Of a stretch of 64,000 nucleotides of DNA, positions 1 through 64,000 are shown piece after piece; positions within the stretch are counted from its first letter, which is position 1, and every line of letters begins with the position of its first letter. The notes beneath the pieces were generated by a model, which worked only from the letters and a program-made list of their open reading frames with translations, did no database searches and had not been told where the DNA came from. The translations under genes were made by a program, and so were the position numbers. Location: assembly GCA_030427835.1 (NCBI GenBank), contig JAUICN010000013.1:16663-80662 (forward strand), read 5' to 3'. The DNA comes from Polyangia bacterium. GTDB lineage: Bacteria; Myxococcota_A; Polyangia; Polyangiales; JAUICN01.

Positions 1-1150
1 CGGGGCCCGACATGAGAATCTGGGAAGCCCCGACCGCAAGCCACCCACCCTCACCCGCAAACGTATCCCCGAAATCCAACTGCGCGGCCTGATCCGAAGG
101 TTCGATTTTTTGCACCAACCGTAGCGTTGGATCGGTAGAGTTTTCAACCTCGTAAACAAAGAGCACCCCTTGTTCCACCATGGGCACTTGCTGACGGCCG
201 TTCACAAACAGTTGCCCATCCATCTCAAACATATCCAAGCCAAAAAGCCGGGTATCCTCGGAGTCTGTCGGCCGCAGTTTGATTTCACATCCACCTCGAC
301 CATCACACCACCCATCACCGCTGCAGGGGGTTCCGTCTTCCCGGTGGGTCACGTCACTGCAAATCGGGGTGCCAGTGGTGCAATCCACAAACCCAACCGT
401 GCACTCGGAGGCTCCCGGAAAACAGATCTGCCCGCATTCTGGAGCGACCACGGATTCACAACCGACCGATGGATCGGGGTTGCAGAAATACAAGGGGTCA
501 CACCCCAACGGCTTGATAACCTGTAAGCACATTCCATGGATGCACCTGGAGTCAGCGCACAGGGCTGTCACAGGGCACTCTTCGTCCTGGGTACAGGCCT
601 GGAGTCCACATCCCGCGATCCATGCACCTCCACGTTCCACCCCCGTTGAGCCGTCCCGGTCGATACATTGCCCGTTGACACATTGGTTGCAGGGCAGTCC
701 ATTGTCGCGCAGACAGCCCAGGCTATCGCAACCGCGGGAGAGAACCACGGTGAGTAACTCCTGACCCCTAAAAAACAACGGCACCGACCAGGCATCGACC
801 ACCCCCTCCGAGTCGTTCATAAGGCGAACGTTCACGGTTTGATCGCCCAGGGGCAGCCCTTGCACATCCGCAACAACAACCCCTTCGTTCAAGTTGCCCG
901 CACCCTTTGGGTCCCAGCGCACGTCGTGGGAAACCTCCGCCGCTTGCAACACCCCAGCACTCACATGGGTGTGCACCGAAGAGAACTCCCGACCTGGCTC
1001 GTAGTCGGTCACCAACACCACCCGCAAACCCGCCACGCGCTGCACGGGCTCGATGCGACCACAACCCGAAAGCATGCAGAGCAGCAGCAGAGAATCGACG
1101 CCCCAGCAAAACCGGTTGAAACGGGATTTTTCGGCTCGATTTGTGTTCAA
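1..1150 (-). CDS. Cys-rich lipoprotein with FG-GAP-like C-terminal region, truncated at window edge (absent from ORF track)
   Basis: Manual translation gives an open frame from TTG 1150 to position 1. It has a lipobox-like LLLLCMLSGC, Cys-rich repeats (CTQDEECP..CADSRC..C) and a distal LDFGDTFAGEGGWLAVGA segment resembling FG-GAP repeats. Start codon uncertain. Confidence 0.7.
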   Translation of the reverse strand, partial: MNTNRAEKSRFNRFCWGVDSLLLLCMLSGCGRIEPVQRVAGLRVVLVTDYEPGREFSSVHTHVSAGVLQAAEVSHDVRWDPKGAGNLNEGVVVADVQGLPLGDQTVNVRLMNDSEGVVDAWSVPLFFRGQELLTVVLSRGCDSLGCLRDNGLPCNQCVNGQCIDRDGSTGVERGGAWIAGCGLQACTQDEECPVTALCADSRCIHGMCLQVIKPLGCDPLYFCNPDPSVGCESVVAPECGQICFPGASECTVGFVDCTTGTPICSDVTHREDGTPCSGDGWCDGRGGCEIKLRPTDSEDTRLFGLDMFEMDGQLFVNGRQQVPMVEQGVLFVYEVENSTDPTLRLVQKIEPSDQAAQLDFGDTFAGEGGWLAVGASQILMSGP

Positions 1151-1291
1151 AACAACCGATATGTTGCGCTACGTCATCGACCCGGTCAAAGCAACAAAAA
1201 TGTGAATACGTTGTTTTTCCGCGTTCAGGAATCGCCCGGTCAGGGCCCTAGTTCACAAGCGGTGTAGGCAACCCAGCGTAAACGACCCGGC

Positions 1292-2470
1292 TCAGCGCGG
1301 GCTTTCGCCTAGGACCTGGGCAGCGGCGTTGACGGCGAGGGACGTGGGCGACGCCTGTTCTGGGAGTTCATAGGTTTCGCGTATTGCGGTGAGAAACATA
1401 CTTAGGTTGTCGATGAGTAAGAGTTTGTTGTCGGCTTGCACCGCTCCCACGTGCCACAGGGTGCGGCCTAGGATGACAAGCAGGGACGTGAGCGGCTCCT
1501 GGATGTCCCTGTAGCTCTCCTGGTTGGGTACGTGAACCGACCAGGTGCGGTTGTTCTCGAGATCCCAGGCACGCTGTTCTGGGTTGAGCGTTTCGGCTCC
1601 AGCGGAAAGCGTGTGGTGGGTTTCCACGTGAACGATCACTTCGTCAACCGACGTGCGCAGGACGTGCGCCTTGAATACCACCAGAAGGCGCCCGGCCCTG
1701 GTTTGCCAGTGCAAATGCGTGGGGTGCAGGTGTGCGTTTTTTACGTCGGTCAGGGTTCTGTTCAGACAGGGCTCGATCCAACCCAGGACGCCATTGGTGG
1801 GCGTGTACACCACTCGGGTTTCATTCTCTGAGCAATGGATGGACGGACCCGCCCGGTCCAGGGTGATGTCGCTCACAAATGGGACGTTCTCCCCCGGGCG
1901 CGGTGGTTGCAGACCGTAGCCGATGGATTCAAACGGGGCCTTTCGGTACCCACGGCGAACGTTACTCCAGGGTACGGTTCTCCACTCCATGCCCACGTTG
2001 CCAACCTTGACCTGGTACATGAGGCCTCCCCTGTCCCGAATGGCGCCAAGGGTAGTCTTCAGTGTAGGTTGCGCTTCTCCTGCGAGCTGCTCGGAGATAT
2101 GAACCTGGGTCGTCTCTTCGAGACCGGGCAGGATACCCAGAGGGGTGTGTGATTCTGCGCGATTCTGTCCGCGCAGACCGATCCGCCATTGCACCATCGC
2201 CAGGCCGCCGGGCCCCGCCTGGTCGTTCATACGTTGGCTGGGTAGCGTGAGTTGCCGTGGGGTGACGTTCACCTGGGTGCTGTCAGGCGTGCATGTGCCC
2301 GCAAAACAAAGGGAGCCCTCGGCGCACTCGGCGTCGGCGAAGCACCACGGGTGGCTACTTAAGCTGCCAGCCACTGCTTTGGGCTCCGAGTGCCCTGCAC
2401 TGCAACCCATCTGCAAAAACAGGGCGCCCGCAACCACCCATGTACCGCTCGAACACCATGAAGCTACCAT
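1292..2470 (-). CDS. Hypothetical lipoprotein with short Cys-rich N-terminal motif
   Basis: ORF 1292..2500. The ATG at 2470 has a GGAG SD. Lipobox-like LFLQMGC and CFADAECAEGSLCFAGTC. The ORF-track start at 2500 is the -12 box of a sigma54-like promoter. Confidence 0.65.
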   Translation of the reverse strand: MVASWCSSGTWVVAGALFLQMGCSAGHSEPKAVAGSLSSHPWCFADAECAEGSLCFAGTCTPDSTQVNVTPRQLTLPSQRMNDQAGPGGLAMVQWRIGLRGQNRAESHTPLGILPGLEETTQVHISEQLAGEAQPTLKTTLGAIRDRGGLMYQVKVGNVGMEWRTVPWSNVRRGYRKAPFESIGYGLQPPRPGENVPFVSDITLDRAGPSIHCSENETRVVYTPTNGVLGWIEPCLNRTLTDVKNAHLHPTHLHWQTRAGRLLVVFKAHVLRTSVDEVIVHVETHHTLSAGAETLNPEQRAWDLENNRTWSVHVPNQESYRDIQEPLTSLLVILGRTLWHVGAVQADNKLLLIDNLSMFLTAIRETYELPEQASPTSLAVNAAAQVLGESPR

Positions 2471-2495
2471 TGACTCTCCAATCGTGAGAGCACGT

Positions 2496-2511
2496 GGCAA
2501 CTACTGTGCCA
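2496..2511 (-). promoter_or_regulatory. sigma54-type -24/-12 promoter
   Basis: Minus strand TGGCACA-GTAG-TTGCC (GG-N10-GC). The -12 C lies 27 nt before ATG 2470. Confidence 0.65.
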
Positions 2512-2566
2512 ATCCAGACGACTCCCCCCAGTGGAATACGAGCCATGTTCAGGCGCTGGGATCTGG

Positions 2567-2730
2567 CTAGACCGCTTCGGGATTTAGATGAGTGAATGAT
2601 CGGTGCCCAGCGGAGCCTCCAGGGCACGACAAGCGACGAAGCAATGTAGAACATTGTTGAGGAGGTTGGAGCGTCGTGGTGGTTTTGCTGGGTGCCGAGG
2701 GTCGATCAGATAAATCCCGAAGCGGTCTAG
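2567..2730. mobile_element. MITE-like element with 20-bp perfect terminal inverted repeats (CTAG at both ends)
   Basis: CTAGACCGCTTCGGGATTTA (2567-2586) is the exact reverse complement of 2711-2730. The element is 164 bp with no credible ORF. Confidence 0.6.
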
Positions 2731-3599
2731 AGGTCTTCTTCGCCAGGGTTGGCGAGGCGTTGGGTCCAGAGGATGGCGTCCTTGCGGGCGTCTCCTTCGG
2801 TAATCCCTGAGGCCAATAGCCCGGTCTTGCGGAAACCGGCGGCCACGTAGGCGGCTCCGGTTTGCACGTCATCGCTTGCGGCAAAGCCGAATGCGGAGAC
2901 GATGCCCCGCTCCTTCAGATCAGCGCACATGTGGCGCAGGCCTCCCACCAGGTTCTTAAGCTGCTTGTCGTCCTCGGGGCGGTGCATGACCTCCACCAGG
3001 GAATGACCAAAGCAATCCTGGAACTCGGCACCCAGGTAGTTGGTGGCACCCTTGGAGGCGCAGGAAAAACTGATCCGCTCGGCGTCACGGCCAAAGACGT
3101 CAAAGGAGTTGATGGACTGGCCTTTCTTAAAGCTCTTGTCGCGAAGGGCTTCCAGTTCGGTGTCTTCGATCTGTTCGACCTTGATGCCACGGAGCTCCTC
3201 TGGAATGTCCTTGGCGATCTTCTTGGCTTGCACAATGGTCTTCTCTGCGAGCTTCTGCCCGTCCTCATTGACCTCCACGCTTGCGGTCTTGTCGCCGATG
3301 ACACACCCACACACGTGGCCATCGCTGCGCTTGTAGAACCCGGGGATGGTGCCTTCGCGCACAAAGCCCACACGGGTCCAGGAGGAGACCTCATCCTTTT
3401 CCACCAGGGTGATGACTTTTTCAATGCCTTCCTTCTTGGCCATGGACTGGATGAACAGCCGCTTGGCGGGCAGCGCGCCGGCACGAAAATCAATGACGCG
3501 GATCAGCCGTGTGCGCCGGTTGAGCAGCAAGCAAAGAAATGCGCTGTCGCTGCGGAATAAAAACTCTTCAACCCAGGGCTGTTTCGACTTCGTGGCCAT
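2727..3599 (-). CDS. Tandem GNAT-fold protein resembling beta-lysine N-acetyltransferase (AblB/YodP-like)
   Basis: RIRVIDFR..AKKEGIEKVITLV..GFVREGTIPGFY and C-terminal AGFRKTGLL match my recollection of the AblB two-domain GNAT pattern. Confidence 0.55.
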   Translation of the reverse strand: MATKSKQPWVEEFLFRSDSAFLCLLLNRRTRLIRVIDFRAGALPAKRLFIQSMAKKEGIEKVITLVEKDEVSSWTRVGFVREGTIPGFYKRSDGHVCGCVIGDKTASVEVNEDGQKLAEKTIVQAKKIAKDIPEELRGIKVEQIEDTELEALRDKSFKKGQSINSFDVFGRDAERISFSCASKGATNYLGAEFQDCFGHSLVEVMHRPEDDKQLKNLVGGLRHMCADLKERGIVSAFGFAASDDVQTGAAYVAAGFRKTGLLASGITEGDARKDAILWTQRLANPGEEDL

Positions 3600-3695
3600 T
3601 GTTTGGTGGGTACCTTTCTGTGGGGCGACGTGTGGAGATGTCGCCGTAGATCTCGCAGGCCAAGCTACGGTTCGGGATCCAGGCTGTCAATCGGT

Positions 3696-3745
3696 TGGAA
3701 CATGGGATGTTCCAGTTTTTGGGAACATGGAGCGCTCCATGTTCC
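3696..3745. promoter_or_regulatory. Paired palindromes sharing a GGAACAT half-site; candidate enhancer (UAS) or operator
   Basis: TGGAACAT-GGG-ATGTTCCA (3696-3714) and the perfect 24-bp palindrome GGAACATGGAGCGCTCCATGTTCC (3722-3745) lie about 45-95 bp upstream of a sigma54 -24 box. Confidence 0.5.
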
Positions 3746-3787
3746 GCTGTGGACCCAAATACCAGCAAACCCTGGGCGAAACTCGCT

Positions 3788-3803
3788 GGGCACGGAGGTT
3801 GCT
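3788..3803 (+). promoter_or_regulatory. sigma54-type promoter
   Basis: gGGCACG-GAGG-TTGCT. The -12 C is at 3802 and an in-frame GTG is at 3816. Confidence 0.6.
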
Positions 3804-3815
3804 ACCTGTTTGGGT

Positions 3816-5564
3816 GTGCTGTCCCTCCCCCAACCAAACAATGTACGCAAACGTGGTGGCATCTACTCCCCTGTGGGTCGGCTGTCCCTCGCCCTATCTG
3901 GAGCGTTGGCCCTTTCAGGCTGTTCTGGGTTTTCGGGTTTGATTTCGGATCCCGGCGGCAACACACCCAAGAAGAACGGCGGCAACACGATTGACCTGAC
4001 GGCCGGCGACCCAGGCCATGTGGGGCCGGCTCGCCTTACCCGGGATCAATACACCCGCACCATGCAGGATCTGTTTAGCTCGGAACAAACTCCTGGCGAT
4101 CTACTTCCCACCGATGGCCTTGGTAGCAATGGCTTTCCGAATCAGGCGGAAAGCCTGACCCTGTCGGATGCCCATGTGCAGGGCATGCTGACCGGTGCCG
4201 AGAACCTGGTGGGTGAGGCCTTTTCACGGGGCCCTGTCACCGACGGGAGCTGGGGCGCGGTGCTTCCCTGCGATTGGAGGGAGATGTCCGACGAGGGCAA
4301 GAAGCAATGCGCCTACGAAACCCTGGAGGGATTTGCGTTTCGAGCGTGGCGGCGACCCCTTTCTGACCAGGAAAAATCTGAGATCCGAGGTTATTATGAT
4401 CAAGAGGCCGGCAACGAGACCTGGGAGGAATCCATCACCCGCGGGTTGATGGGCATTCTGCTTTCGCCGCAGTTCATCTACCACGTCAACGGCACCCAAG
4501 GGGACGGCGAGAAGAGGGAACTGGACCCCTACTCCCTGGCCTCACGATTGTCCTACACCGTGTGGGGCACCATGCCCGACGAGCTTCTTTTCGATTCGGC
4601 CAAGAGTGGAGACTTGATCAAGGAGGAGGAACTACTCCGTCAGGTGGACCGCATGCTGGATGACCCACGGGCGACGGAAGCACTGGTGGATTCGTTTTTC
4701 ATGAATTGGCTTCGTCTTGGACCTGCCGCGAACAATCAGTTTGGGGGCGATCACGGTGCCCGGCTTACGGGTGAATTGCGTGCCGCGATCCTTGCAGAGT
4801 TGAACCGGTTTGCGGAGGAGATTCTATTTGGTGACTACCCCATCACGGAACTGTTGTTGCACCCCACCCTGTACGTGAACGACACGTTGGCCGCCCACTA
4901 CGGCATGGCCGCTCCAGGATCGGCCACAGAGCTGGTTGCGGTGGACGCCTCGCTCGCCCAGGGCGGGCGCCAGGGGATTTTCGGGTTGGCAGGGTTCTAC
5001 ATGGCGATTTCAAACTCCCTAAAGACGGGAGCCACCCATCGTGGCCTGGTGGTTTTGGAAGTTCTTTTGGACCGGGCCCCGCCTCCGCCGCCCGCAGATG
5101 TGTTGGCCATGTTTCCCGACGTCACGGGCGACCTTGCTCCCCGTGAGTTCATGGCAATCCATAGGGCAGACCCCGCTTGCGCGGCCTGCCACAACCTCAT
5201 GGACCCTGTGGGTTTTGGTCTGGAAACCTACGACCCTATCGGCACCTATGTGTCGGAGTACGCGGAGTTCAACAATCAACCAAGGCCCACCGATGGCGTG
5301 TATGATGGACAATCCTTTGATTCGGTGGCGGAGTTGAGTGAGATCATCGCAGCCTCAGACGACTACCCCCGGGCGATGATGAAACACCTCATGGGCTATT
5401 TTGCAGGTCGAAAAATAACAGGCAGCGACGACAGCACCGTGGAAATAGCGATTCAGGACATGCGAGAAAACGGAAACACATTTCGGGATGCCATTCGCGC
5501 GGTGGTCAAGAGCGTGGTGTTTCGTGGGCAGGAAGTTCAAGAAGGAGGCGGAACATGCCAGTAG
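3816..5564 (+). CDS. DUF1587/1595/1592/1588/1585 multi-domain lipoprotein with CxxCH heme motif
   Basis: RLTRDQY, AFRAWRRPL, ILLSPQFIY..LASRLSY..W.TMPD, HRGL..L..LL, HR.DPACAACH..MDP.GFGLE.YD.IG. Lipobox LALSGC. Start revised from 3603 to GTG 3816 (TTG 3810 is an alternative). Confidence 0.85.
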   Translation: MLSLPQPNNVRKRGGIYSPVGRLSLALSGALALSGCSGFSGLISDPGGNTPKKNGGNTIDLTAGDPGHVGPARLTRDQYTRTMQDLFSSEQTPGDLLPTDGLGSNGFPNQAESLTLSDAHVQGMLTGAENLVGEAFSRGPVTDGSWGAVLPCDWREMSDEGKKQCAYETLEGFAFRAWRRPLSDQEKSEIRGYYDQEAGNETWEESITRGLMGILLSPQFIYHVNGTQGDGEKRELDPYSLASRLSYTVWGTMPDELLFDSAKSGDLIKEEELLRQVDRMLDDPRATEALVDSFFMNWLRLGPAANNQFGGDHGARLTGELRAAILAELNRFAEEILFGDYPITELLLHPTLYVNDTLAAHYGMAAPGSATELVAVDASLAQGGRQGIFGLAGFYMAISNSLKTGATHRGLVVLEVLLDRAPPPPPADVLAMFPDVTGDLAPREFMAIHRADPACAACHNLMDPVGFGLETYDPIGTYVSEYAEFNNQPRPTDGVYDGQSFDSVAELSEIIAASDDYPRAMMKHLMGYFAGRKITGSDDSTVEIAIQDMRENGNTFRDAIRAVVKSVVFRGQEVQEGGGTCQ

Positions 5565-7099
5565 GCAAGTGGACGAAGGAACGTCAACAGGCTCTTCTAC
5601 AATCAGAGATCGACGCCGCAAAACGCAGGGAACTCACCCGACGGAAGTTTCTCCAGCGCGCAGCAGCGGGTATCGCGGTGCCCACGTTGGTTTCCCTTCT
5701 TCCACGGACACTTCGGGCAGCCCCCCAACCCGGAGGCGGCACGGGCAGCATACCCAAGTCCAAGTATTTTGTGTTTTGCAATCTCCCCAACGGCATCCCC
5801 GTACATCACCCGGCCCACCAATCGGGGCCCAGTGAAGCCATGATTCCTGGGAGCCAAGGGGTTATCCAATCGCCCACCACGGTGCTTTCACCACTGCTCG
5901 ATGCGAGTACGCCGTTTACGTTGGTATCCAACCTGTATTGGAAATCTGGATGTAAAGCGCCCCTTGGGGACTACTACATGGGCCCCACCGGAAACGGCAC
6001 AGACGGCGACCACGGGCACCCTGGGGGAACGACTGCGTTTACGGGAGCCTCCCACCACCGGGGTTCCACGTACTACGGCAACCACAATGGCGCGACGATC
6101 GACCACATCATCGGCGAACACATTGCCAACCAACGCCCCTATGGACAAAAGGGTGTGCACATGCGCTTTCACAGCGGGCAGTACTCGAAGATGACCTACG
6201 CTACCCTTTCCTACCGCGGTGTGAAACAGCCCAATGTCCACCAGCACATTCCCTCTCAACTTCTATCCAACCTTTGTGTGACCAACCCCGTGGAGAACTC
6301 CGTGCCGCAAGAAGGGTCCAACGGAAACGCCAGACATCGGAGTATTTTGGACTTTGCCAGGGAGCGATTGGACAAGATGGCCTGCGAGGCCAGCGCCGAG
6401 GACCGGGCGACTCTGGACCAGTTCACCACTTCGGTGCGTGAGGTGGAAATGCGTATTCAAGATCTACCTCCGACGGCCAGCTGTGCAGGCCCCGGTACCG
6501 TGAACACAAATGTTCGGAGCGATTCGGAGGGCAAGTACCAAGATCTTTTGACGGCATTCTATCAGTTGGTTCCATTGACGCTTCAAACGGGCTCCGCACC
6601 GGTGGCCACTGTGATGTTGGACAACATTGCCAGCAATCAAACCTACGGCTACATCGGTGCATCGAACTTGCACCACGATGACAGCCACTACGGCACAGGA
6701 AATCACGACGCGACCAAGTTCAATCGGTACGCCAAAATTGTACAGCACCACGTGCGCAAGTTTGGGGAAATGGTCGAATCCCTGAAAGGCTACACCGACG
6801 TGGATGGCCAATCCGTGTACGACGGCACCACGGCGGTGTTCACCTCCAACATGGGGTCCGGCTCCTACCACGAGCAGCGGGACATGGCGGCCATCATCGC
6901 GGGGGGCGGCGGAGGCTACTGGCTGCACAACACCAACAACCAACCCATGCACGTGGCCCATCGCCCGGGCACCAGCGGCGGCCACCTAGGGGATTTCCTC
7001 TCCACCCTCGCCCGCGCCCACGGCCATCAGCAACTCGTAGGCCACAGCGACTGGGTCGACGGCATCATCCCCGAAATCACCTACACTGCCAACACCTAG
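5555..7099 (+). CDS. DUF1552 family protein with Tat-type signal
   Basis: RRKFLQRAAAG twin-Arg motif, SILD..RE....L....D...LDQF..SVRE.E.RI core, SNMGSGSYH. Overlaps the upstream DUF1592 gene, the usual partner arrangement. Confidence 0.85.
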   Translation: MPVGKWTKERQQALLQSEIDAAKRRELTRRKFLQRAAAGIAVPTLVSLLPRTLRAAPQPGGGTGSIPKSKYFVFCNLPNGIPVHHPAHQSGPSEAMIPGSQGVIQSPTTVLSPLLDASTPFTLVSNLYWKSGCKAPLGDYYMGPTGNGTDGDHGHPGGTTAFTGASHHRGSTYYGNHNGATIDHIIGEHIANQRPYGQKGVHMRFHSGQYSKMTYATLSYRGVKQPNVHQHIPSQLLSNLCVTNPVENSVPQEGSNGNARHRSILDFARERLDKMACEASAEDRATLDQFTTSVREVEMRIQDLPPTASCAGPGTVNTNVRSDSEGKYQDLLTAFYQLVPLTLQTGSAPVATVMLDNIASNQTYGYIGASNLHHDDSHYGTGNHDATKFNRYAKIVQHHVRKFGEMVESLKGYTDVDGQSVYDGTTAVFTSNMGSGSYHEQRDMAAIIAGGGGGYWLHNTNNQPMHVAHRPGTSGGHLGDFLSTLARAHGHQQLVGHSDWVDGIIPEITYTANT

Positions 7100-7219
7100 G
7101 CCAGTTCCATCCCTCAGTCACAACACCAGTTCGCTAGAAGCCGTGATCAAACGGCGAAAAAACGACCCAGGTTGAAAAAGTACGCAACTGAGTGGCGTGT
7201 CTGACCGATAAGGGAGCAC

Positions 7220-8098
7220 ATGACGATGCCCCGCCAGGTCCTGCAAGGGACCACCTACATGATAAGCCGCCGGTGCGTTGAACAACGGTTCTACTTGCAA
7301 CCCAGTGCCTGGCTCAATGCCGTTATCCTATTTCTCCTCGCCGTACTGGCTGAAATGTTTGGGATGGAAGTCCACGGTTTTACCTTCATGAGCAACCACT
7401 ATCACCTCATGATGACCGACCCCCACGGGAAAATCCCCCAGTTCATGGCACGATTCAACCGCCACTTGGCCCTCGCCGTGAAGTTCTACCACCGCATCGG
7501 AGGATGCATATTCGACCCCTGCGTCTCCTACCACGCCATGCCCCTGCTCACCCCAGAGGCGGTCCTCGACAAGCTCAGCTACATGACCCTGAACCCTGTC
7601 TCCGCTGGCCTTGTCCCCAAACCGGAGCAGTGGGAGGGCCTGAATACCTCCCCCGAACAACTCGGAACAGTTCTCCTGGAAGGGCTAAAGGTCCCTTCCT
7701 TTTTCAAACGCGTTTCCTGGGTGATTCCCAAACGATTCGTACTCACCATGCCCCCAGCCCTACGGGACCAGGACCGGGACACTGTCGTAATCACTTTGCA
7801 ACGTCTCAATGAAGACCGGCGTCGCAAGGTACGGGGCCCCTTTCGCGGGATGCAACAGGTGCACAATATCCCTGTCACCTTCCAACCAGAAACCCAGGCC
7901 CCAAACAAACCCCAGCGCATCCCCACACATTCGGCAAAAAGCACAGCCGTCTATCGCCAAGCACGTGCTTCCCTACGTGCGTTTCGCAACGCTTACCGCA
8001 ATGCCTTGCGCCATTTTCGAAACGGTCACTTCAACACACCCTTTCCTGAGGGTACCTGGTGGATGATTCACTACGGCGGCGCTTCCCTCGCTACATAG
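7220..8098 (+). CDS. REP-associated tyrosine transposase-like HUH (Y1) endonuclease, copy 1
   Basis: TYMISRRC, F.FMSNHYHL (HUH), YMTLNPV.AGLV (catalytic Tyr), C-terminal FPEGTW. SD AGGGAG upstream. Confidence 0.85.
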   Translation: MTMPRQVLQGTTYMISRRCVEQRFYLQPSAWLNAVILFLLAVLAEMFGMEVHGFTFMSNHYHLMMTDPHGKIPQFMARFNRHLALAVKFYHRIGGCIFDPCVSYHAMPLLTPEAVLDKLSYMTLNPVSAGLVPKPEQWEGLNTSPEQLGTVLLEGLKVPSFFKRVSWVIPKRFVLTMPPALRDQDRDTVVITLQRLNEDRRRKVRGPFRGMQQVHNIPVTFQPETQAPNKPQRIPTHSAKSTAVYRQARASLRAFRNAYRNALRHFRNGHFNTPFPEGTWWMIHYGGASLAT

Positions 8099-8286
8099 AG
8101 CACCCCTACACCTTGCAAGTTCCCACGGAAGCCTCTTCCCACCGCATCCGTGCGTCCACGGGCAGACACTTTTGAAAATCCTCTCCGCAGACTCACTTCC
8201 ACGGAGGCAAAACGGCAGCAATGTGCGTAACCAGAAGCTGTTCCGGTCACAAAGAGGTTGGTGCACAGGCAGCCTCGTGCCCCCAA

Positions 8287-8316
8287 TCACCCGAGTTACC
8301 CAATCAACCTGGGTGA
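8287..8316. repeat. REP-like inverted doublet (ACCCAGGTT family)
   Basis: TCACCCGAGTT-ACCCAATC-AACCTGGGTGA forms an 11-bp stem with one G-T pair and one mismatch. Confidence 0.5.
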
Positions 8317-8429
8317 GTTTGTAACAAGCGACTCGCCGGTTAGGTTTTCAATGCACAATTGGCAACGGGCCAACTCCTGGTGGAGATGACCCGCTGGGTA
8401 GGAGGATTGCCCTCCCCGGTTACCCCAGA

Positions 8430-10415
8430 CTAGTTGGCCAGGGCGGCGTCAATGGCGGCTTTGAATGCCGGGAAGGGTTGCGCCCCCTGCAGCAGTTTGC
8501 CGTTGATGAAGAAGCTGGGTGTACCGATCTGGGCACCGGCCTTGGTGACCGCCTGCTTGTCCTGATTGATGCGTGCAGCGTGGCGGTGGCTATCCAGGGC
8601 AGACTTGAACTGGGCCATGTTGATGCCTCCCACTTCCTGGGCGTACTGCTCCAGGTTGGCCCGGGAAAGGGCACGTTGGTTGGCGAACAGTTTGTCATGG
8701 TAGGCCCAGAACTTCTCATCCCCACCCTGGCGATGAACCTCCATGGAGGCCTCATGAGCAAGCTGCGCGTTTTGGTGGAACGGCAATGGGAAGTGGCGCC
8801 AAACGATGCGCACCTTGCCTGCGTACTCCTGCTTGATCTGCTGAATAGTGGGGTTCACCCGACCGCAGAATGGGCATTCAAAGTCGCTGAACTCCTGAAT
8901 CACAACCTTTGCATTCTTTGGACCGTAGGAGGGTGAGTCGTCGGTGACGGCAATGTTGTAGATCTTGTTGGGGTCCGGGCGGGCGGGCGCCTCGGCGTTG
9001 CCGCCGCCAATGGTCTGGGGCGAGGTGGCGCCATTTTTGATGCTTTCCTCATAGACCTTGGATCGGGGAGTGCCGGCTGCCACAAGCTTGTGTGCCTTTG
9101 CCAACTCCTCGTCGATGACCTTCTTGAAAGCCTCGAAGGGCTGGGCGCCCCGCAGGTTGCGACCGTTGATGAAGAAACTTGGTGTCCCGCGAGCGCCAAG
9201 CTGGGCCGCAAGCTTTTGATCCTTCTCGATGGCCGCCTGGTGCTCGTTATTGTCGATGGCGGACTTCAACTGGGCCACGTTCAGGCCAAGCTCCTGACCG
9301 TATTTCTCCAGGTCGGCACGGCTGAGGGCGGTTCGGTTGTCGAATAGCTTGTCGTGCATGGCCCAGAACTTGTCATTTCCGCCCTGGTCAAAGGCTTCCA
9401 TGGCGGTCTGATGAGCGGGGCCCGCGTTCTTGTGGAATGGCAGCGGGTTGTTGAACCACACGAATCGAACGTCGTTGCCGTATTGCTCCTTGATTTGCTT
9501 CATGGTGGGTTGCACGCGGGAGCAGAAGGGGCATTCGAAGTCGCTCACCTCAACAATGGTGACAAGCGCATCAGCTGGACCCTTGGAAGGATTGCCGTCC
9601 ACAGGAACCTTGTACACCGCGTTGGGGTCAGGCTGGGCACGGGCCTGTTGTGGTTGTTGGGGCTTGGGATCTTCGGCCTTCTCCTTGGCGTTCTTCATGA
9701 AGGCGGCGTAGAGCTGTTGGCGCTTCACACCCTTTTTGAGCAGGCCTTCCGCTGCGGCGATTTCCTCGTCGATGACTTCCTTGAACTTCTCAAAGGGCTG
9801 GGCACCGGCAAGTTTACGGCCGTTGATGAAAAACCCGGGGGTTCCGCGGGCGCCAATCTTGGAGGCAATCTGCAGGTCGGCTTGAATCACACCCATGTGA
9901 GCGTTGGAATCAAGAGCCTTCTTAAACGCTCCCATGTCAAGAGCGAGTGCCTTGGCGTGCTTCTCAAGGGTTTCACGCCCAAGGGATTTTTGGTCGCCGA
10001 AGAGTTTGTCGTGCATGGCCCAGAACTTCTTGCTGCCACCCTGCTTGAAGGCCTCGATGGAGGCCTGGTGTGCCAGGGGTGCGTCCTTATGGAAAGGAAG
10101 GGGACTGTGGCGCCAGAGAATGCGTACCTTGCCATCGTATTCCTTGAGAATGCGGGCCATGGTCGGGTTCACGCGGCTGCAGAATGGGCATTGGAAGTCA
10201 CTGAACTCCACGATGGTGACCAGCGCATCCTTCACGCCCTTCATGGGCTGGTCATCCGATACGGGAACCTTGAGGCGCTCCACGTTGTCGTCGACACCCA
10301 CGGTGACGGCTTCCTCGGCGACATCGTTGCCGGATTTTCCACCCGTGAGGTGGCCTATTAACAGGCCTCCCACAAACGCGACCAAAATCGATGCAATGGC
10401 TGAACCCTTATTCAT
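8430..10415 (-). CDS. Membrane-anchored protein with three tandem DsbA-family thioredoxin domains
   Basis: Three copies of [FV]SDF[QE]CPFC...GTP.FFING. N-terminal hydrophobic anchor. SD AAGGAG upstream. Confidence 0.9.
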   Translation of the reverse strand: MNKGSAIASILVAFVGGLLIGHLTGGKSGNDVAEEAVTVGVDDNVERLKVPVSDDQPMKGVKDALVTIVEFSDFQCPFCSRVNPTMARILKEYDGKVRILWRHSPLPFHKDAPLAHQASIEAFKQGGSKKFWAMHDKLFGDQKSLGRETLEKHAKALALDMGAFKKALDSNAHMGVIQADLQIASKIGARGTPGFFINGRKLAGAQPFEKFKEVIDEEIAAAEGLLKKGVKRQQLYAAFMKNAKEKAEDPKPQQPQQARAQPDPNAVYKVPVDGNPSKGPADALVTIVEVSDFECPFCSRVQPTMKQIKEQYGNDVRFVWFNNPLPFHKNAGPAHQTAMEAFDQGGNDKFWAMHDKLFDNRTALSRADLEKYGQELGLNVAQLKSAIDNNEHQAAIEKDQKLAAQLGARGTPSFFINGRNLRGAQPFEAFKKVIDEELAKAHKLVAAGTPRSKVYEESIKNGATSPQTIGGGNAEAPARPDPNKIYNIAVTDDSPSYGPKNAKVVIQEFSDFECPFCGRVNPTIQQIKQEYAGKVRIVWRHFPLPFHQNAQLAHEASMEVHRQGGDEKFWAYHDKLFANQRALSRANLEQYAQEVGGINMAQFKSALDSHRHAARINQDKQAVTKAGAQIGTPSFFINGKLLQGAQPFPAFKAAIDAALAN

Positions 10416-10600
10416 GACTCTCTACCTCTCCTTACACATGGAACCCGGATGGGCGTCCTAACTTCACGTGGCCAATGTTTGAATAACGATTTGGCACACG
10501 ATTGGGCACAATTGGGGCCCGTGAGTTGCGTACAAACCACGGTCGCTGCAAAAGGTCAACTGCCGAGCAGGATCGGGGGCGATCGGGGGCACCACGGAAC

Positions 10601-11233
10601 ATGAAGCGCGAACACCTGGAACAGCTGATCTATTCCCTGAAAACGCCCCTTAGGGCAGAGATTCCCCAGGTGGTGAAGGCCCAATTGGCGGATTTTGCGA
10701 AACTTGTGGCCCAGTGGAACCGGCGCATGAACCTGACCGCGGCCAAAGATAGCCAGGATCTGTGCGAGGTGCTTTTTGCGGATGCCCTGGTTTTGGCAGG
10801 CGTGGTGAGTGACTCGGCCCGGGTGGTGGACGTGGGCTCAGGGGCGGGAGCACCGGGAATTCCGCTGTTTTTGTTGCGGCAGGATCTCGAGGGGCTACTG
10901 GTAGAACCTCTTCACAAGCGATGCACGTTCCTGAGGTTCTGCCTGGCCGAGCTGGGGCTTCTGGATCGAGTGAGCGTGGCCCAGCAGTCCATCCCCACCG
11001 ACGGCCCTCCCCCGCCCCAGCACCCGGTGCCCCAGTTCAAGCCCACCGTAGCCATGTCCCGAGCCACCTTCGCCCCAGCCGACTGGCTACCCCTCGGGCA
11101 AGGCCTCCTGCCCACCGGCGCCCCCGTGGTGGTGCTAGCCAGCCAACCCCTGCAAGCCCCATCCAGCCCTAACCAAGTAATCGAATACACCTGGCCCCTG
11201 TCTGGACGACAACGTTGGTTGGGGGTTTGGTAG
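10601..11233 (+). CDS. rsmG: 16S rRNA m7G527 methyltransferase
   Basis: WNRRMNLTA, VVDVGSGAGAPGIPL, LVEP..KR..FL, SRAT. Confidence 0.85.
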   Translation: MKREHLEQLIYSLKTPLRAEIPQVVKAQLADFAKLVAQWNRRMNLTAAKDSQDLCEVLFADALVLAGVVSDSARVVDVGSGAGAPGIPLFLLRQDLEGLLVEPLHKRCTFLRFCLAELGLLDRVSVAQQSIPTDGPPPPQHPVPQFKPTVAMSRATFAPADWLPLGQGLLPTGAPVVVLASQPLQAPSSPNQVIEYTWPLSGRQRWLGVW

Positions 11234-11254
11234 GCTATTAACCCTGGAACGTTG

Positions 11255-11887
11255 CTAGTTGCGATCGGGGAGGATGCGGATGCGGCGGTTGTTGCCTTCG
11301 CCTTCGGAGCGGGTGGAGACGCCTTCGAACTCGGCAAGGAAGTTGTGGACCACGCGGCGGTCCCTGGGGGTCATGGGCTGTAAAGAGACGACCTTGCCCT
11401 GATCGATGGCCCGTTCGGCCTGACGCTCGGCAAGGGTGCAGAGGCCCTCGTCGTGGCGTTCGCGGTAGTCGCCGGAATCGATCAGGATGTGCCTGCGGCC
11501 CCGGTGGGAGCGGTTGATGTGCTTGTTTACCAGAAACTGTAGGGCGTCCAGGGTTTGGCCCTTGCGGCCGATGGCGCGACCGGAGTCAGGGCCGGAGATG
11601 TCCAACACCACTTCTTCGTCGTCGGTACGAATGGCGACGTCGGTGTCCAGGTCCATGTGGGCGAGAATGCCGTCCAGGAACTCCAGTGCTTCCTCGGCCT
11701 TGCCGTCACCGGGGTGCCCCTTGGAGGCCTCGTCGTCCCGGCTGTCGGAACGGCGGCTGGCATTGCGACGGCTGTCACTGCGACCACTGCCACTACGGCT
11801 GCTGGCATTGGGTTTGTCGTTGGTGGGGGCGTCGCCATCCACAAAGAGGGCGCCATCCATGAGGGGCTTGTCGTTATTGTCGGCCAC
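11255..11887 (-). CDS. jag: Jag/KhpB RNA-binding protein (KH + R3H)
   Basis: IGRKGQTLDALQFL, PMTPRDRRVVH, SEGEG..R. Located after yidC. Confidence 0.9.
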   Translation of the reverse strand: MADNNDKPLMDGALFVDGDAPTNDKPNASSRSGSGRSDSRRNASRRSDSRDDEASKGHPGDGKAEEALEFLDGILAHMDLDTDVAIRTDDEEVVLDISGPDSGRAIGRKGQTLDALQFLVNKHINRSHRGRRHILIDSGDYRERHDEGLCTLAERQAERAIDQGKVVSLQPMTPRDRRVVHNFLAEFEGVSTRSEGEGNNRRIRILPDRN

Positions 11888-13844
11888 GTCGTGTTCTCCG
11901 CTTGGTATTCTTTTTGTTTTTCTTGGCCAGGGTGGTTCGTTCTACCACGCTGGATGAGCGATCGTCGGTGTTGTAGTTGCCGCCGGCAAGGGCAGGTGTG
12001 CCAAGTACAGCCTCGGGAGTCTCCCCCGATTCTGTGGGCTTGTCGCCGTTTTTCTGGGGCGCCTTCTGGGCAGATTTCTCCGCTGCGGTTTTGCGGTCCA
12101 GGGCCCTGTGAATCGTTTGCTGTTGGGCCAGGCCGAGCATGCTGCTGGTGACCATGTAAAGGCACAGCCCCGCGGGCAAGAACAGCATGAATACGGTGAT
12201 CATGATGGGCATCATGTACATCATGATCTTGGCCTGGGAGGCATCCATGGTGGTGGGGGTGAGCCGTTGTTGCAGGAACATGAGCGCGCCCAGGGTAAGG
12301 GGCAGCACGTAGTAGGGGTCGGGGGCGGAGAGGTCGGTCCACCAGAGCACGAAGTTGGCGTGGTAGAGCTCCACGTTGGTGGAAAGGGAGGCGTAGAACG
12401 CAAACCACACGGGCATCTGAACCACCTGGGGCAGGCAGCCGCCGATGGGGTTGATTTTGTGTTTGCGGTAGATCTCCATCATCGCCGCGCCCTTTTTCTC
12501 CCGGTCGTCGGCGTAAAGGGCGTTGATGCGGTCGATTTCAGGCTTCACTACCCGCATGCGGGCCATGGACTGAAAGCTTTTCCAGGTGAGCGGGAACATG
12601 ACCAGGCGCACAAGGATGGTCATCAGAATGATGGCCAGGCCCCAGTTGCCCGCAAAACCGTAGACCCAAGTGAGCAGGCGTACGAGCTGCTGGGCGACCG
12701 CGGAGAACCAACCGAGGTCGATGGCACGGGAGAGTTCGTGGCCGGCAGCCTCCAGGTCGGCGGCGGACTTGGGGCCGGCGTAAATAAGCGAGCGGGACAT
12801 GTGGGTTTCGCCCGGTGGGATTTCGGTGACAGGGCTTACGAGGCCAGCGGCAAAGAGGTTGCCGTGGGGCTCGTCGACAGTGCCGCCACGGGGCTCTCCC
12901 ACAATCTGGCAACGGGCGCCGGGGGCTTCTTTTTCGGGCGCCAGGAGAATGGTGAAGAAACTGTCTTCGATTCCCACAAAACCCACCTTGCCACCGTAGC
13001 CGTGGCCCTTGGGGGCCTCTGGGGTGACGCGGACCTTTTCCTTGTCCATGCGGGTGACTTCATCGTCGTGTAGGCACAGGCCGGTGGTGATTTTAGGAGA
13101 ACGGCGGGCAAGCATGCCGCCGCCCTCGTCGGCGGTTTTGGTGTAGTGGTGGGTGCCGGTGCGGAGTTTGATCTTGCGGGGGCGGGTGGTGTGGTTGGTG
13201 ACCCGTACGGTGGACCAGGCCTGGAAGCGGTTGGTGGCGGCTTCAAGCTCGCGCACCACGGTGTAGCGGCCGTTAGTCCAACGGAGTTCCACCAGGGATT
13301 CGGACTTCTGGGTGACCTGCCACACCGCGTTCTCGGGCATGCCAATGCCCTGGACGTGGAGGCGGCCGGGGTTGTATTCGGGGCGGTCGGTGGTGACGAG
13401 GTTCAGGGGGTTGCCGTCCCCATCCACCATGCGGTCGGCGTGGAGGTGCCAGGCCTCGAAGCCTCCTGAAACGTTGCTTACGAGAGCACGGAAGCCGTTC
13501 CCCTTGAGGGGTGTGGAGGTGGGTTCCACACCCTTGGTGGCGGCCACTTGGGCTGGTGTGGTAGGCGCTGTTTCGACTGGAGTTGGTTCGACTGGAACGG
13601 GTTTGGCGGAGGAAGGCTGGGAGTCGTTCAGTTCAGGTTCTGGCGTAAAGGACTCGTCAGCCGGGGCGGAAGCGACCTCTGGGGCATCCACGGCGGGGGT
13701 AGTGGAGGTGACGTCTTCTTTTTTGTTGAAGAACGCATCGTAGCCCCAGTAACCGCCGACGACGATTAGGGAGATCAATGCCATCAGTAGGATCTGACGG
13801 GTGTTGATCGTGGATTCGTGGGGGCTGGAGGGTGGCTCGTACAT
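11874..13844 (-). CDS. yidC: Membrane protein insertase YidC
   Basis: GNWGLAII..TILVR....PL, INP.GGCLP..VQMP, DLSAPDPYYVLP, LPAGL.LY. Conserved gene context. Confidence 0.95.
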   Translation of the reverse strand: MYEPPSSPHESTINTRQILLMALISLIVVGGYWGYDAFFNKKEDVTSTTPAVDAPEVASAPADESFTPEPELNDSQPSSAKPVPVEPTPVETAPTTPAQVAATKGVEPTSTPLKGNGFRALVSNVSGGFEAWHLHADRMVDGDGNPLNLVTTDRPEYNPGRLHVQGIGMPENAVWQVTQKSESLVELRWTNGRYTVVRELEAATNRFQAWSTVRVTNHTTRPRKIKLRTGTHHYTKTADEGGGMLARRSPKITTGLCLHDDEVTRMDKEKVRVTPEAPKGHGYGGKVGFVGIEDSFFTILLAPEKEAPGARCQIVGEPRGGTVDEPHGNLFAAGLVSPVTEIPPGETHMSRSLIYAGPKSAADLEAAGHELSRAIDLGWFSAVAQQLVRLLTWVYGFAGNWGLAIILMTILVRLVMFPLTWKSFQSMARMRVVKPEIDRINALYADDREKKGAAMMEIYRKHKINPIGGCLPQVVQMPVWFAFYASLSTNVELYHANFVLWWTDLSAPDPYYVLPLTLGALMFLQQRLTPTTMDASQAKIMMYMMPIMITVFMLFLPAGLCLYMVTSSMLGLAQQQTIHRALDRKTAAEKSAQKAPQKNGDKPTESGETPEAVLGTPALAGGNYNTDDRSSSVVERTTLAKKNKKNTKRRTRRGRQ

Positions 13845-13943
13845 GGAAGAGTTGGGGCGTTCCTTGCTTGGGAACGGGTGTTGGAACAGGTGGGCGAAAA
13901 AGGCCGAGGAAAGTCTTGGTAGAGGTCTTACGGAAAGGTAGGG

Positions 13944-14183
13944 CTAGGAAGGTTGGTCCGGAGGATGAAGGGATTCGGGCGGAGGATCAAACCCCCCAGG
14001 GTGAAAAGGGTGACAACGGGCCAAACGGCGCAGGCCTAGAACCACCCCCCGGAGCACCCCAAGGCGCTGAATGCAGGTGGCGGTGTAGCTGGAGCAGGTG
14101 GGGTGAAAGCGGCATTGATAGCCCAGCCAGGGGGAGACCATGTGCTGGTACAGGCGAACCAGGGTGAGCACTGCCCTCTTCAC
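13944..14183 (-). CDS. yidD: Membrane protein insertion efficiency factor YidD
   Basis: YQ..VSP..G..CRFHPTCS.Y...RCHPFHPGG.DP. Confidence 0.95.
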   Translation of the reverse strand: MKRAVLTLVRLYQHMVSPWLGYQCRFHPTCSSYTATCIQRLGVLRGVVLGLRRLARCHPFHPGGFDPPPESLHPPDQPS

Positions 14184-14614
14184 AGGTCCTTCGTTTCAGC
14201 TCGGCGGGCGGCCCGGGCAGCGCTACTAAGCTCGTGTGTAACCTGCTCCAGGGTAAGCTCGGGGGCGCCCCGTTTGGCCACCACCACCAGATCGACTCCA
14301 GCGGGCAACTGATCGCGGTTCTTACGGTAAAACTCCCGTACCAGGCGTTTTACGCGGTTTCGGTGCACCGCACGTTTGCTCACGCGCTTGGTGACGGTGA
14401 TTCCAATGCGGCGCGCCACTGGAGGATCCCCATCGGCAGGGTTGTTCGCCAGGACCATCAGAATGAAGTGACGGGTGTGGAATTTGGCACCACCGGATTG
14501 AACCCGGAGGAACTGGGAGCGAAAGGTGAGGTGCTCGGCCTTCGGAAAGGCCTGGGACTCTGGAGCCTGGGACTCGGTAGAGAGCCCCTGGGGCGCTTTA
14601 CTTCTTGTAGACAC
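14180..14614 (-). CDS. rnpA: RNase P protein component
   Basis: [26 protein letters not shown] motif; lies between rpmH and yidD. Confidence 0.95.
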
Positions 14615-14747
14615 TCACGGCGAGCCTTTTACGGCCCTTACGGCGACGGGCGGCAAGCACCTTACGGCCGTTTTTGGTTTCCATGCGGGCACGAAAACCG
14701 TGGGTACGGAGCCTGCGAGTTCTGCTGGGTTGGTAGGTGCGCTTCAC
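14598..14747 (-). CDS. rpmH: 50S ribosomal protein L34 (absent from ORF track)
   Basis: Manual translation: [54 protein letters not shown] (49 aa). SD GGAG upstream. Confidence 0.97.
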
Positions 14748-14823
14748 GGCGATCTCCACAGCCGGCGATAAAGGGGGCCGGCGACAAAAAGGTCGCTAAA
14801 GGGAGCACGGCCGGGGGGGGCTG

Positions 14824-15540
14824 TCAAGCAACGGAGGATCCGTCGGTGGGGGCGAGCATGCCCTGTTCCCGAAAGCTGAAGTGTTGGTGATGACCCAGGA
14901 TGATGTGGTCCACCAGGGGAATGCCCAGGATATCGCCCGCGTGGGCCAGGCGATGGGTGAGCTCCAGGTCCGACGGGCTGGGGGTGCAGTTGCCCGAGGG
15001 GTGGTTGTGTACGACCACGGCAAATACGGCCCCCTGGTGGAGCAGGGGGCGAAATACGTCGGCGGGGGTGACCCAGGCAGAGTTGGCGCTGCCCTGGGCC
15101 ACGCGGGTGTTGCCGCAGAGGCGGCTGCGGGAATCCAGGCCAAAGGCGAGCACGTGTTCCTGGGGTGGATTTCCGATGCGGTGGCGGGCCAGCTGGGCGA
15201 TTTCTTCGCTCTTGGTAATGGACTGGCGCTCCGGTGCGGGCTGGCTGTGGCTACGCCGGCCCAGTTCCAGGGCGCTCAATATCCGGGCGGCCTTGGCGGG
15301 CCCCACCCCGGGAAGGCCTGAGATTTCTGCTGGGGTGGCCTGGGAGAGTTCACGCAGGCTTACAAACCGGTGCAGTAGGCGGCTGGCGAGCACCTTTACG
15401 GGTTCCCCTGGCGTGCCGGTACCCAGAACGATGGCGAGCAGTTCTTCTTCGGTGAGGCGTTGGGCGCCCTGTTGGAGGAGCTTTTCCCTGGGAGGCAACA
15501 TGGTGGGAGCCAATGCACGTGCCGTACCGGTTGGGTTCAT
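14824..15540 (-). CDS. radC: RadC family protein (HhH + JAB)
   Basis: PREKLL..GA..L..EELLAI.L.TG, G.GPAKA, HNHPSG..PS..D...T..L..AG..LGI.L.DH.I. Confidence 0.92.
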   Translation of the reverse strand: MNPTGTARALAPTMLPPREKLLQQGAQRLTEEELLAIVLGTGTPGEPVKVLASRLLHRFVSLRELSQATPAEISGLPGVGPAKAARILSALELGRRSHSQPAPERQSITKSEEIAQLARHRIGNPPQEHVLAFGLDSRSRLCGNTRVAQGSANSAWVTPADVFRPLLHQGAVFAVVVHNHPSGNCTPSPSDLELTHRLAHAGDILGIPLVDHIILGHHQHFSFREQGMLAPTDGSSVA

Positions 15541-15560
15541 TAAGGGTTACGGTGTGTTAC

Positions 15561-16376
15561 GTGGATGAAGCCAAGCCCACCGCCACCCACCGCCGGCGGC
15601 CGCCAGTGAGCCCCGTGGTTTTTGGGGGAGCGACGGCCGTTCTCGCGCTGGCGTCCGCTGGGGTGCTGTGGAGTACACGGGTGCCACCGGAGCAACGTCG
15701 TGCCCACCAACCTGGGATCACTCTCATTGTAACGTCGGGGAAAGTGTTGGAGCCCAGGTTGGACATTGCGATTCAACCTCAGCCCTCCAGCTGCACGCCG
15801 CCGGCAACCAAAACACCAGGGCACGCGAACCCATTACCCACAAACGTGGGAGAGAACGCCGCGAGCCCCGTAACCCGTTGGGAAACCACGAACCAAAGCC
15901 CTGGGGGGTTTGCGTGGGGCGGTACGGACGACCGACTGCACGTGCACGGGTTGGACGGGGCGGAGCTGTGGACGTTCGAGGATACCCAGGACGTGACGGC
16001 GCAACCGCTGGTCGTCGGCAACCGGATTTACGCCGCGGGAGAGTCCGGGGTGGTGCGCGCGTTTGAGTTGAACGGGGACATGCTTTGGGAAACGGATGTG
16101 ACTGGCCCGGTGCGGGCGCCCCTGGTTCAAGCCGGTGAAGATATGATTTGGGTGCTGACCAGCGGGCTCACGCCCCAACTGATTCGCCTAGGGTTCAATG
16201 GCACCCTCCACGCCGTGCACCACCTGCCCCGATCCGACGACCCCGCCACCACCTACCCCCATGCACCCGTGGTGACCGACAACAATTGGACGTGGCTCAC
16301 CGACCACCTGTGTAGACTGCTCGCACTAGACACCCAAGGCCGCCTGCGTGTTCAAAGGGTGTTGTCGCAACCTTGA
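15561..16376 (+). CDS. PQQ-binding-like beta-propeller protein with N-terminal TM segment
   Basis: Repeats G.D..LH....DG.ELWTF and .VRAF..NG..LW. Confidence 0.7.
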   Translation: MDEAKPTATHRRRPPVSPVVFGGATAVLALASAGVLWSTRVPPEQRRAHQPGITLIVTSGKVLEPRLDIAIQPQPSSCTPPATKTPGHANPLPTNVGENAASPVTRWETTNQSPGGFAWGGTDDRLHVHGLDGAELWTFEDTQDVTAQPLVVGNRIYAAGESGVVRAFELNGDMLWETDVTGPVRAPLVQAGEDMIWVLTSGLTPQLIRLGFNGTLHAVHHLPRSDDPATTYPHAPVVTDNNWTWLTDHLCRLLALDTQGRLRVQRVLSQP

Positions 16377-16386
16377 GAATCCACAT

Positions 16387-17685
16387 TTAGTTCACTAGGT
16401 TGACGTTGTAGACGACCTTGAGTGCTGCGAGGGTGGCGGCGTCTGCTTGGGAGGCGCTGAGGGTGAGGAGGAGTCCACGGCCGTTTTGCTTTACAGTCGC
16501 CACGACGTTGTCATTGAGAAGCAATTTTAGGCCGGCAGACGTTACCTCAGGATTGTCGTTCACCGACAGGGACTGAAGGTGTGTGGGCCAGTGGTCTACC
16601 AGATTTGCTAGCCCGGGATCGGAGAAACCACCACCGAACTTGAAGGTGCCGATGAAGCTCAGGTCGAGCGACTCCAGTTTGGGAAATACTTGCGCGATGG
16701 ATGCTAACTCTTCGTTGACTTTTCTGCCCGAGCAAAGCGACATATTTAGTGACTCTAGGCTTTCCATGGTGAAGTTACGGGCGGCGGCCTTGGTTAGGTC
16801 AAACTGGTCTGTTTCGTTGAGCCTCAGTGCCCGAACGCGATCGAGATCAAAGAGCGCTTTCAGCTCCCTATTTCTGGTGGGAAGGTCATAGGGACCTGCG
16901 GTTACGCTTTGCCAAAAGGTGATGCCCACTAGTTGTGGAAGCGTACCAATCGCTGTGAGCCCTTCGGCGCTCGTTTCGATAAGGTCCCCAAAGGTGACAA
17001 CATTTAGGTGGGGAAGCGATGCCAATGCATCAATGCTTCCGCCAATCCAGGCGCGAGCCATGGTTGCGGAAAGCAAGATTGAAATGTCGTCCGGCTTGCC
17101 ACTTTTTTTTTGTCCGATGTTGGCGCGCCCCCCTGCGTACTGGTCTGTGCAGCCCAGGAAAAACGTTGTCGACTCTAGTTTACTATCAAGCCAGCGCACG
17201 ATGGCCCAGTGGACAATCGTGGCAGTCCCTGTGCTGCTGTCGACCACGTGGTCCGACACACGAAGGGCCATGGACCAGGTGTCGCCGATGAAGGTGATGT
17301 CGAGGATGGCTTTGTCACCGACCGGGGCCCACTGGGCTTGCAGTTCGTATTCACCGGTGTACCCGAATGATGCAAGGGCCGCTTTCACGATGTCTCTGTG
17401 AACAGGGGGAGCGGCGTTGGGAAACGCAACATCTGCTTCAGGCAACTCAGTGCTGTTCAGCCATTGCACCAACGTGTCCAGTTCTTCTGGCTTTTCGCGG
17501 TCGGGGAACTTGGCTTCGATGAATGGGATTAGGGCTGCCGCAAAGGCGTTGCACTGGGGATCTGTGGCGGTGACGCCCTCAGTGGACTTGCCAGAGGGCG
17601 CGGCGGGCTTTGGTGCGCCGAAGGCGCAGGCGTGGAGCAGCAGCGTGAGGGTGGCCAGTACAACGGATGAGTGCGCGGAGTTCAT
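16387..17685 (-). CDS. Lipoprotein with C-terminal leucine-rich repeats (paralog 1)
   Basis: Lipobox LLLHAC; LRR-like units LESLNMS, FPKLESLDLS, HLQSLSVNDNPEVT..GL. Start revised to ATG 17685. Confidence 0.7.
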   Translation of the reverse strand: MNSAHSSVVLATLTLLLHACAFGAPKPAAPSGKSTEGVTATDPQCNAFAAALIPFIEAKFPDREKPEELDTLVQWLNSTELPEADVAFPNAAPPVHRDIVKAALASFGYTGEYELQAQWAPVGDKAILDITFIGDTWSMALRVSDHVVDSSTGTATIVHWAIVRWLDSKLESTTFFLGCTDQYAGGRANIGQKKSGKPDDISILLSATMARAWIGGSIDALASLPHLNVVTFGDLIETSAEGLTAIGTLPQLVGITFWQSVTAGPYDLPTRNRELKALFDLDRVRALRLNETDQFDLTKAAARNFTMESLESLNMSLCSGRKVNEELASIAQVFPKLESLDLSFIGTFKFGGGFSDPGLANLVDHWPTHLQSLSVNDNPEVTSAGLKLLLNDNVVATVKQNGRGLLLTLSASQADAATLAALKVVYNVNLVN

Positions 17686-17697
17686 GCCGGACTGAAA

Positions 17698-17713
17698 AGC
17701 AATCCCTGTGCCA
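17698..17713 (-). promoter_or_regulatory. sigma54-type promoter
   Basis: TGGCACA-GGGA-TTGCT. The -12 C is at 17699 and the ATG at 17685. Confidence 0.7.
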
Positions 17714-17915
17714 TTTGTGCTTCTTGCGAAAACTGGAGGACATTCCGTCACCCCGGCGCGACATATTCACCGGCCGAACGACCGGAGAAGCCATCCGCCC
17801 CTGTAGACATGAACACAAAAACACGCCTGCCCGTACACGCGGTGTTGTGGCACCCCATCACGCAGTTGCGCGAGTATGGTGACCGCCGGGTGGACGTGAC
17901 TCTTGAAGCGCGAAA

Positions 17916-19214
17916 TTATCTCCAGTGTACCTTGTAGGTGCCTTCGAGCTGGCCTGTGATTTGTTTGTTGGCCTGGCTCGATGAAAGCACGAGCCCGAAG
18001 GTTGAAGCCCCCGTGGCGAGGGTGCTTTTGATGAACTCGGGCCCAAGAAGAAAGCGCAACCCGTCGGAGTCAATGCCTGAGTTGTCGTCGAGGGAAAGAA
18101 ATCGCACGTTCCGGGGCCACTGGTCTGTCAGGGTCCGAATACCGTCGTTGGAAACCCCTGAGCTGTGCAAATAGAGCGCAGTGATGTCCGGGAATATGCT
18201 GGCGATGTGGGGCATGGTTCCATTTGCCATCTTTTCGCCCATTTGAGACAGGAAAAGCCCCTGCAAGCCCTCCATGACATGCCCCTCTGCGGCCGCACGC
18301 CGCAGGTCAAACTGGTTGCCGCGCAGGTGAAGCTTCGTCAGCCCTCGAATGGAAAAAAGTGCGGCCAACTCCTTTTCTTGGTCTTCGGTTTTGCCGGAAG
18401 TTGGGCTTGTGGTCTCGTACAGCCGCAGGGTGCCCAGGTGAGGGATGCTTCCAATGATTTCCAATTCGTTGACCCCCACTTCCACTGCGTCGAGTTCAAG
18501 GACTTCCAGCGTGAAGAGTGCCGCCGTCGCGGTGATGCTGTGTGGTGCCTGCACTTCTGCACGGGTTGCTACCAACAGGGATTGAATATCACTGGGTTGG
18601 CCGTATTCCTTTTTGACGTACGCGAGGGACGGCCCACCGGCCTGGTCTTCCGTGCAACCGTGGAACGCGACACGCTGATCGACCACACTTGGTTGCCACT
18701 GAACTACAGACCACCGGCCAAATGCAGTGTGATCCGCAAGGTCACCCGCAGCGTCTGGAACTGAGGTGTTCAACCCACGAAGAGCCACCGACCAGGTTTC
18801 GCCAATGAACAGGATGTCCAACACCGAAAGGTTTCCGGCGGGGGTCCACCGTGCCTGTACGGTGAAGTCTCCGGAATAGCCCAAACCTGCGAGTGCCTTT
18901 TGCACTCTCCTGTGGTTGCTGGAGGGCGCTGCCAAGGGAAGCTCCCGGGCAGCCTCAGGTCGCTCTGTGCGGGTGAGCCACTCCTCAAGGGTTTTCAGAT
19001 CCTCCTGCCCTTCGTGCTTGGGTAGCTTGGCTTCCACCAAGGGGATCAGCCCCCTGGCGAAGCCATTGCAATGCGATTCACTTTCACCTACTTCTGTGTT
19101 TGCCTTTGTGGTGTGGATGGTCTCTACAGAACAAGCACAAAACGCAGATATCCCGGCGAGGAGAAGGGGTAGAGACAATGGCGACGAACGGTGACGGGGA
19201 GCTTCAATAGACAT
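17916..19214 (-). CDS. Lipoprotein with C-terminal leucine-rich repeats (paralog 2)
   Basis: Lipobox SAFCAC; colinear similarity to paralog 1 (CNGFARGLIPLVEAKLP vs CNAFAAALIPFIEAKFP); LRR units. Confidence 0.7.
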   Translation of the reverse strand: MSIEAPRHRSSPLSLPLLLAGISAFCACSVETIHTTKANTEVGESESHCNGFARGLIPLVEAKLPKHEGQEDLKTLEEWLTRTERPEAARELPLAAPSSNHRRVQKALAGLGYSGDFTVQARWTPAGNLSVLDILFIGETWSVALRGLNTSVPDAAGDLADHTAFGRWSVVQWQPSVVDQRVAFHGCTEDQAGGPSLAYVKKEYGQPSDIQSLLVATRAEVQAPHSITATAALFTLEVLELDAVEVGVNELEIIGSIPHLGTLRLYETTSPTSGKTEDQEKELAALFSIRGLTKLHLRGNQFDLRRAAAEGHVMEGLQGLFLSQMGEKMANGTMPHIASIFPDITALYLHSSGVSNDGIRTLTDQWPRNVRFLSLDDNSGIDSDGLRFLLGPEFIKSTLATGASTFGLVLSSSQANKQITGQLEGTYKVHWR

Positions 19215-19226
19215 GTGACAGCCCTA

Positions 19227-19242
19227 AGCAATCGCCGTGCCC
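19227..19242 (-). promoter_or_regulatory. sigma54-type promoter
   Basis: gGGCACG-GCGA-TTGCT. The -12 C is at 19228, the ATG at 19214, and no SD is present. Confidence 0.65.
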
Positions 19243-19286
19243 ATCACCAAGGACCCTGTGCGGCGATCGTTTTTGGACGTACGCGG

Positions 19287-20828
19287 TTAACCCTGGTGGA
19301 TTTTCCAGTCGGTGCCGGTGGGGCGGTCTAGGATTTCGATGTGTTTGGTTTGGAGTTCGTCGCGGACGGCGTCGGCGGTGGCGAAGTCCTTGTTGGCGCG
19401 TGCGGCGGCTCTTCGATCCAGTTGTTGTTGCACCCATTGCGGGTCGATGCCGAGTTGGGTGCATTTTCGGGTGCGCACCCCGGCGAGCACGTGTTCAGCC
19501 TGGCGTTCGGCAAGGCCTAGGGTTTGGCCAAGGTATTCGAAACCGGCTTTCATGGCATCCACCAGGTTGCCGGCGACCTTGCCCTTTTTACCCTTGGCTT
19601 GATCGAGGTGCTCGTTGGTGGCCTTGAGGAAGGCAGCAAGGTGGCTGAGCGCGACCGACGTGTTGAGGTCATCGTTGAGGGCATTGCGCAAGCGCTCCGG
19701 GAAGTGGAGCAATGTGGCGTTGGCGTGGCCTTCAGGATTGGCGGGGTTGGGGGAGATGCGCTTGGGGGGCAGGTTGTGGAGGCGTTGGCGCGTTTCGTAG
19801 AGGTACTCGATTCGCCCTTCAGCTTCGTCAAGCTGGGGAAAGGTCTGGGGGTGGGCGCCTTTTGCGTTGCCGGGGTCTTTTTCGTTGTGATCCTCGACCG
19901 CAAAGTGCAGCGGTGCGCGGTAGTGGGTGGTGAGCATGAAGTAGCGCAGGGCCTCCGGATCGTAGCGTTCGTACAGGGCACGCAGGGTGAAGAAGTTGCC
20001 CAGGCTCTTGGACATTTTCTCCTTGTCGATTTCCACAAACCCGTTGTGCATCCAATGGGTGGCGTAGGGCTTGGTGGTGGCGCATTCGCTTTGGGCGATT
20101 TCGTTTTCGTGGTGGGGGAACACCAGGTCGAGCCCGCCGCCGTGTAGGTCCATGGTTTCACCTAGATGTTCGATGGCCATGGCGGAGCACTCGATGTGCC
20201 AACCGGGGCGGCCGTGGCCCCAGGGGCTGGGCCAACCGGGCTCTTCGGGGGAGGCACACTTCCAAAGGGCGAAGTCTTCGGGGGATTGCTTTTGGGATTG
20301 TTCGCCGTCCGCAAGTCGGCCGCTGGCGCCCTGGACCATGTCTTCGAGCTTGCGGTGGGAGAGTTTCCCGTAGTTGGGAAAAGCGCGGACCTTGAACCAA
20401 ACGTTGCCCTCCACGGCGTAGGCAGCGCCCCGGTCGATGAGGGTTTGGATGAGGGCGTGAATGTGGGGAAGGTGGTCGCTCACCCGGGGTTCCACGTCGG
20501 GCGCCAGGTTGCGCAGACGGGCCATGTCCTCGGTGTAGGCGGCGGCGTATTGGTTGGCGACTTCCAGTGGGGTGCGGTTTTCCTCCACGGCCCGACGCAC
20601 GATTTTGTCGTCAATGTCGGTAATGTTGCGTACGTATTGGACCTTGTATCCCGTGGCGCGCAGGTGGCGGGTGAGCACATCAAACACCAAACACGAGCGC
20701 CCGTGACCCAGGTGAGCATGGTCGTACACCGTGGGCCCGCACACGTAGACCTTCGCCACCCCAGCCTCCTGGGTGGTAAACGTTTCTCGTTTGGAGCTCA
20801 GGGTGTTGTAGATCTCTAGGCCAGCCAT
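19287..20828 (-). CDS. cysS: Cysteine--tRNA ligase
   Basis: YVCGPTVYDHAHLGH, GRPGWHIECSAM, HGGG.DL.FPHHENE, KMSKSLGNF. Confidence 0.97.
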   Translation of the reverse strand: MAGLEIYNTLSSKRETFTTQEAGVAKVYVCGPTVYDHAHLGHGRSCLVFDVLTRHLRATGYKVQYVRNITDIDDKIVRRAVEENRTPLEVANQYAAAYTEDMARLRNLAPDVEPRVSDHLPHIHALIQTLIDRGAAYAVEGNVWFKVRAFPNYGKLSHRKLEDMVQGASGRLADGEQSQKQSPEDFALWKCASPEEPGWPSPWGHGRPGWHIECSAMAIEHLGETMDLHGGGLDLVFPHHENEIAQSECATTKPYATHWMHNGFVEIDKEKMSKSLGNFFTLRALYERYDPEALRYFMLTTHYRAPLHFAVEDHNEKDPGNAKGAHPQTFPQLDEAEGRIEYLYETRQRLHNLPPKRISPNPANPEGHANATLLHFPERLRNALNDDLNTSVALSHLAAFLKATNEHLDQAKGKKGKVAGNLVDAMKAGFEYLGQTLGLAERQAEHVLAGVRTRKCTQLGIDPQWVQQQLDRRAAARANKDFATADAVRDELQTKHIEILDRPTGTDWKIHQG

Positions 20829-20900
20829 GGTAGCCAGCCACCTACCGCGAAACTTAGGGGACGTGCAAGTTCACTTCTCTCGAAAACTCAGCGGTAGGGG

Positions 20901-20939
20901 CCCAATGGAAAGACCCGATGGGAAGACCCAATGGAAAGA
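20901..20939 (+). repeat. 13-bp tandem repeat x3
   Basis: CCCAATGGAAAGA / CCCGATGGGAAGA / CCCAATGGAAAGA, abutting the stop codon of 20940..21821. Confidence 0.85.
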
Positions 20940-21821
20940 CTAGTTCCGGTAGCTTGCTTGCAGTGGTGCTACGGATTTGAGGAAGGACTCGAGTAGGGAC
21001 TTTTCTTTTTCCAAGGCTTCCCCCGAAACCTGGGTGGGGAGCCAGTCCTGGGTGTAGGTGCGGTACAGGGAGAAGGAAGAATCTGCCCGGAGGATGGCGA
21101 CCCCAGCGCCGCCGGCTTTCTCTGCTGCGGCCGAAAACGCGGCGAACTGCCTTGTTTTTGCGTTTTTCCAACGGTCGAACATGTTGAAAGTGGTTTCGAG
21201 GGCCGAAAACGCCGTTGCCTCCGCCTCCGTCATGGTGCTCAAGGGTTTGGGCGGATTCAGGCGCCCCTCGGTAGAGTGCGTCTTCTTCCATTGGAGTACG
21301 GTGTGGGTGGCGTTGACCCAGGAAACGAACTCGTTCACGTCGCCGATGCTTTCAAGCGTGGCGTTCAGTAACCCGATTCCCGACTTTCGGAGGTCAGCCA
21401 CGGTGTCCGTTAGAATAGGAAAGAACCCGGCCGATTGCTCCGTGCTCAGGATCGAGGGGTCTGCCCAGAACGCGGTGGCGTAGTTAAAGATGTCTTCGAC
21501 GCGTAGGTGGCCCATGCCGTGGTAGCGGGAGAACCTAACGATGGCCGGATCCCACGCGAGTGGATGCCGAAGCACTGTGGGGTCCAGCTGCCGCATGGTC
21601 TCAAGAATGGCAGGGCGCTCCCATTCAAACGTACGGAGCCGGCTGCCTGTGGTTCCAATGGGTTCCAGGGGAAGTGCACTGCCGCCCTCGATGTTCCCCA
21701 CTGCCATTTGGAATGCCACCTTTGCACCCAGCTCGCGCACCGAACGAAATAGCTGGCTGGATTGGGGCGCACAGGGCTTAAGGGTGAGCTCATTGTTGAA
21801 CTGCATGTCGAGCTGGGCCAT
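20940..21821 (-). CDS. Hypothetical protein (no family recognised)
   Basis: 293-aa ORF fitting cleanly between cysS and the PP2C gene, with protein-like composition. Confidence 0.6.
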   Translation of the reverse strand: MAQLDMQFNNELTLKPCAPQSSQLFRSVRELGAKVAFQMAVGNIEGGSALPLEPIGTTGSRLRTFEWERPAILETMRQLDPTVLRHPLAWDPAIVRFSRYHGMGHLRVEDIFNYATAFWADPSILSTEQSAGFFPILTDTVADLRKSGIGLLNATLESIGDVNEFVSWVNATHTVLQWKKTHSTEGRLNPPKPLSTMTEAEATAFSALETTFNMFDRWKNAKTRQFAAFSAAAEKAGGAGVAILRADSSFSLYRTYTQDWLPTQVSGEALEKEKSLLESFLKSVAPLQASYRN

Positions 21822-21868
21822 TCGGGCAGGCCCCGTTTCCAGGAGTCGACCCTACTGAAACAACCCCG

Positions 21869-21906
21869 CTGAAACGACCCACGTTCGAAAATTAATCAAT
21901 GATTTC
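21869..21906. repeat. Dispersed ~39-bp intergenic repeat, copy A (inverted copy at 46761-46799)
   Basis: CTGAAA-CGACCCACGTTCGAAAATTAATCAATGATTTC vs CTGAAAACAACCCAGGTTCGAAATTAAATCAATGATTTC (reverse complement of 46761-46799). Confidence 0.75.
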
Positions 21907-22076
21907 AAAATCCCAAAATCACCCAGGTTGGAATGGTGGCAAGGGTGTTTTGTGTCGAAAAGTGGTTTTCAGCATGTGTCTTATTTTGCTCCAGTGGAAC
22001 TGACCCTTAAAATCATTTGGGAAAATTGGAAAATTCGACCGCTGGATTGGAGGCTTGGGTGGCCTGGGTTGTTCGA

Positions 22077-22108
22077 CTGGGAGATTGAGCGGCTGGGAGA
22101 TTGAGCGG
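22077..22108 (+). repeat. 16-bp perfect direct tandem repeat x2
   Basis: CTGGGAGATTGAGCGG twice, about 105-135 bp upstream of the sigma54-like promoter at 22213. Confidence 0.85.
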
Positions 22109-22212
22109 CTAGTGTGTTGAGCAGCTGGGAGTGCGACGTGTTTGGTCCAGCTGGCTGGGGCCTTGGGTGCTCCGTGGCACGGATTGGCTCCCGTTTTCCC
22201 TGGGAATTCCGC

Positions 22213-22228
22213 TGGCACGGGGTTCGCA
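22213..22228 (+). promoter_or_regulatory. sigma54-type promoter
   Basis: TGGCACG-GGGT-TCGCA (GG-N10-GC, one mismatch in the -12 box). The -12 C is at 22227 and the ATG at 22241. Confidence 0.5.
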
Positions 22229-22240
22229 TTGTCTGGGGGT

Positions 22241-23011
22241 ATGTCTACGACGACAGATCAAGCAGTACTTACCAGCCAGGGCCTTGGGGCCACCCACGTG
22301 GGGCGGCGCTCCAACAACGAGGACGCCTTTGTGACCGACCCTATTCTGGGGTTTTACGCCGTGGCAGACGGCATGGGCGGCCACGAGGGTGGAGAGGTGG
22401 CGAGCTGGCTTGCCATTGAATCCCTCCACGGGTTTTGCATGCGTGCGGGAGCGCGATCCGCGAGCGAAGTGAGCCAGGTGACCTCACCGGGAAGTACGGT
22501 TGGGCAGGATATGATGGCCCTTGCCTTTCGCCAGGCCCACCGTTCCATTCAACGTCAACGTACTGGCCGATTGTCCCACATGGGTTCCACCGCGGCCCTG
22601 GTTTGGGTACACGGAAGCCGCGCCACCATCGCCCACATCGGCGACAGCCGGGTCTACATGAGCCGTGGCGGCGTGTTGCAACAAATGACGCGGGACCACT
22701 CCCTGGACGCGGAACTGCAGGAAGCCGGCATGGTGGCCAAGGGAATCACGGTGGTGCCCGGCCTGATTACCCGGGCCCTGGGGATCGAGGGGGACGGCGC
22801 CGCCGAGGTCACTGAAGTGGAACTCCAGGCAGGAGACCGATTTGTGATTTGTAGCGATGGCCTCACGGATGTGGTGGACGACAACATGATTCAGCAGATT
22901 CTTGATCATTCCCCCTTTGGCATCCGTGCCGACGCCCTAGTCAACGAGGCGTACCGCGCGGGTAGCCGGGACAACATCACGGTTGTGAGCATTGAAATCA
23001 AGGGTTCTTAG
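22241..23011 (+). CDS. PP2C-family Ser/Thr protein phosphatase
   Basis: THVGRR.NNEDAF, VADGMGGH.GGEVAS, HIGDSRVY, TRDHS, ITRALG, CSDGL, GSRDNIT. Confidence 0.93.
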   Translation: MSTTTDQAVLTSQGLGATHVGRRSNNEDAFVTDPILGFYAVADGMGGHEGGEVASWLAIESLHGFCMRAGARSASEVSQVTSPGSTVGQDMMALAFRQAHRSIQRQRTGRLSHMGSTAALVWVHGSRATIAHIGDSRVYMSRGGVLQQMTRDHSLDAELQEAGMVAKGITVVPGLITRALGIEGDGAAEVTEVELQAGDRFVICSDGLTDVVDDNMIQQILDHSPFGIRADALVNEAYRAGSRDNITVVSIEIKGS

Positions 23012-23099
23012 TTAGGATTTTTTCTGCACGGCAGAAGGTTAATTTCTGCGCAGATGCGGAAATCTGAGCAAAGACGGAAAGTTTTGTCATATTGACTAG

Positions 23100-26000
23100 G
23101 TGCGTCGTGACAAGAGTGTTCAACAGGGGTCCATGGTTCCGCCAGAAGTGACCCTACTTTCCGTGGCGGAACGGGCTGCGGCGCAGGGTCTATACCGGCC
23201 GGACATGGAGCACGACAACTGTGGTGTGGCTTCTGTTACCGATATTCAGGGGCGCCCCAGCCACGGGTTGGTGGCCGCTGGGCTCAATGCCCTGGAGCGG
23301 TTGGCCCACCGGGGAGCTACGGGCGCCGATCCCTTGACCGGGGACGGTGCGGGAATGCTCTGCCAGGTGCCGCACCTATTGTTGCAGGGCGAGGTGGGAT
23401 CCCACCTGCCAGGGCCTGGCGAATACGGCCTGGGTATGTTCTTTCTGAACCGGGACCCCTGGAAGGAACGGACCCAGCGGCGCTGGCTTGAGGGTGTGTT
23501 TCAGGCGCTGGGGCTCCGTGTTGTGGCCTGGCGAGACGTGCCCGTGCGTGCAGATTCCTGTGGCCCCTTTGCCCAACAGACGCGGCCCTCCATCGCCCAG
23601 GCCGTGGTGCAACCCCAAAAATCTCTTGCCTCGGGCGAACTGGAGCGACTGCTGTTTGTGGCCCGTAAGAAGATCGAGCACACCCAACGGCAACGTAGGT
23701 GGGTGGGCAAACACGATTCCCTCTACGTGTGTTCCCTTTCGAGCTCCACGGTGGTGTACAAGGGCCTGTTGCTCCCAAGCCAGCTGGGTCGGTTCTTCCC
23801 AGACCTGACCGACCCCCGCATGGAGTCGGCCGTGTCCGTGGTGCACCAACGGTTCAGCACCAATACGTTTCCTGCCTGGGAGCGCGCGCACCCCTACCGT
23901 TTGTTGGCCCACAACGGAGAGATCAACACCCTGTCGGGCAACCGCAAGGCCATGGCTGCCCGGGAGTTGTTGTTTGCCTCACGGCGCTTCGGCATAGACG
24001 TGGAACTGTTGCGGCCACTGTTGGAAATCGAAAGCAGCGACTCGGCCATGTTGGACAACACCGCAGAGCTTCTGTTGCAAAGCGGGCGATCCCTGCCCCA
24101 TGCGCTCGCCATGATGTTGCCCCGGGCCTGGGAGCAGGACCCGATCATGCCACCGGATGTGCGTGGGTTCTACGAGTACCACGCCTCCATCATGGAGCCC
24201 TGGGACGGCCCTGCCTGCGTGGTGTTTACGGACGGTCGCGTGAGTGGTGTGGCTGTGGATCGCAACGGCCTGCGGCCCGCACGGTACCTGCAAACCCGGC
24301 AGGATTGGTTTGTGGTGTCGTCGGAAGTGGGGGTGATGGACGTGGCACCCGCAGAATTAACCCGGGTGGGGCGGCTTGGCCCAGGTGAAATGGTGGTGGT
24401 GGACACCCAGCGGCAACGGGTGCGTTTTGATGCTGAGGTAAAACGGGAGCTCGCCTCCCTAAGGCCCTACGCCCAATGGGTACAGCAGGCGCTGGTGCGT
24501 GTGGGCGATTTGCCAACGCCGCGAAGCCAGCAGACGGTTTCCCCGGCGAGGACGACACCGTTGGGAACCACCCAGGTTGGAAGCACGCAGCTGCAATCTC
24601 TGCCGCGGGCCCAACGGGTGTTTGGCTACACCCGGGAGGATGTGTCCACCGTTCTTGGGGCCATGGCCGAGCAGGGCAAGGAGCCCGTGGGCTCCATGGG
24701 AAGAGACACTCCGCCGGCTGTGCTTTCCAGGAAACACCCTTCCCTCTTTGACTACTTTTCACAACGTTTCGCGCAGGTCACCAATCCACCCATCGACCCC
24801 CTGCGCGAAACCAATGTGATGTCCCTGCGTACCTTGCTCGGTCCGGGGCACAACCTGTTTCAGGAATCCCCAGAGCTGTGCTCCCACCTGGAGCTTTCAA
24901 GCCCCGTGTTGGACGATTCGCTCTTTCAGAAAATCCGCCAGATCCAGCACCCAGAGTTTCGCGTGACCACGGTGTCGACCCTATTTCCGGCACGTCAACA
25001 GGTGGGGCAGTTGGGCCGGGCCCTGGCAGACCTTTGTTCCCGGGTGGAACACCTGGTCCGCTCCGGTCACACGGTGCTTGTATTGTCGGACCGTGGGTTC
25101 CATTCCGGGTTGGCGCCCATGCCCAGCTTGCTTGCAGCCTCCGCGGTGCACCACCACCTGGTGCGGGTACGTTTGCGGCAGCGCGTGGGGCTGGTGTTGG
25201 AATCGGGAGAGCCCCGGGAGATCATGCACGTGGCCTTGTTGGTGGGGTTTGGAACCGACGCGGTGTACCCCTACCTGGCCCTGGACACGGTGGCGAACTT
25301 GCACACGGTGTCGAACCTGCACACAGTGTCGAACCTGGGCCGTGATGGAGCTGGGAATACTGGAGCTGGGAATATTGGGGTTGGGCACGCAGAAACGGCC
25401 GGGCCACAGGGTGGCCACGACGCCCAGCAAAAATACCTTCGGGCGGTGAACCTGGGCCTACACAAGGTTCTCAGTCGAATGGGGATTTCCACCCTGCAGA
25501 GTTACCGGGGAGGGCAGATCTTTGAAGCTCTGGGGCTTACCCAGTCTTTCTTGAATGACTTTTTCCCCGGTGTGAAGAGTTCCATCGGGGGTATTGGGTT
25601 GGAAGAAGTGGAGGCGACCACCCTTGGCCGCCACCGAAGTGCCTACGACGAACGCAAGGACCCGGAGGTCTCTGGGCTGGAGGCCGGCGGACGGTACAAA
25701 TACCGGAGGGATGGGGAGTTCCACGCGTACCACCCCACCACCGTGGGCCTTTTGCAGGACGCGGTCCGGCGCGACCGGTGGGACGTGTTCGAACGCTTTG
25801 CAGACGTGGTGGATCGCGAAAACCAAAGCACGACCCTGCGTGGGCTATTGCGGTTCAAATCCCCCCAGGGTGACCGGGCCATGATCGGTGCCAACCCGGG
25901 CCCGTTGGATCTGGACCAGGTGGAACCCGCAAGCGAGATCATTCACCGGTTTCGAACGGGTGCCATGTCCTACGGGTCCCTTTCTGCCGAGGCCCACGAA

Positions 26001-28019
26001 ACCCTGGCCGTTGCCATGAACCGCCTGGGAGCCCGATCCAACACGGGTGAAGGGGGCGAAGATCCAGAGCGCGCTACCCCAGGCCATCCGAAACGAAGTG
26101 CCATCAAGCAAATCGCTTCTGGCCGCTTTGGCGTTACGCCGGAATACCTCGCGTTTGCGGATGAAATCCAAATCAAGATCGCCCAGGGTGCCAAGCCAGG
26201 TGAGGGCGGACAGCTCCCGGGCCACAAGGTAGACGAGGTCATTGCACGCACACGTCACTCGGCGGTCGGGGTAACGCTCATCTCGCCGCCGCCGCACCAC
26301 GACATTTACTCCATTGAGGATCTGGCCCAGCTCATTACCGATTTGAAGGCCATCAACCCCAACGCCGACATTTCAGTAAAACTGGTGAGCGAAGCGGGGG
26401 TCGGTACCGTGGCGGCCGGTGTGGCCAAGGCGGGGGCCACGCAGATCGTGATCAGTGGCAACTCTGGTGGCACGGGCGCTTCACCGCTCAGTTCCATTCA
26501 ACACGTGGGCATGCCCTGGGAGTTGGGGCTCGCCGAAACCCACCAGACCCTGGTGGTCAACGGGCTGCGTGACCGGGTGACCCTAGAGACGGATGGTCAG
26601 CTGAAGACCGGGCGTGACGTGGTGGTGGCAGCCATTCTTGGGGCGGATTGCTTTGCCTTTGGCACGGCCGCCCTTGTAAGCGTGGGCTGCGTATTGATGC
26701 GGGCCTGCCACCTGAATACGTGCCCTGTGGGTGTGGCCACACAGGACCCCCAACTCCGGGCACGGTTCCAGGGCAAGCCCGAACACGTGGAACGCTTTAT
26801 GGGCTTTGTGGCAGAGCACGCACGGCACATCATGGCGGAACTGGGCGTGACCCGTTTTAGGGATCTGGTGGGTGCCACGGAGTTGTTGACCACGGCACAC
26901 ACCTCGGCACAGGCCGCTGGGCACTCCGCTGGGCACTCCGCTGGGCACTCCGCTGGGCACGGGAACACCCCGAACAGCCAGTCGAGGGCACCGCACCACA
27001 CGGACGGGCTCAATCTGGATCGTTTGCTGTACAAGCCTGAACAGATTCACGCCCAGCCTGACCTTGTACCCCAACGGCAGCCCGGCACCTCCGTCATGCC
27101 GCCCGAGCCACGGGTGAACCTTGAGGAGGCGTGGCTGTCCCAGTTGGACCATTTGCCCACCGACGTCGACAGGGTTTGGTCACTGGATGGGGAGATTCAC
27201 AACTGGGATCGCACGGTGGGTGCGCGGTTGTCCCATGCGCTTTTGGTTCACCCCGAGGGCAAGCGCATTCGTGAACGGGGCGTTCACATGCGGGCCCGTG
27301 GTTTTGCGGGCCAAAGCCTTGGGGCGTTCATGGTAGGGGGGCTTACGCTCGAGCTGGAGGGCTTCGCCAACGACGGCGTGGGCAAGGGCCTGGGTGGTGG
27401 TCAGATTGTGGTTCGTTTGCCGGAAGCCGCACCCATGGATTCACCGGAGGACGCCGTATTGGTGGGCAACGCCGCCCTGTACGGGGCCACCCGTGGCTCC
27501 CTGTTTGTGCAAGGAAGTGCCGGGGATCGATTTGCTGTACGCAACAGTGGCGCCACCGCTGTTGTTGAGGGCATGGGCGCCCACGGCTGCGAGTACATGA
27601 CGGGCGGTACCGTGGTGTGCCTGGGCGCCGTGGGGCCCAACTTTGGCGCCGGCATGACGGGCGGAGAAGCCTTCATTGTGGACTTGGATGGAAAGACGGA
27701 CCTGCGGATCAACCAGGAACATGTGCTGACCTCTCGCCTGGATTCAGTGGAATACTTCGGCACCTCACGGGAAGCGCCTGGGGAGCTGAATCAGGCTCTG
27801 CTCGAGCAAGCTCAGCAACGGCTCAAGGCACTCATCCAGTCCCATTTTGACATTACGGGCAGCGGCACATCCCAGCGACTGTTGGCCGGAGGTGACTTTG
27901 CCTGGAAGGACTTTATTTGGGTACGCCCCAAATCCCAGGGGGGACCAGCCACATCCACGACCCAGAGTCGACCTACCCCCCGTACCCACCTACCCACCCT
28001 GAATGCGGAGCGCCCATGA
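23100..28019 (+). CDS. gltB: Glutamate synthase large subunit
   Basis: HDNCGV, HQRFSTNTFP.W..AHP, EPWDGPA, AQVTNPPID, KQIASGRFGV, KIAQGAKPGEGGQLPG, CVLMRACHLNTCPVGVATQ, GXGXG domain. Start may be ATG 23133. Confidence 0.97.
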   Translation: MRRDKSVQQGSMVPPEVTLLSVAERAAAQGLYRPDMEHDNCGVASVTDIQGRPSHGLVAAGLNALERLAHRGATGADPLTGDGAGMLCQVPHLLLQGEVGSHLPGPGEYGLGMFFLNRDPWKERTQRRWLEGVFQALGLRVVAWRDVPVRADSCGPFAQQTRPSIAQAVVQPQKSLASGELERLLFVARKKIEHTQRQRRWVGKHDSLYVCSLSSSTVVYKGLLLPSQLGRFFPDLTDPRMESAVSVVHQRFSTNTFPAWERAHPYRLLAHNGEINTLSGNRKAMAARELLFASRRFGIDVELLRPLLEIESSDSAMLDNTAELLLQSGRSLPHALAMMLPRAWEQDPIMPPDVRGFYEYHASIMEPWDGPACVVFTDGRVSGVAVDRNGLRPARYLQTRQDWFVVSSEVGVMDVAPAELTRVGRLGPGEMVVVDTQRQRVRFDAEVKRELASLRPYAQWVQQALVRVGDLPTPRSQQTVSPARTTPLGTTQVGSTQLQSLPRAQRVFGYTREDVSTVLGAMAEQGKEPVGSMGRDTPPAVLSRKHPSLFDYFSQRFAQVTNPPIDPLRETNVMSLRTLLGPGHNLFQESPELCSHLELSSPVLDDSLFQKIRQIQHPEFRVTTVSTLFPARQQVGQLGRALADLCSRVEHLVRSGHTVLVLSDRGFHSGLAPMPSLLAASAVHHHLVRVRLRQRVGLVLESGEPREIMHVALLVGFGTDAVYPYLALDTVANLHTVSNLHTVSNLGRDGAGNTGAGNIGVGHAETAGPQGGHDAQQKYLRAVNLGLHKVLSRMGISTLQSYRGGQIFEALGLTQSFLNDFFPGVKSSIGGIGLEEVEATTLGRHRSAYDERKDPEVSGLEAGGRYKYRRDGEFHAYHPTTVGLLQDAVRRDRWDVFERFADVVDRENQSTTLRGLLRFKSPQGDRAMIGANPGPLDLDQVEPASEIIHRFRTGAMSYGSLSAEAHETLAVAMNRLGARSNTGEGGEDPERATPGHPKRSAIKQIASGRFGVTPEYLAFADEIQIKIAQGAKPGEGGQLPGHKVDEVIARTRHSAVGVTLISPPPHHDIYSIEDLAQLITDLKAINPNADISVKLVSEAGVGTVAAGVAKAGATQIVISGNSGGTGASPLSSIQHVGMPWELGLAETHQTLVVNGLRDRVTLETDGQLKTGRDVVVAAILGADCFAFGTAALVSVGCVLMRACHLNTCPVGVATQDPQLRARFQGKPEHVERFMGFVAEHARHIMAELGVTRFRDLVGATELLTTAHTSAQAAGHSAGHSAGHSAGHGNTPNSQSRAPHHTDGLNLDRLLYKPEQIHAQPDLVPQRQPGTSVMPPEPRVNLEEAWLSQLDHLPTDVDRVWSLDGEIHNWDRTVGARLSHALLVHPEGKRIRERGVHMRARGFAGQSLGAFMVGGLTLELEGFANDGVGKGLGGGQIVVRLPEAAPMDSPEDAVLVGNAALYGATRGSLFVQGSAGDRFAVRNSGATAVVEGMGAHGCEYMTGGTVVCLGAVGPNFGAGMTGGEAFIVDLDGKTDLRINQEHVLTSRLDSVEYFGTSREAPGELNQALLEQAQQRLKALIQSHFDITGSGTSQRLLAGGDFAWKDFIWVRPKSQGGPATSTTQSRPTPRTHLPTLNAERP
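25287..25376 (+). repeat. In-frame tandem repeats within gltB (18-bp x3, 15-bp x2)
   Basis: TVANLH-TVSNLH-TVSNLG (25287-25340) and GAGNT-GAGNI (25347-25376). Confidence 0.8.
26916..26960 (+). repeat. In-frame perfect 12-bp tandem repeat (3.75 copies) within gltB
   Basis: GCTGGGCACTCC x3 plus GCTGGGCAC, encoding (AGHS)3-AGH. Confidence 0.9.
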
Positions 28020-29488
28020 CACGCACCCCCGATGCTTTCCTACGGATTGACCGCACCGCACCACCCAAACGCCCGGTGGAGGAACGGATTAGGGATAGCC
28101 GCGAGGTGGACGCGTGCATGGAGCCGGCCGCCCTGCGCGAACAGGCCTCCCGCTGCATGGACTGTGGGATCCCCTTTTGCCATCAGGGTTGCCCACTTGG
28201 GAACCGTATTCCCGAGTGGAATGAACTGGTTTCGGAAGGCGATTGGAAACGGGCCCTGGATGAACTGCACGCCACCAACAACTTCCCGGAGTTCACGGGC
28301 AAGACCTGCCCCGCACCCTGCGAACAATCCTGCGTACTGAACATCGACGGTGAGCCGGTGAACATCAAGGCGGTGGAACGGCATATTGTCCAGCGGGGCT
28401 GGGCGGAGGGATGGATTCAACCCAAACCTTCCCAGATCACAACCGGACGACACGTGGGTGTTGTGGGTTCCGGCCCCGCGGGCCTCGCATGCGCGCAGCA
28501 ACTGGCGCGGGTGGGCCATCGGGTCACGGTGTACGAGAGAGACGATCGCGCGGGGGGCTTGCTTCGCTACGGAATCCCAGATTTCAAGCTTGAAAAAGTG
28601 GATGTGGAGCGACGGGTGCAGCAACTGCAGGCTGAGGGTGTGGACTTTCGCCTTGGAGTGGAAGTGGGCCGGGACATTACCGCCCAAGCGTTGATCACGG
28701 GTCACGATGCGCTGTGCCTTGCTGTGGGCGCGCAACAACCCAGGGAACTTCAGGTTCCAGGGATGGAACTCCAGGGCGTGCACTACGCCATGGACTATTT
28801 GACCCAACAGAATCGACGGGTTGCTGGAGACACCCTGCAAGAAGAGGGAACGGGTAGGAATTCACCCATCCATGCCTCTGGAAAACGCGTGGTGATTCTT
28901 GGGGGCGGTGACACGGGGGCCGACTGCCTGGGGACTGCCCACCGGCAGGGCGCGGCGGAAGTTCGACATTTTCATTACAAACCTGCCCCCCCTGAGTCCC
29001 GCACCGAAGACATGCCCTGGCCCTGGTGGCCCATGGTCGCACACCCCTCGAGCTCCCATGAGGAAGGGGGGATTCGCGGTTGGTCTGTGGTGACCAAGGG
29101 CTTTCGCGGTGAGAACGGCCAACTGACTCACATGGACCTGGCCCGCGTGCAGTGGGTGGAGGACGAAGGCAAGAACCTCATGCGCGAGGTGGAGCAGTTT
29201 TCCATCGAGGTGGACCTGGTACTCATCGCCGTGGGGTTTGAAGGCCCGGGTGCGGAATCGCTTTTGTCCGGGCTTGGTGTGTCGACTTCACCCAATGGGT
29301 TTCCCCAGACGGATGCGGGTTACCGCACCAGCCAGCCAGGGGTGTTTTGCTGCGGAGATGCCAGAAGGGGCGCGTCGCTCGTGGTGTGGGCGATTTGGGA
29401 GGGCCGTGAAACCGCGCGTACCATTGACGACTACCTCAATGGTGAGACGCGGCTGCCCACCCTTCCAAACCACTACCCTCTTTTGTGA
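28016..29488 (+). CDS. gltD: Glutamate synthase small subunit
   Basis: RCMDCGIPFCH.GCPL, NNFPEFTG..CPAPCE, VVGSGPAGL, GGGDTGADC, GD.RRG.SLVVWAI.EGR. ATGA overlap with gltB. Confidence 0.96.
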   Translation: MTRTPDAFLRIDRTAPPKRPVEERIRDSREVDACMEPAALREQASRCMDCGIPFCHQGCPLGNRIPEWNELVSEGDWKRALDELHATNNFPEFTGKTCPAPCEQSCVLNIDGEPVNIKAVERHIVQRGWAEGWIQPKPSQITTGRHVGVVGSGPAGLACAQQLARVGHRVTVYERDDRAGGLLRYGIPDFKLEKVDVERRVQQLQAEGVDFRLGVEVGRDITAQALITGHDALCLAVGAQQPRELQVPGMELQGVHYAMDYLTQQNRRVAGDTLQEEGTGRNSPIHASGKRVVILGGGDTGADCLGTAHRQGAAEVRHFHYKPAPPESRTEDMPWPWWPMVAHPSSSHEEGGIRGWSVVTKGFRGENGQLTHMDLARVQWVEDEGKNLMREVEQFSIEVDLVLIAVGFEGPGAESLLSGLGVSTSPNGFPQTDAGYRTSQPGVFCCGDARRGASLVVWAIWEGRETARTIDDYLNGETRLPTLPNHYPLL

Positions 29489-31800
29489 GCACTGAACCGT
29501 TTACGTCGGACCGCAAACAGGGCGGCCACAACCCAGAATGCGATCTGGGATGGAGCCGAAGGTGCTTGTTCGTTGCCTGCGGCTACCGTGCACCCGCCAC
29601 CACCAATGGCGCCCGCGGAAGGTACGGGTGTTCCCGCATCACCGTTGTTGGCACCGCCGTCTCCTGCACCGCCATCTCCCATGCCGGCATCACCCGTTCC
29701 ACCGTCCGCCATGCCGCTGTCGGGCATTCCGGCGTCCACCGGTTCGGTGGCGCATAGGTTGGAATCACAATGCATGCTCATGCAATCGCTGTCTGCAGAA
29801 CAGGCATCCCCGTTTGCACAGGTCGCACCGCAGGAACCACCACAGTCCACATCCGACTCGTCGCCATTTTGGACCATGTCCATGCACGTGGCCGCAAGGC
29901 AGGTGTCGGTCATTCCGGAGTCGCACACCAGGCTGATGCAATCGTTGTTGGATGCACAGTCCTCTCCCGTGTCGCAGGTGGATCCGCAGGAGCCACCGCA
30001 ATCCTCATCTGTCTCATCACCGTTTTGCACCATATCCCCACAGGTCGCCATGAGGCAGGTGTTTGTGGACATGGTGTCGCACACCATGCTCATGCAATCG
30101 CTGTTCATCACGCACATCATCCCGTCGGCACATGTGGAACAGATGGCACCGCCGCAATCCACGTCGGTCTCGTCCTGGTTCATGAACATGTCCACACAGG
30201 TGGCTGTGGCGCAGAGACCAGATGTGGTGTTGCAAAAGCCGCTATTGCACGCGCCGCTGTTGGTGCAGGATTCGCCGTCGTTCAACAGGCATGTGGCGGA
30301 GCAGGCTCCCCCTGGGCCGTTCTGAACACCGTCGTCACAGGATTCACCCATGTCGATGGTGCCGTTTCCACACTGGCTTGTGCCAAAGGTGAAAAACGCG
30401 TTGTCCGCAAAGTCCCCCATGTCGGTGCAATAGTCTGCGCCCACCACACTTAGGGGAAACTCCACCGTTCCGGTGGTAAAACTGGCGTCTGTGTTGTTCA
30501 CCAGCAGATGGGTCATGCCTGCGCTTGGTGGAATACAGACTTGAACCGCACCCACCGAACCCGTTTCGTTGATTTGCCACACGCGGCCCATCCGGTGCGA
30601 CGGGGTTCCCGTGTAGGCCACGTCCATGCTGGTGTTACCGTCGTTGTTTCCCCACATCATGAACGACAGGTCCGAGCCAAACGTTCCTGTGTTGGCTGCA
30701 TTGGTGGCGGCAATGTTTCCGAGGCCAATGGTGACGAGCCGATCCTCACTCGCGCTCCGTGCCTGTTTCTGTAGCACTTCACCGCCGTCGTCCCGTCCAA
30801 TACCTGCAATGTCGTTGTTGTAGGTGGTGTGCCCGAGCACATCCCAGAACACGGTGCTTGCGTCGCTGGCCACGTAATCCTGGGAAAGCGAAATGCCGTA
30901 TTTCAGTCCAAGATTGGCCTCTACCCGTGCCATCTCGGCCCCGTTCAGATCCCAGGAGAACACCAGAGCTTCGTGCAAGGTGCCATCGAAGTGGGTGTCG
31001 AAACCGCCGCCGCCCACGGCGCGCTTGGCGCCCACAACGATGTGGAATGGAATGAGGTCGGGTGCGAAATCCGAGTTTGCACTTGGGACCACCAGGGGTG
31101 ACCCGGGCACGCCATCCACCGCGGGTATGAATTGGCTGAGTAGGTCGCCATTGCTGTTGTCAAAGCGGTAGATGTGGGTTTCCGCGAGGGTCGCAGAAGC
31201 GGTCTTCGAGGCCCATTTGCCGTTGAAGGTGGGAGTGGGGCCTGAAACGTAGGCCGCGTGATGGTCACCCGGGTTGAGGCCGTCGGAATCTGTGGTGGAC
31301 CAACCGTAGGCAATGTTTCGCTGGTTGATGGGTGTGCTCCTCCCCAGGTACAGGGCAGAACCGCCGTTGGAGGATCCGGAAATAACAAAGAACGCTGTTT
31401 TTTCTGCTGTGCCATTGAGGCCTGGTGCGTTCACTCCCGTGGCACGTTCCAACCATTGGGCGGCGTCAAAACTCACACCAGGATTAAAGTTCAGGGAAGA
31501 ATCCACAAGGGAAGGTTCGTTGCCGCCAGTGGCGGTAAGGTGATTGCCATTGGCCGCCCGGTCGTTCCACGTGGTCACCGTTCCGCCCGGAGCGGTGATT
31601 CCCACGTCGGCGCTGTACCAGAGCTCCAGGTCCATCAGAACCCCACCGGGACCAAAAAGAGGTGCCACCTGGGCGCCCACTTCTTCGTGACCCCCGCCCT
31701 GCTTCGAAAGATTGCACCCCGTGACGGGCAGTAGGCCTGCACAGAGGGCCAAGCCCAGGGTCGTTGCAAAAACCGGCGTATGTGTTTGCTTGGTGTTCAT
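29473..31800 (-). CDS. MYXO-CTERM surface protein with LamG-like domain and Cys-rich repeats (TraA-like architecture)
   Basis: LELWYSAD..V.TWND..GNH (LamG-like), repeats TC.D.VQNGDE.D.DCGGSC..C, C-terminal GGGGCTV...FWVVAALFAVRRKR. Confidence 0.8.
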   Translation of the reverse strand: MNTKQTHTPVFATTLGLALCAGLLPVTGCNLSKQGGGHEEVGAQVAPLFGPGGVLMDLELWYSADVGITAPGGTVTTWNDRAANGNHLTATGGNEPSLVDSSLNFNPGVSFDAAQWLERATGVNAPGLNGTAEKTAFFVISGSSNGGSALYLGRSTPINQRNIAYGWSTTDSDGLNPGDHHAAYVSGPTPTFNGKWASKTASATLAETHIYRFDNSNGDLLSQFIPAVDGVPGSPLVVPSANSDFAPDLIPFHIVVGAKRAVGGGGFDTHFDGTLHEALVFSWDLNGAEMARVEANLGLKYGISLSQDYVASDASTVFWDVLGHTTYNNDIAGIGRDDGGEVLQKQARSASEDRLVTIGLGNIAATNAANTGTFGSDLSFMMWGNNDGNTSMDVAYTGTPSHRMGRVWQINETGSVGAVQVCIPPSAGMTHLLVNNTDASFTTGTVEFPLSVVGADYCTDMGDFADNAFFTFGTSQCGNGTIDMGESCDDGVQNGPGGACSATCLLNDGESCTNSGACNSGFCNTTSGLCATATCVDMFMNQDETDVDCGGAICSTCADGMMCVMNSDCMSMVCDTMSTNTCLMATCGDMVQNGDETDEDCGGSCGSTCDTGEDCASNNDCISLVCDSGMTDTCLAATCMDMVQNGDESDVDCGGSCGATCANGDACSADSDCMSMHCDSNLCATEPVDAGMPDSGMADGGTGDAGMGDGGAGDGGANNGDAGTPVPSAGAIGGGGCTVAAGNEQAPSAPSQIAFWVVAALFAVRRKRFSAHKRG

Positions 31801-31815
31801 GAGTTTGCTCCTTAG

Positions 31816-33705
31816 CTACCGCTGCGTCTTGGGACTGGTGAGTTGGGGTGTTTGGTTCTGCCTGCTTTCTTCGTGAACTGGGTTTTCCTCGTCCATCGGG
31901 TCGTCTTCCATGATCGTAAACTCCACACGGCGGTTCTGGGCGTGCTCCTCACGGGTGGAGGCGTTCTGTACCACGGGGCGATCGGGGCCGTAGCCATGGG
32001 CCACGAGGCGTCCGGCATCTACTCCACCCGTTTCCACCAGGTATTGCACCACGGATTCCGCGCGGGCCTGGGAAAGGGCAACGTTGCCATCGTGATCTCC
32101 GGTGGAGTCCGTATGCCCCTCCACACGAACGTGGGTGATTTCGCCGTGGGCGTTGAGCACCTTGGCGACGTTCACCAACAGGGGAAAGGAGCGTTGCTGA
32201 ATGTTGGCCCGGCCGGTCTGGAAGTACACCTTGTCCAGAATCTTGAGATGGCCAGCTTCCATTTGAACCAGCTGCTTCTCTAGGCACCCCATCTGTTCTG
32301 CGGTACCCGCCACGTCTGGGCAGTTGTCCAGACGATCGACCACACCATCGTTGTCACGATCGGTATCGGGGCAACCATGGTTTTCATGGGGGCCGACTTC
32401 CATGGGGCAACGGTCGTGGCTATCGACTACCCCGTCTTCGTCGTTGTCCAGATCAGGGCAACCGTCTTCGTCCTCAAAACCATCTCGGTCTTCGGGCTCC
32501 GCACGGCAACCGTCCCTGTCGTCGGGCACGCCGTCCATGTCGTCGTCGTTGTCCGGGCAACCATCTTCGTCGTTAACGCCATCCATGTCTTCCGCATCGT
32601 TCACGCAGGCATCGACCGAGTCCTCAATGCCGTCGCCATCGTTGTCCAGGTCAGGGCATCCGTCTTCGTCCTCAAAACCATCGATGTCCTCCGGAACGTC
32701 CACACAGGAGTCGTCGTCATCTCCCACGCCGTCGCCATCGGAATCGACCACAAACTTGATCGGGAGATCCGAGGTTTCACCCACGTAGGCCAGGGTGGCC
32801 ACTGCGCGGAATTGGGGTGTTCCGTAACCCCGTGTGATTCCCGGGCCGGCGGCTGCACCCACCACCAAGCCACTGTTGTGGTGGTACTTGGGGCCCACCA
32901 GCAGCTCGAGGGGGGATTCGGACCGTCCAAGCCAATCCTCGAAGTTCACTGCGCCAAACAGGTCGGCATGTACCCGAAGCGCATCCTCGTCCAGGAACCC
33001 CTGGGAAACTCCCAGGCCGTAGGTCATTTCGTGACCGTAGGTAAGGCTCCCGATTTCAAGGGCGCTGGGTCGAATGTGCGCGCCCAGGTTGGCGGCCCAG
33101 CGGAACCCACCGAAATTCCCTTCGGCCAGAAGCTCTGGTGCCAGGCCAAGGGTGGAGTCACCCGAGTACCGTTGGTCGCCATTGGTCCACTCTGCCGTGG
33201 GAAGAAAAACCGCAAGGGAGGCACCCAGGGCGAACGCTCCCCCAGCATGGCCGGCGAGTCGTACTCGGCCTCCAAAAAAGGCATCGCCCATTCCGAAGCC
33301 GTCAGCTCCAGCAATGCCCGCCAGCCCACTCACATCGTCACCGTCCATGAGCAGGTTCACGGGCAATCCCGCAAACACCATCACACGCTCATGCACGCCC
33401 ACCGAAATGTTGAGGTGCCCCGCCAACTGGTCGGATACGAGGGAGACATCCCCGCCACCCCCACCGGGTCGAAATACTAGCGGATTGCTGGAGTAATCCC
33501 CGTAGAGCTGTACATCCAGGCGCCCCACTTCACCCACATCGGGGCGACTCACCGCGAAACCGTCCGTGGCTAGCTCACTGGGCCGAAAACGGTTCAGGGT
33601 GGCAGAGTTGCTCTGGGCATGGGCGGATCCGGCAAACGTGGCCGCAACCACCACACCTAGCAGGCCCAAAAACGCAACACTTGAATTCGATGTACGATGA
33701 AACAT
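31816..33705 (-). CDS. OM beta-barrel + TSP3 Ca-binding repeats + OmpA C-terminal domain (TraB-like architecture)
   Basis: Signal ..AHA-QS, barrel-like N-terminus, many DGCPD.D.D.DG repeats, VRVEGHTD...LSQARA.SV..YL...QNRRVEF. Start revised to ATG 33705. Confidence 0.88.
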   Translation of the reverse strand: MFHRTSNSSVAFLGLLGVVVAATFAGSAHAQSNSATLNRFRPSELATDGFAVSRPDVGEVGRLDVQLYGDYSSNPLVFRPGGGGGDVSLVSDQLAGHLNISVGVHERVMVFAGLPVNLLMDGDDVSGLAGIAGADGFGMGDAFFGGRVRLAGHAGGAFALGASLAVFLPTAEWTNGDQRYSGDSTLGLAPELLAEGNFGGFRWAANLGAHIRPSALEIGSLTYGHEMTYGLGVSQGFLDEDALRVHADLFGAVNFEDWLGRSESPLELLVGPKYHHNSGLVVGAAAGPGITRGYGTPQFRAVATLAYVGETSDLPIKFVVDSDGDGVGDDDDSCVDVPEDIDGFEDEDGCPDLDNDGDGIEDSVDACVNDAEDMDGVNDEDGCPDNDDDMDGVPDDRDGCRAEPEDRDGFEDEDGCPDLDNDEDGVVDSHDRCPMEVGPHENHGCPDTDRDNDGVVDRLDNCPDVAGTAEQMGCLEKQLVQMEAGHLKILDKVYFQTGRANIQQRSFPLLVNVAKVLNAHGEITHVRVEGHTDSTGDHDGNVALSQARAESVVQYLVETGGVDAGRLVAHGYGPDRPVVQNASTREEHAQNRRVEFTIMEDDPMDEENPVHEESRQNQTPQLTSPKTQR

Positions 33706-33713
33706 GGCGCGGA

Positions 33714-33744
33714 ACGCTACCATGTCCCTCCGCGGGGGTGTCAA
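33714..33744 (-). promoter_or_regulatory. sigma70-type promoter candidate for the OmpA/TSP3 gene
   Basis: TTGACA (33744-33739), a long 19-nt spacer, and an extended -10 TGg-TAGCGT ending 8 nt before ATG 33705. Confidence 0.4.
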
Positions 33745-33785
33745 GCCGCCGGGCCGCATTGGAGCGCGCGACCCCGCATGCCTCG

Positions 33786-34868
33786 CTATTCAGTCGTTGC
33801 GGGTTCCGGGCTTTCCTCGGGCTGGGCAGGAACTTCGATACCCAGCACCGTGGGGACGTCCTCATCTACCTTTTTGGCAAGGGAGTTGGGGATGCTTACC
33901 CAGGCGTGGGTGGCCGGGGATCGGGCGTAGTACTCATCTCCCACACGCACCATTTCCACGGTACCCAGGGTATCCCCGTCGCCGTCCAGGTAGGTGAGTT
34001 GCACCACTGGGATGAGCTCGCCTGTGGAATCCACCAGGTTTTCACCAGGCTCCTGATCGGGGTTCAGGTACTCCTGCACACGCATTTGGTGCAGGGGGCT
34101 AACCCAGTTTCCAAAGAGTTCGTTGCGGCGGTCCGGGTCGCTTGCGTCCACCCATTGGGCACGGGCAGGGTCCCTGCGGTCACGCTGAAGTAGGGTTCGG
34201 GAGGCGCCCTGGGCCTCCACCTTGAGCTTCTCCACCTCAGTCACGTCGAACCCAAGGATGTCGCGCTGCATCAGCCGATGCTTCGCAGACTTCAACTGGT
34301 TGATGATGTCGCCTGCCACCAGGTACACGGTTTGGGAGGCCTTTGGGGCCGATGGCTTTTCGGTGCCCTGGAAGGGGCTGATGTAGCGGGCGGGGGAACC
34401 AAAGGCCGTGGCACCCACGGTGTACTTCACCGCGGCTTTTCCGCAGTTGAACTCAAGTGTCTCCTTGGAATCCTGCAGGCCCAGGTCCTCGAGCAGTTCT
34501 GGTTCCACCTGCCCTAGGGATCGCAATGCCATCATGGGCGACAACATGGCGATGTATTCCTGGGCGTCCTTACCTGCCACAAAGGTGGAAGATTTTGCGG
34601 CTTGCGCCTGCTCCGGAGCTCCGTCGTTCTTCTTTGGAGTGTCATCGACCTGCACCCAGAGCACGCGCCCGTCACCTTCGCCCTTCGCGTGGAGCCGTAC
34701 ATTCTGGGTTTCAGAAGAAAGCGTGGCCGAAACAAAAGAGGATTCCTTGCATTCGAAGATTTCCACGGCCTCTGCGGGTGTCTCTTCGGCATCTTCCTTG
34801 GTCCAGGCCCACCAGGCGGAAGCAAGACCCACGATGGCCAGTAGGGAATGGGTGACGATGGTCTTCAT
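33786..34868 (-). CDS. DUF4340 domain protein
   Basis: N-terminal TM, VG....G..RY.......YLV....L...R.ILGF..VE.L.V pattern; 4-bp overlap with the upstream gene. Confidence 0.7.
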   Translation of the reverse strand: MKTIVTHSLLAIVGLASAWWAWTKEDAEETPAEAVEIFECKESSFVSATLSSETQNVRLHAKGEGDGRVLWVQVDDTPKKNDGAPEQAQAAKSSTFVAGKDAQEYIAMLSPMMALRSLGQVEPELLEDLGLQDSKETLEFNCGKAAVKYTVGATAFGSPARYISPFQGTEKPSAPKASQTVYLVAGDIINQLKSAKHRLMQRDILGFDVTEVEKLKVEAQGASRTLLQRDRRDPARAQWVDASDPDRRNELFGNWVSPLHQMRVQEYLNPDQEPGENLVDSTGELIPVVQLTYLDGDGDTLGTVEMVRVGDEYYARSPATHAWVSIPNSLAKKVDEDVPTVLGIEVPAQPEESPEPATTE

Positions 34869-36790
34869 GACTGCACTCCTTGTTCGGTGTCTCCCTCAAC
34901 AACAGGAGCTTGTGCCGGGGGCGGTGTACCAGGCCCAGATTTCGGTCCCGAACGGCGCTTGCGACGGCGGGTGCCGGCCCAAAGCCCAAGGGCAAATAGT
35001 GGAAGTGGGGCGCCAAAGGTGGTGATCCAGAACCAGGCCTTGTCCTCATCCTTGGTGTGCTCAATGCGAACGTCTTCCTCAGAGTTGGTCTCGCCCACGA
35101 TCTGTTCTTCGCCCAGCATCCACTGGAGCATGTCCCCGAACACCAGGACGTTGCCTGGGTTACGCACCACCTGGTCGGTCACGAAATCACCATCCGAAAT
35201 GATGAGCGCACGGCCTTCCTCTTCCGCGGGCTTGCCTGCCACAGGAACGCTTACCGCGGCCACCATGTTGTACTGCTTCAACTCTTCGGTTTCTCCCCGT
35301 TGGAAATCACCGTCCAAGTCCAACCAGCAGGGGGCCACGGTGCGTACCGGGAATACAACGTTGCTTCCTTCGAGCACGCCCTCGCCCTCGTACTTGGACA
35401 AGGCACCTCCTCGAAGAAAGATGGTTGCAAGCTGATTCGAGTTGCGGCTGGCCATGGTCACTGTGGGGTGGGCCGAGTAGTTGTTGGTCCGTACAATGGT
35501 TCGGTCGGAGAGGTTGAAGTTCCGGCGAATGAAGTACCGGTCGCTGGTCAGCACGCCCGACTCCAGTTTCACCCCAAGGGCCTGAAACAGGGGTGTGAGC
35601 CCATGATCCACATCCGGGTCCACCATGACCACGAGGCGACCGCCCTGTTGCACGTAGCGCAGTAGGGCCTGGGTTTCTTCAGGCAAGAAGGGCTTGCGGG
35701 GGCCAAGCACGGACACCAATGGAATGCCCTTGGGGACGTCATTGCCCAATCCCTGGGTCAACCCCAGTTCGCGGGTGGTGATGTTGCTGCGTTCAAGCAG
35801 GGTTCGTAGTTCACTGATGCGCAGTTCGGGGCCATCCCCTTCCACGCCCGTGCGGGAACGTTCGTCGTGGCCAATGGTCAGGTGCAGCTCCCGCCGTTGA
35901 CGTGTGAGCTTCATGAAGCTTTCCTGGAAGCGACCGTCCAGGGTGCGCAGTTTGCTGCGTGCCTCTTCCAGGTCCGTTCCAACCGCGAATTTTTCCACCT
36001 GTTGGCTATCACCCTCACCCTTGAATAGGGCAATGGTTCCGTTTTCCCGGATCTGATGTTTGCGGGTCAGCTTTGGGGCCAGGGCGTGGTCCCGTACGCG
36101 AAACTCCACGTGGGAGGAAGCCTTATCCACCGCCGCAAAGTAGGGCTTCAGTTGGGAGAGCACCTCGTTTGCCTTGGGAAAGAACAGCACGATCTCGATG
36201 GGTTCGCCCAGGGCCTCCACCATGTCGAGCGTACCTTCGCTTGGCCGGGTGGTTTTGAAGTAGCTCATGTCCTTTCGGACATCCTGCTTGGCGGTGGCGT
36301 AGTTGACCCCAAGCACAAACACCATGGACAGGGCGATGGTCAGCCCGTCCAAACCGGCAGAACGGATTCGGCGAATCTCCACCGCCTGGGCCACGGGCAT
36401 GCGGGCGTAGGCAAGTTCCATGAACTTGAGCGCCCCCCCCGCGGCCACGAAGACCACGGGCCAAAGCACAGCCAACACCGCTGGGATACGGCTTTCCGTA
36501 TTTCCGTTGAGGCCCAGGAGGGTCAGCCCCCATTCGGTGCTCATCACGTAGAGGCCAAGGGCCACAAACACGCCGCCGTAGGCCAGCAGCAGAATGCCTT
36601 CCACCGGCTTTTGGGCCGCCCCCGCGGAACCCAAACGGGTGATGCGCCATACCAGGGCACCCAGGATCGCCGCCGTTGCAAGCCACGTCACCACGCTTTG
36701 GGTGGTGCCCTCAGAAAGGACCTGACGCGCCACAAATAGCAGCGAAACGCCGAGGCCAAGCAAGAAACTAATCCACTTACTCATTGCCAC
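34865..36790 (-). CDS. GldG-like ABC auxiliary component
   Basis: N-terminal TMs, .D.SYF.T..PS..T, GHDE, V.GP..PFL.EE..AL.RY...GGRL.V.VDP, SDGDF, C-terminal TM. Confidence 0.75.
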   Translation of the reverse strand: MAMSKWISFLLGLGVSLLFVARQVLSEGTTQSVVTWLATAAILGALVWRITRLGSAGAAQKPVEGILLLAYGGVFVALGLYVMSTEWGLTLLGLNGNTESRIPAVLAVLWPVVFVAAGGALKFMELAYARMPVAQAVEIRRIRSAGLDGLTIALSMVFVLGVNYATAKQDVRKDMSYFKTTRPSEGTLDMVEALGEPIEIVLFFPKANEVLSQLKPYFAAVDKASSHVEFRVRDHALAPKLTRKHQIRENGTIALFKGEGDSQQVEKFAVGTDLEEARSKLRTLDGRFQESFMKLTRQRRELHLTIGHDERSRTGVEGDGPELRISELRTLLERSNITTRELGLTQGLGNDVPKGIPLVSVLGPRKPFLPEETQALLRYVQQGGRLVVMVDPDVDHGLTPLFQALGVKLESGVLTSDRYFIRRNFNLSDRTIVRTNNYSAHPTVTMASRNSNQLATIFLRGGALSKYEGEGVLEGSNVVFPVRTVAPCWLDLDGDFQRGETEELKQYNMVAAVSVPVAGKPAEEEGRALIISDGDFVTDQVVRNPGNVLVFGDMLQWMLGEEQIVGETNSEEDVRIEHTKDEDKAWFWITTFGAPLPLFALGLWAGTRRRKRRSGPKSGPGTPPPAQAPVVEGDTEQGVQS

Positions 36791-37506
36791 CTCTGACTCT
36801 TCAACACGCGGGTCGATGCCAACAGCATCAGGTACACAAGCGTTACAAAGAACACCACATCACTGAGCTGCAGTAGTCCCCGCCGGAAGGGTTGAAAATG
36901 ATTGTAGAACGGGGAGAAGTACTCAAAAATACTCGCCCAGGAACCTTCGCTGATCCGCGCGACCCACCAGCAGATCTCCAGCAGCGCCGCGAACATGCCC
37001 GCAAGAAGCACCGCCAAAAACGGGTGCTTTGCAAGGGAAGAGGCAAACATTCCCACCGCCAGGGTGGAACCACCGAGGAAGAGCAGCCCCAGGTACCCCG
37101 AGGCGATGTGCCCGTAGGACACCTTACCGTTCACGAAAATCAGGGCGGGCAGGTACAGGCTCAGTAGGATCACCACCGATAGGAATACAAAGGATGCCAG
37201 GTACTTCCCCACCACGATTTCGCCCTCTCGAATGGGAGAAGTGAAAAGCAGGGTCTGGGTGCCGTTGCTGCGTTCCTCGGCGAGCAGGCGCATGGAAAAC
37301 AGCACGCCGCTCACAATCGTGGTTCCCCCGGCCACCTCAAAGAAGCGCAAGAGCACATCGGTGGAGAGGCTGGGTTCGGATCCCACGGCGTAGGCGTTGA
37401 AGGTGATGCCCTGCCAAAGCAGCATCACACCCGCAATGATGTAACCCGCGGGAGTGCGCAGGTACGCCGCAAGCTCCCGACGGACGATGAGCCCAATACT
37501 TTTCAC
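36781..37506 (-). CDS. GldF-like ABC-2 permease
   Basis: IVRREL.AY..TP.GY, SMRLLAEER..GT..LL.TSP...IV.GKY.A, D.VFF. Confidence 0.85.
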   Translation of the reverse strand: MKSIGLIVRRELAAYLRTPAGYIIAGVMLLWQGITFNAYAVGSEPSLSTDVLLRFFEVAGGTTIVSGVLFSMRLLAEERSNGTQTLLFTSPIREGEIVVGKYLASFVFLSVVILLSLYLPALIFVNGKVSYGHIASGYLGLLFLGGSTLAVGMFASSLAKHPFLAVLLAGMFAALLEICWWVARISEGSWASIFEYFSPFYNHFQPFRRGLLQLSDVVFFVTLVYLMLLASTRVLKSQRWQ

Positions 37507-38495
37507 GCTTCACCTCCTGCAGCTGCGTTCCCAGGGCTTGTGTGGCCAGGGGTGGCGGCGCCCGTCTGGGATCCGCCCTTGCTCAACTGCACAAAAATTT
37601 GTTCCAGACCGGTGGCCTCGCGCTCCAGGGAAAGCAGACCCAGGTCTGCAGAAACAATCGATTTGGCCATCTGCTCGCGAACGTCCTCGGCGGTGCGCAC
37701 CACCACGTGCTGTAGGGAATCGGTGCCTCCCTGGAACTGCACGTCCACCACGCCGGGTACGGACTGCAGCACACTCTGCAGGGCGCTACGTTCACCCCGG
37801 GCGGACAACTTGATGGTGACCCCGGTTCCCAGTTTTTCTGCCAGTTGGGCTTCTGTGCCCTGGGCTGCGAGCTGGCCCTGGTGAAGCATGAGAATGCGGT
37901 CACAGGTCTGTTCGATCTCAGAAAGAATGTGACTGCTCAGTAGAATGGTGTGCTTGCCACGCAGCGCCCGAATCATCTCACGCATTTCCACGATTTGAAC
38001 CGGGTCCAAACCGTTGATGGGCTCATCCAGGATGAGCAGGTCGGGGTCGTGCACAATGGCCTGGCCGATTCCAACCCGCTGCCGGTAACCGTGGGACAGG
38101 CTGTGAATGGGCTGCTGGGCCACGTCCGTGAGGCCACAGGTATCCATTACCTCTGGCAATCGTTTTTGGATGGCACTGTTTTCCATTTTTCGGAGTCGGC
38201 CGGCAAAGGTGAGGTAGTCCGCCACGTTCATCTCTGGGTAGAGCGGGGGCTGATCAGGAAGAAAACCGATAAACTTTCGGATTTCGTGGGGGTCGGTCTC
38301 CACGTCCAGTCCCCGAACGGTGACTTTTCCGGAGGTGGGCAACAGCAAACAGCTGAGCAACCGAAGGGTCGTGGTCTTTCCTGCGCCGTTCAGGCCCAAA
38401 AACCCAACGCATTCGCCTTCTTGGATTTCAAAATCCAAATCCCGAATCGCGGGCGTGTTGCCGTAATACTTGGTGACGTGCTCGACTCGAATCAT
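37503..38495 (-). CDS. GldA-like ABC ATP-binding protein
   Basis: GLNGAGKTT, LSHGYRQRVGI.QA, LILDEP..GLDP.QI.E.R..I, SSHIL.E. Confidence 0.92.
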   Translation of the reverse strand: MIRVEHVTKYYGNTPAIRDLDFEIQEGECVGFLGLNGAGKTTTLRLLSCLLLPTSGKVTVRGLDVETDPHEIRKFIGFLPDQPPLYPEMNVADYLTFAGRLRKMENSAIQKRLPEVMDTCGLTDVAQQPIHSLSHGYRQRVGIGQAIVHDPDLLILDEPINGLDPVQIVEMREMIRALRGKHTILLSSHILSEIEQTCDRILMLHQGQLAAQGTEAQLAEKLGTGVTIKLSARGERSALQSVLQSVPGVVDVQFQGGTDSLQHVVVRTAEDVREQMAKSIVSADLGLLSLEREATGLEQIFVQLSKGGSQTGAATPGHTSPGNAAAGGEA

Positions 38496-38561
38496 GGTGG
38501 GGCGGATAATTAGGCAGAAAACCCTATCGGGTCAACTCTCCTACACCTAAATACCGGATTA

Positions 38562-40358
38562 TTACTCTGATATCGGATTTTCGCGGAGTTGCTGTTGGGA
38601 TCGGCACTGGATCGGGCGGGCCCCGGGGTAGCGCACCCTGGGCTCCCTGGGGTTCCACCCGGGATACTCCGGGCCGGTGAGATTTCCCCCCATGTGACGG
38701 AACTGCCGAACCAGGGAATCCCGAATGGGAACCCCTTCGTGAAGGGTCACCCTGCCGGACTTTAGGGCCCCATGGAACCCCCCATGGGAGCGCCCGGCCA
38801 GGTAGTCGTTGGTGATTAGGATAAGGCGTGTGTCCCCAGAAATGATGGAGCCGTCGCGTTTTTTGAGGGTCACCTGGAGTTCGCCCCCCTGGCAGCTGGC
38901 GTCCACCTGAATGCCGCTGACGAACAGGAATCCACCGCGGCTGGTAAGATTTGAGGCAAACAGGGCGCGGACTTCGTCACCGCTCATCTGAATCTCGGCG
39001 AAGTTGTTTTCAAAGGGGTACACGTCGTACACGTCGCCGTAGGTCACGGGCCCCACGGGGAGATCCGTACGAATCCCCCCCGCATTCATGACCGCCAGGT
39101 CCGCCCGGGGAAACTCCGCGCGCACCATGTCCGTGATGAGGTTTCCAAGCGGGCCTTCGTTGTCGTAGGTGGATCGAATGGGCGATTGCAGTACCGGGCC
39201 CAGGGGTACTGAGGATTCCCGTTGGGCGTTTTGCAGGAAGGGTTTCACCACTTCCGTGAGCACAGGATCCGGCGGGGCGGACGGTCCATGGCAGGGGGCG
39301 GGATCCCCCTGCACGCAAATGGACGTGGGTGGAAATATTTCCGTTCGAGTGAGAACGGTTTGTCCGTTGTTGGCCTCCTCGCCAGGCGCGGCACTGGAGA
39401 GGTGCAGATCCACACGGCTGAATGCCCGGGCGCGAGCATGGGCTTCCACCACTGCTATCCCGTTGACCCAATGGGCCACGCCCCGGTGGGTGTGACCGCC
39501 GATGATGACATCCACCAAGTCCCGTGGGAGTTTGCGGGCAACCCTGAAGATTTCCTCGTACTCACGGCAGGAGGAAAGATCCGTGGGATCACGAAAGTCC
39601 TCGCAGTGGCCCCCCGCGTGGGCGGATACGACGATGACGGCGGCCCCACGTTGACGGAGGGCACGGGCGTGCCGTTCAATCGTTGCGGCAAGGGGGCGCA
39701 TGCGTAGGCCCCGTACGTTGTCTGCAAGGGTGGTGTGGGGGGTGTCGATGGTGGTGACACCGATGACTCCAATGGAAACGCCCCGGTGCTCCAACAGGAT
39801 ACTTGGGTAGGTATTGGGCAGTTGAAGTCGCGCTCCGGTTTCTGCACGTTCCATGTTTGCCAATAGGAATGGAAACTGGGCCTGGCGAGCGCGGGCACGG
39901 AGGGCACCCAGGGGATCCTGCCCGGGTTGGGTCACTTTCACATCGGGGCCCACGGGTCCGTAGTCGAACTCGTGGTTGCCCACGGCCGCCGCGTCGTAAC
40001 CCAGCGCGTTGTAGGCCTCCAGTACGGAATGCCCCTCCACCATGTTGGATTCGAGCGTGCCCTGAAACATGTCGCCCGCGTCCAACAGCAACAGTTTGCC
40101 ACCGTCGGACTGGCGCGCCATGCGCAGTTCTTTGACGTGGCTTGCAAAGGTGGGGAACCGTTTGAGCTGGCCGTGAAAATCGTTGGTACCGACGATGGTG
40201 AGCGTCCAGGATCCCGGCTCCGGTTGCCTCGCCGGTTCGGCTTCCACCACATCCACGCGGCCACAACGGTGGCAGGCGGTAAGTCCATACACGGCAACCG
40301 CAAGGAGAAGGCCCCCTGCCACAACGTGGTGCTTGGATGGAAACAACATGTCCCTCAA
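38562..40358 (-). CDS. Bifunctional metallophosphatase / 5'-nucleotidase
   Basis: TNDFHG, LDAGDMFQG, GNHEFDYG, GGHTH, NAGGIR.DL..G.VT..D.Y.V.PF.N. Confidence 0.92.
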   Translation of the reverse strand: MRDMLFPSKHHVVAGGLLLAVAVYGLTACHRCGRVDVVEAEPARQPEPGSWTLTIVGTNDFHGQLKRFPTFASHVKELRMARQSDGGKLLLLDAGDMFQGTLESNMVEGHSVLEAYNALGYDAAAVGNHEFDYGPVGPDVKVTQPGQDPLGALRARARQAQFPFLLANMERAETGARLQLPNTYPSILLEHRGVSIGVIGVTTIDTPHTTLADNVRGLRMRPLAATIERHARALRQRGAAVIVVSAHAGGHCEDFRDPTDLSSCREYEEIFRVARKLPRDLVDVIIGGHTHRGVAHWVNGIAVVEAHARARAFSRVDLHLSSAAPGEEANNGQTVLTRTEIFPPTSICVQGDPAPCHGPSAPPDPVLTEVVKPFLQNAQRESSVPLGPVLQSPIRSTYDNEGPLGNLITDMVRAEFPRADLAVMNAGGIRTDLPVGPVTYGDVYDVYPFENNFAEIQMSGDEVRALFASNLTSRGGFLFVSGIQVDASCQGGELQVTLKKRDGSIISGDTRLILITNDYLAGRSHGGFHGALKSGRVTLHEGVPIRDSLVRQFRHMGGNLTGPEYPGWNPREPRVRYPGARPIQCRSQQQLRENPISE

Positions 40359-40396
40359 TCAACGGCTCGGACCTGAATCACTCGAAAAGACCTTTG

Positions 40397-41728
40397 TTAG
40401 CCGGGCGGCGTGTAGCGTGTGGCCCAGAGTTTGGCGAGTCGCTCCGCGATTTTCCCTTCGAACCCTCGGCTGCTGGGCCTGTAGTAGGGCTCCGGTTCCA
40501 TTCCATCTGGGAAATAATGTTCACCGGGAGCGAACCCGCCTTGCTCGTTGTGGGGGTACCGGTAGTTTTTCCCGTAGCCCAGATCTTTCATGGTGGAGGT
40601 GGGTGCATTGCGAAAGCGTTTGGGGACCTCCAGGGAACCGAACCGACGCACTGCAGTTCGCACCCCCTGGAGCGCCGTGGCCGCCGCGTTGGATTTGGGA
40701 ACGCCGGCAAGGTAGGTACAGCACTGGACCAGGGCGTAGGCGGACTCTGGCATTCCCAGGCGCTCGTGGGCGTCGCTTGTGGCAACGGCGATTTGCAGGG
40801 CACGGGGATCTGCGTTGCCAATGTCTTCGCTGGCGAAAATCATCATGCGGCGCACCACAAACCGGGGATCCTCCCCGGCTTCGATCATGCGCATCATCCA
40901 GTAGAGCGCCGCATCCGGGTCGCTTCCCCGCAGGGATTTGATGAACGCACTGACCACGTTGTAGTGGTCGTCACCCGATCGATCGTGGCGTAGGGCTTGC
41001 TCCCCCAGGGCCTGTTGTGCCAGCTCCGGGGTGAGCTCCTGGGCGCCCTGGGCACGGGCATATTGGGCCAGGGTATCCAACTGGTGCAGCAGCCGCCGGG
41101 CATCCCCATCGGCCTGGGCCACCAGCAGATCTGCGGTGCCCTGCCCCAGGGTGAGCTGCAACTCCCCGAGGCCCTGCTCCGCATCTGCAAGCGCACGTTC
41201 GACCACGGTGTGGAGCTGCCCGTGGGATAGGGGCGACAACTGAAATAGCTCGGCACGGGAAAGCAATGCATTGTTTACCGAAAAGGAGGGATTCTCGGTG
41301 GTCGCCCCGATAAAGCGTACCCACCCCCGTTCCACGTGGGAAAGCAGCGCATCCTGCTGGGCCTTGTTAAACCGGTGGACCTCATCGATGAACAGCAACG
41401 GCGGTACGGGGTGCAGGGAGTGCATTTGCTCCTCGGCCCGCTTCAGTACCTTGCGCAGTTCCGGTACACCCTGGAGCACGGCGCTGAACTCAATGAACTC
41501 GGTTTGCAGTTCCTGGGCGATGGCCCGGGCCATGGTGGTTTTTCCGCAGCCCGGTGGGCCCCAAAGAATGAGTGCATGGAAATGGCCCGAACCGATGAGC
41601 GTGGTGAGGCGCTTCACCTCGCGGCCATGGCCAACGAGATCCTGGAGCGTCCTGGGCCGCATGCGCTCGGGGAGCGGTGCACTGGAACTACCGGGGGCGG
41701 GGCGGGGGCCTGGAGTGGTGGATTTCAA
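40397..41728 (-). CDS. rarA: Replication-associated recombination protein A (MgsA/RarA)
   Basis: PL.ERMRP, LWGPPGCGKTT, FIDEVHRFNK.QQD, GATTENPSF, SAFIKS.RGSDPDAA, ASEDIG.ADP. Start approximate (TTG 41728). Confidence 0.93.
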   Translation of the reverse strand: MKSTTPGPRPAPGSSSAPLPERMRPRTLQDLVGHGREVKRLTTLIGSGHFHALILWGPPGCGKTTMARAIAQELQTEFIEFSAVLQGVPELRKVLKRAEEQMHSLHPVPPLLFIDEVHRFNKAQQDALLSHVERGWVRFIGATTENPSFSVNNALLSRAELFQLSPLSHGQLHTVVERALADAEQGLGELQLTLGQGTADLLVAQADGDARRLLHQLDTLAQYARAQGAQELTPELAQQALGEQALRHDRSGDDHYNVVSAFIKSLRGSDPDAALYWMMRMIEAGEDPRFVVRRMMIFASEDIGNADPRALQIAVATSDAHERLGMPESAYALVQCCTYLAGVPKSNAAATALQGVRTAVRRFGSLEVPKRFRNAPTSTMKDLGYGKNYRYPHNEQGGFAPGEHYFPDGMEPEPYYRPSSRGFEGKIAERLAKLWATRYTPPG

Positions 41729-41854
41729 GACGATGTGAACCGATAGCAGGGAATGGGCCCGCGGGATCGAGAATGTCGCAGTGGGGTCTACGTTCCCCCG
41801 CTTTTCCCTACACGCAATAGGCCAAAAATCCAGCAAAAAGCCGATTTCAAAGGT

Positions 41855-41870
41855 CGGCACCCATCTTGCT
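41855..41870 (+). promoter_or_regulatory. sigma54-type promoter candidate
   Basis: cGGCACC-CATC-TTGCT (GG-N10-GC). The -12 C lies 26 nt before ATG 41895, which has a GGAG SD. Confidence 0.5.
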
Positions 41871-41894
41871 CAATGGGGAGTGAGGACTGGAGAC

Positions 41895-42329
41895 ATGCTG
41901 AACCTAATCGACGCGCTGTACGAATACCAAACGCTGCACATCCGATACCGCTCGGAGGGAATGCCCACCGACCAGGATGAGGCGGCCGAGTTCGAAGGGC
42001 TGGCACGCATTCTCAAGGGGCAGTTCGCGGGGCGACAGGCCCGTGGAAACCTTCGGCTCACGAAGCCCATCTCCGTGGACTACGCCCACCAGGGGCAGTT
42101 TCGCCGGGGTCGTATTCGCAACGTCACCACCGGGGGCGTGGCCCTGCAGGGCAAGGCCCTGCCCCGCCCCGGGGATCCGACATTCTTGCGATCGTACGAC
42201 CCCCACACCGGTGTGGAGACTCTTTTTCCGGTGCGCACGATTTGGAAACGGGGCGATGTGGTGGGCGTGGCCTTTGATGGGGATCCCATTCGCCAGCCGC
42301 CCATGTGGCGCACCCAGGCCGTGGCCTAA
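41895..42329 (+). CDS. PilZ-domain protein
   Basis: R..R..LR followed by NVTTGG (D/NxSxGG-like) and W....VGV.F. Confidence 0.7.
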   Translation: MLNLIDALYEYQTLHIRYRSEGMPTDQDEAAEFEGLARILKGQFAGRQARGNLRLTKPISVDYAHQGQFRRGRIRNVTTGGVALQGKALPRPGDPTFLRSYDPHTGVETLFPVRTIWKRGDVVGVAFDGDPIRQPPMWRTQAVA

Positions 42330-42350
42330 CCGAACGTTGAACACCGGCAC

Positions 42351-43463
42351 CTAACGAAGGATCTTCAAGCGCTTGGGCTGATCGGCGGTGGGAGCCTTGG
42401 TACCTCCCGTACGGGTGAAGTGTTCCCGGGCCGACAATTCGACGACCTGTTCGGCCACCTCCGCGAATGCAGCGGCCGCAAGGCTATCGGGTGCGGCTTG
42501 CACCACAGGGGTTCCCTTGTCGCTCCACTCCCGTACGCCCACCTCCATGGGGATTTGACCCAGCAACGGGGCTTCGGCCATGTCGGCGATTTTCTGCCCG
42601 CCTCCCGCGCCGAAGAGCTCGTGGCGAACCCCTGCGGTGTCCATGAAGTAGCTCATGTTCTCCACCACCCCGAGGATGGGAATGCCCACGCGCTTGCACA
42701 TGTTCACGCCCTTGTAGACATCCTGCAGGGCGACCTCCTGGGGAGTGGTCACCATGACGGCACCGGTCACACGCAGGCGTTGGGCCAGGGTGAGTGCCAC
42801 ATCGCCCGTGCCCGGGGGAAGGTCCAACACCAGGAAGTCCAGCTCGCCCCAATCCACGTCGTTCACAAACTGCTGCAGGGCACCGTGCAGCATGGGCCCG
42901 CGCCACACGATGGCCGTGTTCGGATCTTCCAATAGAAACCCAATGCTCATCAACTTCATTCCGAACCGTTCCAGGGGCACGATTTTTCCGTCGGCGTTGC
43001 CCCGGGGTTGGCCCGCAATGCCAAACATGGTGGGGATGGACGGGCCGTAGATGTCGGCATCCAACACGCCCACCCGCATGCCCTGGCGCTTGAGCGAAAG
43101 GGCTAGGTTCGCCGCACAGGTGCTTTTTCCCACCCCGCCCTTGCCACTCATGACAAGAATCACGTTGCGTACATTGGGAATGGGGTCGTCCTGCAGGACT
43201 TCCCTGGAGGGCATCTGTACATCCCAATCGATGGCGGGCTCGGCCCCAAGGGGTGCCAGGGATTCGCGCACCGCCTGTTCAATGGTGCTTTTGGTCTTGG
43301 GGTTGTCCGTGGAGATGCGCGCCTTGAGGTTCACCTGTTGGCCCTGAATGCCGTTCAGGGTGAGGGAACCGATTTCAAGCATGGGCTTTTCAAAAGTGGG
43401 GTCCACCACCTGGGCAAGGGCTTTTTGTACGGTCTCCTGGGAGATGGGGGCGAGCTCGGTCAT
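42351..43463 (-). CDS. mrp: Mrp/NBP35 Fe-S cluster carrier ATPase
   Basis: SGKGGVGKST, LDADIYGPS, WRGPM, DLPPGTGD, VTTPQEVAL.D, ENMS..FG.GG. Confidence 0.93.
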   Translation of the reverse strand: MTELAPISQETVQKALAQVVDPTFEKPMLEIGSLTLNGIQGQQVNLKARISTDNPKTKSTIEQAVRESLAPLGAEPAIDWDVQMPSREVLQDDPIPNVRNVILVMSGKGGVGKSTCAANLALSLKRQGMRVGVLDADIYGPSIPTMFGIAGQPRGNADGKIVPLERFGMKLMSIGFLLEDPNTAIVWRGPMLHGALQQFVNDVDWGELDFLVLDLPPGTGDVALTLAQRLRVTGAVMVTTPQEVALQDVYKGVNMCKRVGIPILGVVENMSYFMDTAGVRHELFGAGGGQKIADMAEAPLLGQIPMEVGVREWSDKGTPVVQAAPDSLAAAAFAEVAEQVVELSAREHFTRTGGTKAPTADQPKRLKILR

Positions 43464-43539
43464 GGCACGGTCCATGTAGCACCGGTGCTGCCCGGATCAC
43501 AGTGTCCGCGGAGAAGAAGCGTCAAGATCAACACTGGAT

Positions 43540-44961
43540 TTAGTGCGGTTGAAAGATCTGGGCCTGGGAATCGCTGTGGTCGTAGAAGGCTGGCGCACGA
43601 CCAAACGTCACAGCACCGAAGGTGTTCACCACCACGGCAAACACCGCGGCTACCCAGAACCCACGCCCCCAACGGCGGCGGCTCAGGGCCAGGGCCACAA
43701 ACACCAGGGGCAAATAGTCCAGGGCAAACCGGTAACCAAACTGGATCCAACCGCTGTTTTGGTACATCAGATCCAACACCGCCACGACCAGGGCACCTGC
43801 GTAGAGGGACACCAGAACCCGAACGGTGGAATCGGTGGCGGCAGTGACCGCAGTGGCGGCAGTGGGGTGCGTAGGGGGAGTCGCCGACCTGGGGTAGAGG
43901 GCCCAGAGCAGGTTGGGGGTGGTGAACCAAAGGGCCAAACCGTGACGACCCACGGAGACATGGGGTGGCACAATGCTCAACCAGGGCAGAGCTGCCAGAA
44001 AAATGGCCAGGTTGCGGGGCAGGTAGTGGTAGTTGAACAGTCCCCATTTCTCGATACGGGGCCGCCACCGGATCTGCAGAAAGGAATGGCCAAACTCGAA
44101 CGGGTTTTCGAACCGGGCCTGGTTGTGCAGCATGGTCGCCACCCCCACCACCGCGATGGGAATGGAAAAAAGAACCAGGCTACGCAGGGCCGCTCGCCAC
44201 TGGAATCCTGTGATGACGCGACCTGTGGAAGGCCGGCAGGCCCAGTAGACCTCCAGCAAGAAGAAGGGCACTAAAAACAGGGTGGTGGCACGGGTCACAA
44301 AGGCCAGGGTCAGCATGGCTCCCGCCAACAGCGGTCTCCGGGCCCCAAGCCCAAAATGGAGATGCAGCACAACCAGGGGCACGGCCACCACGTGGGCCGC
44401 AAACCACACCGTGCCCTGCACGGCCACAAAGAAGAACACGGTACCGAAAGCAAACAACGCCGTGAGGCCGAGGTCCTCCCCCTGGGACCGGTGACTTCGC
44501 CCCTCGATACGCAACCGACGCAGCAGTACAAACAACAGGGCTGGGCCCAGGCCCGCAAGCAGGGCCCAGAACAGGGCATCCAGGGTGTGGGTGCCCCACA
44601 GGGCCACCACCGGTGCGATCAACACTGCGGGAAACGGGGGAAACGATACGTACCACTTGTATCGATCTGGGTTTGGATTGTGCCCGCGCAGGGATTCGGG
44701 GCAACGGGCGTGTTCCTGGTTGTCGAAACAGGCCCAATCGTTTTCACCCGGGGGCTGATCACCCACCACGTGGAGCTGCCCCTGGAGCCAGCTGTGGGCA
44801 AGGTGTACAAAATGGTTGTTGTCGGACGGCCCTGTGACACGGCTCCCGGCCACGCTGGTGTAGACCGCGGCACAAATCACAAAGACCACTACCGGTAGGG
44901 CCCAGGGCCGACGGGCGGGAGCCTGCTCAGGCAGTGAGGGTTGGGGCAATGTTGCGGGCAC
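43540..44961 (-). CDS. Polytopic membrane protein, probable GT-C-fold glycosyltransferase
   Basis: First TM followed by a loop with DNNH...LA...L.G, about 10 TMs, N.ARF..PFEFG and RF..D segments. Confidence 0.5.
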   Translation of the reverse strand: MPATLPQPSLPEQAPARRPWALPVVVFVICAAVYTSVAGSRVTGPSDNNHFVHLAHSWLQGQLHVVGDQPPGENDWACFDNQEHARCPESLRGHNPNPDRYKWYVSFPPFPAVLIAPVVALWGTHTLDALFWALLAGLGPALLFVLLRRLRIEGRSHRSQGEDLGLTALFAFGTVFFFVAVQGTVWFAAHVVAVPLVVLHLHFGLGARRPLLAGAMLTLAFVTRATTLFLVPFFLLEVYWACRPSTGRVITGFQWRAALRSLVLFSIPIAVVGVATMLHNQARFENPFEFGHSFLQIRWRPRIEKWGLFNYHYLPRNLAIFLAALPWLSIVPPHVSVGRHGLALWFTTPNLLWALYPRSATPPTHPTAATAVTAATDSTVRVLVSLYAGALVVAVLDLMYQNSGWIQFGYRFALDYLPLVFVALALSRRRWGRGFWVAAVFAVVVNTFGAVTFGRAPAFYDHSDSQAQIFQPH

Positions 44962-44973
44962 GTGAGGCCTTGT

Positions 44974-45675
44974 CTAGGGTGCGTTCGTTGTGCCGGGCGC
45001 CTGGTCCATGGCACGGGCATCCACACGCTTGCGAACCTCCGCCGTGGCCACTTCCAGATCCGCAACCTTTTGATGGGCCTGTAGGCGGGCCTGGGGAAGC
45101 GCTGGATCCAACAGGTCTGGGTGGGCTGTGGCAAATTCACCCATGGCGGTCCAGGCCTCGGTACGGCGTTCCCTTGGTACGTCGGTCATGAGCTCCAGGG
45201 TCTGGGCGACGCCCATGAGGCATCGGGCTTGCCACATCAGGGCCGCCTTATCCTCAGGTTGATCTCCCACGATCTGGGCGGAGCGCAGCGCGCAGTTGCG
45301 GTAGGTCGTCAGGGATTGGCCCAGTTCGCCCTTGGCACGCAACACCGTGGCCATGAGCCCGTAGGCGCGAGGGTCCCCCGGGTGTTGCTGTATGGCTTCC
45401 TGGAACGCTTGCACCGCGCCATCAAAATCCTGTGCCTGGGCCAGGCGCAGGCCACGTACGTCGGCAGGTAAGTTGTTTGCTGGCTCCCCCGTACCGCTGG
45501 ATTCCTTGGCGGCTGTTTCTAGGGCGGCGGTGCCCTGGGCGGTGCCTCTCTGGGCGGCACTTCCCTGGGCTACAGCTCCCTGCGCCGCGGCCTGGGCAGA
45601 CGCAAAGTTGGTTGAGGCCAATAGGAGGGCGCAAAAGAAAAAGGAAACCTTGTACGTGGGCTGGCGCATGGGCAC
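44974..45675 (-). CDS. Secreted TPR-repeat protein
   Basis: Signal peptide; TPR-like DFDGAVQAFQEAIQQHPGDPRAYGLMATVL. Confidence 0.7.
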   Translation of the reverse strand: MPMRQPTYKVSFFFCALLLASTNFASAQAAAQGAVAQGSAAQRGTAQGTAALETAAKESSGTGEPANNLPADVRGLRLAQAQDFDGAVQAFQEAIQQHPGDPRAYGLMATVLRAKGELGQSLTTYRNCALRSAQIVGDQPEDKAALMWQARCLMGVAQTLELMTDVPRERRTEAWTAMGEFATAHPDLLDPALPQARLQAHQKVADLEVATAEVRKRVDARAMDQAPGTTNAP

Positions 45676-45751
45676 AGGCTACTCCAGTGCTGCGTCACCC
45701 GCCACATGCGCACCACACATGCACCGCTTGGGAAGGTCTCGTTTGGAAGGT

Positions 45752-46597
45752 CTAGCGCTGTACGTGCACGCTGAAACTGGCGGGGTGGGCTGGCATGTTT
45801 TCAGAAAGGGATCGCAGTCTGAAAAGGCCAATGACGTTGTTTTTCGCGGGCTTTTGGAAGGGGTTCAGTTTGCCGGTCTGGCAGGCCACCTTGGCCTCGA
45901 TGACCCAACTGCCGCGCTGGCGGAGCTGGTTGCACCCGTTTCCTTCGGTGCGCTTGTTGCCCTCATTGCACTGGACCTTGAGACTCACCACCGAGCCCGC
46001 ACGGTCGTCGGTACAGTGGAAAAAGAGGTCACCCTCGTAATCGGTGAATTTGTCTCCATCGAACCGAACACGAACGGTGGGCTGATTGTTGGCAGAGGCG
46101 TTTACCACGTCGATTCGGTACCACTCGGTATCATGGTACTGAACGCACATGGGAGTCTCCTCGGAGGTGAACTTACGGTGGGCGTTCACGTCGAAGGGGG
46201 CCCAGGGCTCGGCCGCACTGGAGGAGGTGTTGTTGGGCTCGTGGGGGTCGGGGCATTCGTCGAGGCTGCCATCTCCACCATCCACTCCCGCGTCGGGTAT
46301 GGGGCCGCCCGCGTCACCCCAATTAGCAGCGTCGGGGCCGGTGTCCGCCACACCGCCGTCGAAGGGGTCCCCCTGGCCCAGGCCGGGGCTCACGGGTGCA
46401 GGCCCAAGGTCCGACGTACAGGCCACGGTGAGGGACGAGAGCAGCACCGCACATCCAATTGCCAAGGTCCCCTTGAACGGGCGAGGAATCGGGGGTGAAA
46501 CACTGTTGTCTCGGGGTACACGGTCGGGGGGAACAAACTGCACGGTAGGAGTAATGCAAGAACGAAACCAACCCCCATGGCCACTTATTGGTGCCAT
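45752..46597 (-). CDS. Hypothetical lipoprotein (DAG-rich linker, CPDPHEPNN...D.EWY module)
   Basis: Lipobox LTVAC, acidic DAG linker, Cys pairs. Start uncertain (ATG 46597 or GTG 46543). Confidence 0.65.
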   Translation of the reverse strand: MAPISGHGGWFRSCITPTVQFVPPDRVPRDNSVSPPIPRPFKGTLAIGCAVLLSSLTVACTSDLGPAPVSPGLGQGDPFDGGVADTGPDAANWGDAGGPIPDAGVDGGDGSLDECPDPHEPNNTSSSAAEPWAPFDVNAHRKFTSEETPMCVQYHDTEWYRIDVVNASANNQPTVRVRFDGDKFTDYEGDLFFHCTDDRAGSVVSLKVQCNEGNKRTEGNGCNQLRQRGSWVIEAKVACQTGKLNPFQKPAKNNVIGLFRLRSLSENMPAHPASFSVHVQR

Positions 46598-46760
46598 TTC
46601 CCTGGTTTTTCTGGATCGAGAAGAACATCGCAGGGGCATGGGAACCCCAGTTGTGGGGCCTGAACCCCACCCCCCACACCCCACCCGGGGAGCGTAGTCG
46701 CCACCCCGCCCCCCCAAAAAGCAGGTCCCGCAAACGAACCCGTACCATGCCACCTGCGCT

Positions 46761-46799
46761 GAAATCATTGATTTAATTTCGAACCTGGGTTGTTTTCAG
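46761..46799. repeat. Dispersed ~39-bp intergenic repeat, copy B; contains palindrome AAATCATTGATTT and AACCTGGGT core
   Basis: Aligns with 21869-21906 in inverted orientation with about 5 differences. Confidence 0.75.
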
Positions 46800-46801
46800 A
46801 C

Positions 46802-46832
46802 AAAAAAAGACCGGGAAAACCCGGCCTTCTTT
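46802..46832 (-). terminator. Intrinsic terminator
   Basis: Minus strand AAAGAAGGCCGGG-TTTT-CCCGGTC-TTTTTTT, downstream of 46868..47683. Confidence 0.8.
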
Positions 46833-46867
46833 GTTCCTCCTGCGGAGGCTTATCGTAGCCCTGGGGC

Positions 46868-47683
46868 CTAGAACACGCCTGCGTTCTTTTGAACGGTGAG
46901 CGCCGTGGGGATTGCAAAGCCTTCTCCGCTGTCAGAAGTAACGGCGATGGTCACACGGGCATTGTTCGCAACTCCACCAAAGAGACCCTTCTTCTTGCAC
47001 TTGGCCTCCGCCTTGAACTCAATCGGCTTAATCTCGACCGGATCTTTCCTTGTATTGATATCAACGGCTGCGTTCACGAGCTCACAACCAATCTCCACTC
47101 CATCCCGCTTGAGTACCTTGGATGCTCCGGGACAAGCGATATTGGTGACTCCAGTGGCATCCTCTTCGGTGCATTCAAAAATGGCCCGGACAGTGAACGT
47201 CTGATCCACGGCACCTGCGGGCGTCAGGAGCATGGTGACACGGGGTTTCGGGTCGTTTCCGGCACCGGTGTAACTCAGCACGTAGTAGTGGTCGTCGGAG
47301 CCTTCGAGGCAGAGATCTTTGGTTTCTTCGTACTTATTGCTTGTGGCAAAATCGTAGTTGCCCCAGTCGATGGCATCGAGGGGTTCCAGGTTGTCTTCTG
47401 GAATGCAGGCGGTGAGGGCAGAGCCGTCGGGGTCGCCGCCGTCTGTGCCACCGTCCACGCTGGCGTCGCCCGCATCACCGAGCCCAGCATCCGGAGTGTT
47501 GTTGTTCCCTGTGTCGGGGGTGTTGTTGTTTCCCGTGTCCCCGACAGAGCCGTCCGGGTCACCTTTGAAGGTGGGGCCTGGATCCTCGTTGCAACCGGCA
47601 GCCGCGAGGGCAAGCACGGCAACGGTAGAACAAAGGGCAACGTAGGAGCGTCGGTTCATGGGGACCTGTGTTGTGGCGAACAT
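46868..47683 (-). CDS. Hypothetical lipoprotein, probable distant paralog of 45752..46597
   Basis: Lipobox LAAAGC, duplicated DTGNNNTP linker, similar Cys spacing and EAK..C C-terminal segment. Confidence 0.7.
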   Translation of the reverse strand: MFATTQVPMNRRSYVALCSTVAVLALAAAGCNEDPGPTFKGDPDGSVGDTGNNNTPDTGNNNTPDAGLGDAGDASVDGGTDGGDPDGSALTACIPEDNLEPLDAIDWGNYDFATSNKYEETKDLCLEGSDDHYYVLSYTGAGNDPKPRVTMLLTPAGAVDQTFTVRAIFECTEEDATGVTNIACPGASKVLKRDGVEIGCELVNAAVDINTRKDPVEIKPIEFKAEAKCKKKGLFGGVANNARVTIAVTSDSGEGFAIPTALTVQKNAGVF

Positions 47684-47808
47684 TGTTTTTGTTTCCTTCC
47701 GGTTCGGCAGGGCCCCCTATTTGTAGGTGAACCCGCCTGTTTCCATTTTTCTTTCAGATGCGGTGTGCTTGATACGCCTCGTGTGAACAGGGCGCTGCTC
47801 AACTACAA

Positions 47809-47824
47809 AGCAACGTCCATGCCC
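47809..47824 (-). promoter_or_regulatory. sigma54-type promoter candidate
   Basis: gGGCATG-GACG-TTGCT, about 125 nt before ATG 47683. Confidence 0.45.
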
Positions 47825-47949
47825 AGAGGGGATGGCGGTAATTACGCCCTTTTTGGTTCAGGTCGAGGACAAAAACCAGGGTCTCTACACCCCACTTGCG
47901 CCCCACTGGGTGGTTTTGTCCCTGACAAGGTGCGTCATGGCCCACATTC

Positions 47950-48173
47950 GTACGCGGTCAGCGAGGTCTGTTTTCGTAGGGATCCGGTTTGTATTGAAGG
48001 AACCCCTGGAAGGAAGGGGTGCACCCTCCGTCAGCGGTTTAATTGGCGCTTCCTTCGGGCACACCCCTTCCTTCCAGGGGTTTTTCCGTACTTCAGGGTA
48101 TGGGAGCTCGCTCGTCTTCGGGAAGAAAGTGGGGTCTGTCGAGGAACGTAGAAAGACCCCGCTGACCGCGTAA
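47950..48173. mobile_element. MITE-like or structured ncRNA element (224 bp)
   Basis: 13-bp perfect inverted repeats (47951-47963 / 48160-48172) extending imperfectly to about 27 bp. Flanked by the 8-bp direct repeat CCACATTC (47942-47949, 48174-48181). Internal perfect 21-bp stem (48001-48021 / 48062-48082). Confidence 0.55.
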
Positions 48174-48199
48174 CCACATTCTACTTAGGGGGACCCAGC

Positions 48200-48898
48200 T
48201 CAGGGAGATGCCGTGAGGCGGTTGTAGCGATCGAGCACCTTCCAGACATAGCGCTGGGTGGAGGGGTAAGGAGGAATGCCGCCATGTTTGTCCACGGCGC
48301 CCTCGCCCGCATTGTAGGCTGCCAGGGACACGGGCCAATCCCCCTCAAATCGATGGAGCAGCCAGGCCAGGTAGCGGGTGCCGCCTCGGACGTTTTGCTG
48401 GGGGTTCAGGGAATTTTGCACGCCCATGGCCGCCGCCGTACGGGGCATAAGCTGCATGAGCCCCTGGGCGCCGGCGGGCGAAACGGCGTCCGGAACGCCG
48501 GCACTCTCCACCTGAATGACGGCGAGTATGAGGGGCACGGGGACGCCAAACTCCGCGGAGGCCGCGGTGGCCATGGCGTGCAGTCGATCCTGGGACAAGG
48601 GTGGGGTGGTGGAACGGCGGCGACGGGACACCCTGGATGGATGCCCTGATGGGGATTTTGCCCTGGATTGGGGCGAGAGCTCTCCGTAGGAATCCCGGGG
48701 GCGCGAACGGACCACACGGCTGCAGTGGCGGGCATGCCTACCCCTTGGCCGTTTGGTGGTGAAATGGCTGGTGCCTTCCGAGTCCACGCATTCGTAAATG
48801 TGCGCGTGGGCCCCGGGGGCCGAGAAAAGAGCCCCGAGCACAAGGGCGGATCCTACCAGGCCGTATGGGATTGCTGTTTTTGTGGGTCGAAGCGCCAT
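48200..48898 (-). CDS. Lytic transglycosylase (SLT) with N-terminal DUF4124-like segment
   Basis: Signal, IYECVD.EG..HFT, AVIQVES, AVSPAGAQGLMQLMP, AAYNAGEGAV, T..YV..V. Confidence 0.92.
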   Translation of the reverse strand: MALRPTKTAIPYGLVGSALVLGALFSAPGAHAHIYECVDSEGTSHFTTKRPRGRHARHCSRVVRSRPRDSYGELSPQSRAKSPSGHPSRVSRRRRSTTPPLSQDRLHAMATAASAEFGVPVPLILAVIQVESAGVPDAVSPAGAQGLMQLMPRTAAAMGVQNSLNPQQNVRGGTRYLAWLLHRFEGDWPVSLAAYNAGEGAVDKHGGIPPYPSTQRYVWKVLDRYNRLTASP

Positions 48899-48939
48899 GG
48901 GTGGGTCCAGCCTAGGGGGCCGTTGCGGATTCAGGGTAC

Positions 48940-49488
48940 ATGGGGATGCCCCGCGGGGCCAGAACCCCTATGTTGCGGCCCGACATGACTCCCTCCAAGT
49001 TCACTCCCCTGGGTACGCCACCTGCCGATACCCCCAGTTCTCCAACCACCTCCAGTGGAACACCCCAGGGGCCACGCCTATTCCTTTCGCGCCTGTTTGC
49101 GGGATTGCTGCAGGTCGGATTGGCGGCAGGGCTTGGCTCCGCCGTGGCCTGGGGTTTGCCTGCCCGGTGGCCTTCCATGGACGGGTGGCTGATCACATTG
49201 ACCGGCCTGGGCGTGCTTGGCGGCCTGGGATTGGTATGGGGGCACCCGATGGGCCGGCGCCTTTCGGCCGTGGCTTCGGTGGCGTGGTTGGTGAGCGGGT
49301 TGTTGCTGGTTACCCTGCTGAGCTTTTCTTCTAGCTACCTTGCGGGCCTCTATGGCCCCGTGGGGCAAGGCGGCGCTGCCCTGTTTGCGGTGGCCGCCCT
49401 GTTGGTGCTGGCCTATTTGGTGATTTTCCCGGTGGTCATTCTCTTTGCGTCGCGTACCCAGGCCCACGCCACCCCAGGAAAGGCCTAG
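48940..49488 (+). CDS. Small four-TM membrane protein
   Basis: Four hydrophobic segments; 5 bp from the downstream gene. Confidence 0.65.
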   Translation: MGMPRGARTPMLRPDMTPSKFTPLGTPPADTPSSPTTSSGTPQGPRLFLSRLFAGLLQVGLAAGLGSAVAWGLPARWPSMDGWLITLTGLGVLGGLGLVWGHPMGRRLSAVASVAWLVSGLLLVTLLSFSSSYLAGLYGPVGQGGAALFAVAALLVLAYLVIFPVVILFASRTQAHATPGKA

Positions 49489-49493
49489 GGCCC

Positions 49494-51389
49494 GTGCTGG
49501 GTTTGCTTCCGTTTCGGCTGGGCTTTCGGGGAACCGTGTTGGCACTGGTCCTGTGCTGGCTCACCGCGACCGCGATTTTCTCCTACGGGATTGCCGTTCG
49601 CGTGCGCACCCACGCGCCCGTCGCCACCTACCATGCCGATCAGGTTCTCGAGATGCTGGAATCGGCGCTATCGGAATCGATGCCGTCGGAATCGAGTGTG
49701 CCCACCGACACGGCGGCCTTGGTGGACATCTGGCGTGCCCCTGGAGTGGCGCCCATGTTTCTGGACCACTGGTGTGATGGCTCCCGCCAGTTTCGGGCCA
49801 ACCCCTACAGGGATAGGGAAACATCCCACAAGGAACTCACACGGTATCTGCGGCAGGACCTGCAACAGGACCTCCAGGGGCACCACCGCAAAACCTGCCA
49901 TTGGGTGGTAAGCGAACTGGGGGCACCACGGCCCATGTGGGGCAAGCCCAGGTGGCTGCGGCCTTTTTCATTGGTGCCCATGGTGGAAGGCATCCAGGCC
50001 CGTTTTGGCGCCGGCGTGGCGACCTTGCTTCCAGACGATCTTTGGGCCCTGGGGATCGCCCAGGGATCCCTACAAACGGGGCTTACCGAAGTGCGATTGG
50101 GCATGGACACCAATGCCGCGTTGGACGCCATGGCAAAAGAACTTTCAACCGATCGCGAAACCCTGCTGAGGGAGGGCGCGTTCATTCGGTCGCGCGTGCG
50201 GCGGCATTCCAGGGCCTTCGAGTTCCCGTTTCAGGGCCGCGCCACAGGTGAGCCACAACCGCCACTGACACCCGATCGACTTGAGGAGGCGGCCGTGGCT
50301 GGGGCTGAGTTCCTGTTGAGGCACCAGGCGGAGGCGGGCTTTTTTGCCTACGTCTACGATGGACGGAACAACCGGGTGGACAACGATGGCTACAACCTGA
50401 CGCGCCACGCGGGCTCGGCCTATTTTCTAGCGCAGGTTGCAGGGATCGCAGGGCACGCCGGCGCACTGCAAGGATCCCGACGCGCGCTGGAGTGGACCTA
50501 CAAACATTTTGCAAAACCCTGTGGGGAACACATGTGCATTTCCTCCTCGGATGGGACCGCGCGCCTGGGCGAAACCACCCTGACTGCCCTGGCCACCGCG
50601 GAGTTCATCCATGCAACGATCTTGCAAAACACACCCGCTCCCCGACGCACAAAGGAACGGTTGATTGGGCTCATGGCGTTTTTACAATCCCAACAACGCC
50701 AGGATGGGGAACTCATGCACGAGTACGACCTGGTGAACCGGGCGCCCATCGACGTGCAACACCTCTATTTCAGCGGGCAGGCCGCACTTGCGTTTGCCCG
50801 GGCGGCTTTGACCATGGAGGATCAACGCCAGGAATACCTTGCGGCCGCCAACCGCATTGTGACTCGACTGACCCAGGGCGGTTGGGACTTTTTTGGCAAC
50901 CAATACTACTTCGGCGAAGAACACTGGACGTGCCTTGCGGCAGGGGAGTTGGGTCCGAGTATGCTACCGGAGCGAGTGACCCGGGCGCGGGAGTTCTGTG
51001 CCAACTGGGCAGAGTTCGCCCGGAGCTACCAATACGGCCCTGGGGTCACGCCCTGGAGATCCGAAGGCCTCTATGGAATGGGGCCCATCATGGTGCCTCG
51101 CATTACGCCGACGTCGTCCAGAACGGAAGCGTTTATTTCAACCTGGGATCTTGAGAAGCACCACGGCACGGATCGAGACACTGCGGAATCCATCCGGCGC
51201 CAAATCGAAGCGGGCCTCCAGGGGTTGCTTCGTTACCAATGGACACCTGGGCCCGTTCACCTGTTTCGGGATCCCGCGGCGGCCCACGGGGGAATGCCAG
51301 GCAGCCCCGCCGAATTGTTTTCGCGCAACGACTACGTGCAACACGCCTGCAGCGCCATGATTCGATGGTCCCAGCGGCTACGGGAGTAG
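49494..51389 (+). CDS. Membrane-anchored protein with probable (alpha/alpha)-barrel C-terminal domain (possibly AMMECR1-associated family)
   Basis: FLLRHQ...G.F.Y.YD......YNL.RHAG..Y.L, FL.SQQ.QDG, helical repeats. Confidence 0.5.
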   Translation: MLGLLPFRLGFRGTVLALVLCWLTATAIFSYGIAVRVRTHAPVATYHADQVLEMLESALSESMPSESSVPTDTAALVDIWRAPGVAPMFLDHWCDGSRQFRANPYRDRETSHKELTRYLRQDLQQDLQGHHRKTCHWVVSELGAPRPMWGKPRWLRPFSLVPMVEGIQARFGAGVATLLPDDLWALGIAQGSLQTGLTEVRLGMDTNAALDAMAKELSTDRETLLREGAFIRSRVRRHSRAFEFPFQGRATGEPQPPLTPDRLEEAAVAGAEFLLRHQAEAGFFAYVYDGRNNRVDNDGYNLTRHAGSAYFLAQVAGIAGHAGALQGSRRALEWTYKHFAKPCGEHMCISSSDGTARLGETTLTALATAEFIHATILQNTPAPRRTKERLIGLMAFLQSQQRQDGELMHEYDLVNRAPIDVQHLYFSGQAALAFARAALTMEDQRQEYLAAANRIVTRLTQGGWDFFGNQYYFGEEHWTCLAAGELGPSMLPERVTRAREFCANWAEFARSYQYGPGVTPWRSEGLYGMGPIMVPRITPTSSRTEAFISTWDLEKHHGTDRDTAESIRRQIEAGLQGLLRYQWTPGPVHLFRDPAAAHGGMPGSPAELFSRNDYVQHACSAMIRWSQRLRE

Positions 51390-51450
51390 GACGTCTACGA
51401 AATTCACGGCGCTTCACTGAAAAGAGCGGCGCATTAACGCAGGACCTTCA

Positions 51451-51479
51451 TTGACAGGGATCCTTGCGGGAATTACAAG
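51451..51479 (+). promoter_or_regulatory. sigma70-type promoter of metK
   Basis: TTGACA-N17-TACAAG, followed by SD AAGGAG and ATG 51501. Confidence 0.55.
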
Positions 51480-51500
51480 CATTCGGTGAAGGAGAGCGGA

Positions 51501-52829
51501 ATGGGCAACTACGTGTTTACTTCAGAGTCGGTGACAGAAGGTCATCCGGACAAAATCTGCGATGCGGTGAGCGACGCTGTACTGGACGCGATTTTGGCAA
51601 AGGACGCGAGTGCGCGCGTGGCGGCGGAAACCATGGTGAAGACTGGGTTTGCCATTGTGGCCGGCGAGGTCACCACCACCGCCTGGATCGATTTGCCCAC
51701 GGTGGTGCGGGATACCATTCGCGACATTGGCTACACGGACTCGTCCATGGGCTTTGACGCGGACACCTGTGCGGTGATGAATGCCATTGAATCCCAGTCA
51801 CCCGATATCGCCCAGGGCGTTTCTGAGGGCGAAGGTCTCTACAAGGAACTGGGTGCCGGCGATCAAGGGTTGATGTTTGGCTATGCCTGCAACGATACCC
51901 GGGCGCTCATGCCCGCCCCCATCTACTACGCACACCGCATGAGCAAGCGACTGGCCAAGGTACGTAAGGATGGAACCCTCCCCTGGCTGCGCCCGGATGG
52001 TAAAACCCAGGTCACCATTGAATACGTGGACGGCAAGCCCTCCCGCGTGGAGTCTGTGGTGCTTTCCACCCAGCACTCGGAGGATATTTCACGCAAGGCC
52101 CTGATCGCCGCCATTCGTGAAGAGGTGATTGAAAATGTCATTCCCGCCAAGATGCTGGATCGGAAGACCCGCTATTGGATCAACCCCACGGGGCGTTTTG
52201 TGGTGGGTGGCCCCTACGGCGACGCGGGCCTGACGGGCCGCAAGATTATTGTGGATACCTACGGGGGCATGGGCCGGCACGGTGGTGGCGCATTTAGTGG
52301 TAAGGACCCCACAAAGGTGGACCGAAGTGCCTGTTACTTCGCTCGCTATGTGGCCAAGAACATTGTGGCCGCCAAGCTTGCGGAGCGCTGCGAGGTGCAG
52401 GTGGCCTATGCCATCGGTGTGGCCAAGCCCATGGGTGTGTATGTGACCACCTTCGGCACCGGTGTGGTGGAAGACGAGAAGATCGCCCGGGCCGTGGAGC
52501 GCATGTTTGATTTTCGCCCCGCTTCGATCATCGAAACCCTCAATCTTCTGCGCCCCATCTACCGAAACACGGCCGCCTACGGCCACTTTGGGCGTACGGA
52601 AAAGAGCTTCACCTGGGAGAAAACCGATCGGGCAGAGGAACTGGCTTCCTTGCTTTCTCCTTCCAGGCGTAGGCCTTCTTCGATTCCGCCTTCGGCCGAA
52701 CGGGTCACCTCCGGTGACGCCCCTAAAAATGGCAAGGCCAATGGCAGCAAGGCCAACGGCAGCAAGGCCAACGGCAGCAAGACAAGCAGCCGTCGAGCGA
52801 ACGGGCGGACGGCGCGAGCCAGCCTGTAA
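51501..52829 (+). CDS. metK: S-adenosylmethionine synthetase with low-complexity C-terminal tail
   Basis: [57 protein letters not shown]. Confidence 0.98.
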
Positions 52830-52837
52830 CCTTCACC

Positions 52838-53878
52838 TCATCGATCGAAAACGGTGAGGTGAGCTACCACCTGGGCTCCACCAAGGTGTGGTGAACTCCC
52901 TAGGGTTAGGCGGCCACCCTGGTCTTCCAGGATGCGCCGCGAGATGGCAATTCCTAACCCCCGACCCAGGCCCTTGGACGACACTAGGGATCCCGGATGG
53001 GTGGCCATGGAGCCCGTGGGAAATCCGGGCCCATTGTCCTCCACGTGGATTTGATATTCGTCTCCCGCCCGCCGCAACTCCATATGGATACGGGCGGTCG
53101 CCCCCTGTTCAGAGGTGGCCTCCTGGGCATTTTGCACAAGGTTGAACAGCACTTGAACCAGCAGATCGGAGTCTGCTCGCACGATGGCCGCCTGGGGCCC
53201 AACTTGCACGGTGAGGGGTGTACCACCGGTGGAAAATAACTTTTCCACGTGCCCAAGAACGTTGCGAAGATCCACTTCCGATCGTTCGGGTGCCGGCACG
53301 CGCGCGAAATCGGTGAAACCCTGGATAATACGCCGCATGCGCCCAATCTCGATGCGCACCGTTTCCAGGGACTCCTGGACAACTACCTCAAGATCGGGGT
53401 GATTTCTGGAATGGGCCTTGGCCACGTTTTCCATGGAAAGCTGAATTGGAGACAGGGGGTTCTTCAGTTCGTGGGCCAGTTGCTGGGCGATCACGCGCCA
53501 GGTGGCAATCCTTTCTGCGGCCACGATTCGAGCCCGGGCGGTGCGTAGGTCCACGGTCATTTGGTTGAACGCATCCCCTGCGCTCGCCGCTTCCCCAAAG
53601 GTCCCCATGGTGACCATCGAGGAGAGATCCCCCGTGGCCACGCGGCGGGCAGCTCGCTCCAGTTCTTTCAAGGGGCGCACGACAGTGTGGTGGACCCAGG
53701 CTGCGGCGCCCACCCACAACGCAAGGAGTGCAAAAAGCACCAGCACCCCTTCCCCATTTTTGCTCATGCCCAGAAACGGGGTGCGGCCCTGCCCTTCGAG
53801 CCACCACAGGACCAGCACCGCGGGCACCACCATGAGCACCAAAAACACCCCCAGGATGCGATGCCAGAAACGCGTCAT
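52838..53878 (-). CDS. HAMP-containing sensor histidine kinase (NtrY-like)
   Basis: Two TMs, HAMP, LAHELKNPL, N box FNLVQNA, DNGPG, G.GLG..I...I...GG. Confidence 0.88.
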   Translation of the reverse strand: MTRFWHRILGVFLVLMVVPAVLVLWWLEGQGRTPFLGMSKNGEGVLVLFALLALWVGAAAWVHHTVVRPLKELERAARRVATGDLSSMVTMGTFGEAASAGDAFNQMTVDLRTARARIVAAERIATWRVIAQQLAHELKNPLSPIQLSMENVAKAHSRNHPDLEVVVQESLETVRIEIGRMRRIIQGFTDFARVPAPERSEVDLRNVLGHVEKLFSTGGTPLTVQVGPQAAIVRADSDLLVQVLFNLVQNAQEATSEQGATARIHMELRRAGDEYQIHVEDNGPGFPTGSMATHPGSLVSSKGLGRGLGIAISRRILEDQGGRLTLGSSPHLGGAQVVAHLTVFDR

Positions 53879-56151
53879 CCTGGTGAATGTCGGAACTCGA
53901 AGCTGCGATGGGGCTGGGTACGCTCAAAATCCTTGGGCACGGTTTGTTCGGTAACTTCTACCGCGTGCACGGCCCGGAGCAGTTCGGAATCCAAGTTGAA
54001 GTCTCGCTTATTCGTGGTGAACAGGAGTATTCCGCCGGGAGACAGCATGTTCATGGTCTGGGAGATGAGCTTGGCGTGATCCCTACCGATCTCAAAATCC
54101 CCGTGCATGCCCTTGGAACGGGACCAGGTGGGTGGACCCAGAAAAATGCGGTCAAACTTGTGCTTGCGTTGGTTGCGTTGGATCCATTGGCGGGCGTCTT
54201 CCCGAAAGAGTTGATGGGGGCTCCCGGGGGCCCCCGCCTGAACGCCGTTCTTTTGCAGGTTGCGTTTGGCCCAGTCGAGGTAGGTGTTGGAGAGGTCCAC
54301 GCTGACGGTGCGGTTGGCACCACCGCACACCGCAGCCACCGTGGCGGCACCGGTGTAACAAAAAAGGTTAAGAAACGAGAGGCCTTCGGCGTCCTTTTTG
54401 AGTCGAGCCCGAATTTCCCGATCGTCCAGGAATAGGCCCGTGTCCAGGTAGTCATCCAGGTTGACCAATAGGGGCACCCCATCCTCCTGCACCCAGTGCT
54501 CCTCTCCGGAATCGTCCCGTTGGTGTGGATGATCGGCCTGCTTTGCACGGACGCGAAATGTCACGTCCTCCGGGCCAAGGCCGAGCACGTGGCCCACGAT
54601 TGCCAGCACAGTTTTGCGGCGGTTGGCGGCTTCAGCCACCATGGGCCCGGACATTTGGGCCTCGGTACGACGATCGGTTTCTTCGACCCGAGCCCGACCG
54701 TTGTACCAGTCCACCGTGAAAGGGAATTCGGGCATGTCCCGGTTGTAGATTCGATAGGCGTTGGTTCCCTGGCGTTTTGCCCAGGACTGCCACCGCCTCC
54801 AACTCTTTTGCAGGCGGTTGGCAAAGGGGTTGTTTTGATCGAAGGCCACCCGTGAAGCCGCAGGTGATCCTAAGGTGGCATCGGACCGGTTACTGCCGGC
54901 TTGGTGAGCACTGCTGGCGTGGTGGGCACTGCCGGCTTCGGTGCTTCGTTCGAGGGCGCGCAGCTCGTATTTGGCGAAACGACATTCGATGGGGCCGTTG
55001 TAAACAATGTGGCGTTGGGTGGAACGGAGCCCCACGTGCTTGAGCAGTTGTGTTCCACCCGCGAGGATCCACGCAGTCCAGCCTGGAAAGTGGTGCTTCA
55101 GTTGGTCGCCAAACTGGGTGTACATGGGCTCCAGTTCCTGGGCCTGGCCCATGCGCTCTCCGTAGGGGGGATTGGTGATGAGCACCCCTGGCGCGCCGGC
55201 AGGTGGATGAATGCGGTGAAAGGAGTTCACCGTGAAGTGGGTGTGCAAGTTCACACGGGCTTTTCGCGCCTGGGCGCGGGCCAGATCCACGGCCGCGGAA
55301 GACTTGTCGGAACCGACAACGCGTATGTCTCGGCCTGCGCCCCCTTCTCGGTGTTGCTTTTGCCACATGAGAGCTTGCTCCAATGCGTCGGCGTGCTTGC
55401 GTTTGTCGTGGTGCAACCAGCCACGCTGCCCAAACCAGGGCCGTTCGTGGGCGTGGGGAAGATCACGGCGGGCCACCGCAACGGCCTCGATGGCCAGGGT
55501 GCCGGAACCGCAAAAAGGATCCACCAGGACACGGCTCGGGTAGGCCTCGGGCCAACCCGCCAATCGAAGCAAACCCGCAGCCAGGGTTTCACGTAGGGGC
55601 GCACCGAGGGAGGCACCCGCCAGGCGGTACCCACGACGGTGCAGGGAACCATCCCCCAGGTCGATACCCACCGAGACATGTGCCAGGTCCTCTTCAATCC
55701 GGGAGTAGGCCACGATTTGCACATCTGGGTATTGGCGGTCCACCGAGGGGCGCCGCCTCCGTTTGGCCATGAAGTGATCGGCAATGCCATCCTTCAATCG
55801 TTGGGTGGTGAAATTCGCCGTACCGTGGAACGGAAACCGCCCTGAGGTGCGGGCGGCAAAGGTGGACTGCAAATCGATGTGTTCCGTCCAGGGTATGCGA
55901 CGTACCTGCTCGTAAAACTCCTGATCCGAGGAGGCAGGGAACTGGGCAAGCTCCAGGATCACGCGGCTGGTGATGCGACTGGAAATGGCCACTCGATAGG
56001 CGGAAGTGAGGTCTCCTTTCCAGGAAACGCGACCCCGTTGGGGCGTGGCCTCGAGGCCATATTCGCCCAGTTCCGCGCACAATGCGGGCTCCAGACCCGA
56101 CGCACAGTGGGCAAAGAATAGGGCCGTGGGAGATGTTGGGGCGGTGGGCAC
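53875..56151 (-). CDS. rlmKL: Bifunctional 23S rRNA m2G2445/m7G2069 methyltransferase
   Basis: THUMP region, SLHRRGYR, APLRETLAA, DPFCGSGT, NPPYGER, NRL.K, YLDTGLFLD.R, LNLFCYTG, DLS.TYL.WA..N. Start approximate. Confidence 0.92.
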   Translation of the reverse strand: MPTAPTSPTALFFAHCASGLEPALCAELGEYGLEATPQRGRVSWKGDLTSAYRVAISSRITSRVILELAQFPASSDQEFYEQVRRIPWTEHIDLQSTFAARTSGRFPFHGTANFTTQRLKDGIADHFMAKRRRRPSVDRQYPDVQIVAYSRIEEDLAHVSVGIDLGDGSLHRRGYRLAGASLGAPLRETLAAGLLRLAGWPEAYPSRVLVDPFCGSGTLAIEAVAVARRDLPHAHERPWFGQRGWLHHDKRKHADALEQALMWQKQHREGGAGRDIRVVGSDKSSAAVDLARAQARKARVNLHTHFTVNSFHRIHPPAGAPGVLITNPPYGERMGQAQELEPMYTQFGDQLKHHFPGWTAWILAGGTQLLKHVGLRSTQRHIVYNGPIECRFAKYELRALERSTEAGSAHHASSAHQAGSNRSDATLGSPAASRVAFDQNNPFANRLQKSWRRWQSWAKRQGTNAYRIYNRDMPEFPFTVDWYNGRARVEETDRRTEAQMSGPMVAEAANRRKTVLAIVGHVLGLGPEDVTFRVRAKQADHPHQRDDSGEEHWVQEDGVPLLVNLDDYLDTGLFLDDREIRARLKKDAEGLSFLNLFCYTGAATVAAVCGGANRTVSVDLSNTYLDWAKRNLQKNGVQAGAPGSPHQLFREDARQWIQRNQRKHKFDRIFLGPPTWSRSKGMHGDFEIGRDHAKLISQTMNMLSPGGILLFTTNKRDFNLDSELLRAVHAVEVTEQTVPKDFERTQPHRSFEFRHSPG

Positions 56152-56219
56152 CGTGGGATCTAGCAGGTTGCCGCGTCCGGGGGAATTCGCCCCGTAACCC
56201 CTTTGTTTTTCGACCTGGC

Positions 56220-57887
56220 CTAGGCGCCCTGGAACACGATGGGGAAGGACGTCTGCGTGAGGTTGCCAGAGCTCGGGAACCTCCACCGTTTTACGGAACG
56301 CTGAATACAGGTCTTTAGGCCTGCCACGTCGTTTCCACGGGCGTTTACCTGGGTCACGATACCCGACATTCCCACCGTGATGTCGATGTCCAGACGCACA
56401 CTTGGCGGCGCACCCATGCCTCGGATGGAGGTTTCGTAGCAGCGTTGCAACCCAGGTTTGTTGCGGTTGACGACCTGGGAAAGTTGCTGGGCGTTGAGGC
56501 CTTCACCCGTGGGTGTCTGCCTTCCACCCATGCCGTTGTTGAACCTGAGATTGCCATGGGAACCAAAACCCCCGCCCATGCGATCAAACATGGCGCGCTG
56601 TTCGGCGGTCATTCCGTCGTTGGGCGCGGCAGGTTGTTTTTCTGAGGACGACGCCGCCTGGGTTTCGGTTTTTGCGGCCGCGCCCTGGGCATGGGAGCGT
56701 ACGTGACGACGTTCGTGGGAGGGTTCCTTTTCGCCTTCCTGTTCCGTTTGGCTACCCGCAGCGCCGTAGGCTTCCATGGGATCCGCAAGTTCGGTATCAA
56801 ACTCAGGGCGGGCTCTTCCTCCGCCCTCCTGGTTTGCAATACGGGACCCCGAACCGTCAGATCCCCAAATCCATTTGAGGCCCACCATGACGCCGAGTGT
56901 AATTCCGAAAGCGGCAGCACCCACGATGGCAATCCATGCACCCACGGGCATGGATTGCTTGCGTGGTGGTAGGGACGATACGGGCAGACTCGCCCGTTCC
57001 GCACCCACGCCACGCACGGGCGCAAGTTGCGGTTGCACCGCCGCGGGCTGCATGGCGGATTGCACCATATGTGGAGCGGCCGGTGCCTGTGGGATTTGCA
57101 CCACGCCTGGGTTTTCCGACTGAAAGAACGGATGATCCGTGACCCTGAGGCTGCCTTCTGGCGCCGCACTGTGCCCCGGAACCGCACTCTGCCCCGGCGA
57201 GATACTTTCAGATCCGAGAATGGGCAGGCTGGATAGGCCGCGCCCCGGAGCACTTTGCTCCGCTTCTACGGACCCTGCCGAACTGGGCTCCGCCAGACTG
57301 GGTACCGCCGCACTCGAGCCTGCCATGCTGGCACTGGCCGTGTGGGTGATATCCCCCGTTGGAACGCCACCGGTTGCGACAGAACCCGTACCGGTGGAAG
57401 GGCTGCCAATGGGTTCCATTCCAGGCTCAAATGCACCCGCCGCGGACTGGGAAGGGGGGGGCTCTGAGGGAACGGCCGCCTCCGGAACTAGCCCGGCCAG
57501 TTCAGGAACCTCCTGAACGGGTTTCCAATCCTCAAACCCCTCCCGCCAACAAAGGGAATCTCCGGTGATGGCGCCCGCCTGGGCGCGGATTTGGATTTCC
57601 TCCTGGGAAATGGGCCCCACCGGAACATCATTGATGGCCACATGCCACTGATCTTCAATGGTGGGCTGCTGGGGAAGAGAAGAGCCCCGCAGCATGTCCA
57701 CTGTGGAGGCACGCACGTCTCCTACCTTGGAGGGGGATGTGGCCGCTGGGGGGACCTTGCTGAGGCTTTTCCCACGGATGAGAATATCTGAACCGCATTT
57801 GCGGCACTTCATTTTCAGGGTACGCCCAGAGACTTTTTCGTCGGCGATTTGGTACTTTGCCTGGCAATTTCCGCACTGAAATTTCAT
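56220..57887 (-). CDS. Zinc-ribbon + GYF_2 + TM + AgmX/PglI C-terminal domain protein (GltJ/AgmX-like)
   Basis: MKFQCGNCQAKY.I.DEK......CRKC, W.V.I...P.GP....CWREG..DW.P...VPEL, TM, LQRCYE...C......W.FP. Confidence 0.82.
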   Translation of the reverse strand: MKFQCGNCQAKYQIADEKVSGRTLKMKCRKCGSDILIRGKSLSKVPPAATSPSKVGDVRASTVDMLRGSSLPQQPTIEDQWHVAINDVPVGPISQEEIQIRAQAGAITGDSLCWREGFEDWKPVQEVPELAGLVPEAAVPSEPPPSQSAAGAFEPGMEPIGSPSTGTGSVATGGVPTGDITHTASASMAGSSAAVPSLAEPSSAGSVEAEQSAPGRGLSSLPILGSESISPGQSAVPGHSAAPEGSLRVTDHPFFQSENPGVVQIPQAPAAPHMVQSAMQPAAVQPQLAPVRGVGAERASLPVSSLPPRKQSMPVGAWIAIVGAAAFGITLGVMVGLKWIWGSDGSGSRIANQEGGGRARPEFDTELADPMEAYGAAGSQTEQEGEKEPSHERRHVRSHAQGAAAKTETQAASSSEKQPAAPNDGMTAEQRAMFDRMGGGFGSHGNLRFNNGMGGRQTPTGEGLNAQQLSQVVNRNKPGLQRCYETSIRGMGAPPSVRLDIDITVGMSGIVTQVNARGNDVAGLKTCIQRSVKRWRFPSSGNLTQTSFPIVFQGA

Positions 57888-57983
57888 GGGTCTAATACGT
57901 GCCTCTCCGCAAGCGGCAAGTGTACCCTGAAATGCGGTCCATCGGGGAGTTCTTGGTGCGTAGTTCTTGCACTTCCCCCGGAC

Positions 57984-58535
57984 CTACATGCCGGAGCGGA
58001 TCTCGAAGCTGTCTGCCCGGGCCCGAAGCACAAGTCGATTATCGGCCAGTCGGCGAAACCAGCGCTCACCCTCAGGGGTTTCCACTCGGAAACTGCCTGT
58101 GTAGGTGTAGTCCACGAGAATCTCCTGGCCCGCCCCGCTGATGCTCCGGTATTTGATTTCGTAACGTACGGCCAATACCTCCTTGGCCCAGGCGTCGAGT
58201 TTTTGCTGAAGGCCTTCTCGATCAATGTCGTCATCGCCGATAGGTGTCCCGTTGTCGTCATAATAACGGTCTGAAGCAAGCGACATGAGCTCTGGAACAT
58301 TTCGGGCCTCCACGGCCTTTCGGTACAGCTCCACAAAATCCAAAATGTCTCGATTTTCACTGGTGTCCTTCACGGTCGTGTTGGGAATGTTTGCCCTTCC
58401 ACAACCGGAAACGACCAGGCACAGGGCGATGAGGGCAATGGAAAGCCCCACCGCTGGGCGAAAAGGGATCGCTGGACGAAAAGGGGTCGCTAAGAAAAGA
58501 GATGACACTGTAATTGCTCCTCGTAACTCGAACAC
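57984..58535 (-). CDS. NTF2-like-fold lipoprotein
   Basis: Lipobox VVSGC; ..Y..AVE.RN...LM.LAS..YYD..GT....D followed by beta strands. Confidence 0.65.
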   Translation of the reverse strand: MFELRGAITVSSLFLATPFRPAIPFRPAVGLSIALIALCLVVSGCGRANIPNTTVKDTSENRDILDFVELYRKAVEARNVPELMSLASDRYYDDNGTPIGDDDIDREGLQQKLDAWAKEVLAVRYEIKYRSISGAGQEILVDYTYTGSFRVETPEGERWFRRLADNRLVLRARADSFEIRSGM

Positions 58536-58719
58536 CGTTGATCAGGAACCCCACGGGGCGTGAGGCTATTCCCAAGGGTGGGGCTATCTGTAGCAGGTTT
58601 CTTGGGGGTTTCGTAGCTTTGGGATGGACCTTTTGTACCCGACCGCGGCCAGGCCTTGCGCGGCGCTTGGTAGGGACGCGCGGTTGCGCCAGTGCCCCAG
58701 GTCGGATAGGCGGTGGTTC

Positions 58720-59229
58720 ATGAGGTACCTTGTTGAGTTAGGGGATGTGTCCATGGAAGTGGACGTGCTCGTGGACGAGCAGGGGGGTACACGGATCGAG
58801 GTGGACGGCAAACCGTGGAACGGTGCGGTTCAGGAGGTGCCCGGCGGTGTATTGCTGGAGGAGGGAACCACCCGGAGACGTGTGTACGTCGCCCTGGATC
58901 CGAAACCCGGTAGCGATGAGGTGGACCTGGCCCTGGGAGAGACGCGCCTTCGGGGCCGGGTACAAAACGCCCAGCGCATCAGCCTGCAACAGGGCAAGGG
59001 AAACGCAGGTTCGGACCGGGAACTGCGGGCCCCCATGCCAGGCAGGGTGGTGAATATTACGGTTTCTGAAGGAGCGAAGGTGACAACCGGGGATTCACTC
59101 ATGGTGATCGAGGCCATGAAGATGGAGAACGAACTCAAGGCTACCCATGCGGTGAAGGTGGCCGGCATTCACGTGACGGTTGGCCAAAGTGTAGAGCGCG
59201 GTGCTCTCCTGCTGTCATTTGAAGAGTAG
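58720..59229 (+). CDS. Biotin carboxyl carrier protein
   Basis: APMPG.V, IEAMKMENE (biotinylated Lys), V..G..V..G..L. Confidence 0.9.
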   Translation: MRYLVELGDVSMEVDVLVDEQGGTRIEVDGKPWNGAVQEVPGGVLLEEGTTRRRVYVALDPKPGSDEVDLALGETRLRGRVQNAQRISLQQGKGNAGSDRELRAPMPGRVVNITVSEGAKVTTGDSLMVIEAMKMENELKATHAVKVAGIHVTVGQSVERGALLLSFEE

Positions 59230-59268
59230 AGCGTTCGAAGAGTAGGACCCTCGAAGGCTCGTGCCGGT

Positions 59269-60630
59269 CTAGGTGAGACCGAACTCTTTGATCTTGTACA
59301 ACAGCGCGCGGTGGGAGATCTCTAGGATCTTTGCGGCACGGGTGCGGTTTCCGCCCGTCTTCTCCAGGGCCCGCCGGATAAGCACTTCTTCGATGTAGCG
59401 GGTAGTCTTTTTGATAGAGAGTTCCCCGCTTGAAAGGGTTACCGCGACCGGGTCGTCTGCTTCGACCAGGCGCTCTGGAAGGTTTTCCACGGTGATGGTG
59501 TCACCATCGGCCAGTACCACGGCGCGCTCCACGGTATTCTCAAGCTCCCGTACATTGCCCGGCCAAGCGTAGCGGAGCAGCCGTTTCATGGCGGCGGACT
59601 CCAGATTGCGCACCTGGGAACCAAACCGGATGTTGCAGCGGTCCACGAAGTGACCCACCAGCAGGGGGATATCGTCGGAACGTTCACGCAGGGGGGGCAG
59701 CCGAATCTTGAGGGAGCTCAATCTGTAGAAGAGGTCCTCCCGAAAACGACCCGTGCTGACTTCCTTTTCCAGATCCCGAATGGTGGCTGCAATCACCCGG
59801 ACATCAACCAGTCGGTCGGTCTCTTCCCCGACGCGGCGCACGCGGCCTTCCTGCAGAGCGCGCACGAGCTTCACCTGCAGGTGCAGGGGTAACTCTCCCA
59901 CCTCGTCCAGGTACAGGGTTCCTTCGTGCGCCTCTTCCAGCAGACCACGTTTGTCCCGGGTGGCTTCTGTGAAGGCACCCTGAACGTACCCAAAGAGTTC
60001 GCTTTCAAGCAAGCCCTCTGGAATCGCGCTGCAGTTGACGGCCACAAAGGGTTTGGCGGCGCGGGCGCCCTGGTTGTGTGCGGCACGGGCCACAAGCTCC
60101 TTGCCTGTGCCGCTTTCGCCCTGAATGAGCAAGGTCGTCTTGTGCTCCGCGACTTTTTCAACGATGCGAAACACGGCTTGCATGGCCTCACTGCGGCCCA
60201 GCAACTCGCCAAACCGGTGTTGATCACGCACGGCCTCACGTAGGACTTTGTTCTCCTGTTGGAGGTGGTGCCGTTCGGCGGCCTTGCGCAACGCAAGCCG
60301 GATATCCTGTTCCTCAAGCGGCTTACGCAAGCAGTCGTATGCGCCCGCTTCGATGCCTGCGCGGGCAAGCTGGGAAGCGTTGGCGTCTGCCATGAGCAGC
60401 ACTGTGGCTTTGGAAGAGCGCGCCTGCACTTCCGAGCATAGCGTCGGCCCTTCCAGACCGCGCGTGGTGGCATCCGCTAGCACAAAGTCAGGGTCGAAGT
60501 TGGAGAGCAGGGCCATTGCGCGATCCATGTCCGCAGCGACCTCCACATCGTACCCATCGTTTGTTAGCCAGCTGCCCAAGGAACGCCTGACGCGCTCGTC
60601 CGCGTCGAGCACCAGGACTCGTGCTCCCAT
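59269..60630 (-). CDS. sigma54-dependent enhancer-binding response regulator (NtrC family) with atypical receiver
   Basis: [61 protein letters not shown], Fis-type HTH. Confidence 0.93.
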
Positions 60631-60951
60631 GTCCTCCAGGCCCCCTTTTTTTTCTTCGAAATCATACACGCAAAAACTGCGAAACGTTCCGATATTCCTC
60701 AGGAAATGTAACACGGGGCGGGCGGTCGTCCAAGGTTTTGTCTGGATCCTTCCTGGGAGCCGCCATGGGATCTGGGCGCAACCTTCGATATACTTAACCT
60801 TGATCCTGTGGATCCCCCGAATGGTTTGGGGTGTTTTTGGCCCTAGGGCGAGGTTGTCGGTTAGTGTGGGTTTACTCCACTCGCGGTTTGAAATTCTTGG
60901 TGTTTTTTCTACTAGCTTACCCGTTGGGGGATTTGGATCAGGAGACTTGGC

Positions 60952-62679
60952 ATGAAATCAGTTCTACGTGACCGCGCCGTTGTGGCGCTCCTTGCAATTT
61001 TTGCGGTGTATTTTCTACTGAGTTGTACCCGTCGGGACCTGCGTGCATTAACCCCCTGCACGGTTTCTGGAGTGGTGGAAAACATCCAAGTCAACACCGT
61101 CGACAAGATCGACCTTTTGGTGGTCATCGATGACTCCGGTTCCATGGATGTGGAACAATCTTCCCTCGGAGCTGGGCTTCCACGTTTGATTCGCGCACTT
61201 ACGAGCGGCGATCTGGATCAGGACAGCGTCCAAGACTTCCCACCTGCCAGCGACATCCACGTTGCTGTGGTGACGACGGACATGGGTACCGGCGGTGTCT
61301 TCAGTGCATCTGGCTCGGGTTGCGAAACCCAACCAGATCTGGGTGAAGATGCCATTTTTCAAACCACACCGGGTAGCAACGCACCGGGGACCTGCGCGTC
61401 TAGTTTTCCGAGCGTGCTCAACTTCGACGGGTCCGTCGACGATCCAGACACCTTTGCAAGCGAAGTGGAGTGCCTTGTTCGAAGGGGTACCGAGGGATGT
61501 GGACTGGAGCACCAACTTGAAGTGGCACTCAAGGCAATGACACCCAGCACCTCTTCCTTACGTTTTCGGGGTGCTTCCCAGTCTTCGGTCACGGGCCATG
61601 GCGACACATTGAATGATGGGTTTCTCAGGGAAGACGCGTTGCTTGTGACTCTTGTCGTATCAGACGAGGAAGACTGTTCCGTACAGACTTCGGAAATGAA
61701 CCTTTTCCACCCTGAACAGGACAACACGGAGTACCCGGGCCCGATCAATCTCCGTTGCATCGACTACCCAGACGCGTTGCACCCGGTGGAGCGCTATGTG
61801 GATGGATATCTGGAACTCAAGCAGAATCCTGATCTGTTCGTGTTTGCGGCGATTGTGGGTGTACCTACAGACTTGGTCGCCGATACGAGCAACATCAACT
61901 TTGATGCGATCCTTGCGGACTCCCGCATGGAGGCAAAGCCTGACGCTCTCAACCCTGAGATTCCTGCAACGTCCTGTGATGTTTCGGGCGTGGGTAAGGC
62001 CTACCCTCCCCGTCGCATTGTGCAGGTTGCGCAGTCGTTGGAAGAGGAAAAGGGATCCAACGGAATCATTCAATCCATTTGCCAATCCAACTACAACGGG
62101 GCCCTGGATGCCATCGTGGAGAAGATCGGTTCCGTGTTGGGAGGCGCCTGCCTTCCCCGTGCCCTGAGCCGCAACGAATCTGGACTGGTAAACTGTGATG
62201 TCATCGAGACCTTACCGTCGGGAACTTCTTGTAGCTCGTTGTCAGGCCGAGCGCTCGTTTCCACCAAGAAGGTGAATGGTGAAAACCGTGAGCTTTGCCG
62301 TGTGTCACAACAACCTGTGCTGGGCGGTGCCGCACCCACCGACGCTGGATGGTTCTACGACGACTTCACCACCGACACCGACAGCCGCTGCGGTACCGAA
62401 GGGCAGCGCATCGCGTATGTTGACGGAGCTAGCCCCATCACAGGCACGTCGGTGCGACTGGAGTGCTTGCAGCCCGTACAAAGCGACGCGGTAGGCATCG
62501 GCACCCCCTGTACCCCAGGTGGCGGTTCGTCTAGCAACCCCTGCAGCAACGTCGACCTCACCTGCGACAGCATCAGCAACACCTGCCAGCAGACCTGCAC
62601 CTCAGACGCAGACTGCGACTCCGGTTTCCGCTGCTCCACCAACAACTACTGCGTCAACCCCACCTGCGGCCAAACCTAA
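60952..62679 (+). CDS. vWA-like (MIDAS DDSGS) Cys-rich lipoprotein, CglB-like architecture
   Basis: Lipobox LLSC, KIDLLVVIDDSGSM..EQ, G..GCGLE..LE, FLRE.A.L....VSDEEDCS, Cys-rich tail. SD AGGAG upstream. Confidence 0.75.
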   Translation: MKSVLRDRAVVALLAIFAVYFLLSCTRRDLRALTPCTVSGVVENIQVNTVDKIDLLVVIDDSGSMDVEQSSLGAGLPRLIRALTSGDLDQDSVQDFPPASDIHVAVVTTDMGTGGVFSASGSGCETQPDLGEDAIFQTTPGSNAPGTCASSFPSVLNFDGSVDDPDTFASEVECLVRRGTEGCGLEHQLEVALKAMTPSTSSLRFRGASQSSVTGHGDTLNDGFLREDALLVTLVVSDEEDCSVQTSEMNLFHPEQDNTEYPGPINLRCIDYPDALHPVERYVDGYLELKQNPDLFVFAAIVGVPTDLVADTSNINFDAILADSRMEAKPDALNPEIPATSCDVSGVGKAYPPRRIVQVAQSLEEEKGSNGIIQSICQSNYNGALDAIVEKIGSVLGGACLPRALSRNESGLVNCDVIETLPSGTSCSSLSGRALVSTKKVNGENRELCRVSQQPVLGGAAPTDAGWFYDDFTTDTDSRCGTEGQRIAYVDGASPITGTSVRLECLQPVQSDAVGIGTPCTPGGGSSSNPCSNVDLTCDSISNTCQQTCTSDADCDSGFRCSTNNYCVNPTCGQT

Positions 62680-62706
62680 CCCTCCACCTACCCTGCAGTT
62701 TTCACT

Positions 62707-62778
62707 CTACCCAGGTTAGAGAAGGGCCACCGGGGGCAAACGCTACTCAGGTTAGAGAAGGGGCACCGGGGGCAAACG
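62707..62778 (+). repeat. 36-bp direct tandem repeat x2 containing ACCCAGGTT hairpin core
   Basis: CTACCCAGGTTAGAGAAGGGCCACCGGGGGCAAACG / CTACTCAGGTTAGAGAAGGGGCACCGGGGGCAAACG (2 mismatches, no spacer). Confidence 0.9.
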
Positions 62779-62972
62779 TGCAAGAACGGGAGACTGGAGT
62801 CCGCTTGCACGGCCATATTCGAGTGAGAGCAGAGGGGAGAAGGGGCCGAAAAGGTAAGGGAGGGCCTGAAAACCTTAGTAGGGGTGCGCCATGAGCCGTT
62901 TTGCCAGATTAAAGACGCACCTGTGCGGTCCCACGTGAATCGTAGGTGCAGTCCGGGTGTTGTACTGAAGCC

Positions 62973-63860
62973 TCAAGCGCAGGCGGGTGGGGGGAGATGG
63001 CCATAGTGGTGAAGCCGCCACAGCCAGGTGCCTTCGGGAAAGGCAGAGGTGTCGCCGAAACGTCGGAATCGGTCGAGGGCGAGACGGTAGGCCCGATAAA
63101 ACTCTTGCAAACGCTGCAGAGCCTGTCGGTAGATGGAGGGCGAGGATGCCGCCACGACGGGAACCTTGGCTCCCGGGGTCTCAGGGGTGTGGGGCCGGTC
63201 GGTGAAGCGACTCCGGAGCACACGGCGCATGCCTAGGGCGGGGCCGGTGAGGGTGCTCTGGAGTTGGTGTATGCGTTGCTGTACGGCATCCACCACAGCA
63301 TCTCGGCCCATGGCACAAAGCACAGGAGGAAGGGTGAGGGTCAGGGTGAGGGGCTTCTCGTTGGGCCTGGGACGAAAGTACACCTTGGGGCGGGTAAGGT
63401 GGGTATCGACCACCGTGCCCAAGTGCTCGGGAAGGGACAGGGCCCCTTGCCATTGGTAGGGCTGTTTGACGAGACGGGCAGACACGGGGTTCATGCAGAG
63501 GTAGGCCAGCTTATCGAGCACGGCCCCCTCGTCTTCGAGTGGCAACATGTGGTAGCTGCCCGCCTCAAAGACCGACCCCCGTATCTTTCGGAGGGCCTTG
63601 AGGTACCGGGCCAACAGGAAATCAAGGCGGTGCATGAATAGGGGCAACTTCCCGAACACGTCCGTCAGGTGCAGGTGGTAGTGGTTTCCCATGAGCACAA
63701 ACCCATGGACCTCCACCCCGTAACGGCGCTTGCACTCCGCCAACAGGTACCGGAAGGCTTCGTTGAGCTCCGGGGCAGGCAATAGGTAGAACCGCCGGTC
63801 CCAACACCTTCGGGTTACGAACAGGGTTTGGCCAGCAACGATACGACGTGGATTACTCAT
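62973..63860 (-). CDS. REP-associated tyrosine transposase-like HUH (Y1) endonuclease, copy 2
   Basis: FVTRRC..RRFYL.P, VLMGNHYHL, YLCMNPVSA.LV, FPEGTW. Colinear with copy 1 but clearly diverged. Start revised to ATG 63860. Confidence 0.85.
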   Translation of the reverse strand: MSNPRRIVAGQTLFVTRRCWDRRFYLLPAPELNEAFRYLLAECKRRYGVEVHGFVLMGNHYHLHLTDVFGKLPLFMHRLDFLLARYLKALRKIRGSVFEAGSYHMLPLEDEGAVLDKLAYLCMNPVSARLVKQPYQWQGALSLPEHLGTVVDTHLTRPKVYFRPRPNEKPLTLTLTLPPVLCAMGRDAVVDAVQQRIHQLQSTLTGPALGMRRVLRSRFTDRPHTPETPGAKVPVVAASSPSIYRQALQRLQEFYRAYRLALDRFRRFGDTSAFPEGTWLWRLHHYGHLPPPACA

Positions 63861-63953
63861 GCCCGGGTATCGGACAGGCCCTCCCCCAGTTGCGTCTACC
63901 ACCCCATTTTTCTACCCACACCTATCCCCCACCTATGTTTTTATTCCCTTTTT

Positions 63954-63995
63954 TTCTACCCTGGGTAGAAACCACAATCGGGTGAGAGAAGGGCC
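63954..63995. repeat. REP-like hairpin and partial copy of the 62707 repeat upstream of RAYT copy 2
   Basis: TTCTACC-CTG-GGTAGAA hairpin (63954-63970) and GGGTGAGAGAAGGGCC (about 63980-63995), similar to AGGTTAGAGAAGGGCC. Confidence 0.55.
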
Positions 63996-64000
63996 AAAAC

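Follow-up and report, generated by a model that had tools for sequence, protein, structure and literature searches.

Downstream of a cell-wall enzyme (SLT) gene in the genome of a free-living, uncultured myxobacterium lies a structured insert of 224 bp, and the question raised by this locus is whether the insert is a piece of mobile DNA, a structured RNA or an orphan retron locus. The window, i.e. the whole 64,000-nt stretch of DNA that was analysed, corresponds to C23:16663-80662 of a MAG of 3.3 Mb (30 contigs, ~98% complete). All features listed in the original prediction (8-bp repeats, inverted ends, a 27-bp imperfect outer stem, a 21-bp inner stem and a competing hairpin) were found again at the same coordinates, and they are collected with the neighboring genes in Table 1.

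Table 1. Features of the element and its surroundings, with positions counted in the window
Feature	Position	Strand	Remarks
Terminator-like hairpin and T-run downstream of the element	47877-47894	-	Consensus match only
Next ORF downstream, 271 aa	46868-47683	-	~260 nt past the element
Left 8-bp direct repeat CCACATTC, candidate target-site duplication	47942-47949		1-nt spacer (g) to the inverted end
Left terminal inverted repeat TACGCGGTCAGCG	47951-47977		13 nt perfect (47951-47963); 27 nt at 85%
Left connector, inverted end to hairpin	47978-47994	-	Common to the C18 copy
Hairpin-family unit, short form, subfamily 1	47995-48086	-	Covariance model R1, nhmmer, fold, covariation
Inner stem	48001-48026 with 48057-48082		21 bp perfect; 26 nt at 92%
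Conserved family core (P2, internal loop, P3 and apical loop) GTGTGCCCGAAGGAAGCGCCAATTAAACCGCTGACGGAGGGTGC	48021-48064	-	
Right connector	48087-48145		Genome-unique by BLAST except the terminal 17-19 nt
Competing small hairpin	48128-48140 with 48151-48163		Right connector and part of the right end
Right terminal inverted repeat	48146-48172		Perfect 13-mer at 48160-48172, the exact reverse complement of TACGCGGTCAGCG
Right 8-bp direct repeat CCACATTC	48174-48181		SLT stop codon 18 nt upstream of the repeat
SLT-domain lytic transglycosylase gene	48200-48898	-	PF01464, E 2.7e-29; element in its 3′ untranslated region

Anatomy and fold of the window element

The element and both neighboring genes lie on the same strand. 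The 224-bp element has no coding capacity, and the ORFs that cross it are only long, non-gene-like frames; the 271-aa ORF on its downstream side had no match in a Pfam search. Both strands of the element are predicted to fold very stably, with -119.4 kcal/mol for the plus strand (z -6.9) and -113.7 kcal/mol for the minus strand (z -8.1), and in either case none of 200 shuffles folded as well. A transcript of the SLT gene that ran on through the element would carry the minus-strand rod of -114 kcal/mol in its 3′ UTR, which could stabilise or punctuate the SLT mRNA; we regard this as a side effect. The hairpin in the middle of the element comprises a long stem P1, stem P2 (GUGUGCCC/GGGUGCAC), an internal loop (GAAGGA / GACGGA), a 4-bp stem P3 and the apical loop CCAAUUAAAC. 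It was located by nhmmer at C23:64657-64748, and the covariance model R1 (see below) scored it at 98.8 bits on the minus strand versus 40.4 bits on the plus strand. On the minus strand, the left inverted end and the left connector form the 3′ tail of this hairpin.

Two readings of this layout had been proposed and can be dealt with at once. The arrangement of outer repeats around a long hairpin resembles that of an orphan retron msr-msd locus making msDNA, and this resemblance is what speaks for such a locus. However, the whole MAG (~98% complete) contains no PF00078/RVT_1 match in a search that detected the control genomes, and the retron is rejected for that reason; the hairpin is, in addition, a 16-copy dispersed repeat, some copies of which lie inside an ORF. 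We give the retron practically no chance. The long rod-like fold, for its part, is reminiscent of 6S RNA or another known riboregulator. A search of Rfam (Rfam 15) with permissive filters, which covered the window region and three long-form loci of the hairpin family, returned chance matches to miRNA models or nothing, and positions 46500-49500 contain no match to RF00013 at E ≤ 10 and no known family. Moreover, the canonical 6S RNA of this genome is located elsewhere (C12:25820-26006, 58.9 bits, above the cut-off), and the central open bubble is absent from the element, so that a 6S-like identity can be dismissed with near certainty. For annotation, this means that the rod should be called neither an sRNA nor a retron.

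The hairpin belongs to a dispersed repeat family

When the 240 nt of the element with its flanking repeats were compared with the whole genome by BLAST, a partial copy was found on C18, and parts of C27 and C9 matched the centre of the hairpin. The covariance model R1 was built from six copies (alignment A1), and its search of the genome returned ten full copies, to which nhmmer added one more (C9:68553-68637). A copy on C27, referred to as C27c, is split within the apical loop. Four long forms, on C25, C15, C17 and C9, were traced from two half-matches. The family thus has at least 16 members, of which 12 are short (~95 nt) and four are long (~190 nt). The basal helices of the long forms are unchanged, and a conserved multi-hairpin domain of ~115 nt replaces the apical loop. 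The 21-bp inner stem of the original prediction is present as described, but it does not stand alone: by both the covariance model and nhmmer it is a member of this separate, 16-copy hairpin family. The family is new; its kind (MITE, REP and RPE-like repeats) is already known (PMC10969869).

The consensus of the core, read on the window minus strand, is GGUGUGCCC-GRAGGA-(4-bp stem)-CCAAYUAAAC-(stem)-GACGGA-GGGUGCNCC. The long stem that encloses it has a different sequence in each copy, and the mean pairwise identity is 0.78 for the core versus 0.57 for the outer stem. The difference is larger still within subfamily 2, where the corresponding values are 0.93 and 0.58. A close-up of this pattern is provided by two hairpin copies at C27:149100-149420, which lie 166 nt apart and have cores that are 98% identical. 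Their outer stems share 7 bp and are wholly different from there on, yet each is perfectly paired. The spacer motif A(C/G)AACATACCCC is repeated before, between and after this pair. The second hairpin stops 17 nt short of the start codon of a ridA-like gene, and these 17 nt contain no Shine-Dalgarno sequence.

Covariation and the folded strand

The stems co-vary across the short copies. In an alignment of ten of them, 98.7% of the cells are paired and compensatory changes occur at 22 of the 31 pairs; none of 500 shuffles matches the observed pairing, and no shift of register approaches it either. The cells that are not Watson-Crick pairs comprise 29 G.U, 1 A.C and 3 U.U. The strand that carries the G.U pairs (the sense strand) always has a more stable fold than its complement. 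From this bias and the fold stabilities together it follows that the relevant fold is that of the window minus strand, either as RNA or as single-stranded DNA.

A near-invariant core within fully compensated stems is also expected of a functional RNA, and this counts against a purely selfish origin of the family. The hairpins might accordingly be a structured RNA that the host uses, cis-acting or as a small RNA, in which the internal loop (GRAGGA / GACGGM) and the apical loop would bind protein or RNA. The SLT 3′ UTR would then contain one such RNA, that of the window element, and expression of the mutasome operon would be tuned by the copies located in dnaE2 and between imuA and imuB. We consider this unlikely, though by no means negligible. 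Besides the strong covariation and the conserved core, it would account for the restriction of G.U pairs to one strand (29 versus one A.C) and for the conserved multi-helix apical domain of the long form; further points on both sides come from the surroundings and the orientation of the copies.

Gene contexts of the copies

The copies occupy varied positions relative to genes. Three of them (C18, the window copy and C27c) follow genes in co-oriented strings, others lie in divergent spacers (C27a/b, C27_42, C9_91 and C17), and the copy on C25 is located between convergent genes. Three copies are antisense to a neighbor gene: C29, which lies between coaX and ligA and is antisense to both, and C15 and C9_93, which are found directly after TonB-dependent receptor genes and antisense to them. 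The family is also locally clustered: a 26-kb stretch of C9 contains six copies, and a 2.3-kb stretch of C27 contains three. In favor of a host-used RNA, of the seven short copies that are informative, six run in the sense direction of the transcription unit to which they belong. Against it, the C29 copy can be read only from the non-coding strand of its unit, and no promoter or terminator frames the copies.

Two copies are contained in a single continuous dnaE2 ORF of 1222 aa (with PHP, pol3-alpha, finger, HhH and OB domains). They are translated in different reading frames, as VPRGKTTQLLTAGA and CAQRKNNPTFDGGC, and each falls in a linker that is of variable length in the homologues, which have 1020-1060 aa. 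Homologues of this DnaE2 bear names such as Myxococcales, Myxococcota and Polyangiales. These in-frame copies explain why this DnaE2 is ~190 residues longer than its homologues, and they show that palindromic repeats are tolerated in frame in a DNA polymerase. As is characteristic of RPEs, the dnaE2 pair is intragenic and conserved at the level of nucleotides rather than peptides. A third copy is located in the same operon, in the spacer between the imuA-like and imuB-like genes. The presence of three copies in one SOS-type operon would suit a regulatory RNA, but the location of two of them inside an ORF, in different frames, would not. Since two members lie in frame inside dnaE2, we interpret the family as selfish DNA of a known kind and not as a new RNA gene.

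The imuA-like / imuB-like / dnaE2 operon with its three hairpin copies is found on the minus strand of C9:66000-80000 (local positions 3977-10180). At the protein level, the two DnaE2 inserts are low-complexity segments of 70-95 aa in variable linkers. The same two sites are occupied by inserts of PLPEGEGG-type repeats in P0040, a distant homologue of 1178 aa.

The apical loop of C27c is broken exactly at a TA by an unrelated MITE of 168 bp. This interruption indicates that classical MITEs are, or were, active in the genome and that a broken hairpin copy is tolerated, and such tolerance is a further point against a role as a structured RNA. The 168-bp MITE has TAyWGCGCACCTCATT as its inverted ends, shows a TA duplication and is present in at least 20 copies of 92-99% identity. 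It is often found at contig ends (C27:1-109, C10:1-146, C26:2-119 and C23:1-101), and further copies are present on C19, C7, C8, C9 and C18; within C27:144000-153000 it occupies local positions 3185-3375.

Copy orientation and strand asymmetry

The hairpin strand coincides with the locally C/A-rich strand in all 16 copies, and in 10 of 10 independent clusters. Strand asymmetry therefore predicts the orientation of a copy and the direction of the neighboring gene does not. That orientation tracks the chromosome strand and not the gene direction is again at odds with a host-used RNA. The 168-bp MITE is strand-locked as well, in 17 of its 20 copies, and the strand rule may therefore be a genome-wide constraint rather than a mechanism that belongs to the hairpin family.

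The strand asymmetry of this genome is itself extreme and bimodal, with whole contigs at GC skews of ±0.15-0.19 and AT skews of opposite sign, and other contigs near zero. The skew is equal inside plus- and minus-strand ORFs and thus independent of ORF orientation. Asymmetric contigs include C9, C18, C25 and C29 on one side and C30, C15 and C27 on the other; the window contig, C23, has a low skew. The C/A-rich strand carries 35 of the 45 tRNA genes and dnaA, which hints that it is leading-strand sequence (i.e. the lagging-strand template), but essential operons are mixed with respect to this assignment and there is no switch of skew on the dnaA contig. With this assignment, the gene-rich strand would be C-rich, the reverse of the usual rule.

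Taken as a whole, the varied gene contexts, the dnaE2 copies, the MITE-broken copy, the local clustering and the common strand argue for a selfish repeat. We conclude that the window element is probably non-autonomous mobile-type DNA, composed of a hairpin repeat inside a MITE-like shell and belonging among the MITE/REP/RPE-like selfish repeats. The near-invariant loops with compensated stems, the ~115-nt multi-helix domain of the long form and the strand lock (in a genome with a GC skew of up to 0.2) would also fit a class of element, yet to be described, that functions through one folded strand. Its members would be either a new single-strand-DNA mobile element or a domesticated hairpin acting on replication or expression, including that of imuA-imuB-dnaE2. 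We judge such a class to be quite unlikely.

The outer shell: inverted ends and candidate target duplication

The original prediction favored a MITE with an 8-bp target duplication. The inverted ends, the abutting 8-bp duplication, the lack of an ORF, the small size and the recurrence of the terminus all agree with this, but the element is represented by one full copy, and no autonomous partner was found. MITEs are normally multi-copy. The TACGCGGTCAGCG inverted ends and the duplication are present in the window copy alone among the 16 family members. The search for further copies by BLASTn was successful in part: apart from the hairpin-centre matches, it recovered the partial copy at C18:140364-140498, a stretch of 135 nt with 97% identity that covers end, connector and hairpin and has no second arm, but no second full copy. 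The homology between the window and C18 copies stops sharply at the terminus ...CGCTGACCGCGTA (...GCGTA). The genome of 3.3 Mb contains the 13-mer of the end five times (twice on C23, once each on C18 and C8, and on C15 with one mismatch), where ~0.1 occurrences would be expected. Copies with these ends thus comprise one full element, one partial element (C18) and two solo termini (C8 and C15).

The chance occurrence of the ends was estimated by shuffling. Among 3000 shuffles of the region, 6 produced a perfect inverted repeat of 13 nt within 300 nt. Once such a repeat is in place, the probability that an 8-mer direct repeat abuts both of its ends (offset ≤2 nt) is ~1.7e-4. In a control for the flanks, repeats of at least 8 nt between two 140-nt flanks were present at 8 of the 16 family copies. 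Because such repeats are frequent in C/A-rich DNA, the significance of the window 8-mer comes only from its position against the inverted ends. No abutting target duplications were found at the other family copies, where the repeats are at chance level. A conserved 3′ tail past the hairpin was likewise not significant among the copies, except between C18 and the window, and no empty-site joint was seen in two DNA runs from the source sample (identical data). No autonomous IS with the same ends is present in the assembly (the MAG may lack its IS copies).

The shell might instead have arisen by a local inverted duplication, or by recombination between the tails of two hairpin-family copies, in which case the true element would be the ~95-nt hairpin unit with its 3′ tail, as seen at C18, and the 8-bp repeat would be a coincidence or a by-product. 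Such an origin would explain why there is one full copy only, why the assembly has no transposase with these ends and why the C18 locus contains the hairpin and tail without a second arm, with a hairpin base that is better paired than that of the window copy; 8-mers repeated between flanks are, besides, common in this DNA. It does not, however, account for 8-mers that abut both ends with 1-nt spacers or for the five sites of the 13-mer. The arms are, moreover, 85% and not 100% identical, so the duplication would not be a fresh one. We give a local duplication some weight but hold it to be improbable, and we prefer the MITE-like shell.

The two solo termini have features of their own. Sites C8:64745-64790 and C15:209595-209640 have in common a 42-nt motif, GG-TACGCGGTCAGCRGGGTGGTTCAGCGCGGCTGGAGTGCT, that opens with the 13-mer of the window element. 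One of these sites lies 6 nt past the stop codon of a chorismatase-like gene and the other ~100 nt before an ORF. No transposase domain was found beside either terminus.

Candidate enzymes

Matches to Y1_Tnp in the genome comprise a clear one on C3 (49.9 bits) and two weak ones on C6 and C23, and none of these Y1/HUH-type candidates is linked to the hairpin family. At C3:33100-34060, the perfect palindrome CAATTGTTTCACGTGAAACAATTG flanks this gene, which is of the IS200/RAYT type, in four copies. With a single near-copy on C1 the palindrome is present at five sites in all, on C3 and C1 only, and neither contig carries a hairpin copy.

We considered three possible associations and rejected each of them. 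A REP/REPIN-RAYT system would have hairpins next to its Y1 gene, but no hairpin copy flanks such a gene and the C3 gene has its own palindrome. Nor do the hairpins have the conserved stem and 5′ tetranucleotide of that system, as their stems are 57% identical versus 78% for the core (93% for the core in subfamily 2). A link to the two HUH-like ORFs of the window was not borne out: they have no Pfam match at E ≤ 0.001 and reach at best 17 bits with Y1_Tnp, and the motifs at their ends bear no relation to the hairpin. Integron attC sites have conserved outer R''/R' core sites (RYYYAAC / GTTRRRY), a variable centre and an arrangement in cassette arrays. The hairpin family displays the opposite, with a conserved centre and variable stems; it also lacks GTT/AAC end boxes and has housekeeping neighbors.

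Distribution in other genomes

None of the other genomes compared belongs to the taxonomic family of the source genome. The 240 nt had no BLAST match in 40 relatives, and a search with R1 of ~600 Myxococcota genomes (200 of the order and 400 of the phylum) returned no convincing copy of the hairpin. The absence of the hairpin family from these genomes speaks against a host-used RNA. Two weak R1 matches were obtained outside the source genome, in G218 (44.8 bits, doubtful) and in G161 (34 bits, at chance level). BLAST against plasmids and phages gave no match, and neither did scans of genome, metagenome and viral collections with the exact patterns of the short core and the long-form hairpin. 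Among metagenomes, the locus was found only in the source metagenome.

The G218 match (C33, local positions 1400-1720) is a long hairpin, rich in purines, whose centre of 61 nt is not that of the family. It is flanked on both sides by the palindrome GTGTTCCACGTGGAACA, which resembles the palindrome beside the Y1 gene on C3 of the source genome.

Proposed origin of the element

The probable selfish origin of the window element can be described as two layers. The shell would be the footprint of a single transposase-mediated insertion of a composite, MITE-like unit, and the middle of this unit is one copy of the hairpin family. The family itself would have spread at the DNA level, presumably by means of a trans-acting protein that recognises one particular strand when it is folded into the hairpin with the conserved loops. 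At a later time, the window copy together with flanks of 50-90 nt would have moved once as cargo between two TACGCGGTCAGCG ends, perhaps by the action of a DDE-type enzyme that the assembly lacks. The locus would then be an example of nested selfish DNA in a free-living myxobacterium, in which one hairpin copy is enclosed in a MITE-like shell and a different MITE has broken another copy.

Comparison with known repeats

Two properties of the family go beyond textbook REPs and MITEs, namely the design with conserved loops and variable stems and the strict strand lock in a strongly asymmetric genome. ERIC and BOX elements are similar in that they, too, are imperfect palindromes, fall into size classes that arose through internal insertions or deletions, and are co-transcribed with neighbor genes. 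The hairpins have no sequence similarity to them and occur in other hosts, and to our knowledge no strand lock has been reported for ERIC or BOX families. The PATEs derived from IS200/IS605 offer a working analogy only, with a hairpin that functions on one strand and an orientation locked to the replication strand. Elements of the PATE type have two subterminal hairpins and a fixed tetra- or pentanucleotide target, with no TIR or TSD. Like REP/REPIN-RAYT systems, the family consists of short dispersed hairpins that are mostly extragenic and strand-specific, in a genome that encodes Y1-type transposases. In REP elements, however, conservation lies in the stems, to which a 5′ GTAG-type tag is attached, whereas in the hairpin family the stems vary and the loops are conserved.

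RPEs are palindromic repeats of ~100-150 nt that are also found in frame inside housekeeping genes (Ogata et al. 2000, via PMC10969869). The hairpin family shares with them the in-frame palindromic copies at permissive loops and the conservation at the nucleotide level. It differs in having no sequence relationship to RPEs, in its occurrence in another phylum (free-living Myxococcota), in the low number of intragenic copies (2 of 16), and in its conserved loops, variable stems and short and long forms.

Among prokaryotic MITEs, QMITE2 of Coxiella burnetii is composed of 7-9 bp direct repeats, 23-29 bp TIRs and a core of 113-145 bp, and the fold of its transcript was calculated at about -113 kcal/mol (reviewed in PMC10969869). 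The window element is close to this in its architecture. It is 224 bp long, has imperfect TIRs of 27 bp and an 8-bp duplication, contains no ORF, lies in an intergenic stretch immediately behind a gene and is predicted to fold as a rod at about -114 to -119 kcal/mol. Unlike MITEs, it has a single full copy, no known parent IS and DNA that is not AT-rich, and its core belongs to a second, independent repeat family.
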